Below the pieces are notes generated by a model that worked only from the letters and a program-made list of their open reading frames with translations, searched no databases and had not been told where the DNA came from. From the NCBI RefSeq assembly GCF_051883275.1, contig NZ_JBJETK010000004.1, positions 13,270 to 77,269 of the forward strand: a stretch of DNA of 64,000 nt, written 5' to 3'. The stretch is from Treponema sp. GTDB taxonomy: Bacteria > Spirochaetota > Spirochaetia > Treponematales > Treponemataceae. This document shows positions 1-64,000 of this stretch, piece by piece; position 1 is the stretch's first letter; each line of letters starts with the position of its first letter. A program made the position numbers and the translations under genes.

Positions 1-407
1 TCTGTAGAAGTATGCGTATTGCAATCTTTATACTCTTCTTTATGTTTTTCAACATAAGGTGAATAAATATCCTGAACAAGATCAACTTTTGTATGAATAG
101 TTGCCAGGCTTGCAGCATATCTGATTGCTTGAAATTCAAATGCTTCTTTTCTGTGTTCAATATCCTTTTTATCTCTTTTGATTTCTACAAGAACCAGATT
201 CCCATCATCATCAATGGCGGTAAGATCACTTCTTCCGTCTTCTTCATTTGTTACCTGCTGGCCGATAATAAGCATAGAATCTTCTTCATCACACAACATT
301 TCAATATTCTTTCGAAGTATTTCTTCTACATCTTTTTCAATCAACCCCAATTCCTTGAAAGAAGTCTGTTCTATCTTTGTTACATTGTTATTTTGTAAAA
401 TATACAT
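1..407 (-). CDS. NucS/EndoMS-like PD-(D/E)XK nuclease-domain protein (3' end runs off the window; not in the ORF track)
   Basis: Manual translation from ATG 407 (AGGAG RBS at 414-418): MYILQNNNVTKIEQTSFKELGLIEKDVEEILRKN...GQQVTNEEDGRSDLTAIDDDGNLVLVEIKRD...FEFQAIRYAA. The D-L-x-A-x-D...V-E-I-K and Q-x-x-x-Y motifs are typical of NucS-like nucleases. The frame is open to the window edge. Confidence 0.75.
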   Translation of the reverse strand, partial: MYILQNNNVTKIEQTSFKELGLIEKDVEEILRKNIEMLCDEEDSMLIIGQQVTNEEDGRSDLTAIDDDGNLVLVEIKRDKKDIEHRKEAFEFQAIRYAASLATIHTKVDLVQDIYSPYVEKHKEEYKDCNTHTST

Positions 408-422
408 TTGTTACTCCTGTTA

Positions 423-1478
423 TTAAACAATCTTTTTATTTTCTTGCAATTCGTTTTTATTTGAAATTATACCAAGAAAATCTAATAGTTTATATTCTTT
501 TTTATTTTTCCAATCACAAATAAATCCATCACATATGAAATCTAAATCTTTTTTAGGAAGTTTTCCAATTTTTAAAATGTACTTCACACTGCTATATAAA
601 CTAATCTCAGTGACTAAATAATTAGCCTCATTATAAAATATACAATAATGAGAAAAATCAGACATTTTTTCACAAATTGGATTATTTTGTCCCCCAAATT
701 GCACTAAGTGTTTTTCTTCAGATTTTCCAGTGACTATCCATTTTCTGAAATCATCAAATTCATTTTGCTGAACGAACTCTTCTCCTTTTAAAAATGCCAA
801 TACATTAAAAGCAATTTTTGCATAAACTCTGTGAGTATCATTATTCTCATATCCCGTATAATGTTGTGTTATTTTATTTATTTCAGAAATAAATCCAGAA
901 TCATTTTTTCTAAAATCAGATATAAATTTATTGATTACACATTTTAATTCATTTTTTTTAGGTCTGGTAAGATTATTTTTTGCAATATAAAAATGATTAT
1001 TGTAATATCCAATAATTAAATCTGTCTTGGGTATTATATTATTGTTTATATAGGTAAATTTTCCGTTAAACTTTTCCAATTCATTTATAAACTCTTTTTT
1101 ATTCATATTTAACTCACCGTGAATTTTCACATTTGTTTTTTTATCTTGTTTTAAAATATGAATTTGATTGATAATATTAGGTTGCCCCCTAAACGTATAT
1201 GAAAGTATAATATCACCATTTGTTTGTTTTCCAATAGTTACAGTTGGAGTTCTTGGTTTTTTTTTCTTTCCGTTTCTTGTACCTGGTCCTAATAACGCAC
1301 GATAAAGAGAAACTAAAGAACAATTCATGAAATTTATTTCTAATTTTGAGAACAAAGAATTAGCCTGATCTGATACAAGCCCTTTTGAAAGTTTTGTAAT
1401 TCCTCCGAGTCCTGCTGGGAAAATATGTTCTTTTTCTTTATAAGTTAATTCCGAGTTATTTTTTAAATATATACACAT
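423..1478 (-). CDS. HNH-type endonuclease-domain protein
   Basis: 351 aa. N-terminal MCIY...EHIFPAGLGG...VSDQANSLFS resembles the HNH_5-type motif (EHIxPxxLGG...CxxCN) with degenerate Cys positions. AT-rich. Confidence 0.65.
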   Translation of the reverse strand: MCIYLKNNSELTYKEKEHIFPAGLGGITKLSKGLVSDQANSLFSKLEINFMNCSLVSLYRALLGPGTRNGKKKKPRTPTVTIGKQTNGDIILSYTFRGQPNIINQIHILKQDKKTNVKIHGELNMNKKEFINELEKFNGKFTYINNNIIPKTDLIIGYYNNHFYIAKNNLTRPKKNELKCVINKFISDFRKNDSGFISEINKITQHYTGYENNDTHRVYAKIAFNVLAFLKGEEFVQQNEFDDFRKWIVTGKSEEKHLVQFGGQNNPICEKMSDFSHYCIFYNEANYLVTEISLYSSVKYILKIGKLPKKDLDFICDGFICDWKNKKEYKLLDFLGIISNKNELQENKKIV

Positions 1479-1483
1479 TCCTT

Positions 1484-1532
1484 TCTACCTTCCTCCCACA
1501 ATTTTGATTTCTTTGTCGGTGGCGGTGATTTG
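1484..1532 (-). repeat. Relic copy 3 of the Type IIG R-M gene 3' end, with an internal 45-bp deletion
   Basis: Reads QITATDKEIKIVGGR* versus QITATDKEINALVYKLYDLTAEEIAIVEGR* in the gene (4951-5044). The deletion joins two AAGAAAT microhomologies. Confidence 0.9.
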
Positions 1533-1537
1533 ATTTT

Positions 1538-1876
1538 TTATATTGCCAGTAAATCAGAAATTGCGGCAGAAATATTCAGCATTATGGCAGGGGATAGTTT
1601 TGATACTTTCTCTACAAGACAGGATTTATCAACTATTCCAATCTGTGGAGTAAGTGCAACAGAATCTTTTGAAAGTCCTGTATCAGATTTTTTTAGAAAA
1701 ATATTATCTTTATGTTCTGCAAGAAGAGTATTTGTTGTAAGGGGAACTACTACAGTTGTCATTATGCGGCTTGCATTGAAATTATCATTTTGAACGATAA
1801 CGGCAGGTCGTCTGCCTTGAGGCATACTGCCATAGGCAAGTCCAAAATCAACCCACCAGATTTCACCACGTGTCAT
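1538..1876 (-). CDS. mazF: MazF/PemK family mRNA interferase toxin
   Basis: MTRGEIWWVDFG...GRRPAVIVQND...VVVPLTT is the canonical PemK/MazF signature; 112 aa. Confidence 0.95.
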   Translation of the reverse strand: MTRGEIWWVDFGLAYGSMPQGRRPAVIVQNDNFNASRIMTTVVVPLTTNTLLAEHKDNIFLKKSDTGLSKDSVALTPQIGIVDKSCLVEKVSKLSPAIMLNISAAISDLLAI

Positions 1877-2117
1877 TCTTTACAGCCTCCCACATGGTAC
1901 GCATAGAAGAATGTGCGGCTGCAAGCTGTTCCTCCTGAGGAATTTTGTCATACACTGCGTTAATGCGGTCAACTTCTGCCTGATTTATATTAGAGCCATT
2001 TTGAACAGAACGTTTTTTTGCAAGCAGCAACTGAACTTTTTCGTAGATTCCTTCAAGAGATGGAATGTCAAGTTTATCGAGTTCAGAATTAAAATAGGCA
2101 TAAGCAAAATCACTCAT
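1863..2117 (-). CDS. Putative antitoxin of the MazF toxin
   Basis: 84 aa ORF directly upstream of mazF and overlapping its start, with a GGAGG RBS. The call is positional; no antitoxin fold was recognised. Confidence 0.7.
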   Translation of the reverse strand: MSDFAYAYFNSELDKLDIPSLEGIYEKVQLLLAKKRSVQNGSNINQAEVDRINAVYDKIPQEEQLAAAHSSMRTMWEAVKNDTW

Positions 2118-2180
2118 ACGGCTACCTCCATAACTTAAAATATATCACAATTTGATTGAAAAATCATCTGTTTTTCCCTT

Positions 2181-2288
2181 TCTACCTCCCTTCCACGACT
2201 TTGATTTCTTCTTCGGTCAAATCGTAGAGTTTGTACACTAAGGCGTTTATTTCTTTGTCGGTGGCGGTGATTTGCTGGAGCAGGTGTT
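2181..2288 (-). repeat. Relic copy 2 of the Type IIG R-M gene 3' end
   Basis: 2181-2274 matches 4951-5044 at 89/94 nt (QITATDKEINALVYKLYDLTEEEIKVVEGR*). 2275-2288 matches 5057-5070 at 12/14 after a 12-bp gap. Confidence 0.95.
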
Positions 2289-2322
2289 ATATACACCACG
2301 ATATTTATCGGCGCGAGTTTTA

Positions 2323-2460
2323 AAAAAACAACTTTTTCTGTATATAGTAAAAAATTGGCGCGAGTTTTGAAAAAACTCGGTAGCAAAGAGAATCTTTGCG
2401 GAGTTATCTCCCGAAACTCAATCGGCTTACGCCGAAATTTGAACTTTGGGAGGCTGGCAT
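2323..2460 (+). repeat. Duplicate of the promoter/leader region of the type I toxin (partner copy 3337-3515)
   Basis: 2323-2376 matches 3337-3390 (one mismatch) and 2403-2460 matches 3458-3515. This copy stops at GGCAT, inside the toxin ATG. Confidence 0.9.
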
Positions 2461-2463
2461 TTT

Positions 2464-3051
2464 TTAACCATTGGTAAAAAGACAGTATTCACTGCATTTT
2501 TCTTCAAGGAGTTTGAAATCACAACAAAAAGGAATAATACGTCCTGTTTTCATCTGCTTTTCATACAATCTACCGGCTTTTTGAATAATCAAATTCAATA
2601 TTTTTAAACAAAAAACAAATTCTTTATTCATAAGGTTTTTATAGTTTCGAGTTTCTTCTGAATCTGACTCTGAATGAATTAAATCTACTTTTGTATATAA
2701 TCCATCTTTTATAGGTATCATCTTTTTTAAGTCTATGATAGACAGCAGATGTTCAATTGTTCCATCAGACATTTCTTTGCAAACGGCTTTTCCAGAAACA
2801 GCAGATTTATCATATTTTTCATATATTAAAAAACGATCTGCTTCTATATTTTTCCAAGTCTTGTGTTTTTCCTTTGCGGATGAAAGAGGAATCACATATT
2901 GAATATTTTCCGAATTTAATAAAATACCAAGATACGGCTTATTATCATATCCAATCGATTTGTAATAGACTTCGGAACAAAATTCATGCAGGTATTTTAA
3001 GTAATCTTGATTTATATTTATGAAAGTGAGCTTGTCTTTTAAGGAAAACAT
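2464..3051 (-). CDS. toxN: Type III toxin-antitoxin toxin, ToxN/AbiQ family endoribonuclease
   Basis: L-x-F-x-x-I-x-x-DYLKYL...KPYLGILL...YVIPLSSAKEKHKTWKN...IIDLKKMIPI motif order fits ToxN/AbiQ. A promoter, short RNA and terminator lie upstream. Confidence 0.88.
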   Translation of the reverse strand: MFSLKDKLTFININQDYLKYLHEFCSEVYYKSIGYDNKPYLGILLNSENIQYVIPLSSAKEKHKTWKNIEADRFLIYEKYDKSAVSGKAVCKEMSDGTIEHLLSIIDLKKMIPIKDGLYTKVDLIHSESDSEETRNYKNLMNKEFVFCLKILNLIIQKAGRLYEKQMKTGRIIPFCCDFKLLEEKCSEYCLFTNG

Positions 3052-3062
3052 ATTACCGCCTG

Positions 3063-3097
3063 AAAAAAAATAAGGCCGCCTGAAACAACAGACGACC
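3063..3097 (-). terminator. Intrinsic terminator between the antitoxin RNA and toxN
   Basis: Minus strand GGTCGTCTG-ttgttt-CAGGCGGCC (9-bp stem with G-U pairs) followed by TTATTTTTTTT. Confidence 0.85.
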
Positions 3098-3155
3098 CTT
3101 CTTAAAGTTCATCTCTTTACGGATTCAAACCGCAGGTTAATGGAGACCTTCTGAA
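3063..3155 (-). ncRNA. Putative type III antitoxin RNA (ToxI-like), about 1.2 repeats of ~50 nt
   Basis: Lies between a TTGACC-17-TATATT promoter and the terminator. A partial repeat TTTCAGAAGGT / TTTAAGAAGGG is spaced 50 nt apart. Confidence 0.6.
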
Positions 3156-3159
3156 ATTA

Positions 3160-3188
3160 AATATAATGCAGAATATGAGTAAGGTCAA
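3160..3188 (-). promoter_or_regulatory. Sigma70-type promoter of the toxI-toxN unit
   Basis: TTGACC (3183-3188), 17 nt spacer, TATATT (3160-3165). Confidence 0.7.
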
Positions 3189-3240
3189 TATTTCGGGCGG
3201 CTTTTTGCTACATTCCACATTCGTTCCATTCCGCAAAAAA

Positions 3241-3321
3241 CAGGCTATTCGGGGTTCCGCTATCGCTTCATTCCTGCGCTGCGCTTCGGAACGGCTTCGC
3301 CGCCCCTACTATCCTTGCCGC
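3241..3321 (-). repeat. GC-rich REP/MITE-like dispersed element (homolog of 12911-13023)
   Basis: Its reverse complement GCGGCAAGGATAGTAGGGGCG...GAATGAAGCGATAGCGGAACCCCGAATAGCCTG aligns with GCGTTAGGGATTGTAGGAGCG...GAATGGAGCGATTAGCGGAACTCCGAAAAGCCCG. Confidence 0.75.
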
Positions 3322-3513
3322 AGGTACAATTTACTCAAAAAACACCTTTTTCTGTATATAGTAAAAAATTGGCGCGAGTTTTGAAAAAACGACTTTTCTA
3401 TATACACTATACTGTTTTATTGCTATACTATACTCATTGGAAATGCCTGAACAGGCGGTTATCTCCCGAAACTCAATCAGCTATTGCTGAAATTTGAACT
3501 TTGGGAGGCTGGC

Positions 3514-3615
3514 ATGACTTTAGAATATGTCTTGGTTGCTGTTGCAATTATCAGTTGCATCGCATCTGTCATAGGAACAGTTTATGCAGCTCTCACTTAC
3601 CATAAAAAGAAGTAG
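3514..3615 (+). CDS. 33-aa hydrophobic peptide, putative type I (holin-like/Fst-like) toxin; not in the ORF track
   Basis: MTLEYVLVAVAIISCIASVIGTVYAALTYHKKK*: one TM helix plus a Lys tail. GGGAGG RBS at 3503-3508 is paired with CTCCC (3463-3467) in a leader hairpin. Extended -10 TGCTATACT at 3421-3429. Confidence 0.75.
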   Translation: MTLEYVLVAVAIISCIASVIGTVYAALTYHKKK

Positions 3616-3618
3616 AGT

Positions 3619-3707
3619 AAAAAAATAGCCGCCAAAACTAAGTTTTCGAAGCTTTTTGGCGACTAATTCGCATAAGTGGAGATAACCCAAGTTCGGGCAT
3701 TTCCTTT
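3619..3707 (-). ncRNA. Putative antisense antitoxin RNA of the type I system
   Basis: Convergent promoter TTGACG(3737-3742)-17-TATCTT(3714-3719). Hairpin 3626-3665 is followed by a T run on the minus strand. Confidence 0.6.
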
Positions 3708-3762
3708 CTTTTTAAGATAGCACAGTTTTGAGATTTCGTCAAATTTGGAAAAGCAAAAACTA

Positions 3763-4029
3763 TTATTCAATATCAACACAAAAAATTGCAACCTTATTTA
3801 ACATTTGCATTGCATTTGATTCTAGTTCATTATGATATCTTCCTGAAGCATTATCCACACAATTAACCATTTCTAAATAGACGTTTCTATTATATCCAAA
3901 ATCTATCTTACTTGCCAAAAATCTTAATTTATTAATATATTTCCTGGCATTGTCTTTTGATGATACTGATAAAGCACAGTCAACCAGATTCTCAATTTCT
4001 TTAAATTCTTCTTTTGTAAACTTATTCAC
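3763..4029 (-). CDS. Hypothetical 88-aa helical protein
   Basis: ORF track; co-oriented with and 35 nt downstream of the RES-like gene; no motif recognised. Confidence 0.6.
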   Translation of the reverse strand: MNKFTKEEFKEIENLVDCALSVSSKDNARKYINKLRFLASKIDFGYNRNVYLEMVNCVDNASGRYHNELESNAMQMLNKVAIFCVDIE

Positions 4030-4064
4030 AATATTTCCTTGTAATCTCAGTAAAGTTTTATATA

Positions 4065-4946
4065 CTATTTTCTGAATTCAGTTTTAAGTTTAATCTCAGG
4101 AAAGTATAATCTTTGCTCCTCAGAACCACATTCATAAAACTTTGGTTTTGAATTTTCATCACCATCGCCTTTATAAAATCCACCAATATAAAAATTTTTT
4201 ACATTTGATTTATATTTGCAAACCCAAACTCCATATACCTTAAGATAATCATGAGCCTGCTTCTTTGTAAAACAAAAATTATAAAACCGAATATCTTTTG
4301 ATGATGGATATGCTATTGGAACTATCGGAAAAAGTTCCATAGTTCTTGCAATTGATTGAGTTAATTTATATAGATAATTCTTATTATCAGAAGTTAAATT
4401 CTTTCTAAGAATTCTAGATTGGAAATCCAAAATCAAATCATTATTTTTATGACTTTGACTATCATTATATTTAGGTTTTAACCCAACAGGTACATACTCA
4501 AAATCTTTAATTACTTCATAAACAATTATGAAAAATAAATCATCTCGTTTGATGCCACATTCCTTAATGCAAGTGGTATAATTTTCAGATGTATATAATA
4601 CTTGTTCATTTTCTATATTTATTCTTCCTGTTAAGCATTTTTCCAAAGGAGGTTCCCAAAAATATGATACATTTTGAATGTTTCTATAAAAGTAATCCTT
4701 TTCTTCAAATGTTTTTTTAGAATCTTTATTAAAAAAATTTACGACCCTATATAATTTTGTTTTTTGTGAACAAAGTAACTTTGGTATTAAAAAACTGCCT
4801 GCTTGAGAAAAAGATAAAGTTTTACAATACTCTGCACAAATTTCAGCTTCAGACATACTTTCAAAATCCAAGCATAAAAACTTATCAAGACGACTTTTTA
4901 TTTTTTCTGTTGGAATTTGCTCTAATCTTTCTTGAAATTTGTCCAT
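4065..4946 (-). CDS. RES-domain-like protein
   Basis: LYRVV...FWEPP..C.TGRINIENEQVLYTSE...TCIKE...IAYPSS gives the R/E/S motif order of the RES family. It starts 5 nt after the R-M stop. Confidence 0.7.
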   Translation of the reverse strand: MDKFQERLEQIPTEKIKSRLDKFLCLDFESMSEAEICAEYCKTLSFSQAGSFLIPKLLCSQKTKLYRVVNFFNKDSKKTFEEKDYFYRNIQNVSYFWEPPLEKCLTGRINIENEQVLYTSENYTTCIKECGIKRDDLFFIIVYEVIKDFEYVPVGLKPKYNDSQSHKNNDLILDFQSRILRKNLTSDNKNYLYKLTQSIARTMELFPIVPIAYPSSKDIRFYNFCFTKKQAHDYLKVYGVWVCKYKSNVKNFYIGGFYKGDGDENSKPKFYECGSEEQRLYFPEIKLKTEFRK

Positions 4947-4951
4947 ATCTT

Positions 4952-7900
4952 CTACCTCCCTTCCACGATTGCAATTTCTTCTGCGGTCAAATCGTAGAGT
5001 TTGTACACTAAGGCGTTTATTTCTTTGTCGGTGGCGGTGATTTGGGTTTGTAGTTCCTGGAGCTGGTTTTTTGTGTCTTCAAAAATTTCGAGCCATTCGA
5101 GTTTGGTTTTTGGGGTGACTTTCTGCTTGAGTTCTTTCATAAAACCGTCAAAGTCCAGGTCGTAGAAAGTTTCCAGTTTTGTACTGATTTTTTCCAGCGC
5201 AAATGTCTGTTTTACAACTTTTAGGAAGTTGCCGGATTTTTTCTGCAAGTTTTCGTTGAGTGCGAGCATTTTGTCTGTCAAATCATCTAATTCTTTATTG
5301 TTTTCAAAATCTGGTATCGGAATTTGTTCAAAGTATTGCGGTTTTACTTCGATGTAACCGCCGTTTCTAACTACACAAATAGACGTAAGGAACTTCCATA
5401 CTATTTTTGAATTTAGAATGCTGACTAAAGATTTGTTATCAGTTGGAAGCATACAGCAAGGGGCTGAAACAATAGTTTTTGTTTCATCGTAAGAGAATTT
5501 GTTACTGTTTTGCAGGTTTCCCCAAATTACTTTGTTTTTTTCAAATAATGATTGATAAGCACAATTCCTTAAATTATAAGGCGTTTTTCCCTTGTCATAT
5601 CTTTTTTCAAGTTTGTCATAAAATCCATTCAGATAGTTTTTAACTGCCTTATAATCATCTATGTTTATCACGTCAATATCATCATAACCGTTATGAACTG
5701 ATAAAATATATTTTTCGATTGGACGATTAATCCATTTGTTCAAATCTTTGCCCTCAAAAACTTTTTTTATCAATTCGGCAGATTTCGGATCTTCTTCTAT
5801 AAGCCTGTTTTTTGTCGCTTCGTCAATAAAAAACGCTTCATTTAATCCCGTTAAAACACCTCTATAACATTTTCCGTATTTTTCAGAAACAGTAGGAAAA
5901 GAAGTTATCTTATTCAGAATAGATTTTAATTCGTTACTTTCAAAAGACCAGCTTTCACTATTTAAATTGGCTTGAGAAACATTCACATCATTACAGGCAT
6001 TTATAACGATATTTCCATTCATTGAATTAGGAATTTTTTTGTAAATGAAAATGTTGCCTTCTTCAAATTTCTTTTTCAAAATCAAAATAATCGGGTAAGT
6101 TGTTGCACCAGAGAATATTTGAACTTCTGTAAAATCAACATATTTTTCAATAGTTGTTTTTGTCGCTATAAAATCCCTTAATGTTTTTCCCGAAGTGGTT
6201 TTATCAAAAGTATTTGAAATAAATCCAAAAATGCCGTTTTCATTCAACAGGCTTAAGCCTTTTTCATAAAAATATGAGAACAAATCACCGTCTGGATTAA
6301 ATACATTGAAATTGTTTTTATAAAAAGTTATGTCTTTTGACAATAAAAGTTCAGCCCTGACATACGGCGGATTTCCAATTACTACATCAAAACCGCCTTT
6401 TTCGAACACTTCGGGGAATTCTTTTTCCCAGACGAAGGCTTTTTCGCCGGCTACGGCGGGGTCGTCGATGAGGGAGTTTCCGCATTTTATTTTGTTGTTC
6501 AGGGTGGTGAGTTTGCGGTCTTTTTGGGCAGTGTGCAGCCACAGGCTCAGTTTTGTAATTTCTACGCTTTCTTCGTTGATGTCTACGCCGTAAAGGTTGT
6601 TTTCCAGAATAGAGTTATCAGAATATTCGGCAAACGCCATTGTGTCATTGTTGATTGTGCGCAGAAAATCAAAAACGCGCCGGTGCTCTGTCTTGAGCTG
6701 AGTGAGGGCGGCAGTAAGGAATGCTCCGCTTCCGCAGGCAGGGTCTAGAATTTTCAACGTAAAAAGCCATTCCTGATATTCGTTGAGGGCTTTGTTCAGC
6801 CTGTCCTTTTCCTTTTTTGTCAGGGCTTTTGAAATGGCTTCGTCGTTTATGTTCAGTTCGGCACGCTTTTGTTCGCAGAGTTTTCCGATGGTGTTTTCTA
6901 CAATATATTTTGTGATGTATTCCGGCGTGTAGAAAACTCCGTCTTTTTTGCGCTTTCCCACATTATTGTTTTCAACTTTTTCGCCTGATTTTTCCGCTTC
7001 GATTTCTTTTTGAATTTCCTCGATTTCGGTGAGCGAGTTTTCAAAAATGCGTCCGAGAATGTCTACGGAAATCTGACTTTCAAAATCGTAATCTGCCAGC
7101 CGTTTTGTATGAATAAAAAGAACGTCGTCGCCGATTTTCAGACTGTCAAGAATTTCGTCCTGTTTGAAAAGTCCGCCGTTGTAGGCAAAAATGTTTTTAG
7201 TGCTGTCACTTTCGCTTTTGTAGCCTTTGTCTATTCTGTCAAAATAAGTTTTAAAAACACTGTACAGTGGCTGAGCGTAACCCATTTCCTTTAATTTCTG
7301 ATAGTCGCCGATAATGCCCATTACGCTGTTTGCCGGCAAAAGTCCGCGGTCTTCGCAAAAGAGGATAAACAAAATCCTGTCCAGAAGTTTCTGCGTTTTT
7401 TTGAACAGTACGAGTTTGTCTATTTCCGGGTTGTTTTCTATCATATCTTCAAACAGAAGGCGCTTGAACGTTGAATAGTCCGCATAAAAATTGTCGGTAA
7501 TCTGTTTTTCTTCGCTCAAAGTTTCGTGCTTGATTTTTAGCGGAACGTCGTTTTTGAGCTGGGTCAGTTCCATAAGAAGATACAGAATGCAGAAGTCCTC
7601 ATAGTTCAGCGTGAAAAGGTTGAATTCTATAAATTCGATTTGCGTTTCCACATAAACACGAAGACGCTCGAAGTTGCAGACTATTACGTAGTTGCAGTTT
7701 TCGTGGTGGGATTTGTAGTCGAATGCCTGACGGGCAACTGTGTCAAGGTCGGTGGTGTCTGTGCCTTTAAGTTCGATTACGGCACGCACGGAATTTTCGT
7801 TGTTTTCTTCGCAGATTGCGCCGTCTGACTTTCGGGCATTGTTCTTGTTTTTGGTTTCGTTTTTGAGTTCGGTAAGAATGTTGTAATCCGGCTCCGGCTT

Positions 7901-8092
7901 TATCGTATAGTTCAAGACTGAACAGAATACGTCGCGGATAAAGCCTTCCTGATACTGTTCTTCTTTTATCGTGCGGATATTTGCGATTTTAGTTTCGTTT
8001 TTGTAGTTTGCGCAGAAGAGTTCGTATTTTTCGTGTAAGAGGTTTGCATCTATTTTTGAAAGGTATTTTTCGATTATTGATTTTTGAAACAT
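4952..8092 (-). CDS. Type IIG restriction-modification enzyme (Eco57I/TaqI-like: nuclease + N6-adenine MTase + TRD)
   Basis: 1046 aa. N-terminal SDGAI...VIELKG PD-(D/E)XK motif, motif I ILDPACGSGAFL, motif IV VIGNPPYVR, and a TaqI_C-like TRD near the C-terminus. Confidence 0.95.
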   Translation of the reverse strand: MFQKSIIEKYLSKIDANLLHEKYELFCANYKNETKIANIRTIKEEQYQEGFIRDVFCSVLNYTIKPEPDYNILTELKNETKNKNNARKSDGAICEENNENSVRAVIELKGTDTTDLDTVARQAFDYKSHHENCNYVIVCNFERLRVYVETQIEFIEFNLFTLNYEDFCILYLLMELTQLKNDVPLKIKHETLSEEKQITDNFYADYSTFKRLLFEDMIENNPEIDKLVLFKKTQKLLDRILFILFCEDRGLLPANSVMGIIGDYQKLKEMGYAQPLYSVFKTYFDRIDKGYKSESDSTKNIFAYNGGLFKQDEILDSLKIGDDVLFIHTKRLADYDFESQISVDILGRIFENSLTEIEEIQKEIEAEKSGEKVENNNVGKRKKDGVFYTPEYITKYIVENTIGKLCEQKRAELNINDEAISKALTKKEKDRLNKALNEYQEWLFTLKILDPACGSGAFLTAALTQLKTEHRRVFDFLRTINNDTMAFAEYSDNSILENNLYGVDINEESVEITKLSLWLHTAQKDRKLTTLNNKIKCGNSLIDDPAVAGEKAFVWEKEFPEVFEKGGFDVVIGNPPYVRAELLLSKDITFYKNNFNVFNPDGDLFSYFYEKGLSLLNENGIFGFISNTFDKTTSGKTLRDFIATKTTIEKYVDFTEVQIFSGATTYPIILILKKKFEEGNIFIYKKIPNSMNGNIVINACNDVNVSQANLNSESWSFESNELKSILNKITSFPTVSEKYGKCYRGVLTGLNEAFFIDEATKNRLIEEDPKSAELIKKVFEGKDLNKWINRPIEKYILSVHNGYDDIDVINIDDYKAVKNYLNGFYDKLEKRYDKGKTPYNLRNCAYQSLFEKNKVIWGNLQNSNKFSYDETKTIVSAPCCMLPTDNKSLVSILNSKIVWKFLTSICVVRNGGYIEVKPQYFEQIPIPDFENNKELDDLTDKMLALNENLQKKSGNFLKVVKQTFALEKISTKLETFYDLDFDGFMKELKQKVTPKTKLEWLEIFEDTKNQLQELQTQITATDKEINALVYKLYDLTAEEIAIVEGR

Positions 8093-8240
8093 TGTGGTTC
8101 TCCGTCTGGTGGTTTGCCTCTATTTTAGTTTAGCATTTTTGGGGAGAATTTTCTATAAAATTGTAAACCGGAAGAAAAAGCTGCAAGTTCGGGATGACAA
8201 AAACGTATTAGCATCCCCAAATGCACGGACAAAAAAATAT

Positions 8241-8389
8241 TTCATCAAGAACAAAATTTATTTTCATCTTGAGCAAAAATTATCTTTATCTTGAACAAAT
8301 ATTCAGAAAACAGGCTTTTTACGCCTTGCAAACAGTCTTTTTTCATGTTGTAAACAGTCTATTTACAGCCTGTAAACAGACTGTTTACA
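8241..8389. repeat. Array of seven near-palindromic sites at 22-bp spacing (three TTYATCWWGAnnAA, then four TGTAAACAG-N-CTGTTTACA-type)
   Basis: Site centres at about 8247.5, 8269.5, 8291.5, 8314, 8336, 8358 and 8380. The last site (8371-8389) is a perfect palindrome; the site at 8305-8323 is degenerate. Confidence 0.8.
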
Positions 8390-8567
8390 GATTTTTGCAA
8401 AAATACGAAGTCTAATTCTTTATTATATAATAACATAGAACGACATAAAAAACAATAAATTTTTATTTTTGCAAGGAATCTTTTTCATTTCCCTCTCTTC
8501 CCCTGCAATATTCAAACTCAACCGTATCTTGAAATCAAATGGAATTACATCTCTACCCAACTATAAT

Positions 8568-8594
8568 CGTCACCCCGAACTCGTTTCGGGGTCT
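8568..8594 (+). repeat. CGTC-tagged REP-like palindrome
   Basis: CGTC-ACCCCGAA-ctcgt-TTCGGGGT. A related half site (GTCATCCCGAACTTG, minus strand) lies at 8184-8198. Confidence 0.65.
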
Positions 8595-8793
8595 ATACGC
8601 TATATATAGTGCGGATTCTGAAACAAGATGTCATGATATAAATATCTGAAATGTGGTACTCTGATTCGACGGAATCAGAGAGTCGGCGGAAGGTTCTTCC
8701 GAACAGTGAAGAAGGCACCTAAAAAAAGTCTCTTACTTCGAAAACAAGATTGACCAAAAACGTTGTTAGTCGTTTTTATCCAATTCTATGAAA

Positions 8794-9273
8794 TTACCAT
8801 TGACTTTTATCTATCTGATATTTTTTAAAAATTCCTTTATTAGAATCCCATATAAGTGAAATTCCTTCCGTAACATTTTTTCCATTTTCACAGTAATAAA
8901 TTGTGTGAATATATCCTGTTTTTTCAGTTATATTAATTTTCCAACCATAAAACTGTTTTCCTTTTATATCTGATGAAAACAAAACAGTATTGTTTGTTTC
9001 AATTTTATTTTCAGAAAACTTTATGTAAGGATATACTTCATTTTTATTACTCGGTAATTCATAAATTATTGCTTTATCAAATATTTGTCTTTCAGAATCT
9101 TTATAATTAGCTGATAAATACATTTTTTTTCCACAAATACTAATTATTTCTGTTTTAAAATTATTATCTCCAAAATAGGACTCTAGATATGAAAGAGGTT
9201 CTTTTGAATGTATACGAAAGGCACAAAATACTAACAGAAAAATTGCTGTAAATGTCTTAAATCGCTTTTCCAT
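8794..9273 (-). CDS. Exported protein, putative immunity protein for the upstream NlpC/P60 domain
   Basis: 159 aa with a signal-peptide-like N-terminus (MEKRFKTFTAIFLLVFCAFRIHS). Starts 9 nt after the fusion gene stop. The function is inferred from position. Confidence 0.65.
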   Translation of the reverse strand: MEKRFKTFTAIFLLVFCAFRIHSKEPLSYLESYFGDNNFKTEIISICGKKMYLSANYKDSERQIFDKAIIYELPSNKNEVYPYIKFSENKIETNNTVLFSSDIKGKQFYGWKINITEKTGYIHTIYYCENGKNVTEGISLIWDSNKGIFKKYQIDKSQW

Positions 9274-9282
9274 AATTATCTC

Positions 9283-10197
9283 CTAAAATCGTAAGCTTCT
9301 GATTTCCCCAGTTTGAGGTAAAGGGGTTTCAATTAATTCTATAAGACCAGGATTGTCTAAGGTGTTTTCAGGTCCACCAGAGGCATTTACTCTGGCACCA
9401 TTTGAATTAACTATAGTTTGGACATGTACTATTCTGCCGTCTTCATCTCGCAAGAAACGTAAATCACCTCTTTGAAGAGGCCCATTAACAGGTTCTGTGT
9501 AATTAGCATAAATATCACTAGCTGTTTGATCCGGTATATTATTTCCCATTTGATTAAGACCGTATATTATTGAACCAGAACAATCCATTCCACCGTCTTC
9601 TGGTGAATTACCACCCCAAACATATGAACTTCCAACTAAGTTTTCCATAGTTTCTGCAAACTGCTCTGCAGATCCACTTAATTGTGAAGAATTATTATTA
9701 AAAGTATTATCTATAGAGTTTTCTGCTGCAATATTTTGGTTTGCAGGCAAAGTATATGCGGTAGTAGTATCATTGTCTGTTTCAATACCTTCATGTGCGA
9801 TTTCCATTCTTTCAAGTGCAAAGGTATTAGAACATGAACAATCAAGTTTTGGACCAATCCAGCGGCAAGGTATTGCCCGAAAGAAATTCCATCGTTTGAT
9901 TTCATTTCCTTCTGTATCTTTTAGGACAATCGAACCACTTTTACGTTCGACTTTTTCTGAAATTAAGAAATTCTTGAACCAGTTGAATAATTCATCGTTG
10001 TTGCTGATTCCCTTTTCTAGAACAAAATTTGGATAGCGAGTTCGCCCCTTAAAACGATGAACGCCGCCACCACCTTCTTCAATTTCAAATACTTCAGTTT
10101 CAGCTTCTAAGCCTTCACATTTTTGAAATCTTGCAGTTTCAATTCCGTCAAGTTCTATAAAAAATAAATATGATTTTAAATTAGAGTTATCTGCCAT
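9283..10197 (-). CDS. Fusion of a T4-gp19/Afp1-like contractile tail tube domain (aa ~1-140) and an NlpC/P60 peptidoglycan hydrolase domain (aa ~175-304)
   Basis: Tube motifs: FFIELDG..ARFQKCEGLEAETEVFEIEEGG...GRTRYPNFVLEKGI...LFNWF...RKSGSIVL.D..G.EI.RWNF.RA.PCRW.GP.L...ERMEIAHEG. NlpC/P60 motifs: LVGSSYVWGG...GMDCSG...GDL.F...IVHV...VNAS. Confidence 0.9.
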   Translation of the reverse strand: MADNSNLKSYLFFIELDGIETARFQKCEGLEAETEVFEIEEGGGGVHRFKGRTRYPNFVLEKGISNNDELFNWFKNFLISEKVERKSGSIVLKDTEGNEIKRWNFFRAIPCRWIGPKLDCSCSNTFALERMEIAHEGIETDNDTTTAYTLPANQNIAAENSIDNTFNNNSSQLSGSAEQFAETMENLVGSSYVWGGNSPEDGGMDCSGSIIYGLNQMGNNIPDQTASDIYANYTEPVNGPLQRGDLRFLRDEDGRIVHVQTIVNSNGARVNASGGPENTLDNPGLIELIETPLPQTGEIRSLRF

Positions 10198-10288
10198 AAT
10201 AATTCCATTCTATTATATTCCATATAAACAATGAAAATATATAAAAATAGTTACATTATTTGGAGAACTGCGCCCCAGTGCGGTCGTC

Positions 10289-10395
10289 CGACTAACTATG
10301 CAGCTAAACCGCAACGCAATTTACAGCCACACGAATCGCTCGCGTTTTTTCCTTAAGTTTAAATCCGTCAAAAACTGCTCCCGCATGAAGCGAAA
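10289..10395 (+). other. Possible truncated integron attC site
   Basis: Begins CGACTAAC, the exact complement of GTTAGTCG at 8765-8772. An internal hairpin is present, but the distal arm is missing and is replaced by an IS110 fragment. Confidence 0.45.
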
Positions 10396-10399
10396 AATG

Positions 10400-10550
10400 A
10401 AGGGCAATCAGAATGTAGTACCAGTGGCTTGCTGCAAGAAAATTGGCAGAGCTGATGTACACTCTGTTGAAAAATGGTATGTCATATGAAAAAAGAGCTT
10501 CCGTGTCAGCTAAACAGCTGGCAGCAGAAGTCCTTGCAATGGCCAGTTAA
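10400..10550 (+). pseudogene. IS110-family transposase C-terminal remnant
   Basis: Manual translation across a frameshift gives KGNQNVVPVA/ARKLAELMYTLLKNGMSYEKR...*, resembling the IS110 C-terminal A-V-A-R-K-L...L-K motif. Confidence 0.6.
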
Positions 10551-10697
10551 TTATTGGAATCAGGAGCTTCATGGTATTGACAAATATCATAGGAGTTCAG
10601 AATGACACCAGTTTTTAGATACTTTTTCCCATATTTTTCACTTGATTTTCACTGATTTTTCACATATATTAACTGTAAAAGCACTTTAAACAATGTT

Positions 10698-10976
10698 TTG
10701 GAGGACAATATGGCAAACATTACAATTACTTTGGACGATCAGGATAAAACTGCTATTTCTAATTTCTGCGAGCAGATTGGCATGACTGTTTCAGGGCTTT
10801 ACAATGTTTTTACAAAGCAGGTTATCCGCGAAGGACGCATTCCGTTTGAAATCAAAGTTGACCGCCCGAACCGCAAGACAATCAAAGCAATGCTCGAAGG
10901 CGACAAAATCGCAAACGACCCGAATGTCAAAGGATATACAAATGTTCACGAAATGATGGAGGCTTTGCTTAAATAA
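10698..10976 (+). CDS. dinJ: RelB/DinJ family antitoxin
   Basis: ITITLDDQDK...IGMTVSGLYNVFTKQVIREGRIPFEI...PNRKTIKAM.EG; overlaps the yafQ start. Confidence 0.9.
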   Translation: MEDNMANITITLDDQDKTAISNFCEQIGMTVSGLYNVFTKQVIREGRIPFEIKVDRPNRKTIKAMLEGDKIANDPNVKGYTNVHEMMEALLK

Positions 10977-11278
10977 TGGAATTTTCAAAGAAAAAAACAA
11001 AATATGAAATGCGTTTTACATCTGCAATGAAAAAAGACATGAAAAAAATTGTAAAACGCCATTATGATTTAAATCTTTTTGCAGAAACCGTTGAAAAACT
11101 CGCTAATGCCCAGCCTCTTGAAGAAAAATACTGCGACCATGCCCTTGAAGGAAACTGGAAAGGTCATCGTGAACTGCACATAAGACCTGACTGGCTGTTA
11201 ATTTATCAGATTAAAGACGATGTGCTTATCCTTGAACTTTCCAGAACCGGAACCCATTCAGATTTATTCGGAAAATAA
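10976..11278 (+). CDS. yafQ: YafQ family mRNA interferase toxin
   Basis: FTSAMKKDMK...PLEEKYCDHALEGNWKGHRELHIRPDWLLIY...L.L.RTGTHSDLF. Confidence 0.95.
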   Translation: MEFSKKKTKYEMRFTSAMKKDMKKIVKRHYDLNLFAETVEKLANAQPLEEKYCDHALEGNWKGHRELHIRPDWLLIYQIKDDVLILELSRTGTHSDLFGK

Positions 11279-11394
11279 AATCTCTCCAATACTCTGTAAG
11301 TTTATCACATTTTTTGAATGTTGTCTGTTTTTTGCATGTACTGCATTGAGGTAAAAAAATTGGCACTTGTTTATTTCTTGTATATCCTAAAAAA

Positions 11395-12255
11395 ATGAAT
11401 GTCAAATCTAAAAAACAGCTTGAGCAGGTTGATTTTCTCAATGCAATAAATGAACTTGGAATAGGCGGTGCTGACGTATGTGTTCACGCATCGGTAAAAT
11501 CGTTCGGGGCAAAGATTAACTGCGGAATAAAGGGAATCGTCTTGGCTTTTTTGTCGCAGGACTGCACTGTGATGGTTCCGGCATTTTGCGATGAATACGA
11601 AGCGCGGCCCGAAAAAAAATATATGCCCGAACGGAACGGAGCAGGGGACTATTCATTTTTTTTGAACAGGGACTATCCTGTAAAAAAAATCTTTGACGTA
11701 ACGAGCAGAGAAATTTCGCTTGAAGAAATGGGACTGTTTTCAAAAACCGTTCTGGATTTTGAAAATGCCGTCAGGGGAAACAACCCTTTAAACTCATTCG
11801 CCGCAGTCGGACGCAATGCAGAAAAACTTACGCTCTCGCAGACTGCCCGCGACGTTTATGCTCCGTTACGCAGACTGTGTGACGACGGCGGCTACGTCCT
11901 TTTAATCGGCGTCGGACTTGATTCTGCAACAATCATTCATTACGCTGAACAGCTCGCAGGCAGAACTCCGTTTGTCAGATGGGCATACGGCAAAGACCTT
12001 CGCGTAATTCCCGTATCAGCCGGAAGCTGCTCCGACGGCTTTGAAAACCTCGCTCCGTTCGTCAGCCCCATCGCCCGAAAAACAAAAGTTGCCGAAAGCG
12101 AATGGATATGCTTCAAAGCCTCCGACCTCGCCGCCCTCTGCCAGACCCAAATCACCCGAACCCCAAAAATAACCCATTGCCCCGACCCCACCTGCCCCCG
12201 CTGCAACGACGCCATCTCCGGCGGCCCAATCCTCCCACCAGACTTCTGGAAGTAA
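11395..12255 (+). CDS. AAC(3) family aminoglycoside N3-acetyltransferase homolog
   Basis: VCVHASVKSFG...TVMVPAF...RGNNPLNSFAAVG...VLLIGVGLDSATIIHYAE..A are AAC(3)/YokD family motifs. Confidence 0.85.
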   Translation: MNVKSKKQLEQVDFLNAINELGIGGADVCVHASVKSFGAKINCGIKGIVLAFLSQDCTVMVPAFCDEYEARPEKKYMPERNGAGDYSFFLNRDYPVKKIFDVTSREISLEEMGLFSKTVLDFENAVRGNNPLNSFAAVGRNAEKLTLSQTARDVYAPLRRLCDDGGYVLLIGVGLDSATIIHYAEQLAGRTPFVRWAYGKDLRVIPVSAGSCSDGFENLAPFVSPIARKTKVAESEWICFKASDLAALCQTQITRTPKITHCPDPTCPRCNDAISGGPILPPDFWK

Positions 12256-12260
12256 TTTTT

Positions 12261-12509
12261 TTGTCGCATCTCTGTCAAAAAGTATTTGGGAATAAACGGA
12301 AAACCAAAACTGCGCGGCATTTTCCAAAAAAGAGCGGATAAATCAAGATAAAATGCTATAAATTCGGGATGAATTTGAAAACAAAACGGGATAAAAAAAG
12401 GAGCCTTGCGCGCCTGAAAAGCACCGTAACTCCTGAAACAATGTATTGATATTTGCTTCTATAATATATCAGATTTTTCTTTATTAGGCAAATGATTTTC
12501 GGCCGTTTT
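12261..12509 (+). repeat. ~250-bp direct repeat, copy a (partner 15367-15768)
   Basis: Near-identical from TTGTCGCATCTCTGTC to AAATGATTTTCG. Copy b has an extra 150 bp. Confidence 0.95.
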
Positions 12510-12720
12510 TTACTAAACGCAAAATATAATTTCCCTTCCAGACCGTTTAAAAAATACAGGTTAATAACGATTTCGATAACTTTGGAATAAGATTCTAACA
12601 TTAAAACTGGGAAATCTATATGGAAAGGCGACTGACCAAAAAGACCGCCTTAATTTTTATCCTAAATCACTTTTTTGAGAATTACCTGGTATAGAAACTT
12701 TACCAGTCTGTTCGTCTGGC

Positions 12721-12790
12721 GCAGCAGATTTTCATCTATTTTGAAAGGTATTTTTCGATTATTGATTTTTGAAACATTGTGGTTCTCCGT
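12721..12790 (-). pseudogene. Relic of the 5' end of the Type IIG R-M gene
   Basis: Matches ~8036-8104 including the start codon and upstream bases. It reads MFQKSIIEKYLSK and then stops because of a 1-nt loss; the shifted frame continues IDENLL versus IDANLL in the gene. Confidence 0.85.
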
Positions 12791-12910
12791 TTTTGTATTC
12801 TGCCTGTGTTTTACTTGCGTTCTTTTATTAATGTAAAACTGCTGGACTATTTTTTTTGATTTTAGCACGTTTGTGAAATTTTTTCTATGAAATTGCCTGC
12901 GGCTTTTTTT

Positions 12911-13023
12911 GCGTTAGGGATTGTAGGAGCGCGGAGCGTTCGGGAGCGACCGAAGGGAGCGGACGAATGGAGCGATTAGCGGAACTCCGAAAAGCCCGAC
13001 CGCCTTTTAAGGCGGGAACGCCC
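12911..13023 (+). repeat. GC-rich REP/MITE-like dispersed element
   Basis: Starts GCGTTAGGGATTG and ends AAAGCCCGACCGCCTTTTAAGGCGGGAACGCCC (terminal hairpin). Homologous to 3241-3321. Confidence 0.75.
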
Positions 13024-13102
13024 TGATGTTTAAAAAAATTTTATTTGGGGGCGGCGGTTATTTTGAGTTTAGCACTTTTGGGTAGTTTTTTCTATAAATC
13101 AT

Positions 13103-13214
13103 AACAGGGAATTGTTCGGGCTTTTGTTCAATGAGCGCGTTCTTGATGAAGAGGAAAATACTGACGTACCGCTTGCGGAACACGGCATGAGCCTTATAAA
13201 TTTCAATGCGCTTT
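13103..13214 (+). pseudogene. Collapsed relic of the ppk1 5' region
   Basis: 13103-13179 matches 17306-17382 and 13171-13214 matches 17593-17636. The two pieces are joined at the shared 9-mer GCTTGCGGA. Confidence 0.9.
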
Positions 13215-13242
13215 TGACATAAAAGTTGTCTGCGGATATAAT
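13214..13242 (+). promoter_or_regulatory. Consensus sigma70 promoter upstream of the HxlR gene
   Basis: TTGACA-17 nt-TATAAT. Confidence 0.8.
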
Positions 13243-13335
13243 AGTAACTATGATTTTCAGAGTAATGAAAATGTTAATTTATCAAAATGTATTTTTAGTC
13301 TGTGTACATTTATTTGTGTACTTTGCATAAGGAGT

Positions 13336-13719
13336 GTGAATTATATGTATCAAAGAAAATTAGATAAGGATATACGATGTCCATTAGAATATGGACTGGA
13401 AATCTTTGGAGGGAAATGGAACTCTAGAATTATATGTGTATTAGCTGCGAAGAAAGTTTTGCGTTACAGTGAACTCAGAAAAGAAATGGGAAATATAACT
13501 GATGCAGTTTTAGCATCAGCACTGAAAGACTTGATTAGCAACGAAATAGTGGTCAGAAAATCCTATGATGAAATTCCTCCTCGTGTTGAATATTCGTTAT
13601 CCGAAAAAGGAGAATCCGTTGTTCCCATTTTACAAAGCATCTGCAAATGGTCAGGTATTTTTTATAAAGATGATAATGACCACATGATGGTGCATTGCCA
13701 AAAGTGTGATTATCGTTGA
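13336..13719 (+). CDS. HxlR family winged-helix transcriptional regulator
   Basis: CPLEYGLEIFGGKWNSRII...LRYSELRK...LASALKDL....V.RKSYDEIPPRVEYSLSEKG. Confidence 0.93.
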   Translation: MNYMYQRKLDKDIRCPLEYGLEIFGGKWNSRIICVLAAKKVLRYSELRKEMGNITDAVLASALKDLISNEIVVRKSYDEIPPRVEYSLSEKGESVVPILQSICKWSGIFYKDDNDHMMVHCQKCDYR

Positions 13720-13774
13720 GGTGCAAAACAGGTGCAGAGCCTGAAATACACCCTGCACCCGTTTGATGTTTGAA

Positions 13775-14170
13775 TTACAGAACTTTTTTGTTTTCAGCCC
13801 CCGGAGTTGTTACAATAACTTTTTCAGGGTTAATGATAAGTGCACCCTTTGCAGTAGCAGCACCATTGAACATCTTTTCTACCATTGCCTTAAAATTATT
13901 GACAACAGCACCTTCAGTAACATATTCCGCAGTTCCTTTGATTTGGTAGCCCTCAAGGCTTTGTGCATCGTAAACAGAGATAGCAATCTTTCCACCATTT
14001 GCTTTGATATTGTTCAAGGTAGTTTCCAAAAATACATCGCCAACAACCAGCTTTCCGTCATCAGTCACATCTTTAAATGCAACAGGTACAACATTCGGTT
14101 CTCCGTTCGCACAGGTAGCCAAATCCCACATGCTTGATTTTAACAGATTTAAAACATTTTCGTTCATCAT
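13775..14170 (-). CDS. Pyridoxamine 5'-phosphate oxidase-like FMN-binding protein
   Basis: WDLATCANGEPNVVPV.FK.V..DGKLVVGDVF...TL.NI..N.KIAISVY...GYQIKGTAEY.T.G. Confidence 0.85.
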   Translation of the reverse strand: MMNENVLNLLKSSMWDLATCANGEPNVVPVAFKDVTDDGKLVVGDVFLETTLNNIKANGGKIAISVYDAQSLEGYQIKGTAEYVTEGAVVNNFKAMVEKMFNGAATAKGALIINPEKVIVTTPGAENKKVL

Positions 14171-14406
14171 AAAAATACCTCCAGATTTAATTTGTTGTCT
14201 GCTTGGTTAAGCTATGCTTATCATAGTAAATCTACTCGTGCCAGACAATATATTAGGAAATTTATTAGTCACTATTAAATTTCATAGTAAATTGTTTGTA
14301 ACAAGCAAAAATTATATAATGTATTCGATATATGACGGAAATGATGTTATAAAGTGGCAAGACCGGGAAAATGTATATGTTTATTTCAGAGAAAGGAGAA
14401 AAAAAT

Positions 14407-14802
14407 ATGAGAATTGCAGTAACATATGAAAATGGAAAGGTATTTCAGCACTTTGGACATACAGAGCAGTTTAAACTGTATGATTGTGAAAACGATAAGG
14501 TGATAAAGGAACAGATTGTGGACACAAACGGTCAGGGACATGGAGCTTTGTCTGAATTTCTGGGGAAAGCAGGCGTGGACATATTGATTTGTGGTGGAAT
14601 TGGAAGTGGTGCCCAGTCAGCATTATCAGAGGCAGGAATTCAGTTGTATGGTGGAGTATCAGGTAATGCAGATAATGTAATTAAGGCATATTTAGAGGGT
14701 AATTTGACTTTTGATCCGAATGTACAGTGTGATCATCATGAACATCATCATGAGGATGGACATTCTTGTGGTGAAGATAAGCACGGATGTAAAGGAAAAT
14801 AG
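14407..14802 (+). CDS. NifB/NifX-like (dinitrogenase FeMo-cofactor family) protein with a His-rich tail
   Basis: MRIAVTYENGKVFQHFGHTEQF...GHGAL..FL...GVD.LICGGIG.GA; C-terminal CDHHEHHHEDGHSC. Confidence 0.88.
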   Translation: MRIAVTYENGKVFQHFGHTEQFKLYDCENDKVIKEQIVDTNGQGHGALSEFLGKAGVDILICGGIGSGAQSALSEAGIQLYGGVSGNADNVIKAYLEGNLTFDPNVQCDHHEHHHEDGHSCGEDKHGCKGK

Positions 14803-14804
14803 AA

Positions 14805-15218
14805 ATGGAAATAAAATATACAGAAAAAAAAGAATTTACACAGCAACAGGTACAAGAACTTTTTTTATCAGTAGGATGGGTTTCCGGGCAGTATCCGAGC
14901 AGATTGCATAAAGCATTGATGAATTCGTCCACAGTTATTACTGCATGGGATGAGGACAAATTAGTTGGACTTGTTCGTGCACTGGATGATAGCGAATTAG
15001 TGGCTTATCTGCATTATGTTTTAGTTAATCCGGCATACCATGGGCAAGGGATTGCTGGAACTATGATAGAAATGATTAAAGAAAAATACAAAGATTATCT
15101 TTATATTGAAGGTATGCCCGAAAACCGGAAAAATGCTCCGTTTTATCAGAAACATGGGTTTGAAATTATGGAAAATGGTGTGGCAATGCAGATTTGCAAT
15201 TATGCAAATAAAATTTAA
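14805..15218 (+). CDS. GNAT family acetyltransferase
   Basis: LVGLVRALDD...YLHYVLVNPAYHGQGIAGTMI...FYQKHGF. Confidence 0.9.
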   Translation: MEIKYTEKKEFTQQQVQELFLSVGWVSGQYPSRLHKALMNSSTVITAWDEDKLVGLVRALDDSELVAYLHYVLVNPAYHGQGIAGTMIEMIKEKYKDYLYIEGMPENRKNAPFYQKHGFEIMENGVAMQICNYANKI

Positions 15219-15245
15219 GACAGACTTATTGGAATGGTCAGTTAA

Positions 15246-15365
15246 TTAAAATGGATTGATTGGTTTCATTTTCCAATATTTATTCCTATGTTCCAACGCC
15301 AGTTCCGGTTTCTTCCATCTTGTATAAAGATTATAAAGATACCGATATACAGATTTCATATAATC
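15246..15365 (-). pseudogene. 3' fragment of an unidentified gene cut off at the edge of repeat copy b
   Basis: Open frame YMKSVYRYLYNLYTRWKKPELALEHRNKYWKMKPINPF*, whose upstream part is replaced by the repeat at 15367. Confidence 0.4.
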
Positions 15366-15366
15366 A

Positions 15367-15768
15367 TTGTCGCATCTCTGTCAAAAAGTATTTGGGAATA
15401 AACGGAAAACCAAAACTGCGCGGCATTTCCGTTCATCAAGATAAACATTTTTATTTATCTAGATAGCGCCAAAAATTCATCTTGATGACCGCACCTGATT
15501 CATCAAGATGAACGGTGTATGTTTATCTTGATGAATACACCCAATTCATCTTGATAAACGCAGGTAATTCATCAAGATGAATTTCCAAAAAAGAGCGGAT
15601 AAATCAAGATAAAATGCTATAAATTCGGGATGAATTTGAAAACAAAACGGGATAAAAAAAGGAGTTTCGCGCGCCTGAAAAGCACCGGAACTCCTGAAAT
15701 TACATATTGATTTACTTCTATAATATATCAGATTTTTCTTCATTAAGCAAATGATTTTCGACCGCTTT
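15367..15768 (+). repeat. ~250-bp direct repeat, copy b, interrupted by a 150-bp palindrome array
   Basis: 15367-15430 and 15582-15768 match 12261-12509. Confidence 0.95.
15431..15580. mobile_element. 150-bp MITE-like array of seven TTYATC-WW-GATRAA palindromes at 22-23 bp spacing
   Basis: Motifs start at 15432, 15454, 15476, 15499, 15522, 15545 and 15568. Flanked by an ATTTCC direct repeat (15425-15430, 15581-15586). Absent from repeat copy a. Confidence 0.7.
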
Positions 15769-15868
15769 CCCGGGAATGAGTTTTATCCTCCTCTTTTCAA
15801 AATCTTTACAAATTTTTCAACAAAATCTAACACACGCGCGATACTATGCCTTCCAGAAGAGGTACTTT

Positions 15869-17170
15869 ATGAAAAGACAATCATTGTATATTGCGGCGGC
15901 GGCTCTTGTGCTTGCTTCGTGCGCATCCACCGGCGTAAAAAAATCTGCGGACGGCTATGGCGCTGTTTCAAAAAACGGTGCCGCAGTTCCGTACCGCATG
16001 CTTTTAAAAACGGCAGACGGCGTTGAAATTCAAAACGGAGGCTACGGCTCTGACGGCTGTGCGCACCCTACGGATTCTTCGCTTTTCTACCTTATAACAG
16101 ACCGCGGTCCGAACATTGATTACGAGGGTGCAAACGGAAAGGGAAAGCTTTTTCCTGTTCCTGAATATTCGCCAAGAATCGGGCTTTTCAGAATGGAAAA
16201 GGACGGCACTGTTTCGCTTGTAAAGGAAATCATCCTCAAAACACCGGACGGAAAGCCGATTACAGGTCTTCCAAACCCTAAAGGCCGCGGTGCAACAGGC
16301 GAAATTGCCTACACCCTTGACGGAACAGTTTTAGGCACGGACGACTACGGTCTTGACAGCGAGGGAATTGCTGCGGCAAAGGACGGAACGTTCTGGATTT
16401 CAGACGAATACGGTCCGCACATCGTTCACTATGCGGCTGACGGAACGGAAATTGAGCGCATAAGTCCGTACGGAATGACAACAGGAAACCGCCATCTTCC
16501 TGCTGTTCTTGCGCGCCGTCGGGCAAACCGCGGAATGGAAGGACTTGCGCTTACGCCGGACGGAAAAACTCTCGTCGGTCTTATGCAGTCAACGCTGTTC
16601 AACCCTTCAAAAAAGGAAATCACAAACAAGCGCCTTATCCGTATAGTTACGTTTGACATTGCAAGCGGCGCTACAAAGCAGTTTGTCTATCTTCAGAACA
16701 AGGAAACAGATTCCACCTGCGGAATTGCTGCTCTTTCAAACACGGAATTTGTTGTCATTGAGCGCGACGGCAATTTTTCAGGCGAAAAGGAAACGCACAA
16801 ATATCTTTTCAAGATTGACATAAGCGGCGCAACGGACGTTACTGGCGATGACGTACAGTCACCGGCAGGAATGCTCGTGAACGGAAAAACGCTTGAGCAG
16901 TGTTCGGCAGAAGAACTTTCCAAGGCAGGAATAAAGACTGTTTCCAAAAAGCTTCTTGTTGACCTGACTTCATATCTTCCGAACAAATATCCGCACGACA
17001 AGCTTGAAGGACTGTGGATTACGGGACGCAATTCAATCGCCGTTGCAAACGACAATGACTTTGCGATTACCGTAGAAAACAACAGGCTCGTTCAGAAAAT
17101 TCTTCCGGGAACAGACAGAATTGATGACGACGTTGTGTACGTCATAACGCTGAACGAACCGCTTTACTAG
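15869..17170 (+). CDS. Esterase-like activity of phytase family lipoprotein
   Basis: Lipobox-type MKRQSLYIAAAALVLASC; motifs ITDRGPN, DSEGI, FWISDEYGP.I, NRGMEGLAL, HDKLEG, NDNDF. Start moved from ORF-track 15776 to the MKRQ ATG. Confidence 0.85.
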   Translation: MKRQSLYIAAAALVLASCASTGVKKSADGYGAVSKNGAAVPYRMLLKTADGVEIQNGGYGSDGCAHPTDSSLFYLITDRGPNIDYEGANGKGKLFPVPEYSPRIGLFRMEKDGTVSLVKEIILKTPDGKPITGLPNPKGRGATGEIAYTLDGTVLGTDDYGLDSEGIAAAKDGTFWISDEYGPHIVHYAADGTEIERISPYGMTTGNRHLPAVLARRRANRGMEGLALTPDGKTLVGLMQSTLFNPSKKEITNKRLIRIVTFDIASGATKQFVYLQNKETDSTCGIAALSNTEFVVIERDGNFSGEKETHKYLFKIDISGATDVTGDDVQSPAGMLVNGKTLEQCSAEELSKAGIKTVSKKLLVDLTSYLPNKYPHDKLEGLWITGRNSIAVANDNDFAITVENNRLVQKILPGTDRIDDDVVYVITLNEPLY

Positions 17171-17266
17171 GGAAGCACTGAGTAACATTTGAATCGGTTA
17201 ATACATCCGGGCAGAAAAGAAAGCATCTTCCGAGTCTGCCCGGTAATTTCATTTTCAGGGGATATT

Positions 17267-19396
17267 ATGGACGGCACTTCACCGGCACAGACAGGCTGCT
17301 ATCAGAACAGGGAATTGTCCTGGCTTTTGTTCAACGAGCGCGTTCTTGATGAAGCCGGAAATACTGACGTACCGCTTGCGGAGCGGCTTACTTTTGCATC
17401 GATTTATCAGTCTAATCTTGACGAATTTTTTATGGTTCGCGTGGGAACTCTTATGGTTCAGATGCTTTCCGGCGAAACAATCCGTGACAACAAGACGAAT
17501 ATGACCGCGCGGGATCAGGTGAGCGCAATTCTTGATACCGTTAAGTCGCTTGAAAAAAAGAAAACTGCAATCTACACGCAGCTTATGGAAGAGCTTGCGG
17601 AACACGGCGTGAGCCTTATCAATTTCAATACGCTTTCTGACGATGAGGGGAAAATCCTTGAGGCGTATTTTGACAGGAACATTGCGCCTTTCTTAAGCCC
17701 GATGATTATCGGAAAACAGCAGCCGTTTCCTTTTCTTCCGAACGGAGAACTGTATGCGGTCGTCCTGCTTTCAAACAGAAACGGCAAAAACAGGATGGGA
17801 ATCGTGCCGTGTTCAAATCAGATTTTCAAGCGGCTTATAGAAATTCCGTCCCGTCCGGGAACATTTATGCTGTGCGAAGAGCTTATCCTTCATTTTGTGA
17901 CGAAGCTTTTTTCAAATTACGCAGTGCGCGAAAAATCAGTCATCCGCATTACCCGGAACGCAGACATTGAGCCGACCGAAGTTTACGACGAGGATTTGGA
18001 CTACCGCAATTTTATGGAACACCTTATCAAGCAGAGAAAGCGTATGAGCCCTGTCCGCCTTGAACTTAGCCGGCAGATAAACGAGTCTGCAAAAAAGGAA
18101 CTTTCTGGTATTCTCGGAATTGACGGCGCGCATATCATAAACGCAGGAACTCCGCTTGACCTTTCGTTTGTGTTCCAGATACGCGATTTTATCCGCAGCA
18201 AAAAAGAGCTTTTTTACCGGAAGCGCATTCCAAAAAATTCGCCGTCCGTTGATGTCCGCAAAAGCATTATTCCGCAGATTATGAAAAAGGACGTCCTTCT
18301 TTCGTATCCGTTTGAAAGTATGAAGCCGTTTCTGAACCTTCTGCACGAAGCGGCGGAAGATTCAAGCGTCGTTTCCATAAAGATGACACTTTACCGCGTT
18401 GCCGACAAAAGCAAGATAATCGACTCTTTGATTGAGGCGGCGGAAAACGGAAAGGAAGTCGTTGTTCTTGTGGAACTTCGCGCGCGTTTTGACGAGGAAA
18501 ATAATATCGAAATGTCGCGAAGGCTTGAGGAAGCCGGATGCCGGATTATCTATGGTCTGGGCGATTACAAAGTCCATTCCAAGCTTTGCCTGATTACGCG
18601 CCACACGGAAAACGGACTTTCCTATATCACGCAGATTGGAACGGGAAACTACAACGAAAAAACGTCGCTTCTGTACACGGACTTGTCGCTGATTACCGCC
18701 GATTCGCGGATAGGAACTGATGCCGCCGCCGTGTTCAAGTCGCTTTTGCTTGGCGAAACTGTTGACGAAACGGACTGCCTTCTTGTTGCGCCGAACTGTC
18801 TTCAGAACCGCATACTTCAGATGATAGACGAGCAGATTGCGCTTGCAAAAACGCAGGGCGCGCCGCATAAAAATGCGTATATCGGAATAAAAATCAATTC
18901 GCTCACCGACAAGGTGATTATCGACAAGCTTGTTGAGGCAAGCTGCGCCGGCGTCAGAATTGAACTTTGCGTTCGCGGAATTTGCTGTCTTGTTCCGGGA
19001 ATACGCGGACTTACAGACAATATAAAAATCGTGAGCATAGTCGGGCGTTTCCTTGAACATTCAAGAATTTACATCTTCGGAAATCCGTCCGCTCAGGATG
19101 GTTCTGCCGGTGCAAGCAGGGATTGCCGCATTTTTATAGGCTCTGCCGATTTTATGACGCGCAACACCGAGCGGCGCGTTGAAGTTGCCGTTCCTGTATT
19201 TGACGATGACATAAAAAACAGGCTTGTGCATATCTTTACGACCGTAATGGCAGACAACGTAAAGGGCAGGGAGCTTACGGCAGAAAAAATCTACGTCCGC
19301 CGCACAGTCTGCGACGAAGAAAAACGCTGCTCTTCCCAGGAACAGTTCTACGAAGAAGCGTATAAGGCTGTTTCCAGACGTGAAGCGCAGCCGTAA
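17267..19396 (+). CDS. ppk1: Polyphosphate kinase 1
   Basis: NRELSWL.FNERVL.EA, SNLDEFFMVRVG, IKMTLYRVA, VELRARFDEENN, KVHSK, GTGNYN, GRFLEHSRIY, IGSAD.M.RN..RRVE. Confidence 0.97.
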   Translation: MDGTSPAQTGCYQNRELSWLLFNERVLDEAGNTDVPLAERLTFASIYQSNLDEFFMVRVGTLMVQMLSGETIRDNKTNMTARDQVSAILDTVKSLEKKKTAIYTQLMEELAEHGVSLINFNTLSDDEGKILEAYFDRNIAPFLSPMIIGKQQPFPFLPNGELYAVVLLSNRNGKNRMGIVPCSNQIFKRLIEIPSRPGTFMLCEELILHFVTKLFSNYAVREKSVIRITRNADIEPTEVYDEDLDYRNFMEHLIKQRKRMSPVRLELSRQINESAKKELSGILGIDGAHIINAGTPLDLSFVFQIRDFIRSKKELFYRKRIPKNSPSVDVRKSIIPQIMKKDVLLSYPFESMKPFLNLLHEAAEDSSVVSIKMTLYRVADKSKIIDSLIEAAENGKEVVVLVELRARFDEENNIEMSRRLEEAGCRIIYGLGDYKVHSKLCLITRHTENGLSYITQIGTGNYNEKTSLLYTDLSLITADSRIGTDAAAVFKSLLLGETVDETDCLLVAPNCLQNRILQMIDEQIALAKTQGAPHKNAYIGIKINSLTDKVIIDKLVEASCAGVRIELCVRGICCLVPGIRGLTDNIKIVSIVGRFLEHSRIYIFGNPSAQDGSAGASRDCRIFIGSADFMTRNTERRVEVAVPVFDDDIKNRLVHIFTTVMADNVKGRELTAEKIYVRRTVCDEEKRCSSQEQFYEEAYKAVSRREAQP

Positions 19397-19726
19397 AACT
19401 TGCAGAAATCGGGATTTTGGATTGCACAGACGGATTGGAGCAGTAAAATTCTGAAAAAGCCCTTGTCTGAAAAATTTTCATATTGCAGGAAAGCGTATTC
19501 TGTTTTTTGCTTATGTGTTTTCAGGCAAGGTGAATTCTTTTCTGGAAGAAATGTTTAGTTTTTCAAAAATGGAAATTCATCTGGCTTTTACAGTTTCAAT
19601 GCTGTAAACCAGTTCGTCTGCAATCTGTGCGTCCTTTTGCTTGTGTAATATTTGAAACTCGAAAATTGGATTGTATAGAAAAATATCACAAAAAAAATAC
19701 AGGATTGCCTTTTTTACTTATATTTT

Positions 19727-20980
19727 CTACATTAATCCCATGATATTCATAAACGATACGAATGTCCTGATCTGCTCCAAAGAAGCCTCATCGTTTATGA
19801 CGACTTTTTTTGCAAGGTTTCTGCATTCTTCCCAGGACAGTTGCCATAGATCGTGGTTATCAGGATCTGCCTCAAGATATTCAACTTCAAGTGATTTTAT
19901 CGTTATGAATTGATCTACAAGATAATTAGGCACGTCAATGCTACCGTTGTTATAGTTATCTTCAAATAAAAAACTTCCGTCATAGAAATTTTCTCCATCG
20001 CCTTCGTATTGTTCTAAATTAAAGCGGTAGTAAGAATAGCAATAGTTAAAAGATTCTGTCTTTTCAAACTCCAGAGAAGAAGCTGCGGATATATCATATT
20101 TCCACGATATGCTGACATTCTTGTCCTTGTAGATACACAATTCCATTTCGTCATTAAAGCACTCTTCTTCAGAAAGTTCTATATTTTTTCCGCTTTCATA
20201 GGAAATCTGAAGTTGTTTAATCTGGAAGTTGTTTCTTGATGAATAAAACATACGCACGGGGAAGCCGATTTTTACATCAAATGAAGCGAAAGGCGGAATT
20301 TCATCAGAAAGGGATACTGATACAGAGGTTTGTTCCGCATCCTCATCAGGCTTTATATTGTATGAAAATGAAATCTCTTTTATAGTTTCTCCGGTTGTGT
20401 TGCACAGGCTCACTTCAACATAATCTTTGAAAAACTGGTAGCACTGAATGACAATCGGCAGTGTTGAATCTTTGTAGACGGCTCTGAAAACGGCTTTTTC
20501 GCTTTCGCTGTCACGCATTTTTATGAGCTTTGCGCTTGGCGTAGGCAAGTACACGACCTCATCTTTTTCAGAATGAGAAGGATTAACGTCTTTTTCTGAG
20601 TATTTATCGTATAAATAGGTGAAAGGTTCTTCGGCAATATCATTGGCGAAGTTATGAATGTCTGATTCATAAGAGTAGAAAGGATTAATAACCAGAATGA
20701 GATATAATAAGCCACAGCCAAGCGAGATTGCACTATGAACAACCGAACAGGCAAGGAATCTTTTTATTTTCTGCTTTTTATATACAGAAACGGAAAATAT
20801 GATTCCCGGAACTGAAAGGAGCAATACAGGAATCCAGCCGAAAAAAATGCTGAATACTGTCACAGTATCGATTATTTCATTTTCATAGCCCAGCAAAAAA
20901 TCGGCAAAAATGGCAATCAGAATGAAGATATAAACAAAAAACGGGCTGACAGAGAAGATTTTTGCAAATTTGTGTTTCAT
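19727..20980 (-). CDS. Hypothetical membrane-anchored protein
   Basis: 417 aa with three N-terminal hydrophobic segments followed by an acidic soluble region; no family recognised. Confidence 0.7.
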   Translation of the reverse strand: MKHKFAKIFSVSPFFVYIFILIAIFADFLLGYENEIIDTVTVFSIFFGWIPVLLLSVPGIIFSVSVYKKQKIKRFLACSVVHSAISLGCGLLYLILVINPFYSYESDIHNFANDIAEEPFTYLYDKYSEKDVNPSHSEKDEVVYLPTPSAKLIKMRDSESEKAVFRAVYKDSTLPIVIQCYQFFKDYVEVSLCNTTGETIKEISFSYNIKPDEDAEQTSVSVSLSDEIPPFASFDVKIGFPVRMFYSSRNNFQIKQLQISYESGKNIELSEEECFNDEMELCIYKDKNVSISWKYDISAASSLEFEKTESFNYCYSYYRFNLEQYEGDGENFYDGSFLFEDNYNNGSIDVPNYLVDQFITIKSLEVEYLEADPDNHDLWQLSWEECRNLAKKVVINDEASLEQIRTFVSFMNIMGLM

Positions 20981-21109
20981 TGCGTTTCCTTAATTCAATT
21001 CTTTTATTCGAAATTATGACATACTTTTAATTAAAGTGTAATAGAAAAAAACTGAAAATGGAAAAACTAGAGTTTTGAAAAAGAATGCATAAACTTTGAG
21101 GCCGTTTGA

Positions 21110-21715
21110 CTAATCTTCGTAAGTTTCAAGAATATTACTTTTTTCCAAGTTTGCGGAAAAAAGATACATCGACTCAAAATCTTCATCATAAGGTGTAAGG
21201 AATTTATATCTAAAATTACCTTTATATTGTTTCAGCTCTTCAAATGAAACTATTGACATGGTTTTTGTACCCAAATCAATTAGTTTTATTTGAGGCTCTT
21301 TTTTCATAACTTTTTTTACCTCGTCATAAACGGCTTCCACTTCTGACCAATCAAAGTTTTCCTCATAGAATAAACATTTTTCATCTGTTGATAAGAATTC
21401 ATAAGAATGAATACCTTTTAAACCATTCAAAGGTAAGTTGAATTTGTTTGCATATTCTTTAAGGTTTTTTGAAGAAGTTATTTGTCCTAACATCCATCTT
21501 TGAAAGATAGTAATTGGTACTTTTTTTATTTTATATTCAAACCAAAAATCACTTTCTTTGGTATTTTTCTTAAAAGCGTGGTAAACGTAATCATTCTTTA
21601 TCCACATAAAATGAGTTTTTCCTGAATTCAACTCTTTTGGGAGGCGAATAATCTGTACATTCTTTGGATCTTTGATTTTTGCCTTAACAGCTTCAATTAA
21701 ACAGTTGCTATACAT
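21110..21715 (-). CDS. Hypothetical AT-rich protein (ORFan-like)
   Basis: 201 aa ORF with an AGGAG RBS; composition is unlike the flanking core genes. Confidence 0.7.
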   Translation of the reverse strand: MYSNCLIEAVKAKIKDPKNVQIIRLPKELNSGKTHFMWIKNDYVYHAFKKNTKESDFWFEYKIKKVPITIFQRWMLGQITSSKNLKEYANKFNLPLNGLKGIHSYEFLSTDEKCLFYEENFDWSEVEAVYDEVKKVMKKEPQIKLIDLGTKTMSIVSFEELKQYKGNFRYKFLTPYDEDFESMYLFSANLEKSNILETYED

Positions 21716-22249
21716 CGTTCGCTCCTTCCTTTAAAGAATAATATAGATATTATAGTCTGTAAAGTTTCTAAAAAAATGGAACGTTTAGACTGTTCGCGAG
21801 AACGCGAACGAATTACACTTCTCGAAAGTTGAAACTTTCTATGCACGGACTTTGAATGATGTTTGGCTTAGAATTTTATAAAAGATAACATATCCGATGT
21901 ATAAAGAGTGGCAGTCTCAAAGACCCCATGATGGTTTAACAGACCGGAGGAGCTTAGAACTACCTGAGAAGAGGGCAAGCAACTAATCTGTAGAATTTGG
22001 ATTAGTCTTAGAAAGTTTTACTTTTACTTGCTGTCCACCTTTGTACAAAATAATATCATTTTCGAAAATTTCCTTATAAATATCTACATTGTAAAAACTA
22101 ATTAGTTTAGGTCTGTTTTCATCTTTTAAAGAAACAACAAACATTAAAACAACTTTTTTGTTTTGAACTTCGACCGGCTTAAAGTAAAAATGCCGTTTAT
22201 CTTCATAACTGTCATTTTTATTTGCTTGACAATGTCCCCTCTTCCGCCT

Positions 22250-22398
22250 TCCTTATTCTTACAGTATGGAGCCTGCTCAAAAAGATTTCGGATGTATTCC
22301 TCCTGTTTCAGACCGTTGCCCTTTGCTGTTTGAACAAGTGAGAACATAAAGCAGGTGCTTTTAGCTCTTTTGCCGCTGTAATTTTTGCCAACAGACAA
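22250..22398 (-). pseudogene. IS66-family transposase C-terminal remnant
   Basis: AKSTCFMFSLVQTAKGNGLKQEEYIRNLFEQAP resembles the IS66 C-terminal motif (YSLI.TAK.NG..P..YL..L...P). Confidence 0.7.
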
Positions 22399-22503
22399 AA
22401 TTTAGTTTAAAATGACAGGCGGAAAATTCAGTGTTTGTGTATTATGCTTTTTGTAAGGGAATGGCTGCAAAAAATTTGTGCGGCTCTACCCGGGGAGAAA
22501 ATT

Positions 22504-23400
22504 ATGGACTGGCTTGTATGTATTCGAAGGGCGGTTGACTTTATGGAAGAAAATCTTTTGACCGTAAAAGGGACGGAAGAAATATCGCGTTATTCCGGAG
22601 TTTCTGCGATGTATCTTCAAAAAGGTTTCCAGATTATGACCGGCTTCTCACTGGGCGAATACATAAGAAACAGAAGGCTTTATGAAAGTGCTTTGGAATT
22701 ATGCCAGAAAGATTCAAAAGTAACTGACATCGCATTCAAATACGGTTACGACACTTCTGAAAGTTTTTCAAAAGCGTTTACCAGATTTCACAATGCAACG
22801 CCTTCCCAAATAAAAAAAGACAGACACCTTATAAAAACCTTTCTCCCCCTGAAAATCCAGATTATTATCCAAGGAGGCAACAAAATGGATTACACAATCG
22901 AAACAATGGAAAATTTCAAACTGATTGGATTTGAGCGGACTTTTAATTATGAAGATTCTTACAAAAAAATCCCGGAATTCTGGACTGAAATTTGTACCGC
23001 CTATCAGTCAAAACTTTTTTCCGGCAAGAATCCTAAAAATGAAATTGAAAAAGCCATTGTAGAAAACAGAATCGGTGAATTCGGCGTTTGCATTGACGAT
23101 ATGAATGACGGAAAATCATTTCATTACCTGATTGCAGGAAGATATTTCGGCGGCAATGTTCCGCAGGGAATGAAAGTTGTCGAACTTCCGAAAACAAAAT
23201 GGGCAAAGTTCAACTGCATCGGACCTATGCCGCAATCGCTTCAGTCAGTAAACACCCAAATCTGGAACGAATGGCTGCCCGGCAATTCCGAATGGGAAAT
23301 TTCTGGAAAATACAACATTGAATGGTATTCTTCCGAAAAAACAAATTCCCCGGACTACAAAAGCGCAATCTGGATTCCAGTCGTAGAAAAAAAATCCTGA
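22504..23400 (+). CDS. AraC family regulator with a GyrI-like effector-binding domain
   Basis: YLQKGFQIMTGFSLGEYIR.RRL...DIAFKYGYDTSESFSKAFTRFH..TPS; C-terminal WA.F.CIGPMPQSLQ.V..QIW.EWLP. Confidence 0.93.
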   Translation: MDWLVCIRRAVDFMEENLLTVKGTEEISRYSGVSAMYLQKGFQIMTGFSLGEYIRNRRLYESALELCQKDSKVTDIAFKYGYDTSESFSKAFTRFHNATPSQIKKDRHLIKTFLPLKIQIIIQGGNKMDYTIETMENFKLIGFERTFNYEDSYKKIPEFWTEICTAYQSKLFSGKNPKNEIEKAIVENRIGEFGVCIDDMNDGKSFHYLIAGRYFGGNVPQGMKVVELPKTKWAKFNCIGPMPQSLQSVNTQIWNEWLPGNSEWEISGKYNIEWYSSEKTNSPDYKSAIWIPVVEKKS

Positions 23401-23507
23401 TAGTAAATTGCACGCTGCGGCCGTTCAGTTTTTGCTGTCCTGTGTTCATTCTGGACGGCTTGGCGCTCTGCAAATAATATTTCTCTGGAATTTCTTTTTA
23501 AAAAGAA

Positions 23508-23536
23508 TTGACATTTTTCATTCAATTAATTAGAGT
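23508..23536 (+). promoter_or_regulatory. Sigma70 promoter of glnA
   Basis: TTGACA-17 nt-TAGAGT. Confidence 0.75.
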
Positions 23537-23546
23537 AAAAGCAAGA

Positions 23547-23612
23547 ACATCGAAGGCGATGTGGCTGAGTGCTGATTTTCTTGGCATTCAATCACATCGC
23601 CTTATTTGTTTT
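23547..23612 (+). promoter_or_regulatory. Leader terminator with an overlapping hexaloop hairpin (ANTAR-like antitermination element)
   Basis: ACATC-GAAGGC-GATGT (23547-23562) overlaps the 5' arm of the stem AAGGCGATGTG/CACATCGCCTT, which is followed by ATTTGTTTT. Confidence 0.6.
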
Positions 23613-23634
23613 AGATTTATATGGGGGTTAGCAA

Positions 23635-25728
23635 ATGTCTAAAAATGTACCAGATTTGTTTGGAAGCATGGTTTTTAATCAGAAAGTTATGAAAGAACGT
23701 CTTCCAAAAGAAACATTCAAGGCTTTGAAAAAAACTTTGGATGATGGCGAACCGCTTAAAATTGATGTGGCGAATCAGGTCGCTCATGCAATGAAGGAAT
23801 GGGCAATCGAAAAAGGCGCTACTCATTTTACACATTGGTTCCAGCCTCTCACTGGAATTACAGCTGAAAAGCATGACAGTTTTATTACTCCCCAGGATGA
23901 CGGAACTGTTATTATGTCTTTCAGCGGAAAGGAGCTTGTAAAAGGCGAGCCTGATGCTTCTTCTTTCCCGAGTGGCGGACGCCGCGCAACTTTTGAGGCA
24001 CGTGGCTATACTGTATGGGATCCGACTGCATATCCATTTGTAAAGGAACACACATTGTGTATTCCTACGGCTTTCTGTTCTTACACAGGAGAAGCTCTTG
24101 ATAAAAAGACACCGCTTCTTCGCTCAATGGAAGCTCTGAACAAGCAGGCTCTCAGAATCCTCAAGCTCTTTGGAAACACAGAGGCGACTCATGTTGCTAC
24201 AACAGTAGGTCCTGAGCAGGAATACTTTATTGTTGACGAAAAGCTCTACAGCCAGCGCAAGGATCTTCGCATGGCAGGACGCACATTGTTCGGCGCAAAG
24301 CCTTCAAAAGGCCAGGAAATGGATGACCAGTACTTTGCAGCTTTGAATCCGCGCATTGTTGAGTACATGGAAGACCTGAACGATACACTCTGGAAATATG
24401 GAATTCTTTCCAAGACAGAGCATAATGAGGTTGCTCCGGCTCAGCACGAGATGGCTCCGATTTTCACAACAACAAATCTTGCGGCTGACCAGAACCAGCT
24501 TACAATGGAAGTTATGAAAAAAGTTGCCCGCCGCCATGGACTTGTCTGCCTTCTGCACGAAAAGCCTTTTGCAGGTCTTAACGGAAGCGGAAAGCACAAC
24601 AACTGGTCTATGTCCACAAACCTCGGGGAAAACCTTCTTGAGCCTGGAAAAACTCCTGAGAAAAACGCACAGTTCCTTTTGTTCCTCACAGCGGTAATCA
24701 AGGCTGTTGATGAAAACCAGGATCTTCTTAGAATTTCTGTTGCATCCGCTGGAAACGACCACCGCCTTGGAGCAAACGAGGCGCCGCCTGCGATTATATC
24801 AATGTATCTTGGCGATGAGCTTTATGCTGTTCTTGAATCTATAAAAGACGGAAAAACTCTCGGCGAGCACGGCGCACAGAAAATGACAATTGGAGTTGAC
24901 GTTCTGCCTCCGATTCCAAAGGATTCAACAGACCGCAATAGAACTTCTCCGTTTGCGTTTACCGGAAATAAATTCGAGTTCCGCTCATGCGGTTCTTCGC
25001 TTTCAATTTCAGGCCCGAATACAACACTGGATTCAATCGTAGCCTATACACTTAAGGAATTTGCCGACGAGCTTGAAAAGGCTTCTGACTTTGACACAGC
25101 CCTTGCCGAGCTTATCAAGCGCGAAGTTACAAAGCACTGGAGAGTTGTGTTCAACGGAAACGGCTATGATTCAAGCTGGGTTACTGAAGCTGAAAAGCGC
25201 GGACTTTTGAACCTCCGCACTCTTCCTGATGCAATGGCTCATTACCTTGACGAAAAGAACATAAAGCTCTTTACAGAAATGGGTGTTTATACCAATGTTG
25301 AGATGAACAGCCATTATGAAATCAAGCTTGAAAAATATGCCCAGATTCTGAATATTGAAGTTCAGACAATGCTTGAGATGGTAAACAAGGACATTCTTCC
25401 GTCTGCATTCAAGTATATGGACGCAGTAAGCAAGACTGTCATTGACCTCAAGGCAGTTGTTCCTGGTGCAAAGGCAAGTGCACAGGCTGAAATTCTTTCC
25501 AAGCTCGACTCCCTTGTAAACAGCCTTTCTGAAAAATCAGCCCAGCTTGACAAGCTCCATGAGGAAGCCCAGAATGCCGGCGACTGCATGAAGATTGCGC
25601 GCATCTACGTTGACAAGGTTATTCCTGCAATGAATGAAGTCCGCGCGGTTGCTGATGAAATAGAGCCTCTGCTCGGCGAAGACTACAAGCCGTTCCCTAG
25701 CTACGAGGATCTCTTGTTCAGAGTTTAA
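23635..25728 (+). CDS. glnA: Glutamine synthetase type III
   Basis: 697 aa; GATHFTHWFQPLTG.TAEKHDSF, GEPDASSFPSGG.RATFEARGYT.WDPT, HNEVAPAQHE, NGSGKHNNWS, DRNRTSPFAFTGNKFEFR. Confidence 0.97.
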   Translation: MSKNVPDLFGSMVFNQKVMKERLPKETFKALKKTLDDGEPLKIDVANQVAHAMKEWAIEKGATHFTHWFQPLTGITAEKHDSFITPQDDGTVIMSFSGKELVKGEPDASSFPSGGRRATFEARGYTVWDPTAYPFVKEHTLCIPTAFCSYTGEALDKKTPLLRSMEALNKQALRILKLFGNTEATHVATTVGPEQEYFIVDEKLYSQRKDLRMAGRTLFGAKPSKGQEMDDQYFAALNPRIVEYMEDLNDTLWKYGILSKTEHNEVAPAQHEMAPIFTTTNLAADQNQLTMEVMKKVARRHGLVCLLHEKPFAGLNGSGKHNNWSMSTNLGENLLEPGKTPEKNAQFLLFLTAVIKAVDENQDLLRISVASAGNDHRLGANEAPPAIISMYLGDELYAVLESIKDGKTLGEHGAQKMTIGVDVLPPIPKDSTDRNRTSPFAFTGNKFEFRSCGSSLSISGPNTTLDSIVAYTLKEFADELEKASDFDTALAELIKREVTKHWRVVFNGNGYDSSWVTEAEKRGLLNLRTLPDAMAHYLDEKNIKLFTEMGVYTNVEMNSHYEIKLEKYAQILNIEVQTMLEMVNKDILPSAFKYMDAVSKTVIDLKAVVPGAKASAQAEILSKLDSLVNSLSEKSAQLDKLHEEAQNAGDCMKIARIYVDKVIPAMNEVRAVADEIEPLLGEDYKPFPSYEDLLFRV

Positions 25729-25767
25729 CGCTAAAAAACGTTTTTCAGCGTTTTGAATTTTTACAGG

Positions 25768-25806
25768 GCACCTTGAGGAACTTTGGTTTTTCAAGGTGCC
25801 TTTTTA
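25768..25806 (+). terminator. Intrinsic terminator after glnA
   Basis: GGCACCTTGA...TCAAGGTGCC followed by TTTTTT. Confidence 0.85.
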
Positions 25807-25858
25807 TATCCGCTGTTTTCGCCTTGATTGAATTCCTTCAATGAATTAAAATTCAGGC

Positions 25859-26872
25859 ATGAAAAAGCCACTGGTTTCAATTTGTATTCCTGTGTACGGA
25901 ACTGAGCCTGTCTTAAAACGCTGCCTTGATTCCATTGCCTTGCAGGATTTTGAAAGCAAGGAAATTGTCATTGTAAACGATGCTTCGAGCGGCAAAAATT
26001 CAGCAGGCGAAAACTGCAAGAAAATTGTAAGCGCATTTTCCAAAAAAAATAAAATTCCTGTCGTGTACAGGGAGCACAGAAAAAATCTTGGGATTCTTGA
26101 AACCCGGCGCGACCTTCTGAGTTTTTCCAGCGGCGATTATATATTTTATGTGGACAGCGACGACTATCTTGAAGGAAGCAATGCGATTTCATTTCTTTAT
26201 GCCGAGGCGGACAGAACCAATGCGGATATTGTTAATTCCACGGCGGACGCAGTTTCAGACAATCTTGAAAAAAGATCGGAGCAGCAGAAATCCATTCAGA
26301 AAAAAATCGACAAAATCACACTGGGCGAATTGGTCGGCTCGCAGATTTCAGAGGACTGCTTTGTCCACAACAGGCACTGCGGATTTTTATGGGGAAAGCT
26401 TATCCGGCGCACTGTCCTGGAAGATGCCTTTTCTTTTATTCCGTTCACTGACTGCACCATGGGCGAAGATTTTTGCCTTTACTTTTTTATCTCTGTTCTT
26501 TCCAAAAAATACCTTGGAGTGAAGGAGCGTTTTTACCGCTATTCGGTGGACGACGGCATTTCAAGCACCAGGGCTGTCGATGACATTAAGAGCTGGAGGC
26601 GGATTTGCTCGGCGGCATCTGCCTTTATTCCTGTTGTGGAGTTTATACAGTCAGAGCAGGGAAGCTCTCTGAGCGAGGCTCTTGTTGAAAAAGTAAAGTT
26701 CATCTGCAATAGCTTTGTGGCAAATAATTTAAAGCATCTTGAGCTTTATGTTGTTCCTGAATTAAAGGACGAAGCGTACCAGATGCTCTGCGAATACTGG
26801 GGAAAAGAATATGTGCAGCTGATTGAAAATGTGATTTCGTCCAGGGAAGCTTCTAAAAATAAACACAGCTGA
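25859..26872 (+). CDS. Glycosyltransferase family 2
   Basis: VSICIPVYG.E..L.RCLDSI..Q...EIVIVNDAS, GDYIFYVDSDD, MGEDF. Confidence 0.93.
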   Translation: MKKPLVSICIPVYGTEPVLKRCLDSIALQDFESKEIVIVNDASSGKNSAGENCKKIVSAFSKKNKIPVVYREHRKNLGILETRRDLLSFSSGDYIFYVDSDDYLEGSNAISFLYAEADRTNADIVNSTADAVSDNLEKRSEQQKSIQKKIDKITLGELVGSQISEDCFVHNRHCGFLWGKLIRRTVLEDAFSFIPFTDCTMGEDFCLYFFISVLSKKYLGVKERFYRYSVDDGISSTRAVDDIKSWRRICSAASAFIPVVEFIQSEQGSSLSEALVEKVKFICNSFVANNLKHLELYVVPELKDEAYQMLCEYWGKEYVQLIENVISSREASKNKHS

Positions 26873-26993
26873 TAAAAACCTATTGACTTTTTTTTTGCGA
26901 ATGATAAAATATAAATATCAGTTGACGATGAAGTCACATATTGCCGCAGGGCAGTTTGTGGCTTTTTTTGTTTTAAACTGATAACTATTTGCA

Positions 26994-27053
26994 AAGCGAC
27001 AATGATGTCGATTCAGGAAATTCTTGTATCGGTGTCACTGTCGCTTTTTTTTA
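26994..27053 (+). promoter_or_regulatory. amtB leader terminator with an embedded hexaloop hairpin (ANTAR-like)
   Basis: CGAC-AATGAT-GTCG (26998-27011) lies inside the 5' arm of the stem AAAGCGACA.../...TGTCGCTTT, followed by a T run. A second terminator-like hairpin is at 26933-26969. Confidence 0.6.
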
Positions 27054-27128
27054 TGGAAATCTTGAAGAACAAAAATTTTTCGGGCTTTCCTTATTTCATT
27101 ATCTGTCTTTTTAGGCAAAGGGGTTTTT

Positions 27129-28880
27129 ATGGAAGAAGTAATGAGTGCAATTCAAGAAACTCAGGCTATGATTTTTGCCGTCTGGTTTCTGATTGGAGCC
27201 GCATTGGTTTTCTGGATGCAGGCTGGTTTTGCAATGGTAGAAACTGGTTTTACCCGTGCAAAGAACACTGGTAACATCATTATGAAAAACCTGATGGACT
27301 TCTGTATCGGTACAGTAATGTTCATCCTTATCGGTTTCGGGCTTTTGCTCGGCGAAGATTTGTTCGGTTTTATCGGAAAACCTGGATTTGATATTTTTAC
27401 TTCATACGCTGATTTTGACTGGTCTAACTTTGTGTTCAACCTTGTATTCTGTGCAACAACGGCAACAATCGTTTCCGGTGCTATGGCAGAACGCACAAAG
27501 TTCCTTTCATACTGTATTTATTCAGCAGTTATTTCTGCATTGATTTACCCGATTGAAGCACACTGGATCTGGGGCGGCGGATGGCTTTCACAGCTTGGCT
27601 TCCACGATTTTGCAGGTTCCTGTGCAATCCACATGGTCGGCGGTATTTCTGCTTTAATCGGTGCAAAGCTTCTTGGACCGCGTATCGGAAAGTTCACGAC
27701 TGATAAGTCTGGAAAGGTAACGGCTGTTCACGCATTCCCGGGACACAACCTTCCGATTGGTGCTCTTGGTGTATTCATCCTTTGGTTGGGCTGGTACGGA
27801 TTTAACGGTGCAGCTGCAACTTCGGTAGAGCAGCTCGGCTCAATCTTCCTTACAACAACAGTCGCTCCGGCAGTTGCAACAGTTGTATGTATGATTTTCA
27901 CCTGGATTAAATACGGCAAGCCGGACGTTACAATGTGTCTTAACGCTTCACTGGCTGGTCTTGTTGCAATTACTGCTCCGTGTGATGTTACTGACTGTTT
28001 CGGTGCTGTTGTAATCGGTGCTGTTGCCGGACTTCTCGTAGTATTCGGCGTATGGTTCCTTGATTATGTACTTCACATTGATGACCCTGTAGGTGCAGTT
28101 GCAGTTCACTGTCTGAACGGTATCTGGGGAACTCTTGCAGTAGGTCTTTTTGCAACTCCTTCTGCTCCTGGATACGGCATTGCGAATGCAGCCGGCGAGG
28201 AACTGAAAGGTCTTTTCTACGGCGGCGGATTTGAGCTTCTCGGCATTCAGCTTCTCGGTTTTGTTTCAGTTGCTGCATGGACGGCTATAACAATAACGGT
28301 TGTATTCCTTGTTATAAAGTTAACGGTTGGACTTCGTGTTTCTGCTGAAGAAGAAATCATCGGTCTTGACAAGCTTGAGCACGGTCTTGATTCAGGCTAT
28401 GCAGGATTTATGACTCCTTACAGCACAAGGGAAATTGCGGAGGCTGCACAGGCCGGTGTTGCAATTCCAATGAGCGAGGCTGTTCCTGTTGCGGCTCCTG
28501 CAACAACTCCTTCGTCAAAGGATGCCTCTGTGCATAAGATTGTCATTATTACACGCCAGAACAAGTTCAATGCCCTCAAGGCTGCAATGAATTCCATCGG
28601 CGTAACAGGAATGACTGTAATCAACGTTATGGGCTGCGGAATGCAGAAGGGCGCAAGCGAATATTACCGCGGAGTTCCTGTTGAAATCAATCTTCTACCA
28701 AAGATAAAGGTTGAAATTGTTGTTTCAAAGGTTCCGGTGGCAAACGTTGTTGAAAGCGCAAAGAAGGCGCTGTATACAGGACACATCGGAGACGGAAAGA
28801 TATTTATCTATCCGGTTGAGGATGTCATCAAGGTTCGCACCGGTGAATCTGGATATGATGCTCTTCAGGACGAAGAGTAG
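27129..28880 (+). CDS. amtB: Ammonium transporter fused to a C-terminal P-II (GlnK-like) domain
   Basis: Amt motifs FWMQAGFAMVETG, FCAT.ATIVSGA.AER, DFAGS..IH, GWYGFN, DDPVGA..VH. P-II motifs GVTGMTV..V.GCG.QKG...YRG...LLPKIKVEIVV...TG.IGDGKIFI..V.DV..VRTGE. Confidence 0.95.
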   Translation: MEEVMSAIQETQAMIFAVWFLIGAALVFWMQAGFAMVETGFTRAKNTGNIIMKNLMDFCIGTVMFILIGFGLLLGEDLFGFIGKPGFDIFTSYADFDWSNFVFNLVFCATTATIVSGAMAERTKFLSYCIYSAVISALIYPIEAHWIWGGGWLSQLGFHDFAGSCAIHMVGGISALIGAKLLGPRIGKFTTDKSGKVTAVHAFPGHNLPIGALGVFILWLGWYGFNGAAATSVEQLGSIFLTTTVAPAVATVVCMIFTWIKYGKPDVTMCLNASLAGLVAITAPCDVTDCFGAVVIGAVAGLLVVFGVWFLDYVLHIDDPVGAVAVHCLNGIWGTLAVGLFATPSAPGYGIANAAGEELKGLFYGGGFELLGIQLLGFVSVAAWTAITITVVFLVIKLTVGLRVSAEEEIIGLDKLEHGLDSGYAGFMTPYSTREIAEAAQAGVAIPMSEAVPVAAPATTPSSKDASVHKIVIITRQNKFNALKAAMNSIGVTGMTVINVMGCGMQKGASEYYRGVPVEINLLPKIKVEIVVSKVPVANVVESAKKALYTGHIGDGKIFIYPVEDVIKVRTGESGYDALQDEE

Positions 28881-28969
28881 TCTAAAAATGGCTGCCTTGG
28901 AATAACGGGGGTTCAGGCTGGCCGGTCGATTTAAAATTAAAATCCGCGGAAGTGTCCGCTGGTTATATG

Positions 28970-29022
28970 CCGGTTGTCTGCTGTATTTGTAACCCCGCAG
29001 CGGGCAGCCGGTTTCTTTTTTC
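28970..29022 (+). terminator. Intrinsic terminator after amtB
   Basis: CCGGTTGTCTGCTG / CAGCGGGCAGCCGG stem (G-U rich) followed by TTTCTTTTTT. Confidence 0.75.
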
Positions 29023-29097
29023 TTTCCGCATATCGAATTTTTATCCGAAGTATGATAACATTAGCGCGGTAAGCCTGCTGGCTTCTGTTTTTGCTGT

Positions 29098-30075
29098 ATG
29101 CCGTGGAGGAAAGAAGTGGAAAAAAACAATGGCAGTTTTGCGCTTAAAATCGCAGTTCCGCTTGCGTTGTTTTTTGCGCTTGGAATTTTATTTTTTGTGC
29201 GCTCGGTTTCATCTTTGCTTCATGCCACTGAGAGCGTTCAGGAAGACAGAAACTACCACATTCTTGTTGTGGGGCAGGCAGGCGATTCAGTTTTTTTAAA
29301 TCAGCTTTTTGAAGGCGCAAGGAGCCTGAGCCGGAACTACAGCGCATTGGTGGAGCTTAAATCCCCGGATTCTCTTGCGGAAGATATTTCCCTTCAGTCT
29401 TTGATTGACTATGCTTCATTTGTAAATGCCGACGGAATCATTGCCTATGTTAGCCCTGAGACCGCGCCATTCAAGTCCGTGAGCCGCATTGACGGCACGG
29501 AAATTCCTGTTATAACAATCGGATACTACGACGATAAAAATCCCCAGATTTCATTTATCGGAAGCAACTATTCAAATCTCGGGCGCAGAATGGGAATCGA
29601 GTCGGAGGAGCTTTTTACTTCTGAAGGAAAAGTCTTTGTTGTTATAAGCGGAATTTCAGGAAGTGCAAACCACAGCAATCTTTTGAACAGCCTGCTTGAT
29701 TATTATAAATCCCGGGGCATTGAAAACTTTGAGGTTTTCGGAAAATCCCTCAGGGAAAACAAAAAGAGCGTGGAGGAAATTCTTTTGTGCGGAAACAACG
29801 AAGGCTCTGCGCTTGTCTGCCTGACAGAAGAGGACACCGTGATGGCGCTTCAGATTGCCGCAGCCTGTTCTGACTCCGGGCGCATTGAAATTCTGGGCTA
29901 TGGAGAAAACGAAGCCCTTGCCATGTATCTTGAAAAAGGCGTTCTTTCAAAACTTGTTTCGTTCAACCCGAGCAATATCGGAAAAACCGCAATGGCCGAG
30001 CTTTTTGAGTACAGAAACAAAGGCTATGCGAACAGCTACATCACTGCCGACCTTCAGGTGCGGAGGTCAGAATGA
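29098..30075 (+). CDS. Membrane-anchored periplasmic sugar-binding protein (XylFII-like sensor partner)
   Basis: N-terminal TM helix, class I periplasmic binding features (ADGII, IPVITI, FIGSN..NLG); first gene upstream of a YesM-type kinase. Confidence 0.75.
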   Translation: MPWRKEVEKNNGSFALKIAVPLALFFALGILFFVRSVSSLLHATESVQEDRNYHILVVGQAGDSVFLNQLFEGARSLSRNYSALVELKSPDSLAEDISLQSLIDYASFVNADGIIAYVSPETAPFKSVSRIDGTEIPVITIGYYDDKNPQISFIGSNYSNLGRRMGIESEELFTSEGKVFVVISGISGSANHSNLLNSLLDYYKSRGIENFEVFGKSLRENKKSVEEILLCGNNEGSALVCLTEEDTVMALQIAAACSDSGRIEILGYGENEALAMYLEKGVLSKLVSFNPSNIGKTAMAELFEYRNKGYANSYITADLQVRRSE

Positions 30076-31559
30076 GCTTTGCCGAAAACAAAAGCCTCAG
30101 GTGGAAAATCATTGCCTGTATAACGGTCGCTTTTTTTGTGATGGGCGCAGGTCTTGCGTTTACAATGCTCATAGAGCATTATGTCTTGAAATCAATCGGC
30201 GAATCCTATAAGTCAAATTCTGAGTTGAATTTTTTTTCAAACGAATTGTCGCGCCTTGAAAATGCCCTTGAACTGTACATAGACTACAGAACTTTTGAAA
30301 GCATAGACACCTACTATGCGGTGTCCACTGGAATAGAAAATCTCTGCGACCTTATGCAGGATTCGCCTTCAATAAATGCGCTGCGCCAGAAGGAATATGT
30401 TGTGCAGCAGCTTGCAAGATCTTTTCTATATTATAGCTCCAGGGCGGTTTCTGAAAAAAGGGCGAATGCTCCGGTCAGCGCGTCTTATATGCAGAGCCTT
30501 GAGTGCTACCGTTTTCTCATGGAGGAAATTCAAAAGCTGAATATTCTTTATATGCAGAAAAACGCTGAAGTCTATGCTTCCAATATAAGAAATATAAATC
30601 TGCTTTTTAAGCTTTATGCGGTTTTCTTTATGCTGTTTTTTGCATCCGTGCTTTTGCTTTTGAATTTTCTTATAGGAAAAATCACAAGGCCGCTCGCGGA
30701 AATTTCTTCTGTTGCGCTCCGTGTTGCCCGGCAGGATTTTGACATTCCTCTTTTCAACCGTAAATCGCATGATGAGATTGGAAATATCTGCATGGCCTTT
30801 GACAGAATGATAATCAGCATAAGGGAATATATAAGCAAAATCTGGGAAAAGGCCAGAACCGAAAACGAGCTTCGGGAGCGGCAGATGGAAATGCAGGCGC
30901 TTTATGCGGATGCCCAGCTCAAGGCGTTTCAGAGCCAGATAAATCCGCATTTTCTTTTTAACACGCTGAACACAGGGGCGCAGCTTGCAATGATGGAAGG
31001 CGCGGACAAGACCTGTTTTTTTATTGAGCAGACCTCGGATTTTTTTAGATACAATATCGCGCAGAAGGAAGATGCCACGGTTGAAGAGGAGCTTGGACTT
31101 GTGGATAATTTTGTCTATATTATGAAAGTGCGCTTTGGAAAAAGGCTTGAGTTTATAAAGAATGTTCCGGACAGTGTTTTTCATCAGAAGCTTCCCGGCA
31201 TGACACTACAGCCGATTGTGGAAAACTGCATTCAGCACGGACTTCAGAATTCAATGGGTAAAGTTTTTCTTTCTGTAAAGGAAACCGCGGATTTTGTGGA
31301 AATTTACATCGGGGACAACGGCGCGGAATTCGATCCTGAGATACGGGAGGAAATTTTATCTGCGGCAAGAAGCAGCAGTCCGAATCAGCTTGCGCTAAAA
31401 AAGAATTCGCAGGCGGATGAAAAAAACGAGCACACAGGCATAGGGATTATAAATGTTTTTTCGCGGCTGAGAATTTATTTTCACCGTGATGATGTTTTTG
31501 AGATTTTTTCTGGAGCCGATTCAGGAATGAAATTTTTAATCAGGATTCCAAATGTATAA
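30072..31559 (+). CDS. LytS/YesM-type sensor histidine kinase with a HAMP domain
   Basis: Two TM segments, HAMP (DEIGNI..AFDRM), H-box QINPHFLFNTLN, TLQPIVENCIQHG, D.G, HTGIG..NV..RL. Confidence 0.95.
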   Translation: MSFAENKSLRWKIIACITVAFFVMGAGLAFTMLIEHYVLKSIGESYKSNSELNFFSNELSRLENALELYIDYRTFESIDTYYAVSTGIENLCDLMQDSPSINALRQKEYVVQQLARSFLYYSSRAVSEKRANAPVSASYMQSLECYRFLMEEIQKLNILYMQKNAEVYASNIRNINLLFKLYAVFFMLFFASVLLLLNFLIGKITRPLAEISSVALRVARQDFDIPLFNRKSHDEIGNICMAFDRMIISIREYISKIWEKARTENELRERQMEMQALYADAQLKAFQSQINPHFLFNTLNTGAQLAMMEGADKTCFFIEQTSDFFRYNIAQKEDATVEEELGLVDNFVYIMKVRFGKRLEFIKNVPDSVFHQKLPGMTLQPIVENCIQHGLQNSMGKVFLSVKETADFVEIYIGDNGAEFDPEIREEILSAARSSSPNQLALKKNSQADEKNEHTGIGIINVFSRLRIYFHRDDVFEIFSGADSGMKFLIRIPNV

Positions 31560-33123
31560 TATTTTAACATGCGATGACGAACAGATTATGATTGACTCAC
31601 TTCAGTTCATAATCAAAAAAAATTTTGAGGGGCAGGTGAATTTATTTTCCGCCCTGTCAGGAAGCGATGCCCTTGAAATTGTGAGCCGCGAGAAAATCGA
31701 TATAATTTTCATGGATATAAACATGCCCGGAATGAGCGGCCTTGAAACAATCAGCTGCATAAAAAATCTCAAGCCGTCCACCGTGATTATTGTTCTCAGC
31801 GCATTCGACAAATTCCAGTATGCGCAGGAGGCAATGAACATCGGGGCATACAAATACATCACCAAGCCCGTGAACCGCAACATTGTAATTCAGAGTGTGC
31901 GCAATGCCATGAACATCATTGATGAGCAGCAGGGAAATGTTTCTGGAAATCTGGAGCTTCAGAAAAAACTCGACATTGTGTATCCGGTGATTGAAAGCGA
32001 TTTTATTTATTCCTGCATTTTCAGCAAGTCAAAGAATGAAGACCTTCAAAGCTGCCTTGATTATTTTGGCATGAAAAGCGACTTGTATTTTTTTATCTGC
32101 ATGGAAATTTCTGCTTCAGAAAAAAATATGTACGACATCTGCGAAAAAATCAGAAAAATTGTTTCCAGAAAATACAGGTGCCTTGCCGGAATTTTTATGG
32201 TGAACAGAATTGCGGTTTTTGTTTCCGCCGAAAGCATAAATGATTTTCATTGCGAGGCAAGGGATCTTTTTACGCTTTTTTCTGTGGAAATAGGACTTGG
32301 AATCCGCGCTGGAGTGAGCGGCCTTGGCACAGAGCTTAAGGATGTTTTTTCCAAGTGCAGCGGCGCAATTCAGGCGCTGAACAGAACTTCCCGTGACGAA
32401 AATATTTTGTTTGCAGATGAACGTCCGGATTTTTCTTCAAGCGGTGAAAATATCAGTGAGCTTTCCGGGCGTATTTTGAGCCGCCTGAAATCCGGGGATA
32501 TTTCCGGTGTTCAGATTCTTGCGGAAGTTTTTATCAGCGGACTTTGCAGCCAGGAGTTCAGTCAGGATAAAATGAAGGGAGCTGTGTTTGAGCTTCTTGT
32601 TGAAGCAAAGAATGTTGCCCGGGCCGTTGACTCTTCATGGAAGAATACCGCATTTGAAAATATTTTTTCTGACTTGAATTCTATAAATTCACAGGAGGAG
32701 CTGCTGGAGTTTTTGCGCAACCGGCTTGCTGAATGTGCATCCTTTGTCTGCGTTTCAAAAGACAAAACAAAAAATCCTCTCATTGAAAAAGTTTTCAGCT
32801 ACATTCAGGAAAATGTCAGCACGGATTTTTCGCTTGAAGATGCCGCGGAATTTGCAGGTGTAAGCTCATCTTATCTGAGCCGCGTTTTTAAAGAGGAAAC
32901 GGGCGGAACTTTTATAGCTTATGTGACTGACTTTCGTCTTGAAAAAGCCCGCAAAATGCTGTGCGAAACCGGGCTTTCCATAAAGGAAATATCAGCGCAG
33001 ATAGGCTACAATGACCAGAATTATTTCAGCAGAATCTTTAAAAGCAAATTCGGAATTTCCCCCACGGATTTCAGAGATTCAAACAAGGGAATGAATTCCG
33101 CCTGCAACATGGAGGGGCTATGA
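31552..33123 (+). CDS. YesN-type response regulator (receiver + AraC)
   Basis: ILTCDDE...DIIFMDINMPGMSG...FQYAQEAM..GA.KYITKPV; C-terminal YLSRVFKEETG..F..Y....RLEKA...GYND.NYFSR.FK. Confidence 0.95.
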   Translation: MYNILTCDDEQIMIDSLQFIIKKNFEGQVNLFSALSGSDALEIVSREKIDIIFMDINMPGMSGLETISCIKNLKPSTVIIVLSAFDKFQYAQEAMNIGAYKYITKPVNRNIVIQSVRNAMNIIDEQQGNVSGNLELQKKLDIVYPVIESDFIYSCIFSKSKNEDLQSCLDYFGMKSDLYFFICMEISASEKNMYDICEKIRKIVSRKYRCLAGIFMVNRIAVFVSAESINDFHCEARDLFTLFSVEIGLGIRAGVSGLGTELKDVFSKCSGAIQALNRTSRDENILFADERPDFSSSGENISELSGRILSRLKSGDISGVQILAEVFISGLCSQEFSQDKMKGAVFELLVEAKNVARAVDSSWKNTAFENIFSDLNSINSQEELLEFLRNRLAECASFVCVSKDKTKNPLIEKVFSYIQENVSTDFSLEDAAEFAGVSSSYLSRVFKEETGGTFIAYVTDFRLEKARKMLCETGLSIKEISAQIGYNDQNYFSRIFKSKFGISPTDFRDSNKGMNSACNMEGL

Positions 33124-34157
33124 AAAAAATAATGCTGCTTGCGCTTTTGCCGTTTATTTTATTTTCGGGGTGCAAAAAATCCGCCGGAAAAAAATCCGTG
33201 CAGCCCCAGAAAATTTCCGCATCTGAAAAAAAGCCCCTTGTCGGATTTTCGATAGACACGCTTGCGATTGAAAGGTGGCAGCGCGACATGGATATTTTTA
33301 TGGCGCGTGCAAGGGACTGCGGCGCGGATGTCATTGTTCAGAATGCCGGCAACAGTGTGGATGCCCAGAAAAAACAGCTCATGTATCTTCTGGACAAAAA
33401 TGTCGATGTGGTTGTGGTTCTTCCAAAAGTCGCAAATTCACTGGGCGAAGAAATTGAAAAAATCCGCGCAAAGAATATTCCCGTGATTGCCTACGACCGC
33501 CTTATTCTTGATACGGAAATAGATTTGTACATAACAGTTGACACGGAGCAGGTTGGGGTGATTATGGGAACCGAGCTTCAGAAAATTGCGCCGTGCAGAA
33601 ACTGGCTTTGTATTCTGGGGCCGCAGGAAGACAACAATATGTCGATGCTGCTGAAGGGGCTTGTGTCGACTATAAAAAATCCCATGTCTGTCATAACGGA
33701 AATTTTTTATACGCAGGGCTGGAATTACGATTTGTCGCGGCAGAAAATGCTCGATGTGATTACCAGCGGCGCAGTTCCCGATGCGGTTGTGTGCGGCAAT
33801 GATGCGGTGGCGGACAGCGTGATTACAGTTCTCCGCACATACTGCCCGAACCGGCATATTCCCATCTGCGGTCAGGATGCCGACATTGTGGCATGCCAGA
33901 ATATTGTGCGCAGGCTTCAGGATTTTACAGTTTACAAGCCGATTGTGGAGCTTGCAGAAACAGCCGCGGAAATTTCTGTAAAGGCCGCCCGAGGGGAAAA
34001 CTTGCAGCCGTTTCTCCGTGAGCTGAAGACAATCAATAACGGCACTGCGAAAATTCCTTCTGTTCTTCTTGCTCCGAGCCTGGTCAAAAAAGACAATATC
34101 GATGATGTCATTATCAGCTCAGGATTTCATACTTATGGTGAAGTTTACATGGAATAG
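33120..34157 (+). CDS. xylF: D-xylose ABC transporter substrate-binding lipoprotein-like
   Basis: Lipobox FSGC; GFSIDTL..ERWQRD, IPVIAYDRLI, DAVVCGND.VA, GQDAD..AC..I....QD.TVYKP. Confidence 0.8.
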   Translation: MKKIMLLALLPFILFSGCKKSAGKKSVQPQKISASEKKPLVGFSIDTLAIERWQRDMDIFMARARDCGADVIVQNAGNSVDAQKKQLMYLLDKNVDVVVVLPKVANSLGEEIEKIRAKNIPVIAYDRLILDTEIDLYITVDTEQVGVIMGTELQKIAPCRNWLCILGPQEDNNMSMLLKGLVSTIKNPMSVITEIFYTQGWNYDLSRQKMLDVITSGAVPDAVVCGNDAVADSVITVLRTYCPNRHIPICGQDADIVACQNIVRRLQDFTVYKPIVELAETAAEISVKAARGENLQPFLRELKTINNGTAKIPSVLLAPSLVKKDNIDDVIISSGFHTYGEVYME

Positions 34158-34284
34158 CTTTATGGATATAATGAAGGGAATCTTGAAAATTCATTCTTAT
34201 GATTTTTCCGGGATTTTCTGAAACGGCTTTGGACTTGATGTTCTTGAAGTCTTTTTGAATTTCAGCGAGAAAAACGGGGTTTAA

Positions 34285-35274
34285 ATGAAAATAGTTACAA
34301 AAGCTGAGCTGGATGAATGTTTTGACTATATAAACAGATGCCGCTCCGAAGTTGCAAAGCGTGTTGTTGGACAGCAGGATGTTGTTGATGGAATTATTAC
34401 TGCGCTCATCGCAGGCGGCCATGTTCTTCTTGAAGGTGTTCCGGGGCTTGCAAAAACTCTTGCCGTCAAGACATTTGCGGATGTTTCGGGGCTTGAGTAC
34501 AAGCGTATTCAGTTTACACCGGATTTGCTTCCTGCGGATGTGAGCGGAACTTTGATTTATGAGCAGGGCACCGGAAAATTTTCTGTGCGAAAAGGCCCTG
34601 TTTTTTCAAATCTTGTGCTTGCGGATGAAATCAACCGTGCGCCGGCAAAAGTTCAGTCGGCGCTGCTTGAAGCCATGGCGGAGCATCAGGTTACAATCGG
34701 AGAAACTTCGTACAAACTCAGCGAGCCGTTCTTTGTTCTTGCAACGCAGAATCCGATTGAGCAGGAGGGAACTTACAGCCTTCCGGAAGCCGAGCTTGAC
34801 CGTTTTCTTCTGAAGCTTCTGATTTCCTATCCTACTCCCGAAGAGGAAATTGCAATTATAAAATCAGAGGGGCGCGCTTCGGAAATTCCCGTGAACAAAG
34901 TTTTTTCCGCCGAAGCTCTTCAGAAATGCAGGGATGCAGTGGATGCTGTCACCGTTGCGGATAAAATGTTTTCCTATATAGTTTCTATTGTAAACTTCAC
35001 AAGGGCTGATGTCGCTTCCAAGATGAACCGGCGTAATGACATTCAGCGTTATATTTCTTTTGGAGGCTCTCCGCGTGCAGGAATCGCTCTTTTGCGCTGT
35101 GCAAAAGTCCATGCGCTTTTTGAAAACAGAAGCTTTGTTCTTGCGGAGGACATTCAGGCTGTTGCAAAACCTGTTCTGCGGCATAGGCTTGTGCTGAACT
35201 ACGAGGCCGCCGCTGATAATATTACCGCTGACAGCCTGATTTCAAAAATTATTGAGCTGATGCCGGTTCCATGA
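34285..35274 (+). CDS. moxR: MoxR family AAA+ ATPase
   Basis: HVLLEGVPGLAKT, RIQFTPDLLPAD, LADEINRAPAKVQSALLEAM, ATQNPIEQEGTY.LPEAELDRF. Confidence 0.96.
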   Translation: MKIVTKAELDECFDYINRCRSEVAKRVVGQQDVVDGIITALIAGGHVLLEGVPGLAKTLAVKTFADVSGLEYKRIQFTPDLLPADVSGTLIYEQGTGKFSVRKGPVFSNLVLADEINRAPAKVQSALLEAMAEHQVTIGETSYKLSEPFFVLATQNPIEQEGTYSLPEAELDRFLLKLLISYPTPEEEIAIIKSEGRASEIPVNKVFSAEALQKCRDAVDAVTVADKMFSYIVSIVNFTRADVASKMNRRNDIQRYISFGGSPRAGIALLRCAKVHALFENRSFVLAEDIQAVAKPVLRHRLVLNYEAAADNITADSLISKIIELMPVP

Positions 35275-36149
35275 AAAACGATATAAGCAGACGCGCTTCG
35301 CTCCTTCATCTGTCATCTCTTTCTCTTGCTGAAAAAATGAAAAGCGGTTCCTTCCGCTCGCTTTACCGCGGACATGGAATTGAATTCAGCGGTGTCCGTG
35401 AATATCTTCGCGGCGATGATGTTCGCGCCATTGACTGGAATGTTACGGCGAGAATGGGAAAGCCTTTTGTAAAAATGTTTGAGGAAGAGCGCGAGCTGGA
35501 TGTTTTTATAATTGTGGATTCTTCTCTTTCAATGGCTGTGGAGTCAGGCAGACAGACAAAGCTTGAAAAGGCGATGGAATGTGCTTCCCTGCTCACGCTT
35601 GCTTCGTTTTACAATTCAAGTCCGGTGGGGGCGGTTGTGTTCGACGGCGCGCTTGATTTTTTTTGCTCGCCTGAAAGCGGAAAAAAACACGCCCTTATGC
35701 TGTTGTCGCATTTTGAAAATGAAAAGAGAAAAATCCAGCCCGGCTCTGTTTTAAACAGCGCGCTTAGAGCCGCAGAAAAGCTTTTGAAAAAAAGAAGCCT
35801 TGTCTTTGTCATTTCAGATTTCAGAACGGTGGAATGGCAGGCTTCGTTTGCCCGGCTTTGCCAGAAAAATGATGTTATTGCAATCCGGATTGTTGATGCC
35901 CTGGACAGCTGTATTCCTTCCGTTGGGTCAGTTCTTTTTTCCGATCCTGAAACCGGCTACGAGGCGGTTCTTCCGACTTCAAGTAAAAAATTTGTGCGCA
36001 GATGGCGTGAAGAAAACGAGCAGCGCACTGAAAACTGGAGCAGGGATTGTATTCGCCACGGCGGAATTCCGCTGTTTATAAGCACTGTCCAGGATCCGGC
36101 GGCCGAGCTTATAAAATTTTTTACCAGCAGGCACTTGCGTTCGATTTAG
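35271..36149 (+). CDS. DUF58 domain protein
   Basis: G.GIEFSGVREY..GDDVRAIDWNVTAR.GKPFVKMFEEERE. Confidence 0.93.
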   Translation: MKNDISRRASLLHLSSLSLAEKMKSGSFRSLYRGHGIEFSGVREYLRGDDVRAIDWNVTARMGKPFVKMFEEERELDVFIIVDSSLSMAVESGRQTKLEKAMECASLLTLASFYNSSPVGAVVFDGALDFFCSPESGKKHALMLLSHFENEKRKIQPGSVLNSALRAAEKLLKKRSLVFVISDFRTVEWQASFARLCQKNDVIAIRIVDALDSCIPSVGSVLFSDPETGYEAVLPTSSKKFVRRWREENEQRTENWSRDCIRHGGIPLFISTVQDPAAELIKFFTSRHLRSI

Positions 36150-36158
36150 GAAAATGCC

Positions 36159-37199
36159 ATGAAAAAAGTTTCTTGTTTTTTTGTTTTTCTGTTTCTTTTT
36201 GCATTTTTTTCATATTCCCAGAATTCCGCTGAAAATCCCGCGGTGTTTGGAACGCAGGTCATGGTTCCGCGCGATGTTTTTATCGGAGACAGCGGCCAGA
36301 TTCAGTATTCGTTTAGAACGCCCATAGATTTTTTTTCCATGGCGGATTCTTCAAAGATAAAGGACGAAACTCTTTCACTGGAGTTTTCCTCGGAGGATTT
36401 GCTTGAAAATCCTGATGACTGTCTTGTTACAAATGCGGTTCTTGTGCGCAACGGCGTGAACTACAATCTTTGCATAACAATAATTCCGTGGAAAACGGGA
36501 GCGATAAAATTCAAGGAATTCAGCCTTGAAAAAATCTGCGCGGGAGCAAAAGACCTTCCCCAGAATTCGGAATTCAAAATTCAGCTTGCGCCGGTTTTTA
36601 TACTTTCGCTTGTTGAAAAGCTCGGGGTAAAGGATGTAAAGCCGCCGCTGGGGCCGCTCCTGCTTCCGAACACAAGTTATTTTCTTTGGATTGCGGTTGT
36701 CCTGATTTCGCTTGTTTTTATTTTCGCATGCATTGTTCTGCTTCAGCTTCCGTATATCCTGAAAAAAATCAGAAGCATGAGGGAGCAGTTTGAATTTTAC
36801 AGGAATGCAAAGCGCACAAAGAAAAAGCTTTTTATGTTGCTGAAGAAAAAACTTGGCGACAGGGATTTTTCTGAAAACTGGCAGCTTATAATGCGCAGCT
36901 ATCTTGAATTCAGGTTTTCAAATTCATTCTGCTCTGTTCCGGGAAAAAGAATCGCTGAAAAAATACATTCTATTATGGGTGATTTAATGGACGCTTCTGT
37001 TTCCGAGGCGGTTGAAAATCTTTCCTGTTTTTTTATACGCACTGACTACATAAGGTTTGCCGGCGGCTCAATCGACTCAAGGCGGCTTCCGGTGGAAATG
37101 TACCAGGCTTCATTTGTAAAGAATGAAAAAAAATCTATGATAAGCGAAACGTGCAAGATAATCGAGCTGCTTGAAAAGGGAGGCGAAACTAATGTTTGA
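36159..37199 (+). CDS. Exported/membrane protein of the Bat-like operon
   Basis: Signal peptide and a central TM helix; lies between the DUF58 and vWA genes. Confidence 0.7.
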   Translation: MKKVSCFFVFLFLFAFFSYSQNSAENPAVFGTQVMVPRDVFIGDSGQIQYSFRTPIDFFSMADSSKIKDETLSLEFSSEDLLENPDDCLVTNAVLVRNGVNYNLCITIIPWKTGAIKFKEFSLEKICAGAKDLPQNSEFKIQLAPVFILSLVEKLGVKDVKPPLGPLLLPNTSYFLWIAVVLISLVFIFACIVLLQLPYILKKIRSMREQFEFYRNAKRTKKKLFMLLKKKLGDRDFSENWQLIMRSYLEFRFSNSFCSVPGKRIAEKIHSIMGDLMDASVSEAVENLSCFFIRTDYIRFAGGSIDSRRLPVEMYQASFVKNEKKSMISETCKIIELLEKGGETNV

Positions 37200-38193
37200 A
37201 TTTGAAAATCCTCCGGCGTTTTTTCTTTTTCTTTTAATTCCTGTGCTGTACATTTTGCGCTATATCCAGATTTTTTCGCCGCTTTCACTTCCCCTGAATT
37301 TAAGCGACTGGAACGGAAGCAATTTTAAATGGAATGGAAAAACAAGGAAAATAATTTCTGCGCTTTCGGGAGTGCTGTGGATTTTGTTTTATGTCTGCAT
37401 TGTTTTTGCCTGTGCGGATCCTGTTTTTCATCTTCAGCAAAAAGTGTATTCCTCAAAGGGAGCGGCAGTTGTTTTTGTGCTTGATATAAGCCCTTCGATG
37501 GCTGCAAAGGACATAGGCTCTATAAGCCGTCTGGAGGCTGCAAAAAATTCTATTGTTACTATGACAAATGCAAACAGCGGCTCGGAATTCGGGCTTGTTG
37601 TAATGGCGGAAGATGCTGCTGTTCTGGTTCCGCCCACAATGGACTGTTCGTTTTTTTTGAGCCGTCTTGACTCTGTTAATGTGGGCGAGCTTGGAGATGG
37701 AACCGCGATTGGAACTGGTCTGAGCTGTGCCGTTTATCATCTTGAAAATTCAAAGGCGCCAAAAAAAAGCATTGTCCTTATTACGGACGGCGAAAATAAT
37801 TCAGGGTCGGTTCATCCGTACACAGCGGCTCGTCTTGCTGCGGGCAAGGGAATTTCGCTTTATGTGCTTGGCATTGGAACACGCGGTGTTGTTCCCATTG
37901 ATTACATTGACCCCAAATCAAACAAGCTGTATTCAGGCTATCTTGAATCCAAATTCGACACTTCCTCGATTGCAAAAATCGCCTCGGAGGGGAACGGAAA
38001 ATTTTTTGAAATCGAATCCCTTTCTTCTCTGTCACAGGCGGTTTCTTCAATTTCGCGCAACGAAACTGTTGCCCAGAGCTACTACATAAAAAATCAGGAT
38101 GTATTTTATTACCAGCGTTTTTTGATTGCCGCAGTGATTTTTGCCTGCATTGCGTGGAGCTTGCGCAGGCTGCTCTTGCAGGAGGTTTTATGA
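37192..38193 (+). CDS. batA: BatA-like vWA domain membrane protein
   Basis: MFEFENP..F.L, MIDAS DISPSM, DGTAIGTGL, LITDGENNSG. Start moved to ATG 37192. Confidence 0.88.
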   Translation: MFEFENPPAFFLFLLIPVLYILRYIQIFSPLSLPLNLSDWNGSNFKWNGKTRKIISALSGVLWILFYVCIVFACADPVFHLQQKVYSSKGAAVVFVLDISPSMAAKDIGSISRLEAAKNSIVTMTNANSGSEFGLVVMAEDAAVLVPPTMDCSFFLSRLDSVNVGELGDGTAIGTGLSCAVYHLENSKAPKKSIVLITDGENNSGSVHPYTAARLAAGKGISLYVLGIGTRGVVPIDYIDPKSNKLYSGYLESKFDTSSIAKIASEGNGKFFEIESLSSLSQAVSSISRNETVAQSYYIKNQDVFYYQRFLIAAVIFACIAWSLRRLLLQEVL

Positions 38194-39806
38194 GCTTTGC
38201 TGTTGAAAATCCGGCGTTTTTTTATTTTTTTATTCCTCTTGCCGCTATGTTTTTTTTTGTTGCAGTTCGCTATGTCCGCCTGAAAAAAAGCGTATGCGGA
38301 AAACTTTTTGAATCCAAAAACAGGCTGTTCAGAATTTCCGTTTGCTTCTGGAGCAGAACAGTTCTTAGGGGTGTCTGCGGAATTTTTGTGATACTTGCCT
38401 TGGCTGGAATTTCGTTTGGAATAGACACCGTGCCTGTTCAGAAAAGCGGAAAGGCTGTGTCGTTTGTGTTTGACATTTCATACAGCATGGAAGCAAAGGA
38501 TGCGCCCGGCGGAATTTCCAGACTCCAGGCCGCTTCTATGTATGCCGGAGAACTTTTGGACAGAATGAACGGCTGCTCTGTTTCAGTTGTTCTTGCAAAG
38601 GGCGATGGAATTTCCGCTGTGCCGCTCACGGAGGATTTTCAGAGCATCAGAAGCTTAATCGAAAATCTTTCCCCGATGCTTATGACTTCCCAGGGAACGA
38701 GCCTCGGAAATGGAATAAAGGCCGCTGTTTCGTCTTTTCCCGAACATTCCGCGGCGGCATCCTATATATGGCTTTTTACAGACTGCGAGGAAACTGACAG
38801 CATGCTCCAGTCTTCCCTTTTGGAATGTGTAAAGGCCGGAATTCCTGTTGTTGTCATAGGCTTTGGCTCGGAGCGTGAAAGTGAAATTTTTGCAGGCGAT
38901 GGAATCACAAAAGTAAAGACAGCTTTAAGAGCCGACAGCATTGAAAAAATCATTTCCTCCCTGAAGGAAAAAAATGTTTTGTCCAAAAGAAATTCCGCTT
39001 CGCCTTCGGCAGTGTACATAGATGCTTCTGAAATGGGTTCCGCCGCCGCCATACTGAAAACCCTGAATTTGAATTCATCCCTTGCAACTGTTTCCTATGA
39101 AGTAAAAAGCACACAGCGGTACAGGCTTTTTATTTCCCTCGCGATTTTGTTTTTTCTGGCATCGGTTTTGTTCGGGGAACTTGATATTGCAGGCGGAAAG
39201 AAAAAAATTATTTCGTCTGTTCTGGGCGCCTCGGTTGTTTTTCTGTTTACAAGCTGTTCGCCGCGCTTCAATGACGGAATGAAAATTTTTGAAGGAAGGC
39301 TCAGCTGGTCAAAGCAGGATTACCAGAATTCAGTCGGAACTTTTCTGGAACTTTCACTGGATGCACATGAGCGCGGAGATGAGCTTGTTGAGCAGTACGC
39401 AGTGTTCGGGCTTGGTTCGACATATTTGATGCAGGGCGAAACAGATGCGGCGCTCAAAAGATTTTCCGATGTGTATGAAAATTCCCCGGAAAAAATAAAA
39501 TTTGCAATTCTCTATAATTCAGGAATTATCGCCCACCGCAACGGAGACTATGAGCGCGCCGCGGATTTTTTCAGAAAGGCGATTTTAATTGACAGCAAGA
39601 ACATAGATGCAAAAATAAATCTTGAGTTTTCGCTTAAAGAAGATTCAGAGCATTTAAAGGATGCCGCGCAGGAAATAATTCCCCTGAGCGAGAACCGGGA
39701 AGACCAGAATATTCAGAATGCGCTTTATTCGATAATACGGGAGGATGAAAGGAAGCAATGGAAAAATATGCAGAAAGATTCAGAGCGAACTTCCGAGGAC
39801 TATTGA
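38190..39806 (+). CDS. batB: BatB-like vWA protein with C-terminal TPRs
   Basis: DISYSM, QGTSLG, FTDCE; TPR-like YNSGIIAHRNGDYERA..FFRKAILID...AKINLE. Start moved to ATG 38190 (GGAGG RBS). Confidence 0.8.
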   Translation: MSFAVENPAFFYFFIPLAAMFFFVAVRYVRLKKSVCGKLFESKNRLFRISVCFWSRTVLRGVCGIFVILALAGISFGIDTVPVQKSGKAVSFVFDISYSMEAKDAPGGISRLQAASMYAGELLDRMNGCSVSVVLAKGDGISAVPLTEDFQSIRSLIENLSPMLMTSQGTSLGNGIKAAVSSFPEHSAAASYIWLFTDCEETDSMLQSSLLECVKAGIPVVVIGFGSERESEIFAGDGITKVKTALRADSIEKIISSLKEKNVLSKRNSASPSAVYIDASEMGSAAAILKTLNLNSSLATVSYEVKSTQRYRLFISLAILFFLASVLFGELDIAGGKKKIISSVLGASVVFLFTSCSPRFNDGMKIFEGRLSWSKQDYQNSVGTFLELSLDAHERGDELVEQYAVFGLGSTYLMQGETDAALKRFSDVYENSPEKIKFAILYNSGIIAHRNGDYERAADFFRKAILIDSKNIDAKINLEFSLKEDSEHLKDAAQEIIPLSENREDQNIQNALYSIIREDERKQWKNMQKDSERTSEDY

Positions 39807-41134
39807 TTCTTGTTTTCCTGGCGGAATTTTTTCCGGTTTTTGCAAAGCCTGTTTCATGGAATTATTTGTGGAGCCTGCGCTTTAAGCAAAGCCAGGAAAC
39901 GCTTTTTACAGAAACCGACAGCTCGTTTTATGTTGAGATAGCAAATGTCACGCCGGACAGCATTCAGATTGCCGTGAATTCGCTTCCCCAGAACGTGAGC
40001 TTTGTTTCTTCAAAAAAAGAAACTGTAATGATAAAAGCTGAAAATGACCACAACAACCATTTTGCAACCGGAACGCGGATTACAATTTGGATGAGATTTC
40101 AAAAGACCGGCACCTACAAAATCAATCCGGTGGATCTGACTATAAACGAAGGCTTTTATCAGATTCCGTTTAATCCCGTTGAGGTTTTTGAAAATCCGCG
40201 TTTTATAAATCCTGACGTTTCAGTTTCGTTCAATAATCTTATTTCTGCAAAAAATCGTCCCATTGAAATTCAGGAAGGACAGCCTGTTATTTTTACCGTG
40301 AATGTAAAATATGCAAAGTCGGTGCAAGGCGTTACATGGAATATCCCCGAGGATTCCGTCTTTAAAAAAATCAGGGAATATCCGATTTCCGACGGCGATT
40401 CTTTTTCCACGGATTTTCAGCCCGCGGTTATTTTTGAATGGAAGCCGCTTAAAACCGGTGAATGGAAGCTTCCTGAAATTTTTCTTACAGCGGTTTCGTA
40501 CAACGGCTCTGTGTGCGAGGTGAAATGCCCTGATATTCTTTTTAAAGTTATTGAAGCAGAAACTGAATATGCGGAGAAAAAAACAGAAAGTCCGTTTGCC
40601 TATGCTTTTATAGAGCCGCCTGTTTATGAAAAAGCCCATCCCGAGCCTTCTGCGCGCAGTGAGGAAATAGTGCGGCTTGTTGAGCTTCACAGAAAAGAGC
40701 GACATTCAATTCCGTTTTTGAATCCTTATTTTGCAGAAAAAAAATCGCTGGAAGCAGCAGTGGGGCTTTCTTCTTCGGGCAGAGAGCCGAGCGTTGTTTT
40801 TTTCAGCATGATATGCTTTGTCGCTTTTTTGCTCATGCTGTCTTTTGTTGTGCTTTTTATATGCAAGCGCAGAATAACCTGCGGAATTGTGCTGTCTGTT
40901 CTTGTGACGGTTTTTGTTTCAGTGTTTATATACGGCTATCATCTTTTCACAGTGCGCGGCGTATATGCAGGGGGCGCAATGAGTCCGATTCCTGAAAAAA
41001 GTGTTCCGAACGGTGTAACCATTCAGGCGGGAAGCGTTGTTTTTATAATAAGAACCGCCGGTGACTGGATGTACATAAGGCAGAAGGACACCTATGGCTG
41101 GGTTCCTGCTGAAAATGTATATTTAATAAAATAG
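39758..41134 (+). CDS. BatD/BatE-like protein with a C-terminal SH3 domain
   Basis: Ends with G..V......GDW.YI......GWVPAENV (SH3-like); TM helices near the C-terminus; last gene of the operon. Confidence 0.7.
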   Translation: MEKYAERFRANFRGLLILVFLAEFFPVFAKPVSWNYLWSLRFKQSQETLFTETDSSFYVEIANVTPDSIQIAVNSLPQNVSFVSSKKETVMIKAENDHNNHFATGTRITIWMRFQKTGTYKINPVDLTINEGFYQIPFNPVEVFENPRFINPDVSVSFNNLISAKNRPIEIQEGQPVIFTVNVKYAKSVQGVTWNIPEDSVFKKIREYPISDGDSFSTDFQPAVIFEWKPLKTGEWKLPEIFLTAVSYNGSVCEVKCPDILFKVIEAETEYAEKKTESPFAYAFIEPPVYEKAHPEPSARSEEIVRLVELHRKERHSIPFLNPYFAEKKSLEAAVGLSSSGREPSVVFFSMICFVAFLLMLSFVVLFICKRRITCGIVLSVLVTVFVSVFIYGYHLFTVRGVYAGGAMSPIPEKSVPNGVTIQAGSVVFIIRTAGDWMYIRQKDTYGWVPAENVYLIK

Positions 41135-41185
41135 GAAGGTAAAGCCCAAAAGCTGGATTGTTTTCAGTTTGCGGGCAGAGCAAAA

Positions 41186-41740
41186 ATGGATTTTGGTGAT
41201 ATTTTGTCGCAGTGGGATTCAATTCAATCCCAGAAGCCGCAGCATAAAAAAAATCAGGTTTCACATAAAAAGGCAAACGCTCCCACCAAGGAAGAAAAAG
41301 AAGCCTTGCGCCAGGGATATTCCTATGAGCAGATTATGCAAAACGAAAGCAAGCAGCGCATAAATCCCATGGAGCTATGGCTTAGAAGATACGGTACCGT
41401 GGACAAGGACCGCGAAATAGAAGAAAATGCGCGCCTTGAAAAACTGAACAATATAAATTACCTTAAGTCAATTCCGCCTGAAGCCACATTGGATTTGCAC
41501 CAACTCACAAGAGAGGAAGCCTGGGACAAGCTGAAAATTTTTGTTGACAGCTGCTGCATAAAAAAACTGAGGAAAATTCTTATAATCCATGGAAAGGGAA
41601 ACCACAGCCACGGCTCTGATCCTGTGCTCGGACAGCTTGTCCGGATTTTTATTGAGCAGGACAAGCGGCTTGGAACTTCCGGGCATCCTGACAGAAACCA
41701 CGGCGGCACAGGCGCAACTTGGGTGATAATAAAGGCCTGA
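41186..41740 (+). CDS. Smr/MutS2 domain protein
   Basis: ATLDLHQLT.EEA...ILIIHGKGNHS...GGTGATWV. Confidence 0.9.
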   Translation: MDFGDILSQWDSIQSQKPQHKKNQVSHKKANAPTKEEKEALRQGYSYEQIMQNESKQRINPMELWLRRYGTVDKDREIEENARLEKLNNINYLKSIPPEATLDLHQLTREEAWDKLKIFVDSCCIKKLRKILIIHGKGNHSHGSDPVLGQLVRIFIEQDKRLGTSGHPDRNHGGTGATWVIIKA

Positions 41741-41875
41741 AAAACCGTAATGGAAAAGGCTTTGAATATTTTTTTGGAAGCTCGGAGGACTTTTGTTTTT
41801 CGAGGCAACTTTAGAGATGTGAAGTTTTAAACCGCAGTGATACGGCTTAAAACTCGCAGAATTAGGAATTAGCGT

Positions 41876-42406
41876 ATGGAAGATTTATATTCAATTTTAA
41901 ATATTGAAAAAAATGCTTCTGCCGAGGAAATAAAAAAGGCATACCGGAAACTCGCGTTTCAGTTTCATCCAGACAGAAATCCGGGCGACAAGCAGGCAGA
42001 GGAAAAATTTAAGAAAATCACAGAGGCCTATTCTGTTCTTGGAGATGAAACCAAGCGCCGCCAGTATGACCGCCATGAATCCGACAGTTTTTCCGAGCCG
42101 TTCAGCCGCGCCAGTGAATTTTACCAGAGAGATCCTTTTGATGATTTCTTTGAAAATAGAAATTACCGCTACACATATACATATTCAAGAAACTATTCAA
42201 AGCCTGATGGCAATTTTAATTATGCTGAATTTCTTTTAAGTGTATTTCAGGTTCTGCTCTGCATGGCAGGATTTTTTACACTGCCGTTTTTCTTCTTCCG
42301 CATTTTGTTTTTTGTAGGCTTTGTGGAAGGGCTGAAGACAGCAACGGCAAATTTAAAATATTTATGGAATAAAATCTTGGCATCGGGAGAAAAGAATGGA
42401 AAGTAA
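41876..42406 (+). CDS. J-domain (DnaJ-like) membrane protein
   Basis: DLYSIL...[35 protein letters not shown]; C-terminal hydrophobic segment; no Zn finger. Confidence 0.9.
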
Positions 42407-42857
42407 TTCAAGCCTTGTAGTTTATACAGACGGCGGCTGCCGCGGAAATCCTGGAGTGGGAGGATGGGGCTGTGTTATCATAGACGGTGAAACGGAGCAT
42501 CTGTTTTCCGGCGGAGAAAAAATGACCACGAACAACCGCATGGAACTTACCGCCGCAATCAATGCGCTGGATTCTATTCTGAAAAATGAAAAATGGAAGA
42601 GCCGTCATATTCTGATTTGCTCAGACAGCCAGTATGTAAAAAACGGAATCACTTCATGGATTCAGAACTGGAAAAAGAACGGATGGAAAACCGCCGCCAA
42701 GAAGCCCGTTTTGAACAAAGAACTATGGGTTCAGCTGGATTCAATGCACAGTTCTCTTGATGTTGAATGGAAATGGGTCAAGGGACATGCGGGCATAAAG
42801 TACAATGAAATTTGCGACCGGCTCTGCAATGAGGAAATGGATAAACAAATCATTTGA
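42396..42857 (+). CDS. rnhA: Ribonuclease HI
   Basis: [41 protein letters not shown]...NE.CD. Confidence 0.97.
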
Positions 42858-42924
42858 ACTTTTTTTAAGGTCTTTGGCATTTCAACTTGAATATTGATAC
42901 CTTTTCCCTTTCTTCCATCCAGTC

Positions 42925-43419
42925 TTATTCTATGAAAATATAATCATTGAAGTAGACTGCGCGGATTTTTCCCATTACAAGATTTTCGTTAATCTTTTGA
43001 AGCAGCTCTTCCTTTATTGTTTTTTCTCCCTTTGATTTTATCTGGGGGAATGTGAGCGCGGAAAAATAATTTGTAAAAATGGCTTTTATCTGCCGCTCCT
43101 TTAGCGAAAGTTCCTCAAACAAAGCCTTGTCTTCCGACGGATACGAAAACCACGGGGAAACTACAACAACGACTGCCTGCGCGTCTTCTTCAGTCTGCCT
43201 GGTGAAAATCCGGAGCTGTCCTATGTCAGTGAACGCATCCATGCTTTTTTCGCTTCCTGCACTCATGTTTGTGATTTTTTCTGCCGCTGGATTTGGGTTC
43301 CAGAAAATTCCGTGTTTTTCCCTTGAAACAATATAGAACACTATTGTGGCTATAAAAATAAAGGCAAACAGGGAAACCGCTATGACTGAAAGAATTTTAT
43401 TCAGTTTTGCGTGTGTCAT
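42925..43419 (-). CDS. fliL: Flagellar basal body-associated FliL-like protein
   Basis: N-terminal TM helix; C-terminal K..L...IN..L..GKI.AVYF.DY.F. Confidence 0.85.
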   Translation of the reverse strand: MTHAKLNKILSVIAVSLFAFIFIATIVFYIVSREKHGIFWNPNPAAEKITNMSAGSEKSMDAFTDIGQLRIFTRQTEEDAQAVVVVVSPWFSYPSEDKALFEELSLKERQIKAIFTNYFSALTFPQIKSKGEKTIKEELLQKINENLVMGKIRAVYFNDYIFIE

Positions 43420-44705
43420 TTTATGAATTCCTTGAGCAGCGAAAGCGTTCTTGTTGTGCCGTTTCCGTTTTCATCAAATTTTCCTGGAATTCTTGCGGTC
43501 AGCTCAATTCTGTCTTCAAGCCATTCTTCCTTTTTAATGGTGCCATTTTTTCTGGCAAGCTCCACAAGCGGCGCGCTCTCCATCGGAATTTCAAATTTCC
43601 ATTCTTTTCCAAGAAGATTTTCTGTAAGAACCGAAATTATCTGGTCAAATCCCATGCCTGTTTTTGCGCTTGCATGGATTGCCTGGGGAAAGGTTTTATT
43701 CAGCGTTGAAACCGTTATGATATTGTCCTTTACGCGGTCAAATTTATTCAGCACGATTGCCTGCGGAATATTTTCAGCGTGGATTTCCTTCAATACTTTT
43801 TGAACCTGATCATACTGCTTTTTACATTCAGGATCTGAAGCGTCAACCACAACAAGAAGAAAATCGGAAAGCACGGTTTCCTCCAGAGTGGACTTGAAAG
43901 CATCAATCAGTGTGTGCGGAAGATTCGAGATAAAGCCGACAGTGTCAGTCATCAGCACGGAAGAAGCTTCGGACAGCGGACATTTTCTTGTGGTCGGGTC
44001 GAGGGTTGCAAAAAGCTTGTTTTCAACAAGAACATCAGCTCCGGTGAGCGCATTCAGCAGGCTTGATTTTCCGGCGTTTGTGTAGCCCACAAGTGAGCAG
44101 GTTGCTGCCGCGGTTCTTTCTCTCTGTCTGCGCTGTATGTTTCTGTTTACTGCGACTTGGGCAAGCTCTTTTTTTATCTGGACAATTTTGTCTTCTATCT
44201 GGCGGCGGTCAAGCTCCAGCTGTGTTTCGCCGCTTCCCTTGTTTCCGAATGCTCCGCCCCTCTGTCGCGCCATATCACCGTATGTGTGGCTAAGTCTTGG
44301 AAGCGAATACTGGAGTTTTGCAAGCTCCACCTGAAGGCTGGCTTCTTTTGTCTGCGCCCTTGAGTCAAAAATCCGTATGATGACTTCATTCCTGTCAAAA
44401 ACAGGCATTCCGGATAATTTCTCCCAGTTGCGCTGTTTTGACGGATCTATTTCCCAGTCAAAAATTATGCAGTCCGCAGAAAGCTCCTTTGCTCTGTCCG
44501 CGATTTCCTGGGCTTTTCCTGTTCCTATCCCGTATGCGGGGGTTGGCTCTATGCGCGTAAGAACAACTGTTCCTGCCGTTTCCATATCCAGTGTCCGAAC
44601 AAGACTTTGCAGCTCCTGCGGCTCAGGGTTTCCGCTTTTTTTGTCAGGCGCGCCGACTAAAAGGCATCTGACTTTTTGCTCCTGTTCTTGCCTTATTTCA
44701 ACCAT
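43416..44705 (-). CDS. hflX: GTPase HflX
   Basis: GTGKAQEI, VFDR..VI..IF..RA.TKEA.LQVELA, GSGETQLELDRR, LVGYTNAGKSSLLN, LFATLDPTTR, DTVGFI. Start placed at ATG 44705; the ORF track extends to GTG 44795. Confidence 0.96.
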   Translation of the reverse strand: MVEIRQEQEQKVRCLLVGAPDKKSGNPEPQELQSLVRTLDMETAGTVVLTRIEPTPAYGIGTGKAQEIADRAKELSADCIIFDWEIDPSKQRNWEKLSGMPVFDRNEVIIRIFDSRAQTKEASLQVELAKLQYSLPRLSHTYGDMARQRGGAFGNKGSGETQLELDRRQIEDKIVQIKKELAQVAVNRNIQRRQRERTAAATCSLVGYTNAGKSSLLNALTGADVLVENKLFATLDPTTRKCPLSEASSVLMTDTVGFISNLPHTLIDAFKSTLEETVLSDFLLVVVDASDPECKKQYDQVQKVLKEIHAENIPQAIVLNKFDRVKDNIITVSTLNKTFPQAIHASAKTGMGFDQIISVLTENLLGKEWKFEIPMESAPLVELARKNGTIKKEEWLEDRIELTARIPGKFDENGNGTTRTLSLLKEFIK

Positions 44706-44886
44706 GGGTAATATTATACATTTTTCGGGGAATAAATAAAGGGGAACTAATGAAGTGTTTTTTGATGATTTTTTTGGAATTATTTCCTCAAACACTTAAA
44801 GTTATTTGATATTTCAAAAAACGCATTATTTTCTTATGAAAAATGACATTCAAAGAATTACAAGAAAAATTCCTTTGGAACAATCT

Positions 44887-44928
44887 GTCATGGCGGTTTC
44901 CCTGTTTGCCTTTATTTTCATTGCCACA
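44887..44928 (+). pseudogene. Inverted relic of the fliL 5' region
   Basis: 39/42 nt identical to the reverse complement of 43345-43386. All three differences fall at codon third positions (VMAVSLFAFIFIAT versus VIAVSLFAFIFIAT). Confidence 0.85.
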
Positions 44929-45344
44929 ACACTTTTTTAATTTTCACCGGCACGATTTTCGAGCCCCCCAGCCTCACAAAATGATTTTATGCCGTCTATC
45001 TTTTCTTGAACGTCAAAAAGGAATTTCTGCTTTATATAAAATAACAGATTTATTGATTCATTTGATAAGTTCTTATGGCAAATTGTATAGTATTTTTGAA
45101 ATGGTAGTTCCTGACACGCCTGATTAAGTTCTGGGGCACTTGAGACCATTCGAGTAGGAGACAAGTGAGAATGTATTATGGATTCGATGCATTCTTTAAA
45201 ATTCACTTGTTGTCCATTTCATTTTTGTATCTTACCAAATCACCCTTGCTTGCTTTTTTATAAAAATCATCAATGTTATAAATGCTTATTAAAAGAGGAT
45301 TTGTAAAACCTAGTGGAACAACAGACAATGCTTTTGACAGACTG

Positions 45345-45965
45345 TTACTGCAATGCGTTCTGATAGCGTGAAATAAAATCCTTAATTCCAATTTCTTTCA
45401 AAATAGTCTTTTGCTCTTTTGCAAGCAACTTAACCTTAAAATTATAGTGGTTAGTGATAAAATCGAGGATTTGTTTAGAGGAATTATAAGAGGGTGGTGT
45501 TTTCCAGGAGATTGTATAATACAAACATTTTTTTGTTTGTTCATTAAGATGTATTGGTCTGACATTTATTTTAAACTTACTGTCTAATAAAAACATTGCC
45601 GTTATTAAATCATATCCCTTTAGTACATCTTCATTTGATTCTACTGCTGTCCATGATACAGAATTGTATCCTATGTCAAACAGCAAAATTTCAAGTAAGA
45701 GTTGTAAATTTTTCCAAGTAATAAAATTTTTCTTTGGGTCAAGAAATGAAAACATTTTTATGTTTTCTATGCTTCTGTCTTTGCTAGGTTGTATGCCGAC
45801 CCAACCTGTGATTTTTTCACCCGTCATAAAAAAAAGGGGGCGGCTTCCAACGACTTTTCGTGCCATGTTCATAAAGTCAAACAAAGATGTATCACCTGGC
45901 TCTTCAAGTTCCTGTCCTATACGTTTTTGATACTGTTCTGGAATTTCTTTATAAGGCAATTCCAA
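45345..45965 (-). CDS. Hypothetical AT-rich protein (weak GNAT-like pattern)
   Basis: 206 aa ORF in an AT-rich islet. GWVGI...V.W.....N...Y spacing is only suggestive. Confidence 0.6.
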   Translation of the reverse strand: MELPYKEIPEQYQKRIGQELEEPGDTSLFDFMNMARKVVGSRPLFFMTGEKITGWVGIQPSKDRSIENIKMFSFLDPKKNFITWKNLQLLLEILLFDIGYNSVSWTAVESNEDVLKGYDLITAMFLLDSKFKINVRPIHLNEQTKKCLYYTISWKTPPSYNSSKQILDFITNHYNFKVKLLAKEQKTILKEIGIKDFISRYQNALQ

Positions 45966-46074
45966 AAATTTTAATTCCGAGTCCGTTTCAATTTATGATT
46001 TAAATTTTTTCAAATCAGCGAATTGTAATAAACATCTTCGTTCATGTTTTCAATACCCTTTCAAAATCCATTTT

Positions 46075-46407
46075 CTACTTTGTCCGGTGTTTGTTGTAAA
46101 GATTCCTCGCAAACTCAATCAAAGAAGCCGCACAATCACCATTTTCATTAATCCATTTCCTTAATTCTTCTAAGTTGCGACGATCATACATGTCGTCCGT
46201 GCCAGTGTGTGTATTGCAGTCGTTTTCTACATATTTTATATAATCTTCCAAAGTCTGCAAGTTGTGCCTGTGATGTTGTCTGATAACAGGGACACCTTCT
46301 TTCTTTGCTTTTTCGGCTGTGTAATCACCCCAAGTTTTATTATGACGTGTGCAGCCACCATTATTAGACTTGCCCCAGGCAATAGTTTTCTGATATGAAC
46401 GGCTCAT
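46075..46407 (-). CDS. Hypothetical AT-rich protein
   Basis: 110 aa with a GGAGG RBS. It follows an apparently 5'-truncated ORF (..KIDWNNKASITRNVLEQIY...KKFWR*, ~46410-46560). Confidence 0.6.
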   Translation of the reverse strand: MSRSYQKTIAWGKSNNGGCTRHNKTWGDYTAEKAKKEGVPVIRQHHRHNLQTLEDYIKYVENDCNTHTGTDDMYDRRNLEELRKWINENGDCAASLIEFARNLYNKHRTK

Positions 46408-46726
46408 TCTTACCTCCAGAATTTTTTATCTTCTGGTCTTGTAGTAAATAACAATTTAGGATTTTTCTTTTTTGCAGATTTTAATTCTAATGATTTCTTA
46501 TAGATTTGTTCAAGAACATTTCTTGTAATACTGGCTTTATTATTCCAGTCAATTTTTTTTCTAATTCGGGGGGGCGTTTTTTATATGTTTCCTTAAAAGT
46601 ATTAAACTTTTTTGCTATTTTGTCGAAAATAAAAGGAATCTCCGGGAGCAGCAAATTCGGATTATCCAGTGTTTTCCGGAGGCAACTTTGAAAATGCCCT
46701 AAACAGGTTCAGGACTTCAAAAGAAA

Positions 46727-47005
46727 ATGTCGGAATTTGAAAAAGAACAGAAAAACACTATTTCTTCCTCTGAGCATGGACTGATGAAAAAGGCTCTTGA
46801 ATTATCCAAGCCGCAGAACGGCGGCGGTTCGGGGTTGCTTTCAAAAATTACAAAATCTTCATTAAGGACAAAAAATATGGCTAAGGTAATTGTAGAGCAG
46901 AATGGGATTTTTACAATCAAGGAAAATCTTGAAACTTCATCAGTAAAGCAGGATCCGGATTTAAAGTCCCTGGTTGAATCTGTTCTCAAGGGATTCCTTA
47001 AATAG
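46727..47005 (+). CDS. Hypothetical 92-aa protein
   Basis: Core-like composition; converges exactly on the thioesterase stop. Confidence 0.6.
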   Translation: MSEFEKEQKNTISSSEHGLMKKALELSKPQNGGGSGLLSKITKSSLRTKNMAKVIVEQNGIFTIKENLETSSVKQDPDLKSLVESVLKGFLK

Positions 47006-47398
47006 TCATGGCTTGAGTCCTTCGACAATATATTCCTGTGGAAGTCTTGCAGGAGCATTGTTTTTTACAGAAGCCCAGGTTACATCAGCTTCGGCGCAGA
47101 CATGCCCGTCTTCTTTTTTTATAATTTGATGAAAGGTTCCGCTTACAGCGCCAAGCTTTACAGGTGTTGTTTCAATTACAAGCTTGTCGTCAAGAAATGC
47201 TGAATTCTTATAAAAAATATCAATGTGGGTCACATAAAGATAATATCCCGCCTCGACAATTCCCTTGTAGTCGAATCCGATCTGGTGCAGGTAATCCATG
47301 CGCGCGAGTTCAAGGTAGTTGAGATACACTGCATTGTTGACATGGCTGTAGCTGTCACATTCGTATGAGCGTACAGTAAGACTTGTGCTATAGGTCAT
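47006..47398 (-). CDS. Acyl-CoA thioesterase (4HBT/YbgC hot-dog fold)
   Basis: VRSYECDSYSHVNNAVYLNYLELAR. Confidence 0.92.
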   Translation of the reverse strand: MTYSTSLTVRSYECDSYSHVNNAVYLNYLELARMDYLHQIGFDYKGIVEAGYYLYVTHIDIFYKNSAFLDDKLVIETTPVKLGAVSGTFHQIIKKEDGHVCAEADVTWASVKNNAPARLPQEYIVEGLKP

Positions 47399-47416
47399 AA
47401 AAAATTCCTTGCGCTG

Positions 47417-48967
47417 TTACTCTTCGTTTATTTCGATGTGGAAATTCTGCATAAGGGAAACGAACGAAAAAATTTCCTTGTACACAGCGATGCACATCTG
47501 CTTGAGCTTTCCTTCTGCAAAATGATCTATGTCCTTCCAGTTTCTTATGAGGGCAGGGTGCTGCTTTATGCAGTCTTCCAGAATCATCTTGAGATTTTTT
47601 CCGTAGATAATAAAGAAATTTACTGAGCTTAAAATAATTTTCGCTGCCGATGTGTTTACAAAATTCAATGTGGAATGAATTATGTTCCGTGATTCCTTGT
47701 CACGCTCTGTGCGCGGAAGGTGTGTCTTCATTTTGAGACCGAGGTCAACGCTGTCATTAAGGCTGTTGTCCAGCGCAATGATTTTGTCCACGTTTTCAAC
47801 AAGCTGATGGAATGCCTCGCTCATAGGGGAAGCAAGCTCCTGGCTGGCCCATTCACCGCGAACAAGAAGAATGTCCGAAAGCTCCTTGATGTCTTTTTTT
47901 ACATAGTCAAGGATAAACTTTTTCAGGTATGAAAGCGGCTCGCAGTATTCAAAACGACCGATTTCCTTACGCTCGAACGGCGCGCTTCCGGCTTCCGTGT
48001 AGAATTTCAGCTTTTCAATTTGAGTTGTTCCAAAGATTTGTGTCAGCAGAGCTTCGATTTTTCCCTCTGTTTGCTTTTCTTTAAGGTTGTTGAGCGTTGC
48101 TTCAGCCTGCTTTTTGGCATCGGTGATAAAATCGTCCACAATGTAAAGCTCCTTGTTAGAAACATCCTCCTTGTATGACGGATTTTCAGAAATAAGCTGA
48201 ACGAGCATTTCAATTATTCTGTTTTCTTTAAGGTAGCGGATTCTTGCAAGGATTTTTTTCCAGATTCCAGATGAAATAGGATCTACGCCCTTTGCCCTTT
48301 TTATCAGCTTGAAAACTTCCTCCCATGAGCTGTCGGAAAGAACCGGCCATGCAACATCGGCGAAATTCTTCAAGTCCTCAAGCACGTATGTTCCGCTGAT
48401 AGGAGAAAAACGCGGGGCGGCCGAAAAAGAATTTTCCTTGAGTCCGCTGTCGAATTTTTTGAGCATAAAGAAATAATCGAACTGCAAGAAATTTACAAAA
48501 TTCATGAGGTTTGTATAAAGGTTATCAATAGAAGAAATTTTTGCGCTGTCGAATTCAGAAGAGAAAGCGTCAATCTGAATTTTTGTTTCGTCAAAAACTT
48601 CTTTGAGCGGCTTTTTTCTTACAGCTTCGGTGATTGCGTTTTCCGAGATGTTATCCAGAGCTTTGAGCTGTCTTTCTGAAAGCGAATTGTTTATAACCAT
48701 GTGCTTGAATGCCGCAGGATTTATAGACTGAATCATCGCCTGTGCAGGTGAAATCGCCTTGTATATTTCATAGAAAAATTTTGCAAAACTCGGGTCTATT
48801 TCATTTGTAGAAGCTTTGTAGAAATGATATTTGGTTTTAGAAATGTTTTTTGCAATGTTTTTTAAGGCGCGTTTTTTAGCGGCTTCTGGATTGTTTCCTC
48901 CAAAAAAAGAATTCAACAAGTCCTTGAAAAAATTTCGGTTTCCCATAGTGAAAATATACATAAACAT
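47417..48967 (-). CDS. Conserved spirochaete hypothetical protein (DUF5312-like)
   Basis: 516 aa, helical. The family call is from recollection of the N-terminal PEA.KKR.LK.IAK.....KY.FY pattern. Confidence 0.6.
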   Translation of the reverse strand: MFMYIFTMGNRNFFKDLLNSFFGGNNPEAAKKRALKNIAKNISKTKYHFYKASTNEIDPSFAKFFYEIYKAISPAQAMIQSINPAAFKHMVINNSLSERQLKALDNISENAITEAVRKKPLKEVFDETKIQIDAFSSEFDSAKISSIDNLYTNLMNFVNFLQFDYFFMLKKFDSGLKENSFSAAPRFSPISGTYVLEDLKNFADVAWPVLSDSSWEEVFKLIKRAKGVDPISSGIWKKILARIRYLKENRIIEMLVQLISENPSYKEDVSNKELYIVDDFITDAKKQAEATLNNLKEKQTEGKIEALLTQIFGTTQIEKLKFYTEAGSAPFERKEIGRFEYCEPLSYLKKFILDYVKKDIKELSDILLVRGEWASQELASPMSEAFHQLVENVDKIIALDNSLNDSVDLGLKMKTHLPRTERDKESRNIIHSTLNFVNTSAAKIILSSVNFFIIYGKNLKMILEDCIKQHPALIRNWKDIDHFAEGKLKQMCIAVYKEIFSFVSLMQNFHIEINEE

Positions 48968-49029
48968 AAAAGATTTTTCAAGGCGGTTTTATTTGTGACA
49001 AACAGTGGAAAAATTTGTATAATAGAAAA

Positions 49030-51249
49030 ATGACAGAATTATTAGCTCCTGCGGGAAATATCGAGGCTCTTGATGCCGCCATAGGCGAAGGTGCGGATGC
49101 CGTTTATATGGGTTTAAAAAGTTTCAATGCCCGTCTTCGCTCCTCCAATTTTGCATGGAATCAGTTTGAAGCGGCTGTGCAGACAGTGCATCGCCTCGGA
49201 AAAAAAATTTATGTGACAGTAAATACTGTCTGCGAGGAAAACGAAACAGAGCGGCTTTACCGTTTTCTTTCATATTTAAACAAGATAAAGCCTGATGGAA
49301 TAATTGTCCAGGATTTTGGTGTAATAAGAATGTGCCAGGAATTTTTTCCTGACCTTGAAATTCATGCTTCGACCCAAATGAATGTGGAAAGCGCCGCCGC
49401 CGCAAATTTGCTGTGCAAGCAGGGTGTGAAGCGCGTTGTTGTTGCAAGGGAGCTTGGACTTGAGGAAATCCGCCTGATAAAGTCAAGAACAAATGCAGAG
49501 CTTGAGATGTTTGTGCATGGTGCGCTTTGTGTAAGTGAAAGCGGCCTGTGTCTTTTTTCAAGCTATCTCGGCGGAAAATCAGCAAACCGCGGAGTTTGTA
49601 CGCAGGCCTGCCGCAGAATATATTCAGCTGAAATTCCCGGCGCTGTTGAAAACGGATATTATTTTTCTCCCTGTGATCTGGAGCTTATTTCCCATGTGCC
49701 GGAACTCATGGAAGCCGGTGTTGACAGTTTTAAGATTGAAGGCCGCATGAAAAGCGCGGAGTATGTCGGGGCAGTTACCGCTGCTTACCGCTACGTGATG
49801 GATCATTGGAAGGAAGACAAAAAAGGTTCTATTGCGGAAGGAAAGCGCATTCTGAGCACTGATTTTGCGCGGTCAAAGACTGACTACTGGTATGGATTTA
49901 AATCTGTCCAGGAAGGTGTTGATTCGGCCGGGCAAAAAATATTGAATCCGCGTCAGGCTGGCGGAACGGGAATTTTCCTTGGCAGAGTGAACAGAACAAG
50001 GCCGGCATCTGCTTCTGAAACGGAGCAGTATTCATCCTCATTGGAAAAAAAGCAGGATTTTGCCATTCAGATGGCAGAAATTTCAGGCGGCGACTACAGC
50101 CCTGATCCAGGGGACAGCATCCGTCTTCACCGCAAGGATGACAGCGGCCGTGAAAGTCATAAAATCCGTGTGCTTTCTATAGATGAAAAAGGCTCAAGAT
50201 GGATTGATATTCCGCAGGGTTTTTCAAAAGGGGACAGCGTTTATCTTTTGCAGACAAAGTCAATGTCCAAGCGGTACAAGCGCATCCTTCCGCCTGACCT
50301 TTCGCGCTTTAGAAAACAGCCGGGGCCGGAGCGGCTTCCTATTCTGGATCTTACTCCTCTTGCGCGCAATCAGCTGGATTGGTTTCCGGAAGGGCTTTAT
50401 GTCCAGGTTTCCACTGTTTCAGATGCGCACATTGTATCTGCGCTTCATCCTGTCCGCCTAATAATTGAGCTTAACTCTGAAACCACCTATGACCTTTTGA
50501 ACAAGGACAGCCCTTCGCGCCCAATTCTTCCGTACAGCAAAAAAATGGTCATGATTTCCCTGGATCCTTTTTTTGATGAAGGAAGGGCGGACGAATTCGG
50601 CAGGACACTTTCTGCGCTTGTGGAAAAAGGCTACACGGCTTTTATTGTGAATAATATTGCGCATATAAACATCCTAAAAAAGTATAAGGTCAATATCATC
50701 GCCGGGCCTTATCTGTACACTTTCAACCGGTGGGCGGTCAGCTTCCTTGAAAACAACAACATTATGGCTTTGCAGTCACCGGCTGAAAATTCAGAGAAGA
50801 ATCTGGCCCGTGTGTTTGAAACTCCTGCCGAGCGCTCAAGGGTTCTGCTGAGCGTATTCTCTTATCCTGTTTTGTTCAGGATGAGATTCAAGCTTCCGGC
50901 CGACTATAATTTTACCTATTTCAGCGACAAGGAGGGAATGGGATTCAAGGTGAATTCCACGCCTGACGGTTCGTTTGTTATGCCCGAGTACCCGTTCAGT
51001 CTTTTGGACAAAATGGATACTTTAAAAGGAAAAGGGTGGACAAGGCAGCTTATAGATTTTTCAAAGACAAAGGTTTTGAAAAGCGATATAAGGAACCTTG
51101 TTTCCCTTATCCAAAAGCGCGAATTCATAACCGGAGCTTCCCGGTTCAACTGGAAAGATGGCTTTTACAGTCCGGAAAAACTTGAGGCATATCAGGCCGC
51201 CCAGGAAAGAAACATGCAGGCTGCAAAGCTTTCTAAAAAGCGAAAATAA
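49030..51249 (+). CDS. Peptidase U32 family protein
   Basis: ELLAPAGN...GADAVYMG...FNAR, HASTQMN, E.FVHGALCVSESG.C..SS..GG.SANRGVCTQACR, DSFKIEGRMKS.EYV. Confidence 0.93.
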   Translation: MTELLAPAGNIEALDAAIGEGADAVYMGLKSFNARLRSSNFAWNQFEAAVQTVHRLGKKIYVTVNTVCEENETERLYRFLSYLNKIKPDGIIVQDFGVIRMCQEFFPDLEIHASTQMNVESAAAANLLCKQGVKRVVVARELGLEEIRLIKSRTNAELEMFVHGALCVSESGLCLFSSYLGGKSANRGVCTQACRRIYSAEIPGAVENGYYFSPCDLELISHVPELMEAGVDSFKIEGRMKSAEYVGAVTAAYRYVMDHWKEDKKGSIAEGKRILSTDFARSKTDYWYGFKSVQEGVDSAGQKILNPRQAGGTGIFLGRVNRTRPASASETEQYSSSLEKKQDFAIQMAEISGGDYSPDPGDSIRLHRKDDSGRESHKIRVLSIDEKGSRWIDIPQGFSKGDSVYLLQTKSMSKRYKRILPPDLSRFRKQPGPERLPILDLTPLARNQLDWFPEGLYVQVSTVSDAHIVSALHPVRLIIELNSETTYDLLNKDSPSRPILPYSKKMVMISLDPFFDEGRADEFGRTLSALVEKGYTAFIVNNIAHINILKKYKVNIIAGPYLYTFNRWAVSFLENNNIMALQSPAENSEKNLARVFETPAERSRVLLSVFSYPVLFRMRFKLPADYNFTYFSDKEGMGFKVNSTPDGSFVMPEYPFSLLDKMDTLKGKGWTRQLIDFSKTKVLKSDIRNLVSLIQKREFITGASRFNWKDGFYSPEKLEAYQAAQERNMQAAKLSKKRK

Positions 51250-51302
51250 TTTTGGCCAGCATCACAAGCCCCTGAAAAACAGAATTTTCCGGGGCTTGTT
51301 TT

Positions 51303-51752
51303 TTAGAATTCCAGGTCGTCGTCTTCAGGCGGCTCGCGGAATTCTTCCTGCAAGGATTCCCGGGATTTTATTTTTCTGGAATTATTTTCAGTTCCGGATG
51401 AATTTTCCTCCGGGTCTTTTTTGGCAAGCGGCTTGAAGTCTATGTGTTCTGCGATTATTTCTATGCTGCTGCGTTTTTTTCCATCTTCGCTCTTTAGTGT
51501 TGTTTGCTTGAGCCTTCCTACAACCCGGATGCCTCTTCCCTTGGAGCACCATTTTTCGCACAGTTCCGCTGTCTGCCCGAATGTCGCAATGTCAAAGTAT
51601 GAAACTTCGTCAATGTAGGAGCCGTCGCCTCCCTTATATTTTCTGTTTACCGCTATTGGAACACGGCAGAATGCGGCTCCGTTTTTGCAGCTTTTCTTTT
51701 CCGGCTGGCGGACGACGTTTCCTTCGATGATGATTTGATTCAAGGCGTTCAT
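51303..51752 (-). CDS. ssb: Single-stranded DNA-binding protein
   Basis: LNQIIIEGNVVRQPE...IAVNR...VSYFDI.TFG..AE.C.....KGRG.RVVGRLKQ...IEIIAEHIDF; acidic tail. Start moved to ATG 51752 (GGAGG RBS). Confidence 0.92.
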   Translation of the reverse strand: MNALNQIIIEGNVVRQPEKKSCKNGAAFCRVPIAVNRKYKGGDGSYIDEVSYFDIATFGQTAELCEKWCSKGRGIRVVGRLKQTTLKSEDGKKRSSIEIIAEHIDFKPLAKKDPEENSSGTENNSRKIKSRESLQEEFREPPEDDDLEF

Positions 51753-51947
51753 AGATTCCTCCGTAAAAATGTTTTCCAGAAGCTTTTTGCTTCCGAAGCT
51801 TTTACTGGAATTTATTTCTGTTTTTTTTAAAAAACTGCACGTTTTGCGGAAAAAATCCAAGGAAAAGCAAAAAAATTCTTGAAAATGAATTTTTAGACTT
51901 TCTCTTTTTATGTTTACTCTTGTTCTTTTTCAATATATAATGGAAAC

Positions 51948-53888
51948 ATGGCTACAACCTCAAATATTTTGACACTTTTAAAATTTAACTGCACAAAGCA
52001 GAAGACGGACATGCTCGAGTATGGGCAGTTTGCGGAATATGTTCATAGATATGCCCAGCATCATATCGAAGAAAATTCTGCTCTGGAAAGCTACTGCACC
52101 ACTGATTACAAGAGTACACTAGAGGCTGAACTGAACACCCTTGTAGCTGACCGCCAGGTTGTAATTGGCTCTATACGCAATAAGGATTATATTTTTGTTG
52201 TTCCTTATTTCATTGAAAAATACAATGCGCTTTTTAATCAGATTGAGGCGAACATCTCCATTCCGTTCCCGAGCATAAATGACATGCCGAAAGTTGTTCC
52301 CCTTGATGTTGTTACAAAAAAGCAGGCTGACGACATTATCTTTGACCGCCTGGACAAGGAGGAGCTGAACGACAGGGCTTTGTACTGCATTGTTTTTTCA
52401 AAATCCGTTCCTTCTCTTATTTTTCCGTCGTCATATTCTATTACTTCTCTCATAAATCTTTCGCTGAAAAAGATTCAGGAGCTGATGCACAAAGAGGAAA
52501 CGCACGACTATTTTTTGAAGAAGCTTTCTATTTCAAATCCGGGAAAGGAGCTTTCAATAAAGACATTTTTCAATAAATTCTGCGCGAATCCCCAGGCGGT
52601 TCTTGATGTTTTAAAGACCAGCGGCGACAATTTTTATTACTGGAGCCAGCTGTGCTATTTTATAAAGCAGGATTACACAAAGCTCAAGGATTTTGCTCCA
52701 GAGGATGTTACAATTCTTCAGTCTGTTGCAATAATTGAAATAACCACTTCCTATTATAAGTCCAAGGCGGCGGAAAGAATGCAGGCGGAAGCCGCGTTTG
52801 AGCAGCTTGATCTCCTTATGAAAAATCCTCCGTACTATTATAACATGAATGACATCAGGAAGATGAAGGACAAGTCTGGAATTCCGCTTTTAGGCCAGTA
52901 CAAGGAAGAGCAGCTGCTTGAGCATCTCAAGGCAAAAACCCAGGAGTCTGTCGGAAACCAGATGCCGGAGCTTTTGATTTTCAAGATTAACGACGGAAGC
53001 GGCTACTACATTTTCAAGGAGCGTGTTATTCCGCTTATACTCAGGCTTGCAAATGATGTTAGAGTTTTAGTCCGCGAGGCTCTTATAAAAAAATGGTACA
53101 GTTATCTGCGCGAATACGAAATGCTTTCGGAAATGAAGGAGAACACTGCCTTTGAGCGTTGTCTTGAGCGTGAAGTTTCTTCTATAGAGCCTGTTCTTTC
53201 CGCGCTGCTGAACGCTTCGTTCTTGCCGGTTGTTGCTTTTGAAGACCAGACTCCAGGGCACGCAGGACTTTTCAGAAACGGCACGATGATTTCCTACAGC
53301 GAGCTTCTTATGCTGAGCAGGCATGAGCTTTTGGCGGATGCAAAGCTTAAGCTTCCGTTCTGGTACGCAATGCCGATTATTTCGTTCTTTATGAAGCTCC
53401 TGTTCAAAAAGCCCCGGGCAAAAATTAGAAAAAACGCAGGAACTTCCGCCACCCTGAAAATTCAGAATGAGCAGAAGGAAAAGGAAAAGGAAATGCTGAA
53501 ACGCCGCGACGAGGACGACAGCATAGACCCAAAGAATGCCCGCCGCCGCGACCTTCGGAAAATCGCCATTGAAATTGAAAAGGAATTTGTTCCGGAAAGC
53601 AGCACGCTGGAACGCGAGCTTAAAGGCTACATGCATGAATGGAACGATAGAATCGGCAAGCAGAACTATGAAAATCTTGGAGAGGATGTAAATGCGCTGA
53701 TACGGGACTATTTTAGAAAAGTCCTCAGAAGCCTTAAAGCCGACACATTCAATGCCGAGCGAATTCAGCGGCTTGCAGAGTCCCTTGTGGACACTCCGAG
53801 CATGATGAAGATAAAAAATCATCCTGCCTTGAAAAGGTATGTAGAGCTTTATATTTTGAAGATTGTAAAAAACCTGCCTTCAAATTAA
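51948..53888 (+). CDS. Conserved hypothetical protein
   Basis: 646 aa ORF with core-like composition; no motif recognised. Confidence 0.75.
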   Translation: MATTSNILTLLKFNCTKQKTDMLEYGQFAEYVHRYAQHHIEENSALESYCTTDYKSTLEAELNTLVADRQVVIGSIRNKDYIFVVPYFIEKYNALFNQIEANISIPFPSINDMPKVVPLDVVTKKQADDIIFDRLDKEELNDRALYCIVFSKSVPSLIFPSSYSITSLINLSLKKIQELMHKEETHDYFLKKLSISNPGKELSIKTFFNKFCANPQAVLDVLKTSGDNFYYWSQLCYFIKQDYTKLKDFAPEDVTILQSVAIIEITTSYYKSKAAERMQAEAAFEQLDLLMKNPPYYYNMNDIRKMKDKSGIPLLGQYKEEQLLEHLKAKTQESVGNQMPELLIFKINDGSGYYIFKERVIPLILRLANDVRVLVREALIKKWYSYLREYEMLSEMKENTAFERCLEREVSSIEPVLSALLNASFLPVVAFEDQTPGHAGLFRNGTMISYSELLMLSRHELLADAKLKLPFWYAMPIISFFMKLLFKKPRAKIRKNAGTSATLKIQNEQKEKEKEMLKRRDEDDSIDPKNARRRDLRKIAIEIEKEFVPESSTLERELKGYMHEWNDRIGKQNYENLGEDVNALIRDYFRKVLRSLKADTFNAERIQRLAESLVDTPSMMKIKNHPALKRYVELYILKIVKNLPSN

Positions 53889-54099
53889 GTGAAAGTCTAC
53901 GGGCGGTGATTGGCATTTTTCTGCTATTTTTTGTATTTATTTGAAATAGCGAAAACAGCAGATGTTGTTCGTGCGGAGGTTTGATGCCCGGTGCTTGCAT
54001 CGGGGTTGTTGTTTATTGGCACTGGATAATCCGGTTTTGCATTGTTCAGTGTTTCCCTGAAATTCATTTTCAAAGCTTTTGTTTTAGCGGGGTTTTTCT

Positions 54100-55155
54100 A
54101 TGATTACATATTGGCAGCAGGAAAACGGCAAGCTGGTGAGCAAGGAAAAAAACGAGCTTGCTCCAGAAATGAACACATGGGTTGATGCCCGCTCTGTTAC
54201 CAGGGATGATATCCGCGAGCTGGAAGAAACCTATGGAATTGATCCTGAAAATATGCTTGATATACTTGACCCGGACGAGCTTTCCCGAATTGAACGCAAT
54301 GACGACACCGGCTATACCTTTACAATTATAAAGCTTCCGGTTTTTTCCCCGGGCGATGATGTGAGCTATTTTACAGCGCCGCTGGGCATTATTACATTTG
54401 ATTCGTTTTTTATAACAATCTGCTGGACTGACTGCGAGGTTCTGAAGGATTTTGCGGCCAACAGAATCAAAGAGCTTTCTCTGAACGATTTTCCTGCTTT
54501 TACAATCCGGTTTATGTCGCGCGCAGACCTTACCTTTCTTAGGTACCTGAAGGAGCTGAACCGCCGGGCAACCACAATTCAGAACGAAATGCTCCGCTCC
54601 GTGCAGAACCATGAGCTGATTCAGCTTTTGAACATACAGAAATCGCTCGTGTTTTTTACAACTTCCCTCAAGAGCAACCAGATGCTTCTGGAAAAGCTCC
54701 GCAAGACAAAGATTCTGAAGCTTGACGAGGAAGACCAGGACTGGATTGATGACGTTGAAATCGACAACCGCCAGGCTCTTGAAATGGCCGATATGTACAC
54801 AAACATTATGGCCGGAATGAACGATGCTTTTGCCTCTGTTTTGTCAAACAACCTGAATATTGTCATGAAGACAATGACAGCCTGGAATCTTGTGCTCATG
54901 CTTCCAACGCTGGTGACAAGCTATTTTGGAATAAACGTTCCGCTTCCATGGGCTGATTCAAGATGGGTTGGAGCCGCGGCGATTGCGGGGCTTTGTGTTT
55001 TCACTTCGATATTCGGCTATTTTTTCTTTATGAAGCGGCGGCTTACTCCGGCTGTTGAAGTGCGAAAAAGAATTTCAGCTAAAAAGCGCAAGGCTGAGCG
55101 GAAGCAGATGCGTTATCTGAAAAAACAGGAAAGAATAGCGGAGAAACGAAAATGA
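54100..55155 (+). CDS. corA: CorA family Mg2+/Co2+ transporter
   Basis: DILDPDE.SRIE, SVLSNNLN.VMK..T...L.L..PT..TS.FG.NV.LP (GIN variant of the GMN motif), two C-terminal TM helices. Confidence 0.92.
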   Translation: MITYWQQENGKLVSKEKNELAPEMNTWVDARSVTRDDIRELEETYGIDPENMLDILDPDELSRIERNDDTGYTFTIIKLPVFSPGDDVSYFTAPLGIITFDSFFITICWTDCEVLKDFAANRIKELSLNDFPAFTIRFMSRADLTFLRYLKELNRRATTIQNEMLRSVQNHELIQLLNIQKSLVFFTTSLKSNQMLLEKLRKTKILKLDEEDQDWIDDVEIDNRQALEMADMYTNIMAGMNDAFASVLSNNLNIVMKTMTAWNLVLMLPTLVTSYFGINVPLPWADSRWVGAAAIAGLCVFTSIFGYFFFMKRRLTPAVEVRKRISAKKRKAERKQMRYLKKQERIAEKRK

Positions 55156-56123
55156 AATTGATAAAGGCGGCGGCATTTATTTTTTTTGCGGCGGGGCTTT
55201 CTGCGCAGGAAATTCACGCGGAAACTTTTTCGGAACTTGATTTTGTGGAGTTTTCTACGCCTCCCGGGGGAATTGAATATGTTATCGGCGAAGACTTGCA
55301 GTCTGTGACAGCCAAACGGAAAGTTTTTTCATTCAGGCTTAACCGCTATGAAACAACATACAGCCTGTGGTACAAGGTGCGCCTATGGGCGGAGGAAAAC
55401 GGATATGTTTTTGCAAACCCAGGGCAGGAAGGTTCCGGAGGACAGCGCGGAAAAAGTCCTTCGCAGATGAACTGCTATGAGCCGGTTACAGGCATAAACT
55501 GGTACGATGCCCTTGTGTGGTGCAATGCGCTCAGCGAAATGGAAGGTCTTGCTCCAAGCTATTCTTATAAAGGCAATGTTTTGAGAGATGCCACAGACAC
55601 TGTTTCCTGCGATCTTGCGGAATGTGACTGGCAGAGCAAGTCCTACAGGCTTCCTTCTGAAACGGAATGGGAATATGCCGCCCGGAAAACTCCAGCGGGA
55701 TTGCAGCCCGGGGATTTGGCCAGCGGACAGATTGATGCGGCAGGAAAGGGAGATTCTTCTGTTTGCGCGGATGAAGTCGCCTGGTACTTTGAAAATACCG
55801 GCGGAACAAGGAGAGTTGGAACAGCCGGAACTCCTTTTTCCACGAGCGCGCCTCCAAGCCCTTCAAGCGGAAATCCCAACGGCGCAGGAATTTTCGACAT
55901 GAGCGGAAACGTGCTGGAATTCTGCTGGGACTGGGAAGCTCCGTACAAGGCTGTGGATTTGTCAGAGCGTTATTCAGGCCCGCAGTTCGGCTCGGAACGC
56001 ATTATGCGCGGCGGAAGCTGGAATAAATACACAATGTTCATCTCGGCGGCCGACCGCTATTCCTATGACCCCAACGAGGCGTACAATTTCTTCGGATTCA
56101 GGATTGCGGCTGGTGTGGAATGA
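55152..56123 (+). CDS. Formylglycine-generating enzyme (SUMF1) domain protein
   Basis: PVTGINWYDA..WCN.LS, YRLPSETEWEYAAR, N..GIFDMSGNV.EFCWD, RGGSW, GFRI. Confidence 0.92.
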   Translation: MKLIKAAAFIFFAAGLSAQEIHAETFSELDFVEFSTPPGGIEYVIGEDLQSVTAKRKVFSFRLNRYETTYSLWYKVRLWAEENGYVFANPGQEGSGGQRGKSPSQMNCYEPVTGINWYDALVWCNALSEMEGLAPSYSYKGNVLRDATDTVSCDLAECDWQSKSYRLPSETEWEYAARKTPAGLQPGDLASGQIDAAGKGDSSVCADEVAWYFENTGGTRRVGTAGTPFSTSAPPSPSSGNPNGAGIFDMSGNVLEFCWDWEAPYKAVDLSERYSGPQFGSERIMRGGSWNKYTMFISAADRYSYDPNEAYNFFGFRIAAGVE

Positions 56124-56575
56124 ATTTTCAAAATTACAAGGAGCTTTTGCTTTCTTCACTTTCCGGAAATTATGACACCAGCGCTTTTTACCTTGGCGAG
56201 GAATATGACATAGCTGGAGTTCTGCGCAAAAACGAAGATGGATTTGAGCTGAGGGAAGTCTGTCTTGTTTCGTTCTGCAAAGATGAAGGGGCTGTGCTTG
56301 GCCAGCTTGACAGGCTCCCTGAAATTGCGCTTTCCGGGGCTTCATCTTTTTTAAGAAACAGGCGTTCTGTGGTTGTAAGGGTTCTTGTGATGGAAAGTGT
56401 ACCCTTTGAACTTGCCAAGAGAATCCGTGGGTTCAGCTTCAGCAGGGCAAAAAAGGGGCAGTTTTGGAGCTATGCCGAAGCAAAGGTTGTCCTTGTTGAT
56501 TTAAACAATGAAATGGTTTATTCAAATCTTTCAGGCGAAGACATAAAGGATTCTTTTAAATTCACGCAGTCATAG
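56120..56575 (+). CDS. Hypothetical protein
   Basis: 151 aa; overlaps the upstream stop codon (operonic). Confidence 0.65.
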   Translation: MNFQNYKELLLSSLSGNYDTSAFYLGEEYDIAGVLRKNEDGFELREVCLVSFCKDEGAVLGQLDRLPEIALSGASSFLRNRRSVVVRVLVMESVPFELAKRIRGFSFSRAKKGQFWSYAEAKVVLVDLNNEMVYSNLSGEDIKDSFKFTQS

Positions 56576-56691
56576 GCTCTGCGGAAATTTGCCGCTGTAG
56601 GTTCTGAAAAAATCATTTAAAAAGAATTTTTAGAGTTTCCCCTGATGCACCTTAATTGAAAATTATTGCAAGATAAACTAGAATAGTTTTC

Positions 56692-58113
56692 ATGGAAACA
56701 CGTAATATTTTTGAAAACATTTCTTGTATCGACCACAGATATTCATTGTCAGAGGCTAGCGTTTTCAGCGGCCTTTCTAAGTATATTTCAGAGGAAGCTT
56801 CAATACGCTCATGTGCGCTGTGCGAGGCTGCCCTTGTAAAAAGCCACCTGAAGCTTCGGAATTCCCTTACGGACGAAACAGCCGCATTGCTTGACCGTAT
56901 TGCTGCGGAAATCGATCCGGCGGAAGTGTATGCGGAGGAAGAAAAGACCCGGCACAATATCCGCGCTCTGGTGAATGTAATGAAGACAAAAGCTCCGGCC
57001 GACATAGGTCCCCTGGTTCATCTTGGCGCAACAAGCGTTGATATTCTTGACACTGCGCTTTCCTGCCGCATGAGGGATGTCACAAAAAATGTTGTTCTTC
57101 CCGAGCTGAAAAAACTTGAAAAAAGCCTGTGCGCTATTGCTGACAGGGATGCCGAGGTTCCGCAGGTGGGACGCACCCACGGACAGCACGCAGTTCCCAT
57201 TACTTTTGGATGGAGCATTGCGGAATTTGTCAGCAGACTTGGAAAATCAATTCTGCGCATAGAAGAACTTTCCGGCCAGCTTGTCGGAAAACTTGCAGGC
57301 CCCGTCGGCTCTTATAACGGACCTTCGATGATTGTAAAAGACCCGGAGGAACTTGAGCGTGTCTATGTGGAATTCCTGGGGCTTTCTGCGAGCGAATATT
57401 CGAACCAGCTTGTGGAGCCGGAGTATCTTCTGCGCCTGTTGCTTGAAATGAACGTTGCCTTTGGAATTATTGCGAACCTTGCGGATGATCTGCGCAACCT
57501 TCAGCGTTCAGAGCTTGGCGAGGTCTTTGAATATTTTGCTTCTACCCAGGTTGGCTCAAGCACTATGCCGCAGAAGAGAAATCCATGGAACAGCGAGCAT
57601 GTAAAATCTCTCTGGAAGGCAATGTGCCCGCGCGTGATGACTTTTTATATGGATCAGATTTCAGAGCATCAGCGCGATCTTACAAATTCCGCGAGCCAGC
57701 GTTTTATGGCTGACTATGTTGCCGGATTCACAATGGCGGTTGCCAGAATGAACAGCGTTGTTTCCGGATTGCAGGCTGACAAGGAGACAATGGCGCGCAA
57801 TCTTGAAAATGCCGGCGGAAAGGTTCGCGGCGGTGTTCTTGCCGAGCCTGCCTACATTCTGCTTGGCGAAGCCGGAGTGAATGACGGCCACGAGGTTATC
57901 AGAAAAATTACGCTTGAGGCTGAAAAATCCGGCAAAACTTTCTTTGAAGTTCTGAAGACACATACAGATGCCTTTGAAAAAATCACTGCCCAGCTTGAAA
58001 AACTCGGCGTAGAAAATCCAGAGAGCTTTTTTGAGCATCCGGCGAATTACTGCGGACTTGCGGCCAAGAAATCCAGAAGGCTTGCAAAGAAATACGAAAA
58101 GCTCATGGACTGA
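56692..58113 (+). CDS. purB: Adenylosuccinate lyase
   Basis: HLGATS.DI.DTA, GRTHGQHAVP.TFG, fumarate-lyase signature GSSTMPQKRNP..SE. Confidence 0.95.
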   Translation: METRNIFENISCIDHRYSLSEASVFSGLSKYISEEASIRSCALCEAALVKSHLKLRNSLTDETAALLDRIAAEIDPAEVYAEEEKTRHNIRALVNVMKTKAPADIGPLVHLGATSVDILDTALSCRMRDVTKNVVLPELKKLEKSLCAIADRDAEVPQVGRTHGQHAVPITFGWSIAEFVSRLGKSILRIEELSGQLVGKLAGPVGSYNGPSMIVKDPEELERVYVEFLGLSASEYSNQLVEPEYLLRLLLEMNVAFGIIANLADDLRNLQRSELGEVFEYFASTQVGSSTMPQKRNPWNSEHVKSLWKAMCPRVMTFYMDQISEHQRDLTNSASQRFMADYVAGFTMAVARMNSVVSGLQADKETMARNLENAGGKVRGGVLAEPAYILLGEAGVNDGHEVIRKITLEAEKSGKTFFEVLKTHTDAFEKITAQLEKLGVENPESFFEHPANYCGLAAKKSRRLAKKYEKLMD

Positions 58114-58127
58114 TTTTCCGGGAATTT

Positions 58128-59210
58128 ATGCGCACTTACACAGCTGTATTGGTCGGCCTGGGAAGAATAGGCTACACTCTCGGACTTGACGAAAAGCGGG
58201 AGCAGCCTGCGAGCCACACAATGGCTCTTCTTGGAAATTCCCGGATACATCTTGTTGCCGGCTGTGACACAGATTCTTCTGCGCGCGCCAGATGGCATGA
58301 GGCAAACAGCGGAACCGAAGTTTACTCTGACAGTTCAAGCCTGTATGCCGCCTGCCGCCCGGACATTATTACAGTGGCGGTCAATGAGGCTTCGCATTTG
58401 AATGAAGCTCTTTGTGCAATCCATGCCCGCCCGCGCCTTGTTATTCTGGAAAAGCCCGTTGCATTGAATCTTGCCGAGGCTGAAAAAATCCGCGTGGAAG
58501 CTGAAAAATACCAGGTTCCCTTTCTTGTAAACCACGAGAGGCGATTTGCGGAAGATTTCAAGCTGGCAAAATCCTACATGGAAAAAATCGGGGAGCTGCA
58601 AAGCATTCATGCGCAGCTTTATTCAAGCCTTTGTGTCTATAATCCTGCGGAGGAAAATACCGGCGCTTACAGCCTTATCCATGACGGTACGCACCTTGTT
58701 GATGCCGTTCTTTTTTTTCTTGAAAACAGCCGGCAAAAAACTGAAAAAAGCGGTCTTTTGCGCCTCGCCTCGGCCTTGAATTTTTCCAGTCCCGTGCTTG
58801 CTTCTCCGGTTGTGACGGGCATTTTTTCTGACAGTGAAAAAAACATCCGGCAGTTCAGTGCGCATTATACAACGCCGCAGTGTCCAGATGTTTGCGTCTG
58901 CATAAGCGGCCGCTCCCGTTTTTTCGGCTTTGAAATTTCAATTACGGGAACAGAAGGAAGAATCTGCATTGGAAACGGCTATCTGAAGCTTTACCGGCGC
59001 GGAGAGTCGCACTTGTACACCGGATTTTATTCTCTTTTTAATGACCGCTCGGAAAAAATTCCTGAAAAAACCAGATATTTTTCGAACATGGTTCAGAATG
59101 CCGTTGATTTTCTTGACGGAAAAAATTCCCTGCGCTCAACCCTTCAGACTGGAATAGAGGCGCTTTCTGTTCTTGAAGAAATCAAGGAAATCCTGAAAAA
59201 GTCATGCTGA
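58128..59210 (+). CDS. Gfo/Idh/MocA family oxidoreductase
   Basis: LVGLGRIG, VILEKPVA, VNHERRF, HDGTHLVD. Confidence 0.9.
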   Translation: MRTYTAVLVGLGRIGYTLGLDEKREQPASHTMALLGNSRIHLVAGCDTDSSARARWHEANSGTEVYSDSSSLYAACRPDIITVAVNEASHLNEALCAIHARPRLVILEKPVALNLAEAEKIRVEAEKYQVPFLVNHERRFAEDFKLAKSYMEKIGELQSIHAQLYSSLCVYNPAEENTGAYSLIHDGTHLVDAVLFFLENSRQKTEKSGLLRLASALNFSSPVLASPVVTGIFSDSEKNIRQFSAHYTTPQCPDVCVCISGRSRFFGFEISITGTEGRICIGNGYLKLYRRGESHLYTGFYSLFNDRSEKIPEKTRYFSNMVQNAVDFLDGKNSLRSTLQTGIEALSVLEEIKEILKKSC

Positions 59211-59305
59211 AAAAGCGGAGTTTTGGCTTGTAGTTTTCCTTAAAAAAATGCCTGTTGACGATAAAAGGTTATTTTTTTACAATGTATTAATTTGGAGTAG
59301 TGTAA

Positions 59306-59971
59306 ATGAAAAAGTTTTTGTTTACCGCACTTTTTTTGTGCAGTCTTTGTGCGGCGGCATTTTCACAGGCAATCACAACGGCCAATGATTTTTTTGAATC
59401 AGTCAGTGACCGCTACGCCGAGCTGAAAGACTACGAGGCTGATATTGATATCCTGATTGGAAAAAATGAAATGACAGGAAAATTGAGCTTTAAGCGTCCG
59501 GAGATGCTGCGCATAGATTTTTCTAATCCGGCGGAACAGGTTATTGTTTTTAACGGCGATGACCTTACCATTTATCTTCCGAGTCCGACTTCAGCGATTC
59601 TTGAGCAGAATGTTACATCCTCCGGTCTGAACACTGCTACTTCCAAAGGGCTTGCTCTTTTGCGCCGGTATTACACGATTGCCTATGAATCCGGGCAGTC
59701 GGCTGTTCCGCTTGAGGAAAACAGCGATGAGATGGTTGTGAATCTTCTTCTTTCAAGAAGATCCGCCACGGAAGCTTTCCGCACAATAAAGCTTTCAATA
59801 GACCCTTCATCAAAACTTATAAGACGTGTTACGGCAGTTTCTGCGCAGGACACGGAATATGTGTTTTCTTTTCATAACTACAGGCTGAATGTAAATATAA
59901 GCGACCAGCGTTTTATTTATGATCCGCCGTCATCTGCAAACAACTATAACAATTTTCTTCTTTCGGAGTAA
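59306..59971 (+). CDS. lolA: Outer-membrane lipoprotein carrier LolA-like protein
   Basis: Signal peptide; G.L.FKRP.MLRIDF..P..QVIV..G..L.IY.P; C-terminal F...P. Confidence 0.85.
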   Translation: MKKFLFTALFLCSLCAAAFSQAITTANDFFESVSDRYAELKDYEADIDILIGKNEMTGKLSFKRPEMLRIDFSNPAEQVIVFNGDDLTIYLPSPTSAILEQNVTSSGLNTATSKGLALLRRYYTIAYESGQSAVPLEENSDEMVVNLLLSRRSATEAFRTIKLSIDPSSKLIRRVTAVSAQDTEYVFSFHNYRLNVNISDQRFIYDPPSSANNYNNFLLSE

Positions 59972-59974
59972 GAA

Positions 59975-61090
59975 ATGGAAAGCTACGGAGAACTGTTGCG
60001 CGCCGCCCGCGAAGAAAAAAAATTTTCCATGGAAGCTATTGAGCATGCCACTGCAATTACAAAAAACTATATAGAGTCGTTGGAAAATGAGCGTGTTGAG
60101 GATTTTCCAGGAGAGTCCTATTTTGTGGGCTTTTTAGTGAATTACTGTGAATTTCTTGGAATTGATAAAAATGAAATTCTTCAGCTTTATCATGCAAAGA
60201 AAATTCAGGAAGCGCCTGTGCCTGTGGAGCTTTTGAAAAAGCATCATCCGGCTTTTCTTATTCCAGCGATTATTGCAGGCTCGGTTGCTGTTCTTGCTTT
60301 TCTGGTGACATACATTTATTTCAGTGTCTTGAAAATTCCAGAGAAAAAACAGATTAAAACAAAAGAGCAGGTTGAAAAGGAAAAAATCCACCAGTATCAG
60401 TTTACCGGCAAGCCAGAAACCCGCAGACTTTACAAAGGCGACAAAATTCTTGTTCCTGCAAAACAGGGCAAGGGAAATATTGTGCTTACAGTCGGCGGTA
60501 CGCTTGGCAACTTCCTGATTCTTACGCCGTCAGGAAATCAGATTGTGGAGCTGAGCGAAGAGCGCGAGCTGGATATTGACGGCGACGGATTTTCTGATTT
60601 GATTTTGTATCTTAGCGATATTTCAAGCGACAATGAAGCCAACGGCGCGGAAGTCAGAATTCTGGAAAAGGCAATAGAAAATTCATTTGTTGAACTTTCA
60701 AACGACGGTTCGGGAACAGAGCTTTCTGAAATTCCTGCTTCGTCTTCTGTAAAAAACAATGACAACAGAACTGTGATTCATGAGGACACGCGCCCTTATC
60801 CGTTTACAATAAATGTTACTTTCCGCGGCTCATGTCTTTTCCGGTACAAGAGCGACCGCCAGGATTATGTTGAAGGCTATTACAAGAGCGGCGAGCTTGT
60901 TACCGTTACTTCTAACAACGGAACGCGCCTTTGGATGAGCAATATCAACGCGCTGAAAATTCATGTTATTGCGGGACTTTCTTCCTATGATCTTGAAGTT
61001 GGCCGCGCAGGCGAAGTTCAGGCGGAAGATATAAAGTGGGTTCGCGACAGTGATGGAAAATACCGTTTAGTGGTGCTTGAGCTTGACTAG
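59975..61090 (+). CDS. rodZ: RodZ-like HTH membrane protein
   Basis: GELLRAAREEKK.S...T.I...YI..LE......FPGESY..GFL.NY..FLG followed by a TM helix. Confidence 0.8.
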   Translation: MESYGELLRAAREEKKFSMEAIEHATAITKNYIESLENERVEDFPGESYFVGFLVNYCEFLGIDKNEILQLYHAKKIQEAPVPVELLKKHHPAFLIPAIIAGSVAVLAFLVTYIYFSVLKIPEKKQIKTKEQVEKEKIHQYQFTGKPETRRLYKGDKILVPAKQGKGNIVLTVGGTLGNFLILTPSGNQIVELSEERELDIDGDGFSDLILYLSDISSDNEANGAEVRILEKAIENSFVELSNDGSGTELSEIPASSSVKNNDNRTVIHEDTRPYPFTINVTFRGSCLFRYKSDRQDYVEGYYKSGELVTVTSNNGTRLWMSNINALKIHVIAGLSSYDLEVGRAGEVQAEDIKWVRDSDGKYRLVVLELD

Positions 61091-62537
61091 TAAAAAATTT
61101 TTTCTTGACCAGCATGGATGCGCAAAAAACCAGGTTGACGGCGAGCTTATCATAAGCCGTCTTTTGAACCTTGGATTTGAACAGGTTTTGGAGCCTGAAG
61201 CGGCTGATTTGATAGTCGTGAATTCCTGCGGCTTTATTGAGAGCGCAAAAAAGGAAAGCCTGAATTCCCTTATTGATGCCAGAGCTGCATTCCCGGACGT
61301 GAAAATTCTTTTGACAGGCTGTCTTGCGGAGCGTTATGCCGATATTTTTAAAAAGGAGCTTCCCGAGGCAGATGGAATTCTTGGAAACGGAAATTTAGAG
61401 CTTCTTGATTCCGCTGTAAAATCACTGTTTGACGGTCAGCGTCCGGTTTTAAAGGCGGAGCAGAAAGGGGTTTGCTGCGGAGAACGCCGGGAGCTTTTGT
61501 CGTTCAAGGGAAGCGCATTTGTAAAAATCACTGAAGGCTGCGACAACCGCTGTTCATTCTGCGCCATTCCGCTTATCCGTGGAAAATTGCGCTCCAGAAA
61601 TTCAGATGACATTGTGGCTGAAATAAAGTCGCTTTTGGCGCGCGGAGTTTTTGAAATCAATTTAATCGGGCAGGATTTGGCGGCTTATGGCTGCGGCTCG
61701 GACGACGTGGAATTTTCCTCTGAAAAAAACTGGCATGAAATTATTTACAGGAATTTAAATTCTCCTGTCTGCAAAGAAAATAATTTTTCTGAAGCGAACG
61801 GCGAATCTCCACTGTGTTCACTTATACGCAAAATTTCTGCGCTCGAGGGAAAATTCTGGGTTCGGCTTTTGTATATTCATCCTGACCATTTTAATCAGGA
61901 TATTCTTGAAGTCATGAAAAATGATCCGCGTTTTCTTCCGTATTTTGATATTCCGTTTCAGTCCGGCGACGACACGATTATCCGCGCCATGAACCGCAAG
62001 GGAACTTCCGCCGACTATATTTCACTGGTGGAAACAATCCGCTCGGTTTTTCCTGAAAGCTGCATAAGAACAACTTTTTTGACAGGTTTTCCCGGGGAAA
62101 CTGAAGCCAGCGCGCTTGCTACCGAAAATTTTTTGAAGTCAATACGGGCTGACTGGTCTGGATGCTTTCCGTACAGCAGAGAAGAGGACACCGCCGCTGA
62201 TAAAATGAAGCGTCAAGTTTCTGCGGCAAAGGCAAAGGAAAGAGCCGTGCGCCTGGAGAATTTTCAAGCGGAAATCACTGCGGAAAATCTGAAGCTCCGC
62301 TGCGGAAAAAAATACGATGTGCTGATAGAAGAAATTATAGAAAACAAGGACGGCACAGACGAAGGGCTTGCAATCGGGAGAGCGTGGTTTGAAGCTCCCG
62401 AAGTTGACGGAGCGTTTGTTGTCCGCTACGATCTTGACAGCGAGGCTGCTGTAAAAAAAATTGTTCCGGGGGCAGTTGTAAAGGTTCTTGCAGTCAGCGC
62501 TTCAGGCGTGGATATTGATGGAGAATTTGCTGAATGA
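61077..62537 (+). CDS. rimO: Ribosomal protein S12 methylthiotransferase
   Basis: GCAKNQVDGE, VNSCGFIESAKKES, radical-SAM KITEGCDNRCSFCAIP..RG, YFDIPFQ, IGR....APEVDG. Confidence 0.95.
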   Translation: MSLTSKKFFLDQHGCAKNQVDGELIISRLLNLGFEQVLEPEAADLIVVNSCGFIESAKKESLNSLIDARAAFPDVKILLTGCLAERYADIFKKELPEADGILGNGNLELLDSAVKSLFDGQRPVLKAEQKGVCCGERRELLSFKGSAFVKITEGCDNRCSFCAIPLIRGKLRSRNSDDIVAEIKSLLARGVFEINLIGQDLAAYGCGSDDVEFSSEKNWHEIIYRNLNSPVCKENNFSEANGESPLCSLIRKISALEGKFWVRLLYIHPDHFNQDILEVMKNDPRFLPYFDIPFQSGDDTIIRAMNRKGTSADYISLVETIRSVFPESCIRTTFLTGFPGETEASALATENFLKSIRADWSGCFPYSREEDTAADKMKRQVSAAKAKERAVRLENFQAEITAENLKLRCGKKYDVLIEEIIENKDGTDEGLAIGRAWFEAPEVDGAFVVRYDLDSEAAVKKIVPGAVVKVLAVSASGVDIDGEFAE

Positions 62538-64000
62538 ATATTGAAGACAGTCTTTCTGTTTTGAATAATGAGCAGCGTGAGGCGGTGGAGCATCAGGGCA
62601 GTCCGCTTTTAATTCTTGCAGGAGCAGGCTCCGGAAAAACCCGTGTTATAACTACAAAAATCGCATATATGATTTCCAGCCTCGGGATAAGTCCTTCTTC
62701 AATTCTTGCCGTTACCTTTACAAAAAAAGCCGCGGAGGAAATGAGAGAGCGAGCAGTTCAGCTTGAGCCGCTTGCGTATAAAGCCCAGATTAGAACGTTC
62801 CACTCATTCGGCGCATGGTTTTTGCGTCTGTATGCTGAAAGATGCACAATAGGAATTCAAAGCAATTTTACAGTCTATGATGACGATGATATGTGCTCTC
62901 TGATTATAAAGGCTGTTCCTTCGCTTACAAAAAAAGATGCTTCCCATTATGCAAAAAAAATTTCGCTTGCCAAGGATTATTGCCTTCTTCCTGACGATGC
63001 TGAGCTGAGGCGAATTTGCGACGAGCCGATGTTCCCGGAGATTTATGAAAAATACCAGGCGCGCCTCAGGAATACTGGAAATCTGGACTTTGGAGATTTG
63101 ATTCTGCTTCCGTATCTGATTTTAAAGGAAAATCCTGACGTAAGAAGAATTTTTTATTCAAAGTTCAGGGCTATTCTTGTTGATGAATACCAGGATTCAA
63201 ATGTGGCGCAGTTCAAATTTCTGAAGGAACTTTCCGGCATTGATGAAAATTCCGGGACATACGTCTGTGTTGTAGGTGATGATGACCAGAGCATTTATAA
63301 ATTCCGCGGCGCTGAAGTGCAGAATATTTTGAATTTCAAGGACGAATTTCCGGGAACAAAAATTGTCCGGCTCGAAACGAATTACCGTTCAACTTCTGAA
63401 ATTTTAGGCTGCGCTGAAAATGTTGTGAAAAACAATTCGGGCCGCCTTGGTAAAAAACTTATATCTGCCCGGGGCAAAGGCAAAAAGCCCGCGCTTGTGT
63501 TTCTTCCTTCGCAGGATGATGAAACTGAATTCTGCTACAGCCTTATAGAGCAGGCTTATAAAAACGGAGTTCCCTATAGCGACTGGGCAGTCCTCTACAG
63601 AACAAACGCGCAGTCCCTTGGCTTCGAAACTGAATTCATCCACAGGAAAATCCCCTATGAAGTCGTGGGCTCCCTTAAATTTTATGAGCGCGAGGAAGTG
63701 AAGGATATCATTGCCTGGCTTTCGTTTATTGTAAATCCGCGTGACGAAATTTCATTCAGGAGAATTGTAAACAAACCTGTGCGCGGAATCGGAAATTCAA
63801 CCCAGGACAAGATTGTTGAGGCGGCTTCAGGCTCTTCGATTCTAGAGGCGGCTTCGACCCTGAAGCTTTCAAAAAAAGCCCGGGAGGGATTTGATTTTTT
63901 CAAGTCGCTGGCTGAAAAGTATGCCGCTGCTTTGCCTGATGTTCCTGTCAGCTCCGAGGCGTTTCTGCTTGCAGGCCAGGCGATAGATGAAAAGGCTGTT
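62534..64000 (+). CDS. pcrA: UvrD/PcrA superfamily 1 helicase (runs off the window; not in the ORF track)
   Basis: Manual translation from ATG 62534: MNIEDSLSVLNNEQREAVEH...LILAGAGSGKTRVIT.KIAY...ILAVTFTKKAA.EM.ER...ILVDEYQDSN.AQ...VGDDDQSIYKFRGA...LETNYRST. Confidence 0.95.
   Translation, partial: MNIEDSLSVLNNEQREAVEHQGSPLLILAGAGSGKTRVITTKIAYMISSLGISPSSILAVTFTKKAAEEMRERAVQLEPLAYKAQIRTFHSFGAWFLRLYAERCTIGIQSNFTVYDDDDMCSLIIKAVPSLTKKDASHYAKKISLAKDYCLLPDDAELRRICDEPMFPEIYEKYQARLRNTGNLDFGDLILLPYLILKENPDVRRIFYSKFRAILVDEYQDSNVAQFKFLKELSGIDENSGTYVCVVGDDDQSIYKFRGAEVQNILNFKDEFPGTKIVRLETNYRSTSEILGCAENVVKNNSGRLGKKLISARGKGKKPALVFLPSQDDETEFCYSLIEQAYKNGVPYSDWAVLYRTNAQSLGFETEFIHRKIPYEVVGSLKFYEREEVKDIIAWLSFIVNPRDEISFRRIVNKPVRGIGNSTQDKIVEAASGSSILEAASTLKLSKKAREGFDFFKSLAEKYAAALPDVPVSSEAFLLAGQAIDEKAV

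Follow-up and report, generated by a model that had tools for sequence, protein, structure and literature searches.

How do toxin-antitoxin (TA) and phage-defence genes come to be stacked as cassettes behind a restriction-modification (R-M) gene, with relics of the last ~30 codons of that gene between them? The locus that raises this question belongs to Treponema sp. (GCF_051883275.1, denoted G000 in the comparisons). It lies in a 64,000-nt stretch (NZ_JBJETK010000004.1:13270-77269), here called the window, to which positions refer; the window is part of a 98-kb contig (C4), and C4 coordinates count from the contig start. The array is headed by an intact Type IIG (MmeI/Eco57I-like) R-M gene (4952-8092, minus strand) that encodes 1046 amino acids. 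Residues 1-1044 of the product are covered by the PADLOC model REase_MTase_IIG (E = 2.3e-246), and the Pfam domains Eco57I, MmeI_N, MmeI_hel, MmeI_Mtase, and TaqI_C were identified.

Repeat search and alignment placed three copies of the 3' end of this gene in the window, all on the minus strand. Copy 1 (4950-5044) is the gene's own final 31 codons plus the stop. Copy 2 (2180-2274), an orphan relic, is 95% identical to copy 1 over 95 nt and encodes an allele-like variant peptide ending in LTEEEIKVVEGR before the stop; with the R-M gene end of a related metagenome-assembled genome (MAG G231), it shares 98.8% identity. Copy 3 (1484-1532) is a relic with 45 nt deleted internally between GAAAT(A/C)AA microrepeats, which the repeat search first picked up as a shortened match at 1480-1540 before it was put in register. 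The earlier note had described both the recurrence of the last ~31 codons and the shortened copy with its microhomology deletion, and the alignments bear it out on each point. They also confirm its caveat that the homology of copy 2 resumes upstream for a length of ~10-14 nt, beyond a 12-nt gap. A whole-genome search extended the series with copy 4, located 2.2-2.3 kb ahead of the window start (C4:10968-11052; 93% identity across 85 nt, 6 nt being deleted), and found no 3'-end repeat copies on contigs other than C4. Each relic copy has its own indel signature, and the differences between copies 1 and 2 are clustered and allele-like, with five changes within 22 nt and none in the remaining 72 nt. 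Judged from the sequences, the identity among the copies is far beyond chance. The analysis supports the earlier view of the copies as R-M 3'-end relics that delimit blocks of cargo.

The cargo is encoded on the minus strand except where stated. A 293-aa ORF (4065-4946) opens 5 nt past the R-M stop and also follows the R-M gene in two other genomes, G240 and G169, at 98% nucleotide identity; it travels with an 88-aa ORF without a family match (3763-4029). Beyond these lies a type I TA-like module (3337-3762, both strands), which combines an ORF for a 33-aa hydrophobic peptide on the plus strand (3514-3615) with a convergent promoter on the minus strand (TTGACG-17-TATCTT, 3742-3714). The sRNA-like part of this module constitutes a repeat family in its own right, the second in the island, with more copies at C4 12420-12686 and 10037-10302. 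The next unit (2464-3190) consists of a ToxN/AbiQ gene (2464-3051) preceded by its leader with an intrinsic terminator (3099-3072), and after it the type I toxin leader recurs in truncated form (2323-2460, plus strand; matching 3337-3515); the repeat search divided these leader repeats into two families (98% and 91%). Thus, ToxIN has a long direct repeat of another target on either side. Past copy 2, a 62-63-nt leader (2118-2179) containing TGATATATT as an extended -10-like element and GGAGG as a Shine-Dalgarno sequence precedes a cassette (1538-2117) that encodes an antitoxin (84 aa, 1863-2117) and a MazF/PemK toxin (112 aa, 1538-1876). The same leader heads the YoeB cassette behind copy 4 (98% over 59 nt, C4 10912-10970). 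A 351-aa ORF (423-1478) opens 6 nt past the copy 3 stop, and the first positions of the window contain the N-terminal part (3-407) of a 329-aa PDC-S11 protein whose gene extends beyond the window start and which has a weak NucS/Shedu-like N-terminus and a C-terminal RAMA domain.

The gene labels assigned earlier hold for the Type IIG enzyme (full length in PADLOC), ToxN/AbiQ, and MazF/PemK, and the "NucS-like" product corresponds to the PDC-S11 protein. Two labels were dropped: the RES match of the 293-aa ORF had a Pfam E-value of 0.27, which does not pass the cut-off, and the 351-aa ORF, labeled HNH, had zero matches in Pfam, NCBIfam, and PADLOC. Reading of the sequence agrees with the Shine-Dalgarno-like GGGAGG-TAG described at the relic end, ahead of the starts of these two ORFs. 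The suggestion that the cargo is expressed from the R-M gene is plausible for the first ORF only, where a terminator search found none between the R-M stop and the 293-aa ORF; the TA cassettes, in contrast, carry extended -10 promoters of their own. The cassettes are compact, co-oriented, and not separated by terminators.

In independent Treponema assemblies, mostly MAGs, the island recurs between the same core flanks and comprises one, five, or eight cassettes; G000 contains eight blocks and shares the island flanks with G240 and G231. The order in G240 is R-M, 293aa-88aa, sRNA module, and BrnTA, and its difference from G000 maps to the sRNA-like module. In MAG G231, the order is R-M, 162aa, relic, Phd-Doc, HicAB and a mazF remnant, relic, MazF TA, relic, YoeB TA, and BrnTA. 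The MazF cassette accordingly follows ToxN in G000 and the HicAB-mazF remnant in G231, with a relic on both sides in each genome; in G280, it resides between core genes, without an R-M gene, with the relic still attached and its stop codon lost. Most relic-linked cargo types of G000 are found directly behind some R-M 3' end in another genome: the 293-aa ORF in G240 and G169, the 351aa-PDC-S11 pair in G105 (where the copy of the 351-aa ORF has an internal deletion), and the YoeB cassette immediately past the stop of a 1035-aa (G238) and a 1180-aa (G056) open frame. The same junction types recur in the independent assemblies MAG JBJETJ010000036.1, Logan contigs L052, L063, and L064, G240, G169, and G105. 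The check on orthologous loci that the earlier note had suggested thus revealed variation both in copy number and in the cargo joined at the copies, and these relic-mapped cassette differences are observed directly. Judging from the comparisons, it is at the 3'-end repeats that the island acquires, loses, or relocates cassettes. In having co-oriented cassettes split by a repeat, with strain-variable content, the array agrees with what is expected of an integron.

The relics are not restricted to this island. A peptide search with the C-terminal motif yielded 99 matches in 338 Treponema genomes, 36 of them in frames of 700 aa or more and 40 in open frames shorter than 100 aa, the latter being orphan relics by virtue of their short frames. 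The relics are often tandem, with VapBC, RelBE, YoeB, MazF, RhuM, or PrrC-like cargo between them, and tandem orphan relics with TA cargo are present in G004, G008, G188, G225, G158, and G103. Their lengths are directly seen to vary, the upstream boundary lying at ~46 nt (MAG B), ~85 and ~125 nt (G004), ~94-120 nt (G000), ~185 nt (G103/G158), ~210 nt (G188), or ~300 nt (MAG A), depending on the junction. New cargo opens ~0-17 nt past the relic stop in at least five cargo types, and relics open ~0-35 nt past the stop of the preceding toxin. The genus holds at least four sequence lineages of relics, which encode allele-like peptides; some belong to a gene lineage other than that of the resident gene (the foreign relics of G056 and G105). 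In G105, the second relic is chimeric: its first 26 nt match the gene end of G105 itself, and the remainder matches another lineage.

Comparison of the R-M genes themselves revealed that nt 1-1690 and the last 324 nt are common to G169 and G000 at 85%, with an unrelated middle; likewise, homology with G240 begins 324 nt ahead of the R-M stop. These alignments demonstrate that the final 324 nt of the gene are a real recombination arm for specificity-domain swaps. Other repeats of the island flank rearrangements in the same way as the 3' end, namely, the R-M 5' end, the type I toxin leader, and the sRNA-like module. The functional copy of the R-M ribosome-binding region with the first ~19 codons (8040-8119, minus strand) and a relic of this 5' end (12726-12805, minus strand; 52 nt exact, one base lost), each 80 nt long, bracket an insert of 4.6 kb that MAG G231 lacks; because G231 is continuous at this position, it represents the empty site. 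As for the 3' blocks, those of G105, G240, and G238 are single cassettes directly behind the R-M end, and the exact empty site of block 1 was present in none of the genomes compared. Altogether, the inserts (<20 kb) are surrounded by direct repeats exceeding 30 bp, namely, 95 nt for those of the 3' end, 80 nt for those of the 5' end, and 140-180 nt for the type I leader, with no integrase or resolvase gene on the contig, which is the configuration of long target duplications.

Such an arrangement could in principle be produced by a dedicated site-specific system, in which a recombinase encoded elsewhere (tyrosine, serine, or XerCD) would use the gene end as an attachment site and move promoter-bearing cassettes past the stop. 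The nearly constant downstream junction (stop +0 to +17 nt with several cargo types), the compactness and common orientation of the cassettes, and the movement of relic, leader, and TA genes as a unit, even to the R-M-less locus of G280, are compatible with this scenario, as are six tyrosine and two serine recombinase genes on contigs other than C4 (PF00589 matches were confined to C73, C63, C65, and C7). Nevertheless, we regard it as distinctly improbable. The earlier note had called the array integrase-less and integron-like, and it was right on the former count: no recombinase of either type is encoded on the 98-kb contig, in or near the array, and a search of the whole genome with TIGR02249 detected no integron integrase (best score 74.5 bits against a cut-off of 265, with no match on C4). 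The integron-like, site-specific character finds no support: the upstream boundaries vary between ~46 and ~300 nt, relics of different gene lineages occur within one array, and unrelated repeats show the same flanking pattern. Nor did copies 1 and 2, folded as single-stranded DNA on both strands, show an attC-like structure (z = -0.05 to +0.77 relative to shuffles), and the repeat search reported no inverted repeat within the relic. XerCD/dif modules are flanked by dif-like sites of 28 nt (11-nt arms on both sides of a 6-nt spacer), usually in alternating orientation; inspection of the relics, which are direct repeats, showed no dif-like ATAA-N6-TTAT core. The island also has neither the adjoining recombinase nor the constant repeat boundaries of an integrase-driven island.

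A true target duplication, with two staggered breaks at the gene end, fill-in, and flanking copies identical at birth, seems unlikely as well, even though cargo lies between 80-190-nt direct repeats at three targets of the island, R-M insertions lacking mobility genes have been described with this arrangement (PMC2853133), and the constant downstream junction could correspond to one fixed break. No mechanism is known for the staggered breaks, and the relics of foreign lineage together with the clustered allele-like substitutions between copies 1 and 2 favor replacement over duplication. The relics might be retained for a function, which would be compatible with any model of origin: they could provide a Shine-Dalgarno sequence or a piece of a promoter or operator, or shield the expression signals of an addictive antitoxin, in which case only those deletions that leave the relics intact would persist. 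GGGAGG or GGAAGG at the relic end, 5-8 nt ahead of the 293-aa and 351-aa ORF starts, and the persistence of the relic with the MazF cassette of G280, far from any R-M gene, point in this direction; considering, however, that each TA cassette is served by a leader, extended -10, and Shine-Dalgarno sequence of its own downstream of the relic, that relics decay by 45- and 6-nt internal deletions and by stop loss (G280), and that their length is not conserved, retention for function appears doubtful. By far the least probable is an artefact of assembly or a single ancient duplication without later dynamics. Many MAG and Logan contigs do break at the repeats, but the junctions are reproduced in independent assemblies, every copy bears its own indels, several relic lineages exist in the genus, and genomes vary in the number of copies, the cargo, and its order; these observations run counter to the identical content, one old duplication, or misassembly that the earlier note had named as grounds for rejecting its proposal.

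We therefore consider it probable, with considerable reservation, that the repeats are fossil 3' ends left by repeated homology-anchored replacement of the gene together with its downstream cargo and later reused for reshuffling. Under this scenario, the Type IIG gene would be repeatedly overwritten by incoming DNA that pairs by homology and brings a fresh gene end along with the donor's downstream cargo. The far end of the incoming DNA would join illegitimately within the last 50-300 nt of the resident gene, such that the displaced gene end and the older cargo are shifted downstream as a relic; the arrival of a new 3' end and displacement of the old one, as previously envisaged, fit the data. 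Such an event would be a one-sided homologous recombination, of the homology-facilitated illegitimate type, with an outcome resembling "insertion with long target duplication." Afterwards, the relics and other island repeats could serve as portable homology for RecA-type events, including deletion, excision of relic-cassette circles that re-insert at a different relic, gene conversion among the relic copies, and inter-strain exchange, presumably with no involvement of a dedicated recombinase. The order of events, the circular intermediates, and the route of DNA entry are putative; as regards natural competence, ComEC and DprA homologues are encoded in the genome but are near-universal. The joints (0-17 and 0-35 nt) are tighter than the scatter expected of random joints, so that later trimming or site preference must be assumed. 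The sole candidate microhomology, AAAA at the mazF/relic joint, is weak, and no donor-recipient pair directly showing an illegitimate joint was found among the genomes compared. Given that different cassettes are joined at the same leftovers, growth of the island would reflect ordinary recombination at relics rather than a new integron-like machine.

Among the closest known counterparts is the insertion with long target duplication described for R-M loci by Nobusato/Kobayashi and by Furuta, Abe and Kobayashi (2010), in which the duplication is variable in length; it occurs mostly in competent species and involves no mobility genes (PMC2853133). As in the Treponema island, DNA of a few kilobases lies between variable direct repeats of the target, tens to hundreds of base pairs long, in a defence neighborhood, and the same study reported specificity-domain substitution in a Type IIG gene (PMC2853133). 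There, however, the R-M system is inserted into any target, whereas here the ends of the R-M gene are the target, and the cargo consists of TA, Abi, and candidate defence genes; furthermore, the Treponema events are serial, with arrays of up to four relics, some of foreign lineage, which argues for replacement. Homology-facilitated illegitimate recombination combines a homology anchor at one end with an illegitimate joint at the other (PMC3240628). Variable relic boundaries are expected from this process, and no recombinase is required. In the Treponema gene, the 3' 324-nt and 5' 1690-nt recombination arms provide an anchor, and the joints are variable; in this organism, the process is putative, and the joints are unusually near the gene ends.

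Tandem islands at the 3' ends of tRNA, tmRNA, or protein genes similarly restore the end, displace the old one, and leave tandem blocks between direct repeats, but their tyrosine integrase and fixed crossover produce constant repeat boundaries, unlike the integrase-less array with its varying upstream boundaries. Integron arrays, including the chromosomal integrons of Treponema, share compact co-oriented cassettes, many of them TA, one fixed head gene, and strain specificity (PMC3607928). Their attC sites are imperfect inverted repeats with a single-strand R/L-box stem-loop and AAC/GTT cores (PMC3607928). The directly observed absence of IntI, of the stem-loop, and of these cores distinguishes the present array, in which the repeat belongs to the coding part of the head gene and varies in length. 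Finally, like the minimal mobile elements of Neisseria, in which strains swap whole-gene cassettes by homologous recombination in conserved flanks without mobility genes, the Treponema cassettes appear to depend on flanking homology; in Neisseria, the flanks are full conserved genes and cassette replaces cassette (PMC3787668), whereas here the flanks are relics of ~50-200 nt that are themselves repeated, so that cassettes can build up, drop out, and change position in the array as well.

The Type IIG R-M gene of the Treponema sp. source genome, G000, is intact (4952-8092; PADLOC REase_MTase_IIG, E 2e-246, residues 1-1044 of 1046), and its protein contains the Pfam domains Eco57I, MmeI and TaqI_C. 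Every gene between it and the window start is carried by the minus strand. The last 31 codons and the stop codon of the gene (copy 1, 4950-5044, minus strand) recur downstream as relics, that is, R-M gene ends left without their gene: copy 2 (2180-2274) is 95% identical to copy 1 over 95 nt, copy 3 (1484-1532) has a 45-nt internal deletion, and copy 4 (C4:10968-11052, where C4 is the source contig) lies 2.2 kb before the window start (the window is C4:13270-77269). The gene-end copies described in the earlier note are thus real, and the search of the whole G000 assembly added the fourth and detected none on other contigs. Screening the island against Rfam (E≤1) yielded a sole match, a chance lncRNA over copy 2. 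Copy 3 was considered as a C-terminal extension of MazF, which was rejected because mazF and the relic are out of frame. Codon-position differences between relics and intact gene ends involve too few sites to part decay from coding-type divergence.

The relics delimit blocks of cargo with a G+C content of 25-42%; that of the core flank is 43-51%. Along the direction of transcription, copy 1 at the end of the R-M gene is followed by genes for proteins of 293 and 88 aa, a type I TA-like module, and ToxIN; copy 2; antitoxin-MazF; copy 3; a 351-aa ORF and a 329-aa PDC-S11/NucS-like/RAMA protein; an sRNA-like module, Phd-Doc, HicAB, and a 95-nt remnant of the mazF 3' end; copy 4; a truncated antitoxin-YoeB cassette; an sRNA-like module; MntA-HepT on the opposite strand; and BrnTA, beyond which core genes begin. 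Two labels previously applied to cargo, “RES” (E 0.27) and “HNH” (no match), were not confirmed, and exact-protein look-up returned no record of the 293-aa protein. The YoeB toxin is cut to 70 aa in G000 (L005, the locus handle of contig C4, 10467-10679), with its antitoxin intact; it has 86 aa in the MAG G231 and in two Logan contigs, L063 and L064, which come from further samples of the same study. An insert of ~100 nt (L005 12536-12640 and 10167-10269; copies 96% alike) with two strong hairpins, GTCAAGGC...GCCTTGAC and GTGTGTATGA-AAA-TCATACACAC, lies within two of the three sRNA-like modules. A partial copy is present on contig C15 (12700-12757), and the insert also occurs in locus L043 (8265-8312 and 8479-8536); it has no Rfam match and may be a small element that is mobile or forms a structured RNA. 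A GC-richer intergenic repeat of ~90-140 nt (3185-3335) has at least 10 diverged copies on other G000 contigs, and one copy adjoins the MazF cassette of genome G280 (L045 8470-8606).

An exact 34-mer of the repeat was found in one further species genome, the MAG Treponema sp. LOHA31_bin.005 (G231); the scan of metagenome contigs for this 34-mer gave no match, and when 40 relatives were searched at the DNA level with the 121-nt repeat, the only matches were weak ones to other gene ends. The G231 island has the same flanks as that of G000, an HxlR side and a BrnTA/YibE/alkaline phosphatase side, at 98% identity. Its Type IIG orthologue is broken (L010/L049, G231:C36 675-3817): codons 1-262 and the last ~100 codons are left, and the interior is replaced by a Dcm methyltransferase and an NgoPII-like endonuclease on the opposite strand. 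The gene end is followed by a 162-aa ORF, a 46-nt relic, an sRNA module, Phd-Doc, HicAB, a mazF remnant, a relic, antitoxin-MazF, a relic, antitoxin-YoeB, and BrnTA. The MazF cassette accordingly occupies different positions in the two genomes, with relics on both sides in each, and G231 lacks the ToxIN, 293-aa, 351-aa/PDC-S11, and MntA-HepT blocks. At the same locus, G240 has only the R-M end, the 293 aa-88 aa pair, one sRNA-like module, and BrnTA, its cargo being 98% identical to that of G000 and its core flank 94.6%. The R-M gene, the 293 aa-88 aa pair, and the type I module are found in G169. The R-M end of G105 directly precedes an internally deleted 351-aa ORF and PDC-S11, which are followed by a second relic of another lineage, and in G280, where the R-M gene is absent, a partial relic, a shared leader, and antitoxin-MazF lie between core genes. 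Most of the genomes compared are MAGs, in which these repeats frequently form the contig ends. The G000 junctions recur in Logan contigs from several runs, so the repeat copies are not an assembly artefact; the island is present in the public run series SRR306168xx. Exact-protein look-ups led mainly to Logan contigs of 1-3 kb, broken at the repeats, which confirm the junctions and add no new arrangements.

A search of 338 Treponema genomes with the last 46 residues of the Type IIG protein gave 99 matches in 65 genomes, 36 of them in real genes, with open frames of 700 aa or longer. Another 40 fall in open frames shorter than 100 aa, about three of which are accounted for by contig edges. With ~40 of the 99 gene ends orphaned, the relic-forming process appears to be common in the genus. 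By inspection, tandem orphans belong to at least four sequence lineages. The arrays read R-M, two VapBC-type pairs, relic, RelB-YafQ, relic, antitoxin (G004); relic, RelB-YafQ, relic, antitoxin-YoeB (G008); relic, PIN pair, relic, three further PIN pairs (G188); YhcG nuclease, relic, VapBC, relic, RhuM (G158/G103); and relic, VapBC, relic (G225). In G238, a YoeB cassette begins directly after the stop codon of a 1035-aa open frame, and in G056, the R-M gene is followed by a YoeB cassette, a relic of another lineage, and a gene with a PrrC/AAA_13-like N-terminus (by eye). The YoeB gene of G056 is split by a perfect hairpin insert of ~35 nt, GACACACGACAC...GTGTCGTG (L072, G056:C18 about 5150-5190). 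Our literature search, of limited coverage, found no account of TA arrays interspersed with orphaned Type IIG gene ends.

These arrays are most likely produced by general recombination, for which the R-M gene provides the anchor and the relics, once formed, further homology. G000 and G169 have 85% identity over nt 1-1690 of the gene and over its last 324 nt. The specificity-domain region in the middle (5280-6400) is unrelated in the two genomes, and G169 has the longer version, with a protein of 1196 aa against 1046 aa in G000. With G240, too, homology sets in 324 nt ahead of the stop codon; the 3' part of the gene therefore works as a recombination arm by which specificity domains are swapped, an exchange that Furuta et al. 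(PMC2853133) described in a Type IIG gene. The second G105 relic is a lineage chimera whose first 26 nt match the end of that genome's own gene, which indicates crossover or conversion within the relic. Events of the domain-swapping kind would bring the donor's downstream DNA along. If the incoming far end joined inside the 3' part of the resident gene, the outcome would be precisely the observed order: a fresh gene end, new cargo, and, further downstream, a variably sized relic followed by the older cargo. Incoming DNA that pairs by homology at one end and joins illegitimately at the other has been described (PMC3240628), as have inserts near R-M genes that lack mobility genes and lie between long target repeats of variable length (PMC2853133). 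The MazF cassette of G231 lies between two direct repeats of about 190 nt (mazF 3' end plus relic, 97% alike), recombination of which would yield the G000 arrangement at that site and a circle [relic-leader-antitoxin-MazF], for which a relic downstream of an R-M gene, such as that of a G105-like array, could be the entry point. The presence of ComEC and DprA is uninformative, since most control genomes have them too.

What fits random joining poorly is the tightness of the joints: cargo begins 0-17 nt past the relic stop in at least five cargo types, and relics begin 0-35 nt past the stop of the preceding toxin, where more scatter should be expected. This tightness may come from deletion trimming under selection that keeps addictive genes intact. 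It also leads us to retain two other explanations: a true staggered-break duplication at insertion, which we consider unlikely, and, at still longer odds, a system in which the conserved C-terminal coding sequence of Treponema Type IIG genes is a true attachment site, just past whose stop codon a trans-acting recombinase or nuclease inserts promoter-bearing TA and defence cassettes. One candidate for such activity is a double-strand break at or near the gene end, repaired from a relic-cassette-relic template. The tight joints make a site preference possible; however, the upstream ends of independent relics differ (about 46, 85, 94-120, 125, 185, 210, and 300 nt before the stop), the relic lineage in some arrays is not that of the resident gene, and the 98-kb contig C4 encodes no tyrosine or serine recombinase, which agrees with the previous description of the array as integrase-less. 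An integron proper was rejected: IntI is absent from the G000 genome (best match 74.5 bits against a cut-off of 265), and there is no attC-like fold, the repeat folding no better than shuffles on either strand (z -0.05 to +0.77).

Moreover, unrelated island sequences show a like flanking pattern. A copy of the R-M ribosome-binding site and first 19 codons (80 nt, 52 of them exact; 12726-12805 versus 8040-8119) brackets, with the original, a 4.6-kb insert (8120-12725) that G231 lacks; ToxIN has a copy of the type I toxin leader on each side (2323-2460 and 3337-3515), and the difference between G240 and G000 maps to the sRNA-like module. The integron-like, site-specific part of the earlier interpretation is therefore not supported; what stands is that relics delimit varying cargo, with general recombination as the more likely mechanism. 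The 4.6-kb insert carries a tube-NlpC/P60 pair, a RelB/ParE-like TA pair (10698-11278), and a 286-aa ORF (11395-12255), AAC(3)-like by eye. Within it, upstream of the R-M gene (8241-8389), are AAACAG-type repeats with a 22-nt period and a near-perfect 20-nt palindrome; these are missing upstream of the gene in G231 and may be operator sites.

The proposal that cargo is expressed from the R-M gene may hold in part. The 293-aa ORF starts 5 nt past the R-M stop, behind GGGAGG, with no terminator found between the two; this strand has a single strong terminator, which lies within ToxIN. Read-through into this ORF is plausible. The TA cassettes, however, have a leader of their own that contains GGAGG and an extended -10-like box; between the MazF and YoeB cassettes, which share it, this leader is 98% identical.

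Defence islands are known hotspots, but how they gain genes in the absence of mobility genes is mostly unexplained; the arrays described here bear scars that are directly readable. Each relic would record one overwrite of the head R-M gene, and the cargo behind it what accompanied the previous gene version; the relics would then allow cassettes to be lost, moved, or exchanged. Such a process links specificity-domain swapping, R-M gene turnover, and toxin-antitoxin accumulation, and makes orphan Type IIG C-terminal fragments a practical marker for cassette boundaries and for unannotated defence candidates, here the 293-aa/88-aa pair, the 351-aa ORF, and the 162-aa ORF. The attC sites of Treponema integrons fold into R/L-box stem-loops (PMC3607928), whereas the G000 repeat has no such fold; were the gene end a true attachment site, the arrays would represent a second, integrase-free cassette-capture system beside the integron.

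Follow-up and report, generated by a model that had tools for sequence, protein, structure and literature searches.

In hok/Sok (plasmid R1) and AapA1/IsoA1 (Helicobacter pylori), pairing between the 5' and 3' ends of the toxin mRNA locks the full-length message in an inert form. Antitoxin RNAs that overlap their toxin mRNA on the 3' side are placed in Gram-positive families in the paper describing T1TAdb, which counts 24 type I families and is silent on spirochaetes (PMC8594479). For txpA/RatA of Bacillus subtilis, decay of the toxin-antitoxin RNA duplex is RNase III-dependent (PMC3531473), and in bsrG/SR4 of the same species the antitoxin binds at the 3' end of the mRNA, where it promotes decay and extends the SD-sequestering helix from 4 to 8 bp (PMC3834814). 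Spirochaetes likewise go without mention in Fozo et al. (2010), and nothing relevant was found in the literature searched for type I systems in Treponema or spirochaetes, in agreement with the first-pass annotation, which knew of no characterised class of this kind in treponemes.

The locus described here lies in a 64,000-nt stretch of the Treponema sp. contig NZ_JBJETK010000004.1 (hereafter the window), to whose positions all coordinates refer unless prefixed with C. It is a stand-alone, compact, convergent two-promoter unit of 340 bp (3401-3742), and we consider it probable, from its sequence and those of its relatives, that it is an intact type I toxin-antitoxin module of an undescribed spirochaete family, in which a 3' box of the toxin mRNA would partly unlock the SD and an antisense RNA would re-lock it. 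A complete type I system had been proposed in the first-pass annotation, whose coordinates and motifs all proved correct, and the proposal is supported: the sequence-level hallmarks are all present and are conserved across a large family. The features are the following.

3401..3429, plus strand: toxin-mRNA promoter from a consensus scan, with -35-like TATACA (3401-3406), 17 nt and -10 TATACT (3424-3429)
3439..3466, plus strand: 5' box GGAAATGCCTGAACAGGCGGTTATCTCC (GGAAATGCCTGAAC..GGTTATCTCC), the 5' arm of the long-distance helix, containing the leader anti-SD CUCCC
3463..3508, plus strand: leader hairpin, with the anti-SD CUCCC (3463-3467) against the SD GGGAGG (3503-3508)
3514..3615, plus strand: toxin ORF, with ATG at 3514, 33 codons (3514-3612) and stop TAG (3613-3615)
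3590..3594, plus strand: ORF-internal CUCUC, a candidate second anti-SD from its RNAalifold pairing with the SD and from codon usage
3619..3665, minus strand: intrinsic terminator of the antisense RNA, a hairpin (3665-3626) followed by a U-run (A-run 3619-3625 on the plus strand)
3678..3704, plus strand: 3' box GGAGATAACCCAAGTTCGGGCATTTCC (GGAGATAACC..GTTCGGGCATTTCC), the 3' arm of the long-distance helix, carrying the SD-like GGAGA
3705..3713, plus strand: U-rich run TTTCTTTTT, immediately 3' of the 3' arm, doubling as the -10-to-start spacer of the antisense promoter
3714..3742, minus strand: antisense-RNA promoter, with TTGACG (3742-3737), 17 nt, TATCTT (3719-3714) and an extended -10 TG, pointing into the 3' box
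3619..3708, minus strand: predicted antitoxin RNA of about 88-90 nt, comprising a 5' stem-loop, UCUCCAC and the terminator, complementary throughout to the 3' UTR of the toxin mRNA

The toxin-mRNA promoter has an extended -10 (TG at 3421-3422) and a predicted transcription start at about 3436-3438; in nearly all of 57 relatives, TTTACA/TATACA-17-TATAAT stands at fixed spacing 9-10 nt ahead of the GGAA box. The convergent TTGACG-17-TATCTT promoter that had been noticed on the minus strand (3742-3714) is also conserved: almost all of 57 relatives have TTGAC(G)-17-TATATT, at one and the same distance from the 3' box. The SD had been described as locked by CTCCC in a long hairpin, and this is the leader hairpin listed above, with TCAGC (3477-3481) and GCTGA (3486-3490) as its inner stem. 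After the toxin stop, an A-run leads into a GC-rich hairpin of 40 nt (3626-3665). No local terminator hairpin precedes the U-rich run at 3705-3713, at whose position relatives keep TTTnTTTT; we infer that this run is the probable 3' end of the toxin mRNA, a plus-strand transcript predicted to span about 275 nt (about 3437-3713).

Folding of the 277-nt RNA gives an MFE of -95.5 kcal/mol (z = -6.3) in which the 5' box is paired with the 3' box, and the duplex between 3439-3466 and 3678-3704 amounts to -40.6 kcal/mol, bearing out the complementarity that had been pointed out between the mRNA 5' end and this downstream segment. This MFE structure also contains the CUCCC-GGGA pairing alongside the outer 5'-3' helix, and the RNAalifold consensus of 64 sequences contains the same helix. 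The underlying alignment comprises 64 homologous loci in 377 columns, at a mean column identity of 55%. Family members were retrieved with a search pattern in which most of the 3' box is fixed and with a regular expression for the 5' box, so that both boxes are invariant partly because of how the members were chosen, and only the free positions count as covariation. At such pattern-free positions, three pairs of the 5'-3' helix covary (AU 40, GU 15, GC 9 and AC 0; CG 34, UA 16, UG 14 and CA 0; GC 32, GU 16, AU 15 and AC 1), and compensatory changes occur at three more. The observed pairing and covariation were reached by none of 1000 column shuffles, a test that overstates significance because the sequences are related, and both collapse when the helix partner is slid by 1-3 columns. 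Cognate leader/3' box duplexes have an energy of -38.5 kcal/mol, compared with -32.4 for non-cognate and -14.0 for shuffled ones. The plus-strand duplex beats its minus-strand equivalent in 57 of the 64 loci, and leader/3' box mismatches are of the G·U type 106 times and of the A·C type 34 times; because of this strand preference and mismatch bias, the 5'-3' helix reads as a feature of the plus-strand RNA, and the mRNA must therefore read through the post-stop hairpin to the 3' box. The inner stem of the leader shows compensatory double changes at 5 of its 5 pairs across the 64 loci. Covariation and the strand asymmetry of G·U pairs together support a plus-strand 5'-3' helix, a leader hairpin and a minus-strand terminator, and the retention of the arrangement with covariation in 64 aligned homologues confirms, within this comparison, that it is not due to chance.

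The RNA contains two pyrimidine boxes (UCUCC in the leader and CUYUCY inside the ORF) and three purine boxes (GGGAGG of the SD, AGAG after the stop and GGAGA in the 3' box). In relatives, the ORF-internal box is formed by the CUY UCY codons of an LSY motif. Leu is encoded there by CTC or CTT only (61/61), while TTA, TTG, CTA and CTG make up 141 of the 207 Leu codons elsewhere in the ORFs; Ser is encoded by TCT or TCC in 55 of 57 cases and by TCA in the other two, while AGT or TCG mostly serve elsewhere. To judge from this codon usage, the ORF-internal anti-SD box is real at the RNA level. Partition-function folding of 63 homologues was carried out on the free full-length RNA and on the RNA with its 3' UTR masked, which corresponds to the antisense-bound form. 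In the free RNA, the leader anti-SD is found on the 3' box with a mean probability of 0.66, and the SD is held by the ORF-internal box (0.40) or by the leader (0.32) and is unpaired with a mean probability of 0.16; with the 3' UTR masked, the leader anti-SD is found on the SD (0.92). Opening the ribosome-binding site costs 9.9 kcal/mol in the free RNA and 14.0 kcal/mol in the masked or nascent RNA; in 61 of 63 loci the free form is the cheaper one to open. In these folds the 3' box is predicted to compete with the SD for the leader anti-SD, with masking tightening the SD lock by about 4 kcal/mol, which suggests that the 5'-3' helix loosens the SD and does not lock it.

Because of these folding results we favour a partial unlocking of the SD by the 3' box and its re-locking by the antisense RNA. 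In the nascent mRNA, the leader hairpin would hold the SD shut; the 3' box, once transcribed, would compete for the leader, since its GGAGA mimics the SD, and so make the ribosome-binding site cheaper to open. The antisense RNA would mask the 3' box, upon which the leader would re-close the SD, and the resulting mRNA/antisense duplex of 88 bp would be a likely substrate for RNase III, an enzyme that the genome encodes. As the antisense RNA would both re-lock the SD and form this duplex, the peptide would be made only upon loss of the antisense RNA. The switch calls for caution, in that none of the predicted folds leaves the SD fully free: it is mostly paired even in the free full-length RNA and can be taken over by the ORF-internal CUCUC. 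We put forward only tentatively the broader idea that the logic of hok is reversed here, i.e., that a 3'-end fold-back carrying the SD-mimic GGAGA switches the toxin mRNA on, that the antitoxin RNA would be an anti-activator that hides the 3' arm and also makes an RNase III substrate, and that the 5'-3' helix with the U-run may act as a terminator of the mRNA or a protector of its 3' end.

It seems unlikely, in turn, that the module follows hok and AapA1 as they stand, with the 5'-3' helix as a stable, untranslatable storage form that 3' trimming activates and an antisense RNA that hits the processed form or triggers decay. Such a locking role of 5'-3' pairing is established in hok and AapA1, and it would fit both the low unpaired probability of the SD in the predicted full-length ensemble and the coexistence of the CUCCC-GGGA pairing with the outer helix in the MFE of the 277-nt RNA. 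However, removal or masking of the 3' part tightens the SD lock in 61 of the 63 homologues, it is the 5' leader that contains the anti-SD, the 3' box having an SD mimic and not an anti-SD, and the antisense RNA targets the 3' UTR, unlike Sok and IsoA1, which target the 5' region. Unlocking by the 3' box is the reading with which we continue.

The peptide, described in the first reading as a 33-residue TM peptide with a KKK tail, is indeed of this kind: the ORF at 3514-3615 encodes MTLEYVLVAVAIISCIASVIGTVYAALTYHKKK, 33 aa with one predicted TM helix followed by HKKK, whose Kyte-Doolittle means over 19 residues are 2.1-2.5. Its conservation had been named as a check: 62 of the 64 aligned loci retain an ORF of 25-35 aa, and the 58 distinct peptides encoded follow a common plan, in which they begin with MT, have an acidic residue at position 4-5 and then a hydrophobic run of about 20 residues, and close with LSY[LF]K and a tail of K/R/D/E. 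The pairwise divergence of the family ORFs by codon position (0.42/0.24/0.54) marks the ORF, as far as such divergence can tell, as a translated frame under purifying selection with constrained hydrophobicity. A profile search matched 116 representative protein clusters, with no names among the 10 checked; the window peptide itself is absent from the protein collection and was never called as a gene. It matches none of the curated toxin families of Pfam and NCBIfam, with only insignificant small-membrane-protein noise in the NCBIfam scan. The Pfam family Hol_Tox (PF16935) is matched by the MTIYEIISLAI subtype; of 36 family peptides 5 match, of which one passes the cut-off (26.1 against 23.3 bits), and the window peptide does not match it at E up to 1. 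From its type, the peptide would be a membrane-damaging toxin.

Of 36 genomes of the same genus, 13 contain homologues of the 322-nt locus, with about 70% identity, and the 24 examined from other genera of the order contain none. The exact 3'-box pattern occurs in at least 119 DNA stretches among contigs sampled at one genome per species, almost all of them titled as Treponema, Treponemataceae or Spirochaetia MAGs from the gut of horse, ruminants, chicken and human; by this pattern, over 100 loci share the architecture, and Treponema MAGs from gut or rumen account for nearly all of them. In a phylum-wide sample of 301 genomes, the pattern is present in 8 genomes of 3 genera and a reversed control pattern in none. 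Matches were also obtained on short 'cleanbin' MAG contigs titled Collinsella, Anaerovoracaceae, Parabacteroides distasonis and Lachnospiraceae (L037, L062, L074 and L092), one of which (L074) carries a complete module with a Treponema-type peptide; these titles probably reflect mis-binning and not transfer. By the covariance model of the antisense-RNA gene described below, genomes contain up to 14 copies, often in arrays with a period of about 380-500 bp. Type I loci typically occur in several copies and in tandem (PMC2887945). An example of such an array is found in Treponema sp. MAG007 (JAEDCN010000003.1, L110:38-2340), in which four complete modules follow one another within 2.3 kb, the first with a 26-aa peptide of the MTKYE subtype and the next three with 33-aa peptides of the MTADF subtype; peptide subtypes therefore appear to be exchanged on one RNA scaffold. 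Genes flanking the family loci are heterogeneous, mostly ordinary chromosomal ones, with no common neighbour.

These flanks, and the precedent of YhzE-2 among predicted type I 'toxins' that proved non-toxic (PMC2887945), would suit a small membrane protein with a physiological, non-toxic role under antisense control and with no part in addiction or defence. We give little credence to this reading, against which stand the patchy multicopy distribution with its tandem arrays and many remnants, the redundant translational locks and the resemblance of one peptide subtype to the TxpA/Hol_Tox family. The locus is taken in the following as a toxin-antitoxin module.

The antisense RNA had been thought to be defined, at about 90 nt, by a hairpin shared between the two convergent transcripts. 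The length stands, at a predicted 88-90 nt, but the hairpin appears to terminate the antisense RNA only. Its U-tract scores a median of 6/8 on the minus strand and 3/8 on the plus strand, and the region folds better on the minus strand in all 56 loci (-15.3 against -11.0 kcal/mol). Variants of the hairpin (GCCGUC, GCCGCU, GUCGCC and GCUGCC) form G·U pairs in the minus strand and C·A mismatches in the mRNA. A par-like reading as a bidirectional terminator was rejected because the U-tract and the G·U pairs favour a single strand. The helix favours the plus strand, the terminator the minus strand, and these two opposite asymmetries are the best available stand-in for transcript evidence. The predicted antisense RNA runs to its own terminator, a little beyond the toxin stop, and is therefore complementary to the whole 3' UTR, including the 3' box; the locus thus has, at the sequence level, a separate antisense gene with its own promoter, terminator and complementarity to the toxin mRNA. 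Covariance modelling had been suggested as a further check of the locus, and a model of the antisense-RNA gene (R1; 92 positions, 18 pairs) matches in 33 of 150 genomes of the family-level sample. A further, weak covariance-model match at C20:25799-25887 shows no features of the module, neither 3' box nor ORF, and is apparently spurious.

Towards its 5' end the antisense RNA reproduces the mRNA leader almost letter for letter, UCUCC included. This likeness, together with the short T-run that follows the hairpin on the plus strand in some relatives, could be taken to mean that the mRNA ends at the post-stop hairpin and that the antisense RNA acts in trans on the SD by means of a 5' domain that resembles the leader, in the manner of SprA1AS and SprA1; we find this quite improbable, as the covariation and G·U bias between leader and 3' box require both on one plus-strand RNA, the plus-strand U-tract is poor and the hairpin C·A-mismatched there, and the complementarity between antisense RNA and SD region, read from the sequence, is only about 5 bp. 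We thus keep to an mRNA that extends through the hairpin to the 3' box.

The first-pass annotation had counted two covarying copies of the leader hairpin. The compensatory change between them is genuine (TCGGC/GCCGA in one, TCAGC/GCTGA in the other), but the second copy is a remnant and not a second system: the segment at 2403-2460, 91% identical to 3458-3515, holds the leader hairpin only, with the TCGGC/GCCGA inner stem, and ends at GGCAT, abutting the toxN stop, without promoter, 5' box or ORF. By its content it is a dead fragment of a second module. Three more remnants, all of them 3' halves, lie on the contig upstream of the window (C4:8599-8682, 10020-10301 and 12440-12673), and the genome would thus contain a single intact module plus four scars, within 8.5 kb of a defence island. 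Two of these three carry an insertion of 95 nt, which in both toxin-less 3' halves sits exactly between the 3' box and the antisense -10. The insertion (95-97 nt, 98% identical between copies) is found at L002:1647-1743 and L029:1526-1622 (equal to G000:C4:10166-10262 and 12535-12631) and contains two inverted repeats (GGTCAAGGC..GCCTTGACT and GTGTGTATGA..TCATACACAC); a third, partial copy lies at C15:12700-12757. One 3' half has a 3' box identical to that of the intact module at 29 of 29 positions, so that an orphan, 5'-extended antitoxin RNA transcribed from it could cross-react.

Type II and type III systems had been noted beside the locus, and the neighbours are in fact a PemK/MazF type II toxin with its partner (1538-2117) and a ToxN type III toxin. 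The toxN gene is a minus-strand ORF of 195 aa at 2464-3099 (PF13958, E = 2.9e-43), with a terminator-like hairpin just upstream (3099-3072), where a ToxI-type RNA would end. A 54-nt direct repeat (2323-2376 and 3337-3390, 98% identical) brackets the toxN cassette and the dead leader fragment and resembles a scar left by a cassette junction or a duplication; a third occurrence of its core, TTGGCGCGAGTTTTGAAAAAAC, lies at 2307-2336. On the other side, an MmeI/Eco57I-type restriction-modification gene occupies 4952-8092, and its last 95 nt or so (4950-5044) recur twice downstream, at 1480-1540 and 2180-2274, with identities of 95% and about 85%. These recurring gene ends separate blocks of defence genes, PemK/MazF with its partner and a weak Shedu-like match (3-407). 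Upstream of the restriction-modification gene, at 8327-8389, lies a dense palindromic array with 31-nt arms at 81%, a 20-nt pair at 95% and TGTAAACAG units.

A reading of the inverted repeat as the termini of a miniature mobile element (MITE), with incidental RNA features, such as the multiple copies, variable contexts, fragments at cassette junctions and 28-nt inverted repeats might suggest, is scarcely credible and was rejected, because conservation runs about 40 nt past both repeat arms and into the promoters, mismatches are strand-biased (G·U 106 against A·C 34) and transposases are not enriched near family loci in the flank analysis, and the ORF is moreover conserved as coding and the plasmid and phage collections contain no match to the module.

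As a type I module, the locus would add a large multicopy family from gut and rumen Treponema, hosts in which the RNA biology customary for model organisms is lacking. With covariation in four helices and constraints on synonymous codons, the 64 aligned variants provide an unusually rich comparative signal, so that the RNA switch can be dissected by design, and the module offers a testable case of remote SD control from a 3' UTR. Modules and remnants at the junctions of defence cassettes could be stabilisers of such islands or scars of their recombination.

No known type I antitoxin family, RatA included, was found in a scan of window positions 1-12000 against Rfam 15 at E up to 1, which returned two irrelevant weak matches. 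The systems first named as models were hok/Sok, AapA1/IsoA1 and Fst. The module has the 5'-3' fold-back in common with hok and AapA1; the closest systems are others, txpA/RatA and bsrG/SR4. With hok/Sok and AapA1/IsoA1 the module shares the pairing of the extreme 5' end of the mRNA with its 3' end, several mutually exclusive SD-masking elements and co-transcriptional, metastable hairpins that keep the SD closed. The fold-back is an analogy of device and not evidence of homology. The antisense RNA of hok/Sok and AapA1/IsoA1 targets the 5' part of the mRNA, whereas in the Treponema module it is directed against the 3' arm of the helix. The fold-back helix that keeps hok and AapA1 mRNAs inert until 3' trimming is here predicted to loosen the SD. 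There is no match to the Hok family of Pfam, and the antisense promoter lies 3' of the ORF and not against a 5' leader or mok. Fst/RNAI-RNAII (par of pAD1) and SprA1/SprA1AS resemble the module in convergent transcription across a post-ORF hairpin and in a small TM peptide with a charged tail. In par, however, the repeats are direct, so that its two RNAs have complementary 5' ends, and the terminator is bidirectional; in the Treponema module the repeats are inverted, so that the two RNA 5' ends are alike, and the terminator serves one strand.

The likeness to txpA/RatA, with its relative EF3263 in Enterococcus, lies in a convergent antisense RNA of about 100 nt over the 3' end of the mRNA of a small TM toxin: as in TxpA/RatA, the predicted antisense RNA (3708-3619) lies wholly inside the predicted 3' UTR. 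Loop-loop complementarity is available for initiation, and one peptide subtype of the Treponema family weakly matches Hol_Tox, which the window peptide does not match. Unlike in txpA/RatA, the antisense RNA of the Treponema family stops before the ORF and the host is a spirochaete and not a Firmicute; the family peptides (25-35 aa) are also shorter than TxpA, which has about 59 residues, and we know of no 5'-3' helix or SD-mimic 3' box for txpA. The likeness to bsrG/SR4 is the rise in the cost of opening the RBS, by about 4 kcal/mol, that is predicted upon masking of the 3' UTR. In contrast to bsrG/SR4, this effect would come from release of the leader anti-SD from a long-distance helix and not from a local rearrangement, and the two share no sequence similarity. 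By every feature that can be tested at this level, the module reads as type I, and by defining features it falls outside hok, AapA, Fst and, for the peptide of the window, TxpA. It is closer to txpA/RatA and bsrG/SR4, by organisation and weakly by peptide, than to hok/Sok, AapA1/IsoA1 or Fst, and it appears to combine devices that have not been reported together, a 3'-overlapping antitoxin and a 5'-3' fold-back like that of hok and AapA1.

Follow-up and report, generated by a model that had tools for sequence, protein, structure and literature searches.

A tube-toxin gene pair of probable integron-cassette origin inside an IS110-family shell in Treponema

Genes and features of the locus

In the window, the whole 64,000-nucleotide stretch of Treponema DNA that was analysed, two minus-strand ORFs (9283-10197 and 8794-9273) are bracketed by an inverted 8-bp pair, GTTAGTCG (8765-8772) and CGACTAAC (10289-10296), each the exact reverse complement of the other. 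The pair had been reported in a preliminary description of this DNA, and we found it at exactly these positions. The features of the locus are given below in plus-strand order; the assignments to cassette ends are putative.

8568-8627, plus: REP-like palindromic repeat of ~59 bp, repeated in the same genome (contigs C57, C51, C3 and C23) and in relatives
8613-8627, plus: last 15 nt of the REP, left half of the IS target, GGATTCTGAAACAAG
8628-8762, plus: left arm of an IS110-family element, IS positions 1-135, 81-86% identical to the intact copies L035, L036, L045, L041 and L047
8763-8772, minus: putative remnant of the cassette's own attC, R'' core CGACTAAC (8772 to 8765) plus AA, with the TAACA that is invariant in 26 attCs of the genus
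8794-9273, minus: candidate immunity gene, 159 aa, signal-peptide or lipoprotein-like N-terminus
9283-10197, minus: tube-toxin gene, 304 aa, PF06841 at residues 9-139 and NlpC/P60 at residues 189-263
10198-10269, minus: AT-rich leader of 72 nt between hairpin and toxin start
10270-10289, minus: 20-nt hairpin GGACGACCGCACTGGGGCGC, one mismatch to the genus consensus
10290-10317, minus: putative 3' half of the preceding attC, with R' GTTAGTC at 10296 to 10290, and L' and part of the central stem at 10317 to 10297
10318-10433, plus: membrane-protein gene fragment, with homology from 10309 to 10439
10434-10595, plus: right arm of the IS110-family element, IS positions ~1225-1386, ending ..ATATCATAGGAG
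10596-10606, plus: right half of the REP target, TTCAGAATGAC, forming one perfect palindrome with 8613-8627

The larger gene encodes a tube domain (PF06841, Phage_T4_gp19; E = 2.8e-30) fused to an NlpC/P60 peptidoglycan hydrolase domain (PF00877; E = 3.4e-10) that has the DCSG Cys and a His motif. In relatives, the same tube N-terminus was joined to many other toxin domains (M23, GHH, GH-E, WHH, deaminase-like and DUF6883). The 159-aa immunity candidate had no Pfam match. Its homologues (27-65% identity) directly follow NlpC/P60 toxin domains in four genomes (G256, G145, G071 and G089) and keep to this domain whatever the N-terminal part of the toxin; in G111, a 65% homologue lies ~0.7 kb downstream of a tube fusion. 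With PF06841 and PF00877 in one ORF and an immunity gene adjacent to it, the pair has the composition of a tube-fused contractile-injection effector with its immunity partner. The nearest full-length toxin homologue was 64-68% identical, and searches of 5.8 billion clusters and of 300 genus genomes gave no protein above 68%. A promoter scan revealed no convincing promoter for the toxin.

Three relatives (G256, G111 and G169) have sheath-plus-tube clusters. In the genome of the window, which is 99.7% complete, a search with PF04984 detected no sheath, and the toxin gene was the single PF06841 gene. With neither a PF04984 sheath nor a second tube gene, the effector has no launcher in this genome, and it is probably not deployed here. 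If anything at the locus is under selection, it would most likely be the immunity gene, which may guard against relatives firing tube-NlpC/P60 effectors; apart from this possible orphan immunity, the locus is probably inert.

Orientation and ends of the probable cassette

Chromosomal integrons have been described in T. denticola and T. succinifaciens, with cassettes of up to three genes (PMC3607928). In the arrays of the genus, intI and attI are followed by units of attC-GTTATGT-hairpin-RBS-ORF, all on one strand, as also reported in PMC3607928. In G002 (contig C2), for example, an intI of 407 bits (cutoff 265) precedes at least six sites on the same strand. Throughout the integrons of the genus, R' is followed by the 20-nt hairpin at each attC and attI, and at about 20 array sites an RBS and a start codon lie 10-20 nt past it, on the intI strand. 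Since all parts of these arrays share one strand, the minus strand of the window is the top strand of the cassette and the genes run in the normal direction, not opposite to it as the preliminary description had it. The toxin starts 72 nt past the hairpin on this top strand, and reading the cassette on the plus strand would place the hairpin before R'', an arrangement never observed in the genus arrays. It follows from the normal direction that the site at 10289-10317 belongs to the preceding attC and marks the 5' side of the cassette. The boundary itself would be G|TTAGTC (10296 to 10290), which has the form G|TTRRRY expected of R' when an attC or attI comes before the cassette.

This identification was supported by several comparisons. 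Of the 301 genus genomes, 147 contained the hairpin consensus with up to two mismatches, while a reversed control gave one match overall; the genome of the window has a single copy, the one at 10270-10289. Positions 10266-10317 were ~84% identical to attCs of G021, G002, G013 and G007, where the matching sites extend as imperfect palindromes of ~65 bp. Array sites of the genus, 26 in number, fold as R''/L''...L'/R'; compensatory changes affect 13 of the 25 pairs, and the R''-L'' arm has bulged bases. We further built an attC covariance model (R1). True attCs scored 60-100 bits with R1, and degenerate attC or attI sites 26-40 bits. The model matched 10270-10310 on the minus strand at 23.3 bits, the only match in the window with E < 0.05, and no second match was reported anywhere in the 2.54-Mb genome. 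Without support from the exact 20-nt motif and from the alignment, a score of 23.3 bits (rough genome-wide E of 0.04) would fail to convince. Rfam gave nothing at the site, either at the gathering threshold or at E up to 10.

At the other end, the copy at 8765-8772 reads on the minus strand as ..CTAACAA, an R''-type core 21 nt past the immunity stop codon, the same spacing as in the genus arrays. Based on these 10 nt, we assign it as the putative R'' of the cassette's own attC, which is cut 2 nt further on at a sharp junction with the IS arm (J1, 8762/8763). CGACTAAC on the plus strand corresponds to the R' core of the partial attC (GTTAGTC plus the first G of the hairpin). The two cores are complementary at 8 of 8 positions, typically 6 of 8 in the 26 array attCs, and because this includes non-consensus letters on both sides, the two ends belong together. 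By itself, the 8-bp pair is a weak statistic and not significant: of 20000 mononucleotide shuffles, 2116 (10.6%) gave an exact inverted 8-mer match between the two intergenic stretches, and with shuffled 200-bp flanks the share was 48%. It gains meaning in the context of the partial attC. A complete, foldable attC of its own (R''-L''-loop-L'-R') is absent from the 3' end of the cassette, where R1 found none. The surviving attC sequence amounts to half of one site and 10 nt of the other.

In G169, related genes were found in attC arrays. Tube-toxin genes begin 11-27 nt past attCs of 80-92 bits on contigs C17 and C26, and on C35 such a gene lies between two attCs (66-92 bits across the three contigs); one of these genes is followed by a DUF4926 immunity-like ORF. 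The identical gene pair, or exact cassette, was in no array that we found. Most toxin homologues (in G256, G111, G305 and others) are not beside attCs, and G256 (T. succinifaciens) has four tandem tube fusions without an attC motif or model match among them. The earlier proposal that the pair derives from an integron cassette was thus upheld by the likeness of the sequence beside CGACTAAC to treponemal attCs and by the G169 homologues in attC arrays; in such arrays, tube-toxin homologues were found and the pair itself was not. We also counted as support the foreign composition of both genes, with a GC content of 24% (immunity gene) and 36% (toxin) in a genome of 42.7%.

No intI had been seen in the window, and this was borne out for the window and for the whole genome, where the best TIGR02249 match reached 74.5 bits against a cutoff of 265. 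The genome contains no other attI or attC either, and a complete integron is therefore lacking. With no intI and no complete attC on either side, the cassette is dead for the integron machinery. These results support a genuine but crippled integron cassette, that is, decayed mobile DNA and no new system. Stranded attC sites are known as CALIN (clusters of attC sites lacking integron-integrases), and single sites as SALIN. For IntegronFinder we refer to PMC4889954.

The IS110-family shell and its junctions

On both sides, the cassette is flanked by pieces of one insertion sequence. The left end ATGTCATGATAT.. is preceded by ..GAAACAAG, and the right end ..CATAGGAG is followed by TTCAGAATGAC. 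The same arrangement of termini and flanks was found at ten contig ends of the genome and in L035 and L036, in line with the site-specific insertion of the IS110 family at a fixed point of a repeated target, and every IS copy has a left flank that closes with ..GAAAC(A/G)AG. The two pieces are the ends of a single IS copy (8628-10595) of which the first 135 bp and the last 162 bp were kept. The left arm is 96-98% identical to five contig ends of the same genome. Of the putative bridge/seek-RNA region, which is 5' and non-coding, it retains a portion that includes both candidate target guides (TCCGAAC at 8698-8704 and AAAACAAG at 8741-8748), without the donor-binding part and the transposase start. 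The right arm retains the last ~39-42 transposase codons up to the stop at 10548-10550; the IS110-type transposase tail of the preliminary description is thus real, its frame ending at 10550. Positions 10434-10595 were 72-92% identical to IS copies in relatives, and five contig ends of the own genome matched 10546-10607 at 92-97%. The five left-type and five right-type contig ends point to five more IS copies in this genome, siblings that are presumed from these ends and whose interiors are absent from the assembly.

Intact relatives of the element measure 1377-1409 bp, with a 5' non-coding region of ~255 nt and a 361-aa DEDD plus Transposase_20 protein; in L035, both the DEDD (PF01548) and the PF02371 domain are present. 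The combination of these two domains was not found in the window copy, which is a shell and not autonomous. Sequence comparison of six IS copies showed covariation between two guide-like segments and the flanks; the window copy has lost the region past position 135. With these arms and REP half-sites on either side, the cassette lies inside the IS shell and not beside an IS remnant.

A gene fragment of ~116-131 bp separates the half attC from the IS tail. It was 83-85% identical to the inner part of C52:3931-4593 (minus strand) of the same genome and to orthologues in G304 and G260. Since the C52 gene is an intact membrane-protein gene, 10309-10439 of the window is a fragment of such a gene; C52:4119-4249, considered as a second IS copy, was rejected as part of that intact gene. 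It is this fragment, and not the IS, that adjoins and truncates the half attC at 10289-10317, contrary to the earlier statement that the attC had been cut by an IS110 remnant. Contact with the IS does exist at the opposite end, where the cassette's own attC (8772-8763) abuts position 135 of the left arm. Short homologies mark both joins of the fragment, with the attC half on one side and the IS tail on the other; a TGC.GCAAGA overlap is common to fragment and tail.

Other readings of the flanks were set aside. A group II intron 5' end at 8609 (GTGCG...) had no Rfam support, and the REP and the IS left end explain the region. Terminal inverted repeats of a separate transposon were rejected, as the foreign segment runs 137 nt past the repeat on the right. 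The likeness of a G068 flank was just an IS end and low-complexity sequence. We also looked for a syntenic or empty site by means of the relB-yafQ flank; of 201 genomes, 36 had these toxin-antitoxin genes, and no common neighbourhood was found.

Origin of the mosaic and relation to known systems

We consider it probable that a cassette origin combined with an IS-shell mosaic explains the locus. The minus strand from 10296 down to 8763 would be one two-gene cassette of the Treponema chromosomal-integron type, composed in order of G|TTAGTC, the 20-nt hairpin, the tube-NlpC/P60 effector, the periplasmic immunity gene and, from the cassette's own attC, the initial 10 nt (R'' plus AA), with the L'-R' half of the preceding array attC still attached upstream. 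A putatively RNA-guided IS110-family copy would have inserted into the REP-like palindrome, and the cassette piece, together with a gene scrap of ~120-130 bp, would replace the IS interior (~136-1224), that is, the rest of the guide-RNA region and nearly the whole transposase. As short homologies occur at two of the three junctions, the mosaic most likely arose by illegitimate recombination rather than through IntI or the IS recombinase. Two orders of events are conceivable, an IS insertion that the cassette later entered in place, or the arrival of the finished mosaic.

The alternative that no cassette history exists, an ordinary island gene pair having come to lie near a stray repeat with a chance 8-bp match, would agree with the frequency of the 8-mer in about 10% of shuffles and with the location of most toxin homologues outside arrays. 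We regard it as highly improbable, since the 20-nt motif is specific to the genus integrons (one control match in 301 genomes) and stands before the toxin start at the canonical place and on the canonical strand, L' and R' can be aligned with genus attCs, R'' lies at the canonical distance past the stop and complements a non-consensus R', and G169 has tube-toxin cassettes. A cassette in the inverse direction, starting with GTTAGTCG at 8765 and with its own attC from CGACTAAC at 10289 cut directly by IS110 insertion, is highly improbable too. The plus strand does resemble a cassette in its order of GTT, ORFs and an AAC-initiated palindrome, and sibling IS copies do insert in attC loops; however, array anatomy sets the top strand by the hairpin after R' and before the ORF, the sequence past 10317 is a gene fragment and not an IS, and the guides and flanks of the IS are of the REP type, not the attC type.

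Unlikely, though less so, is a non-autonomous IS110 derivative that is still mobile, a unit of 1968 bp, with the toxin and immunity genes, which the siblings would move between REP sites by providing recombinase and guide RNA in trans. The two IS termini are intact, as are the exact REP half-sites, the five presumed sibling copies have ends 92-98% identical, and a mini-IS with a cargo gene has been moved in trans by an IS110/IS1111 transposase with its seekRNA (PMC11187229). Against such mobility, a second copy was not found in the genome, the toxin lacks any relative above 68% identity in the clusters and genomes searched, all other IS copies examined were cargo-free at 1377-1409 bp, and the internal junctions resemble random short-homology joins. 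An ordinary IS insertion with its interior later replaced in place explains the REP flanks equally well.

Under the mosaic explanation, the locus would show one way in which cassettes leave integrons, namely by illegitimate recombination into an insertion sequence, in a host genome that lost its integrase or never had one. The cassette shares with other Treponema cassettes the G|TTAGTC with L'-R', the 20-nt hairpin, the ORF direction and an R'' soon after the last stop, and its two genes fall within the number of up to three reported for Treponema. Unlike them, it sits inside an insertion sequence instead of an array or a GTT secondary site, and it has no complete attC in a genome devoid of intI and other attCs.

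'Evolved' Hcp-toxin fusions of T6SS carry effector domains fused to the inner tube. Toxins associated with eCIS have been described as well (PMC8213781). The window gene agrees with both in its N-terminal tube domain, variable C-terminal toxin and immunity gene directly downstream. It differs from Hcp fusions in that its tube is of the phage T4 gp19/eCIS type (PF06841), and from both groups in being an orphan, in a genome that lacks a PF04984 sheath and any further tube gene. In gut Treponema, polymorphic effectors fused to the tube of contractile injection systems circulate in the form of integron cassettes. In the paper collection searched in full text, none combined integron, attC and 'contractile injection', a weak sign of novelty.

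Like IS621 and ISEc21 (PMC11208160, PMC11187229), the intact relatives have a non-coding region of ~255 nt upstream of a DEDD plus PF02371 transposase; they enter a REP-like palindrome at a constant position and leave no duplicated target, and two short guide-like segments of the non-coding region covary with the left and right target flanks. The window copy differs in having lost ~136-1224, comprising the donor-binding part of the predicted RNA and ~320 of 361 codons, and in carrying 1.67 kb of foreign DNA.

That some IS110/IS1111 elements target attC, as the preliminary description noted, is true of sibling Treponema elements, which sit in attC loops. L045 in G075 and L047 in G163 are inserted at ..GGTCAAG|CCCGC.. 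in such loops and disrupt integron arrays, in likeness to the IS1111-attC group (ISPa21, ISPst6 and ISKpn4; Tetu & Holmes 2008 and Post & Hall 2009, as cited in PMC11187229). They are, however, of the IS110 type, with the non-coding region upstream of tnp, and they occupy the central loop, whereas IS1111-attC elements target one attC end; the window copy, which targets a REP and is not in an attC, falls outside this group. Gut Treponema IS110 elements may meet integrons in two ways, one lineage having its guides retargeted from REP palindromes to attC loops, and a shell such as that of the window, with intact ends, taking a cassette as cargo. If siblings did move such shells in trans, cassettes could reach REP sites in integrase-free genomes, an integrase-independent mobility that we hold to be a long shot. 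The putative guides of the attC-inserted siblings L045 and L047 read AGGTCAAG or GGGTCAAG, and TGCGGGC or CGCGGGC, and they would provide natural examples of IS110 guide retargeting between REP palindromes and attC loops.

The gene pair and its relatives

The window carries, very probably, a stranded and disabled integron cassette that lies within a dead IS110 copy and holds an interbacterial effector and an immunity gene. The two genes are:

9283-10197, minus strand: tube-toxin gene, 304 aa, Phage_T4_gp19 tube domain (PF06841, 2.8e-30) and NlpC/P60 domain (PF00877, 3.4e-10)
8794-9273, minus strand: immunity candidate, 159 aa, signal-peptide-like N-terminus, no Pfam match

The tube domain (residues 1-145) is common to many proteins (60-83% identity) that differ in their C-terminal toxin domains, with M23, GHH, GH-E, WHH, deaminase-like and DUF6883 partners on the homologues. 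The closest protein among 5.8 billion clusters is 68% identical to the tube-toxin, and neither these clusters nor the genomes of the genus yielded a second occurrence of the exact pair. Toxin-immunity pairing is supported because immunity homologues directly follow NlpC/P60 domains in four other Treponema genomes (G256, G145, G071, G089), where these domains sit on tube fusions or on a far larger protein (open frame of about 2000 aa). GC content is 24% (immunity) and 36% (toxin) versus 42.7% for the genome, and a promoter scan 5' of the tube-toxin gene gave no clear promoter. In T. succinifaciens (G256), four tube-toxin fusions in tandem, which differ in their C-termini, lie outside any attC array (locus L068, C1:268632-277594), and sheath and plain tube genes lie on a second contig (C2:5212-6462 and 28321-29604).

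A half attC site and the direction of the probable cassette

Window positions 10266-10317 have short counterparts of about 84% identity in four other Treponema genomes, where these extend as imperfect palindromes of about 65 bp (CACATAAC...GTTATGT), after which comes a GC hairpin of 20 nt, GGACGCCCGCACTGGGGCGC. We take the palindromes to be attC sites for three reasons. In genome G002 the gene of an integron integrase (407 bits with TIGR02249; cutoff 265) comes first, then attI, then at least six such sites, all on one strand. Next, 26 distinct sites fold as R''/L''-loop-L'/R' (the attC core and arm segments); 13 of the 25 pairs show compensatory changes, and the R''-L'' arm bears bulged bases. 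Lastly, the 20-nt motif is specific: allowing up to 2 mismatches, 147 of 301 Treponema genomes contain it, many of them as arrays of 10-20, against one hit in total for the reversed motif used as control. A covariance model made from the 26 sites (R1) scored true attCs at 60-100 bits and degenerate attCs and attI at 26-40 bits. The model is home-made and its E-values are rough; its sole window match with E < 0.05 was 10270-10310, minus strand (23.3 bits), which was also the sole match reported across the 2.54-Mb genome. The runner-up in the window, 33829-33894, scored 16.1 bits (E 0.054), with the remainder near noise. The preliminary description would have given up the cassette had treponemal attC similarity been lacking; at 84% identity and 23.3 bits, it is present.

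Placed directly after R' (GTTATGT), the hairpin starts each Treponema integron cassette (L076, which is G002:C2:944000-962000; L077; L078; many more), and it also stands directly 3' of attI; the window copy is at 10270-10289. In a circular cassette it would adjoin the 3' side of attC, so it may belong to the recombination site as an accessory element; alternatively, it may be an RNA element opening each cassette transcript. A literature search found no paper containing this sequence. Some arrays hold collapsed mini-attCs (CACATAAC-AAAG-GTTATGT plus hairpin), in which R'' and R' are kept and the entire middle is deleted; they score 26-36 bits with R1 (L076:4933-4971; L085:1140; L077, G007:C4, minus strand, near 5872).

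At about 20 array sites examined, the hairpin lies 3' of R' and is followed within 10-20 nt by a ribosome-binding site and start codon, on the strand of the integrase gene (intI). The minus strand of the window is therefore the cassette top strand, reading GCGTTGCGGTTTAGCTGCATA (L'), GTTAGTC (R'), GGACGACCGCACTGGGGCGC (hairpin), 72 nt, the tube-toxin ATG, and onward through the immunity gene, TAA, 21 nt, CGACTAAC and AA. It follows that both genes are oriented as is usual in cassettes, contrary to the opposite orientation first proposed, that the preceding attC has left its 3' half at 10289-10317, which is thus the cassette 5' boundary, and that the 8-mer at 8765-8772 is the putative R'' of the cassette's own attC, an assignment resting on 10 nt.

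The inverted 8-mers bracketing the two minus-strand ORFs are present as first described (GTTAGTCG at 8765-8772; reverse complement CGACTAAC at 10289-10296). As a bare statistic the match is unimpressive, arising in 10.6% of shuffles of both intergenic stretches; its meaning comes from context. During cassette circularisation, the 5' TTRRRY pairs with the cassette's own R''. Here the ends are complementary at 8/8 positions with non-consensus letters on both sides, which supports their belonging to one cassette; in array attC sites, where the two cores stem from different cassettes, R'' and R' mostly match at 6/8.

Relatives in arrays were found in genome G169, where tube-toxin genes on contigs C17 and C26 begin 11-27 nt after attCs of 80-92 bits, one on C35 lies between two attCs, and one shares its cassette with a DUF4926 immunity-like ORF that comes after it. 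In most other genomes with tube-toxin homologues, including T. succinifaciens with its four tandem fusions, no attC was found nearby. The integron cassette origin is thus supported by attC similarity, motif, R1 match and the G169 cassettes; as to intact arrays, tube-toxin genes do occur at attCs, but the exact pair was found in none.

The IS110 shell and its junctions

In a BLAST of 8400-10700 against the same genome, five contig ends matched 8613-8668 and five others 10546-10616, a pattern typical of a repeat with several copies collapsed in assembly, here with both of its ends flanking the gene pair. The sibling copies are deduced from these contig ends, the assembly being without their interiors. 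Intact copies in relatives (L035, L036, L045, L041, L047; 1377-1409 bp) comprise, left to right, an ATG(C/T)CATGATAT.. end, a non-coding region of about 255 nt, a 361-aa transposase (DEDD_Tnp_IS110 and Transposase_20) and a ..ATATCATAGGAG end. The mosaic (8628-10595) consists of these parts and internal junctions (J1-J3):

8628-8762: IS left part, IS positions 1-135
8762/8763 (J1): IS position 135 joined to the AA after R''; sharp
about 10317/10318 (J2): attC half joined to a membrane-protein gene fragment; CA(A/G)CGC shared at the join
about 10424-10439 (J3): gene fragment joined to the IS tail; the two are near-identical over 10-15 nt at the join
10434-10595: IS right part, IS positions about 1225-1386

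The outer flanks, GGATTCTGAAACAAG and TTCAGAATGAC, each supply one half of a single REP-like palindrome, which is common in unbroken form in the genome; with both IS ends present, this indicates a single IS copy, inserted once. Its interior of about 1085 bp has been swapped for 1671 bp of foreign DNA. The gene fragment matches C52:3931-4593 and orthologues at 83-85% identity, and it is this fragment, rather than the IS, that adjoins the partial attC, so that the attC was not cut directly by IS110 as had been proposed. The short homologies at the joins probably reflect illegitimate recombination rather than the action of IntI or of the IS recombinase. A search of the genomes of the genus for a syntenic locus lacking the insertion found none. 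A truncated tail of the same IS in G156 (L034:1270-1626 on C21), 92% identical to window 10424-10607 and fused in frame to a lipoprotein-like ORF start, is a second independent decay product.

The REP-like family consists of palindromic repeats of about 59 bp (GTCATTCCGAACTYGTTTCGGAATC ... GATKCYGAAAC(A/G)AGTTCRGMATGAC), often in tandem clusters. The IS inserts into these repeats, which occur at window 8568-8627, elsewhere in the genome (C57:33337-39837, C51:48126-48456, C3, C23) and in other Treponema genomes (at least 19 partial copies in G006). From copy to copy, two short segments of the IS non-coding region change in step with the target flanks, the behaviour described for bridge/seek RNAs of IS110 elements (PMC11208160, PMC11187229):

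Window and L035: AAAACAAG and (T/G)CCGAAC; REP targets
L036: AAAACGAG; flank GAAACGAG
L045 and L047: AGGTCAAG or GGGTCAAG, and TGCGGGC or CGCGGGC; attC loops at ..GGTCAAG|CCCGC..

Sibling copies sit in attC central loops (..GGTCAAG|CCCGC..) at L045:257-1665 (G075:C31), L047 (G163:C149) and L041 (G308:C108). Targeting of attC by such elements, as stated in the preliminary description, thus holds for siblings but not for the window copy, which is REP-directed. The guide segments of the attC-inserted siblings have changed to match, which appears to be a retargeting that arose naturally, away from REP palindromes and towards attC. Only one flank is still attC in L045 and L047, which suggests rearrangements tied to the IS.

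Fate of the probable cassette and neighbouring features

No integron integrase is encoded in the genome (75 contigs, 99.7% complete; best TIGR02249 match 74.5 bits, cutoff 265), so that the absence of intI noted for the window extends to the whole genome. Motif and R1 searches of the genome found no further attC. A PF04984 sheath is absent from it, and the tube-toxin gene is its only PF06841 gene; sheath-plus-tube clusters exist in G256, G111 and G169. The cassette is out of IntI's reach, and the effector has no launcher in its own genome. The immunity gene may still shield its bearer from relatives that deploy this effector.

The IS shell is immobile by itself. Sibling IS copies could move shell and cargo in trans, as mini-IS constructs have been moved experimentally (PMC11187229), but the unit exists in one copy, has no relatives, and the other IS copies examined were all without cargo, which makes such mobility improbable.

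Directly after the IS lies a RelB/YafQ toxin-antitoxin pair (10698-11278). Of 201 Treponema genomes, 36 carry homologues (68-83% identity), each time in a different neighbourhood, so the pair is itself a wandering module. Upstream of a Type IIG R-M gene, 8349-8389 forms a near-perfect 41-bp palindrome (TGTAAACAGTCTGTTTACAG C CTGTAAATAGACTGTTTACA), the source of spurious Rfam microRNA matches there. ORF 11395-12255 (286 aa) matches aminoglycoside 3-N-acetyltransferase (PF02522, 1.8e-26) and has 50% GC, above its surroundings.
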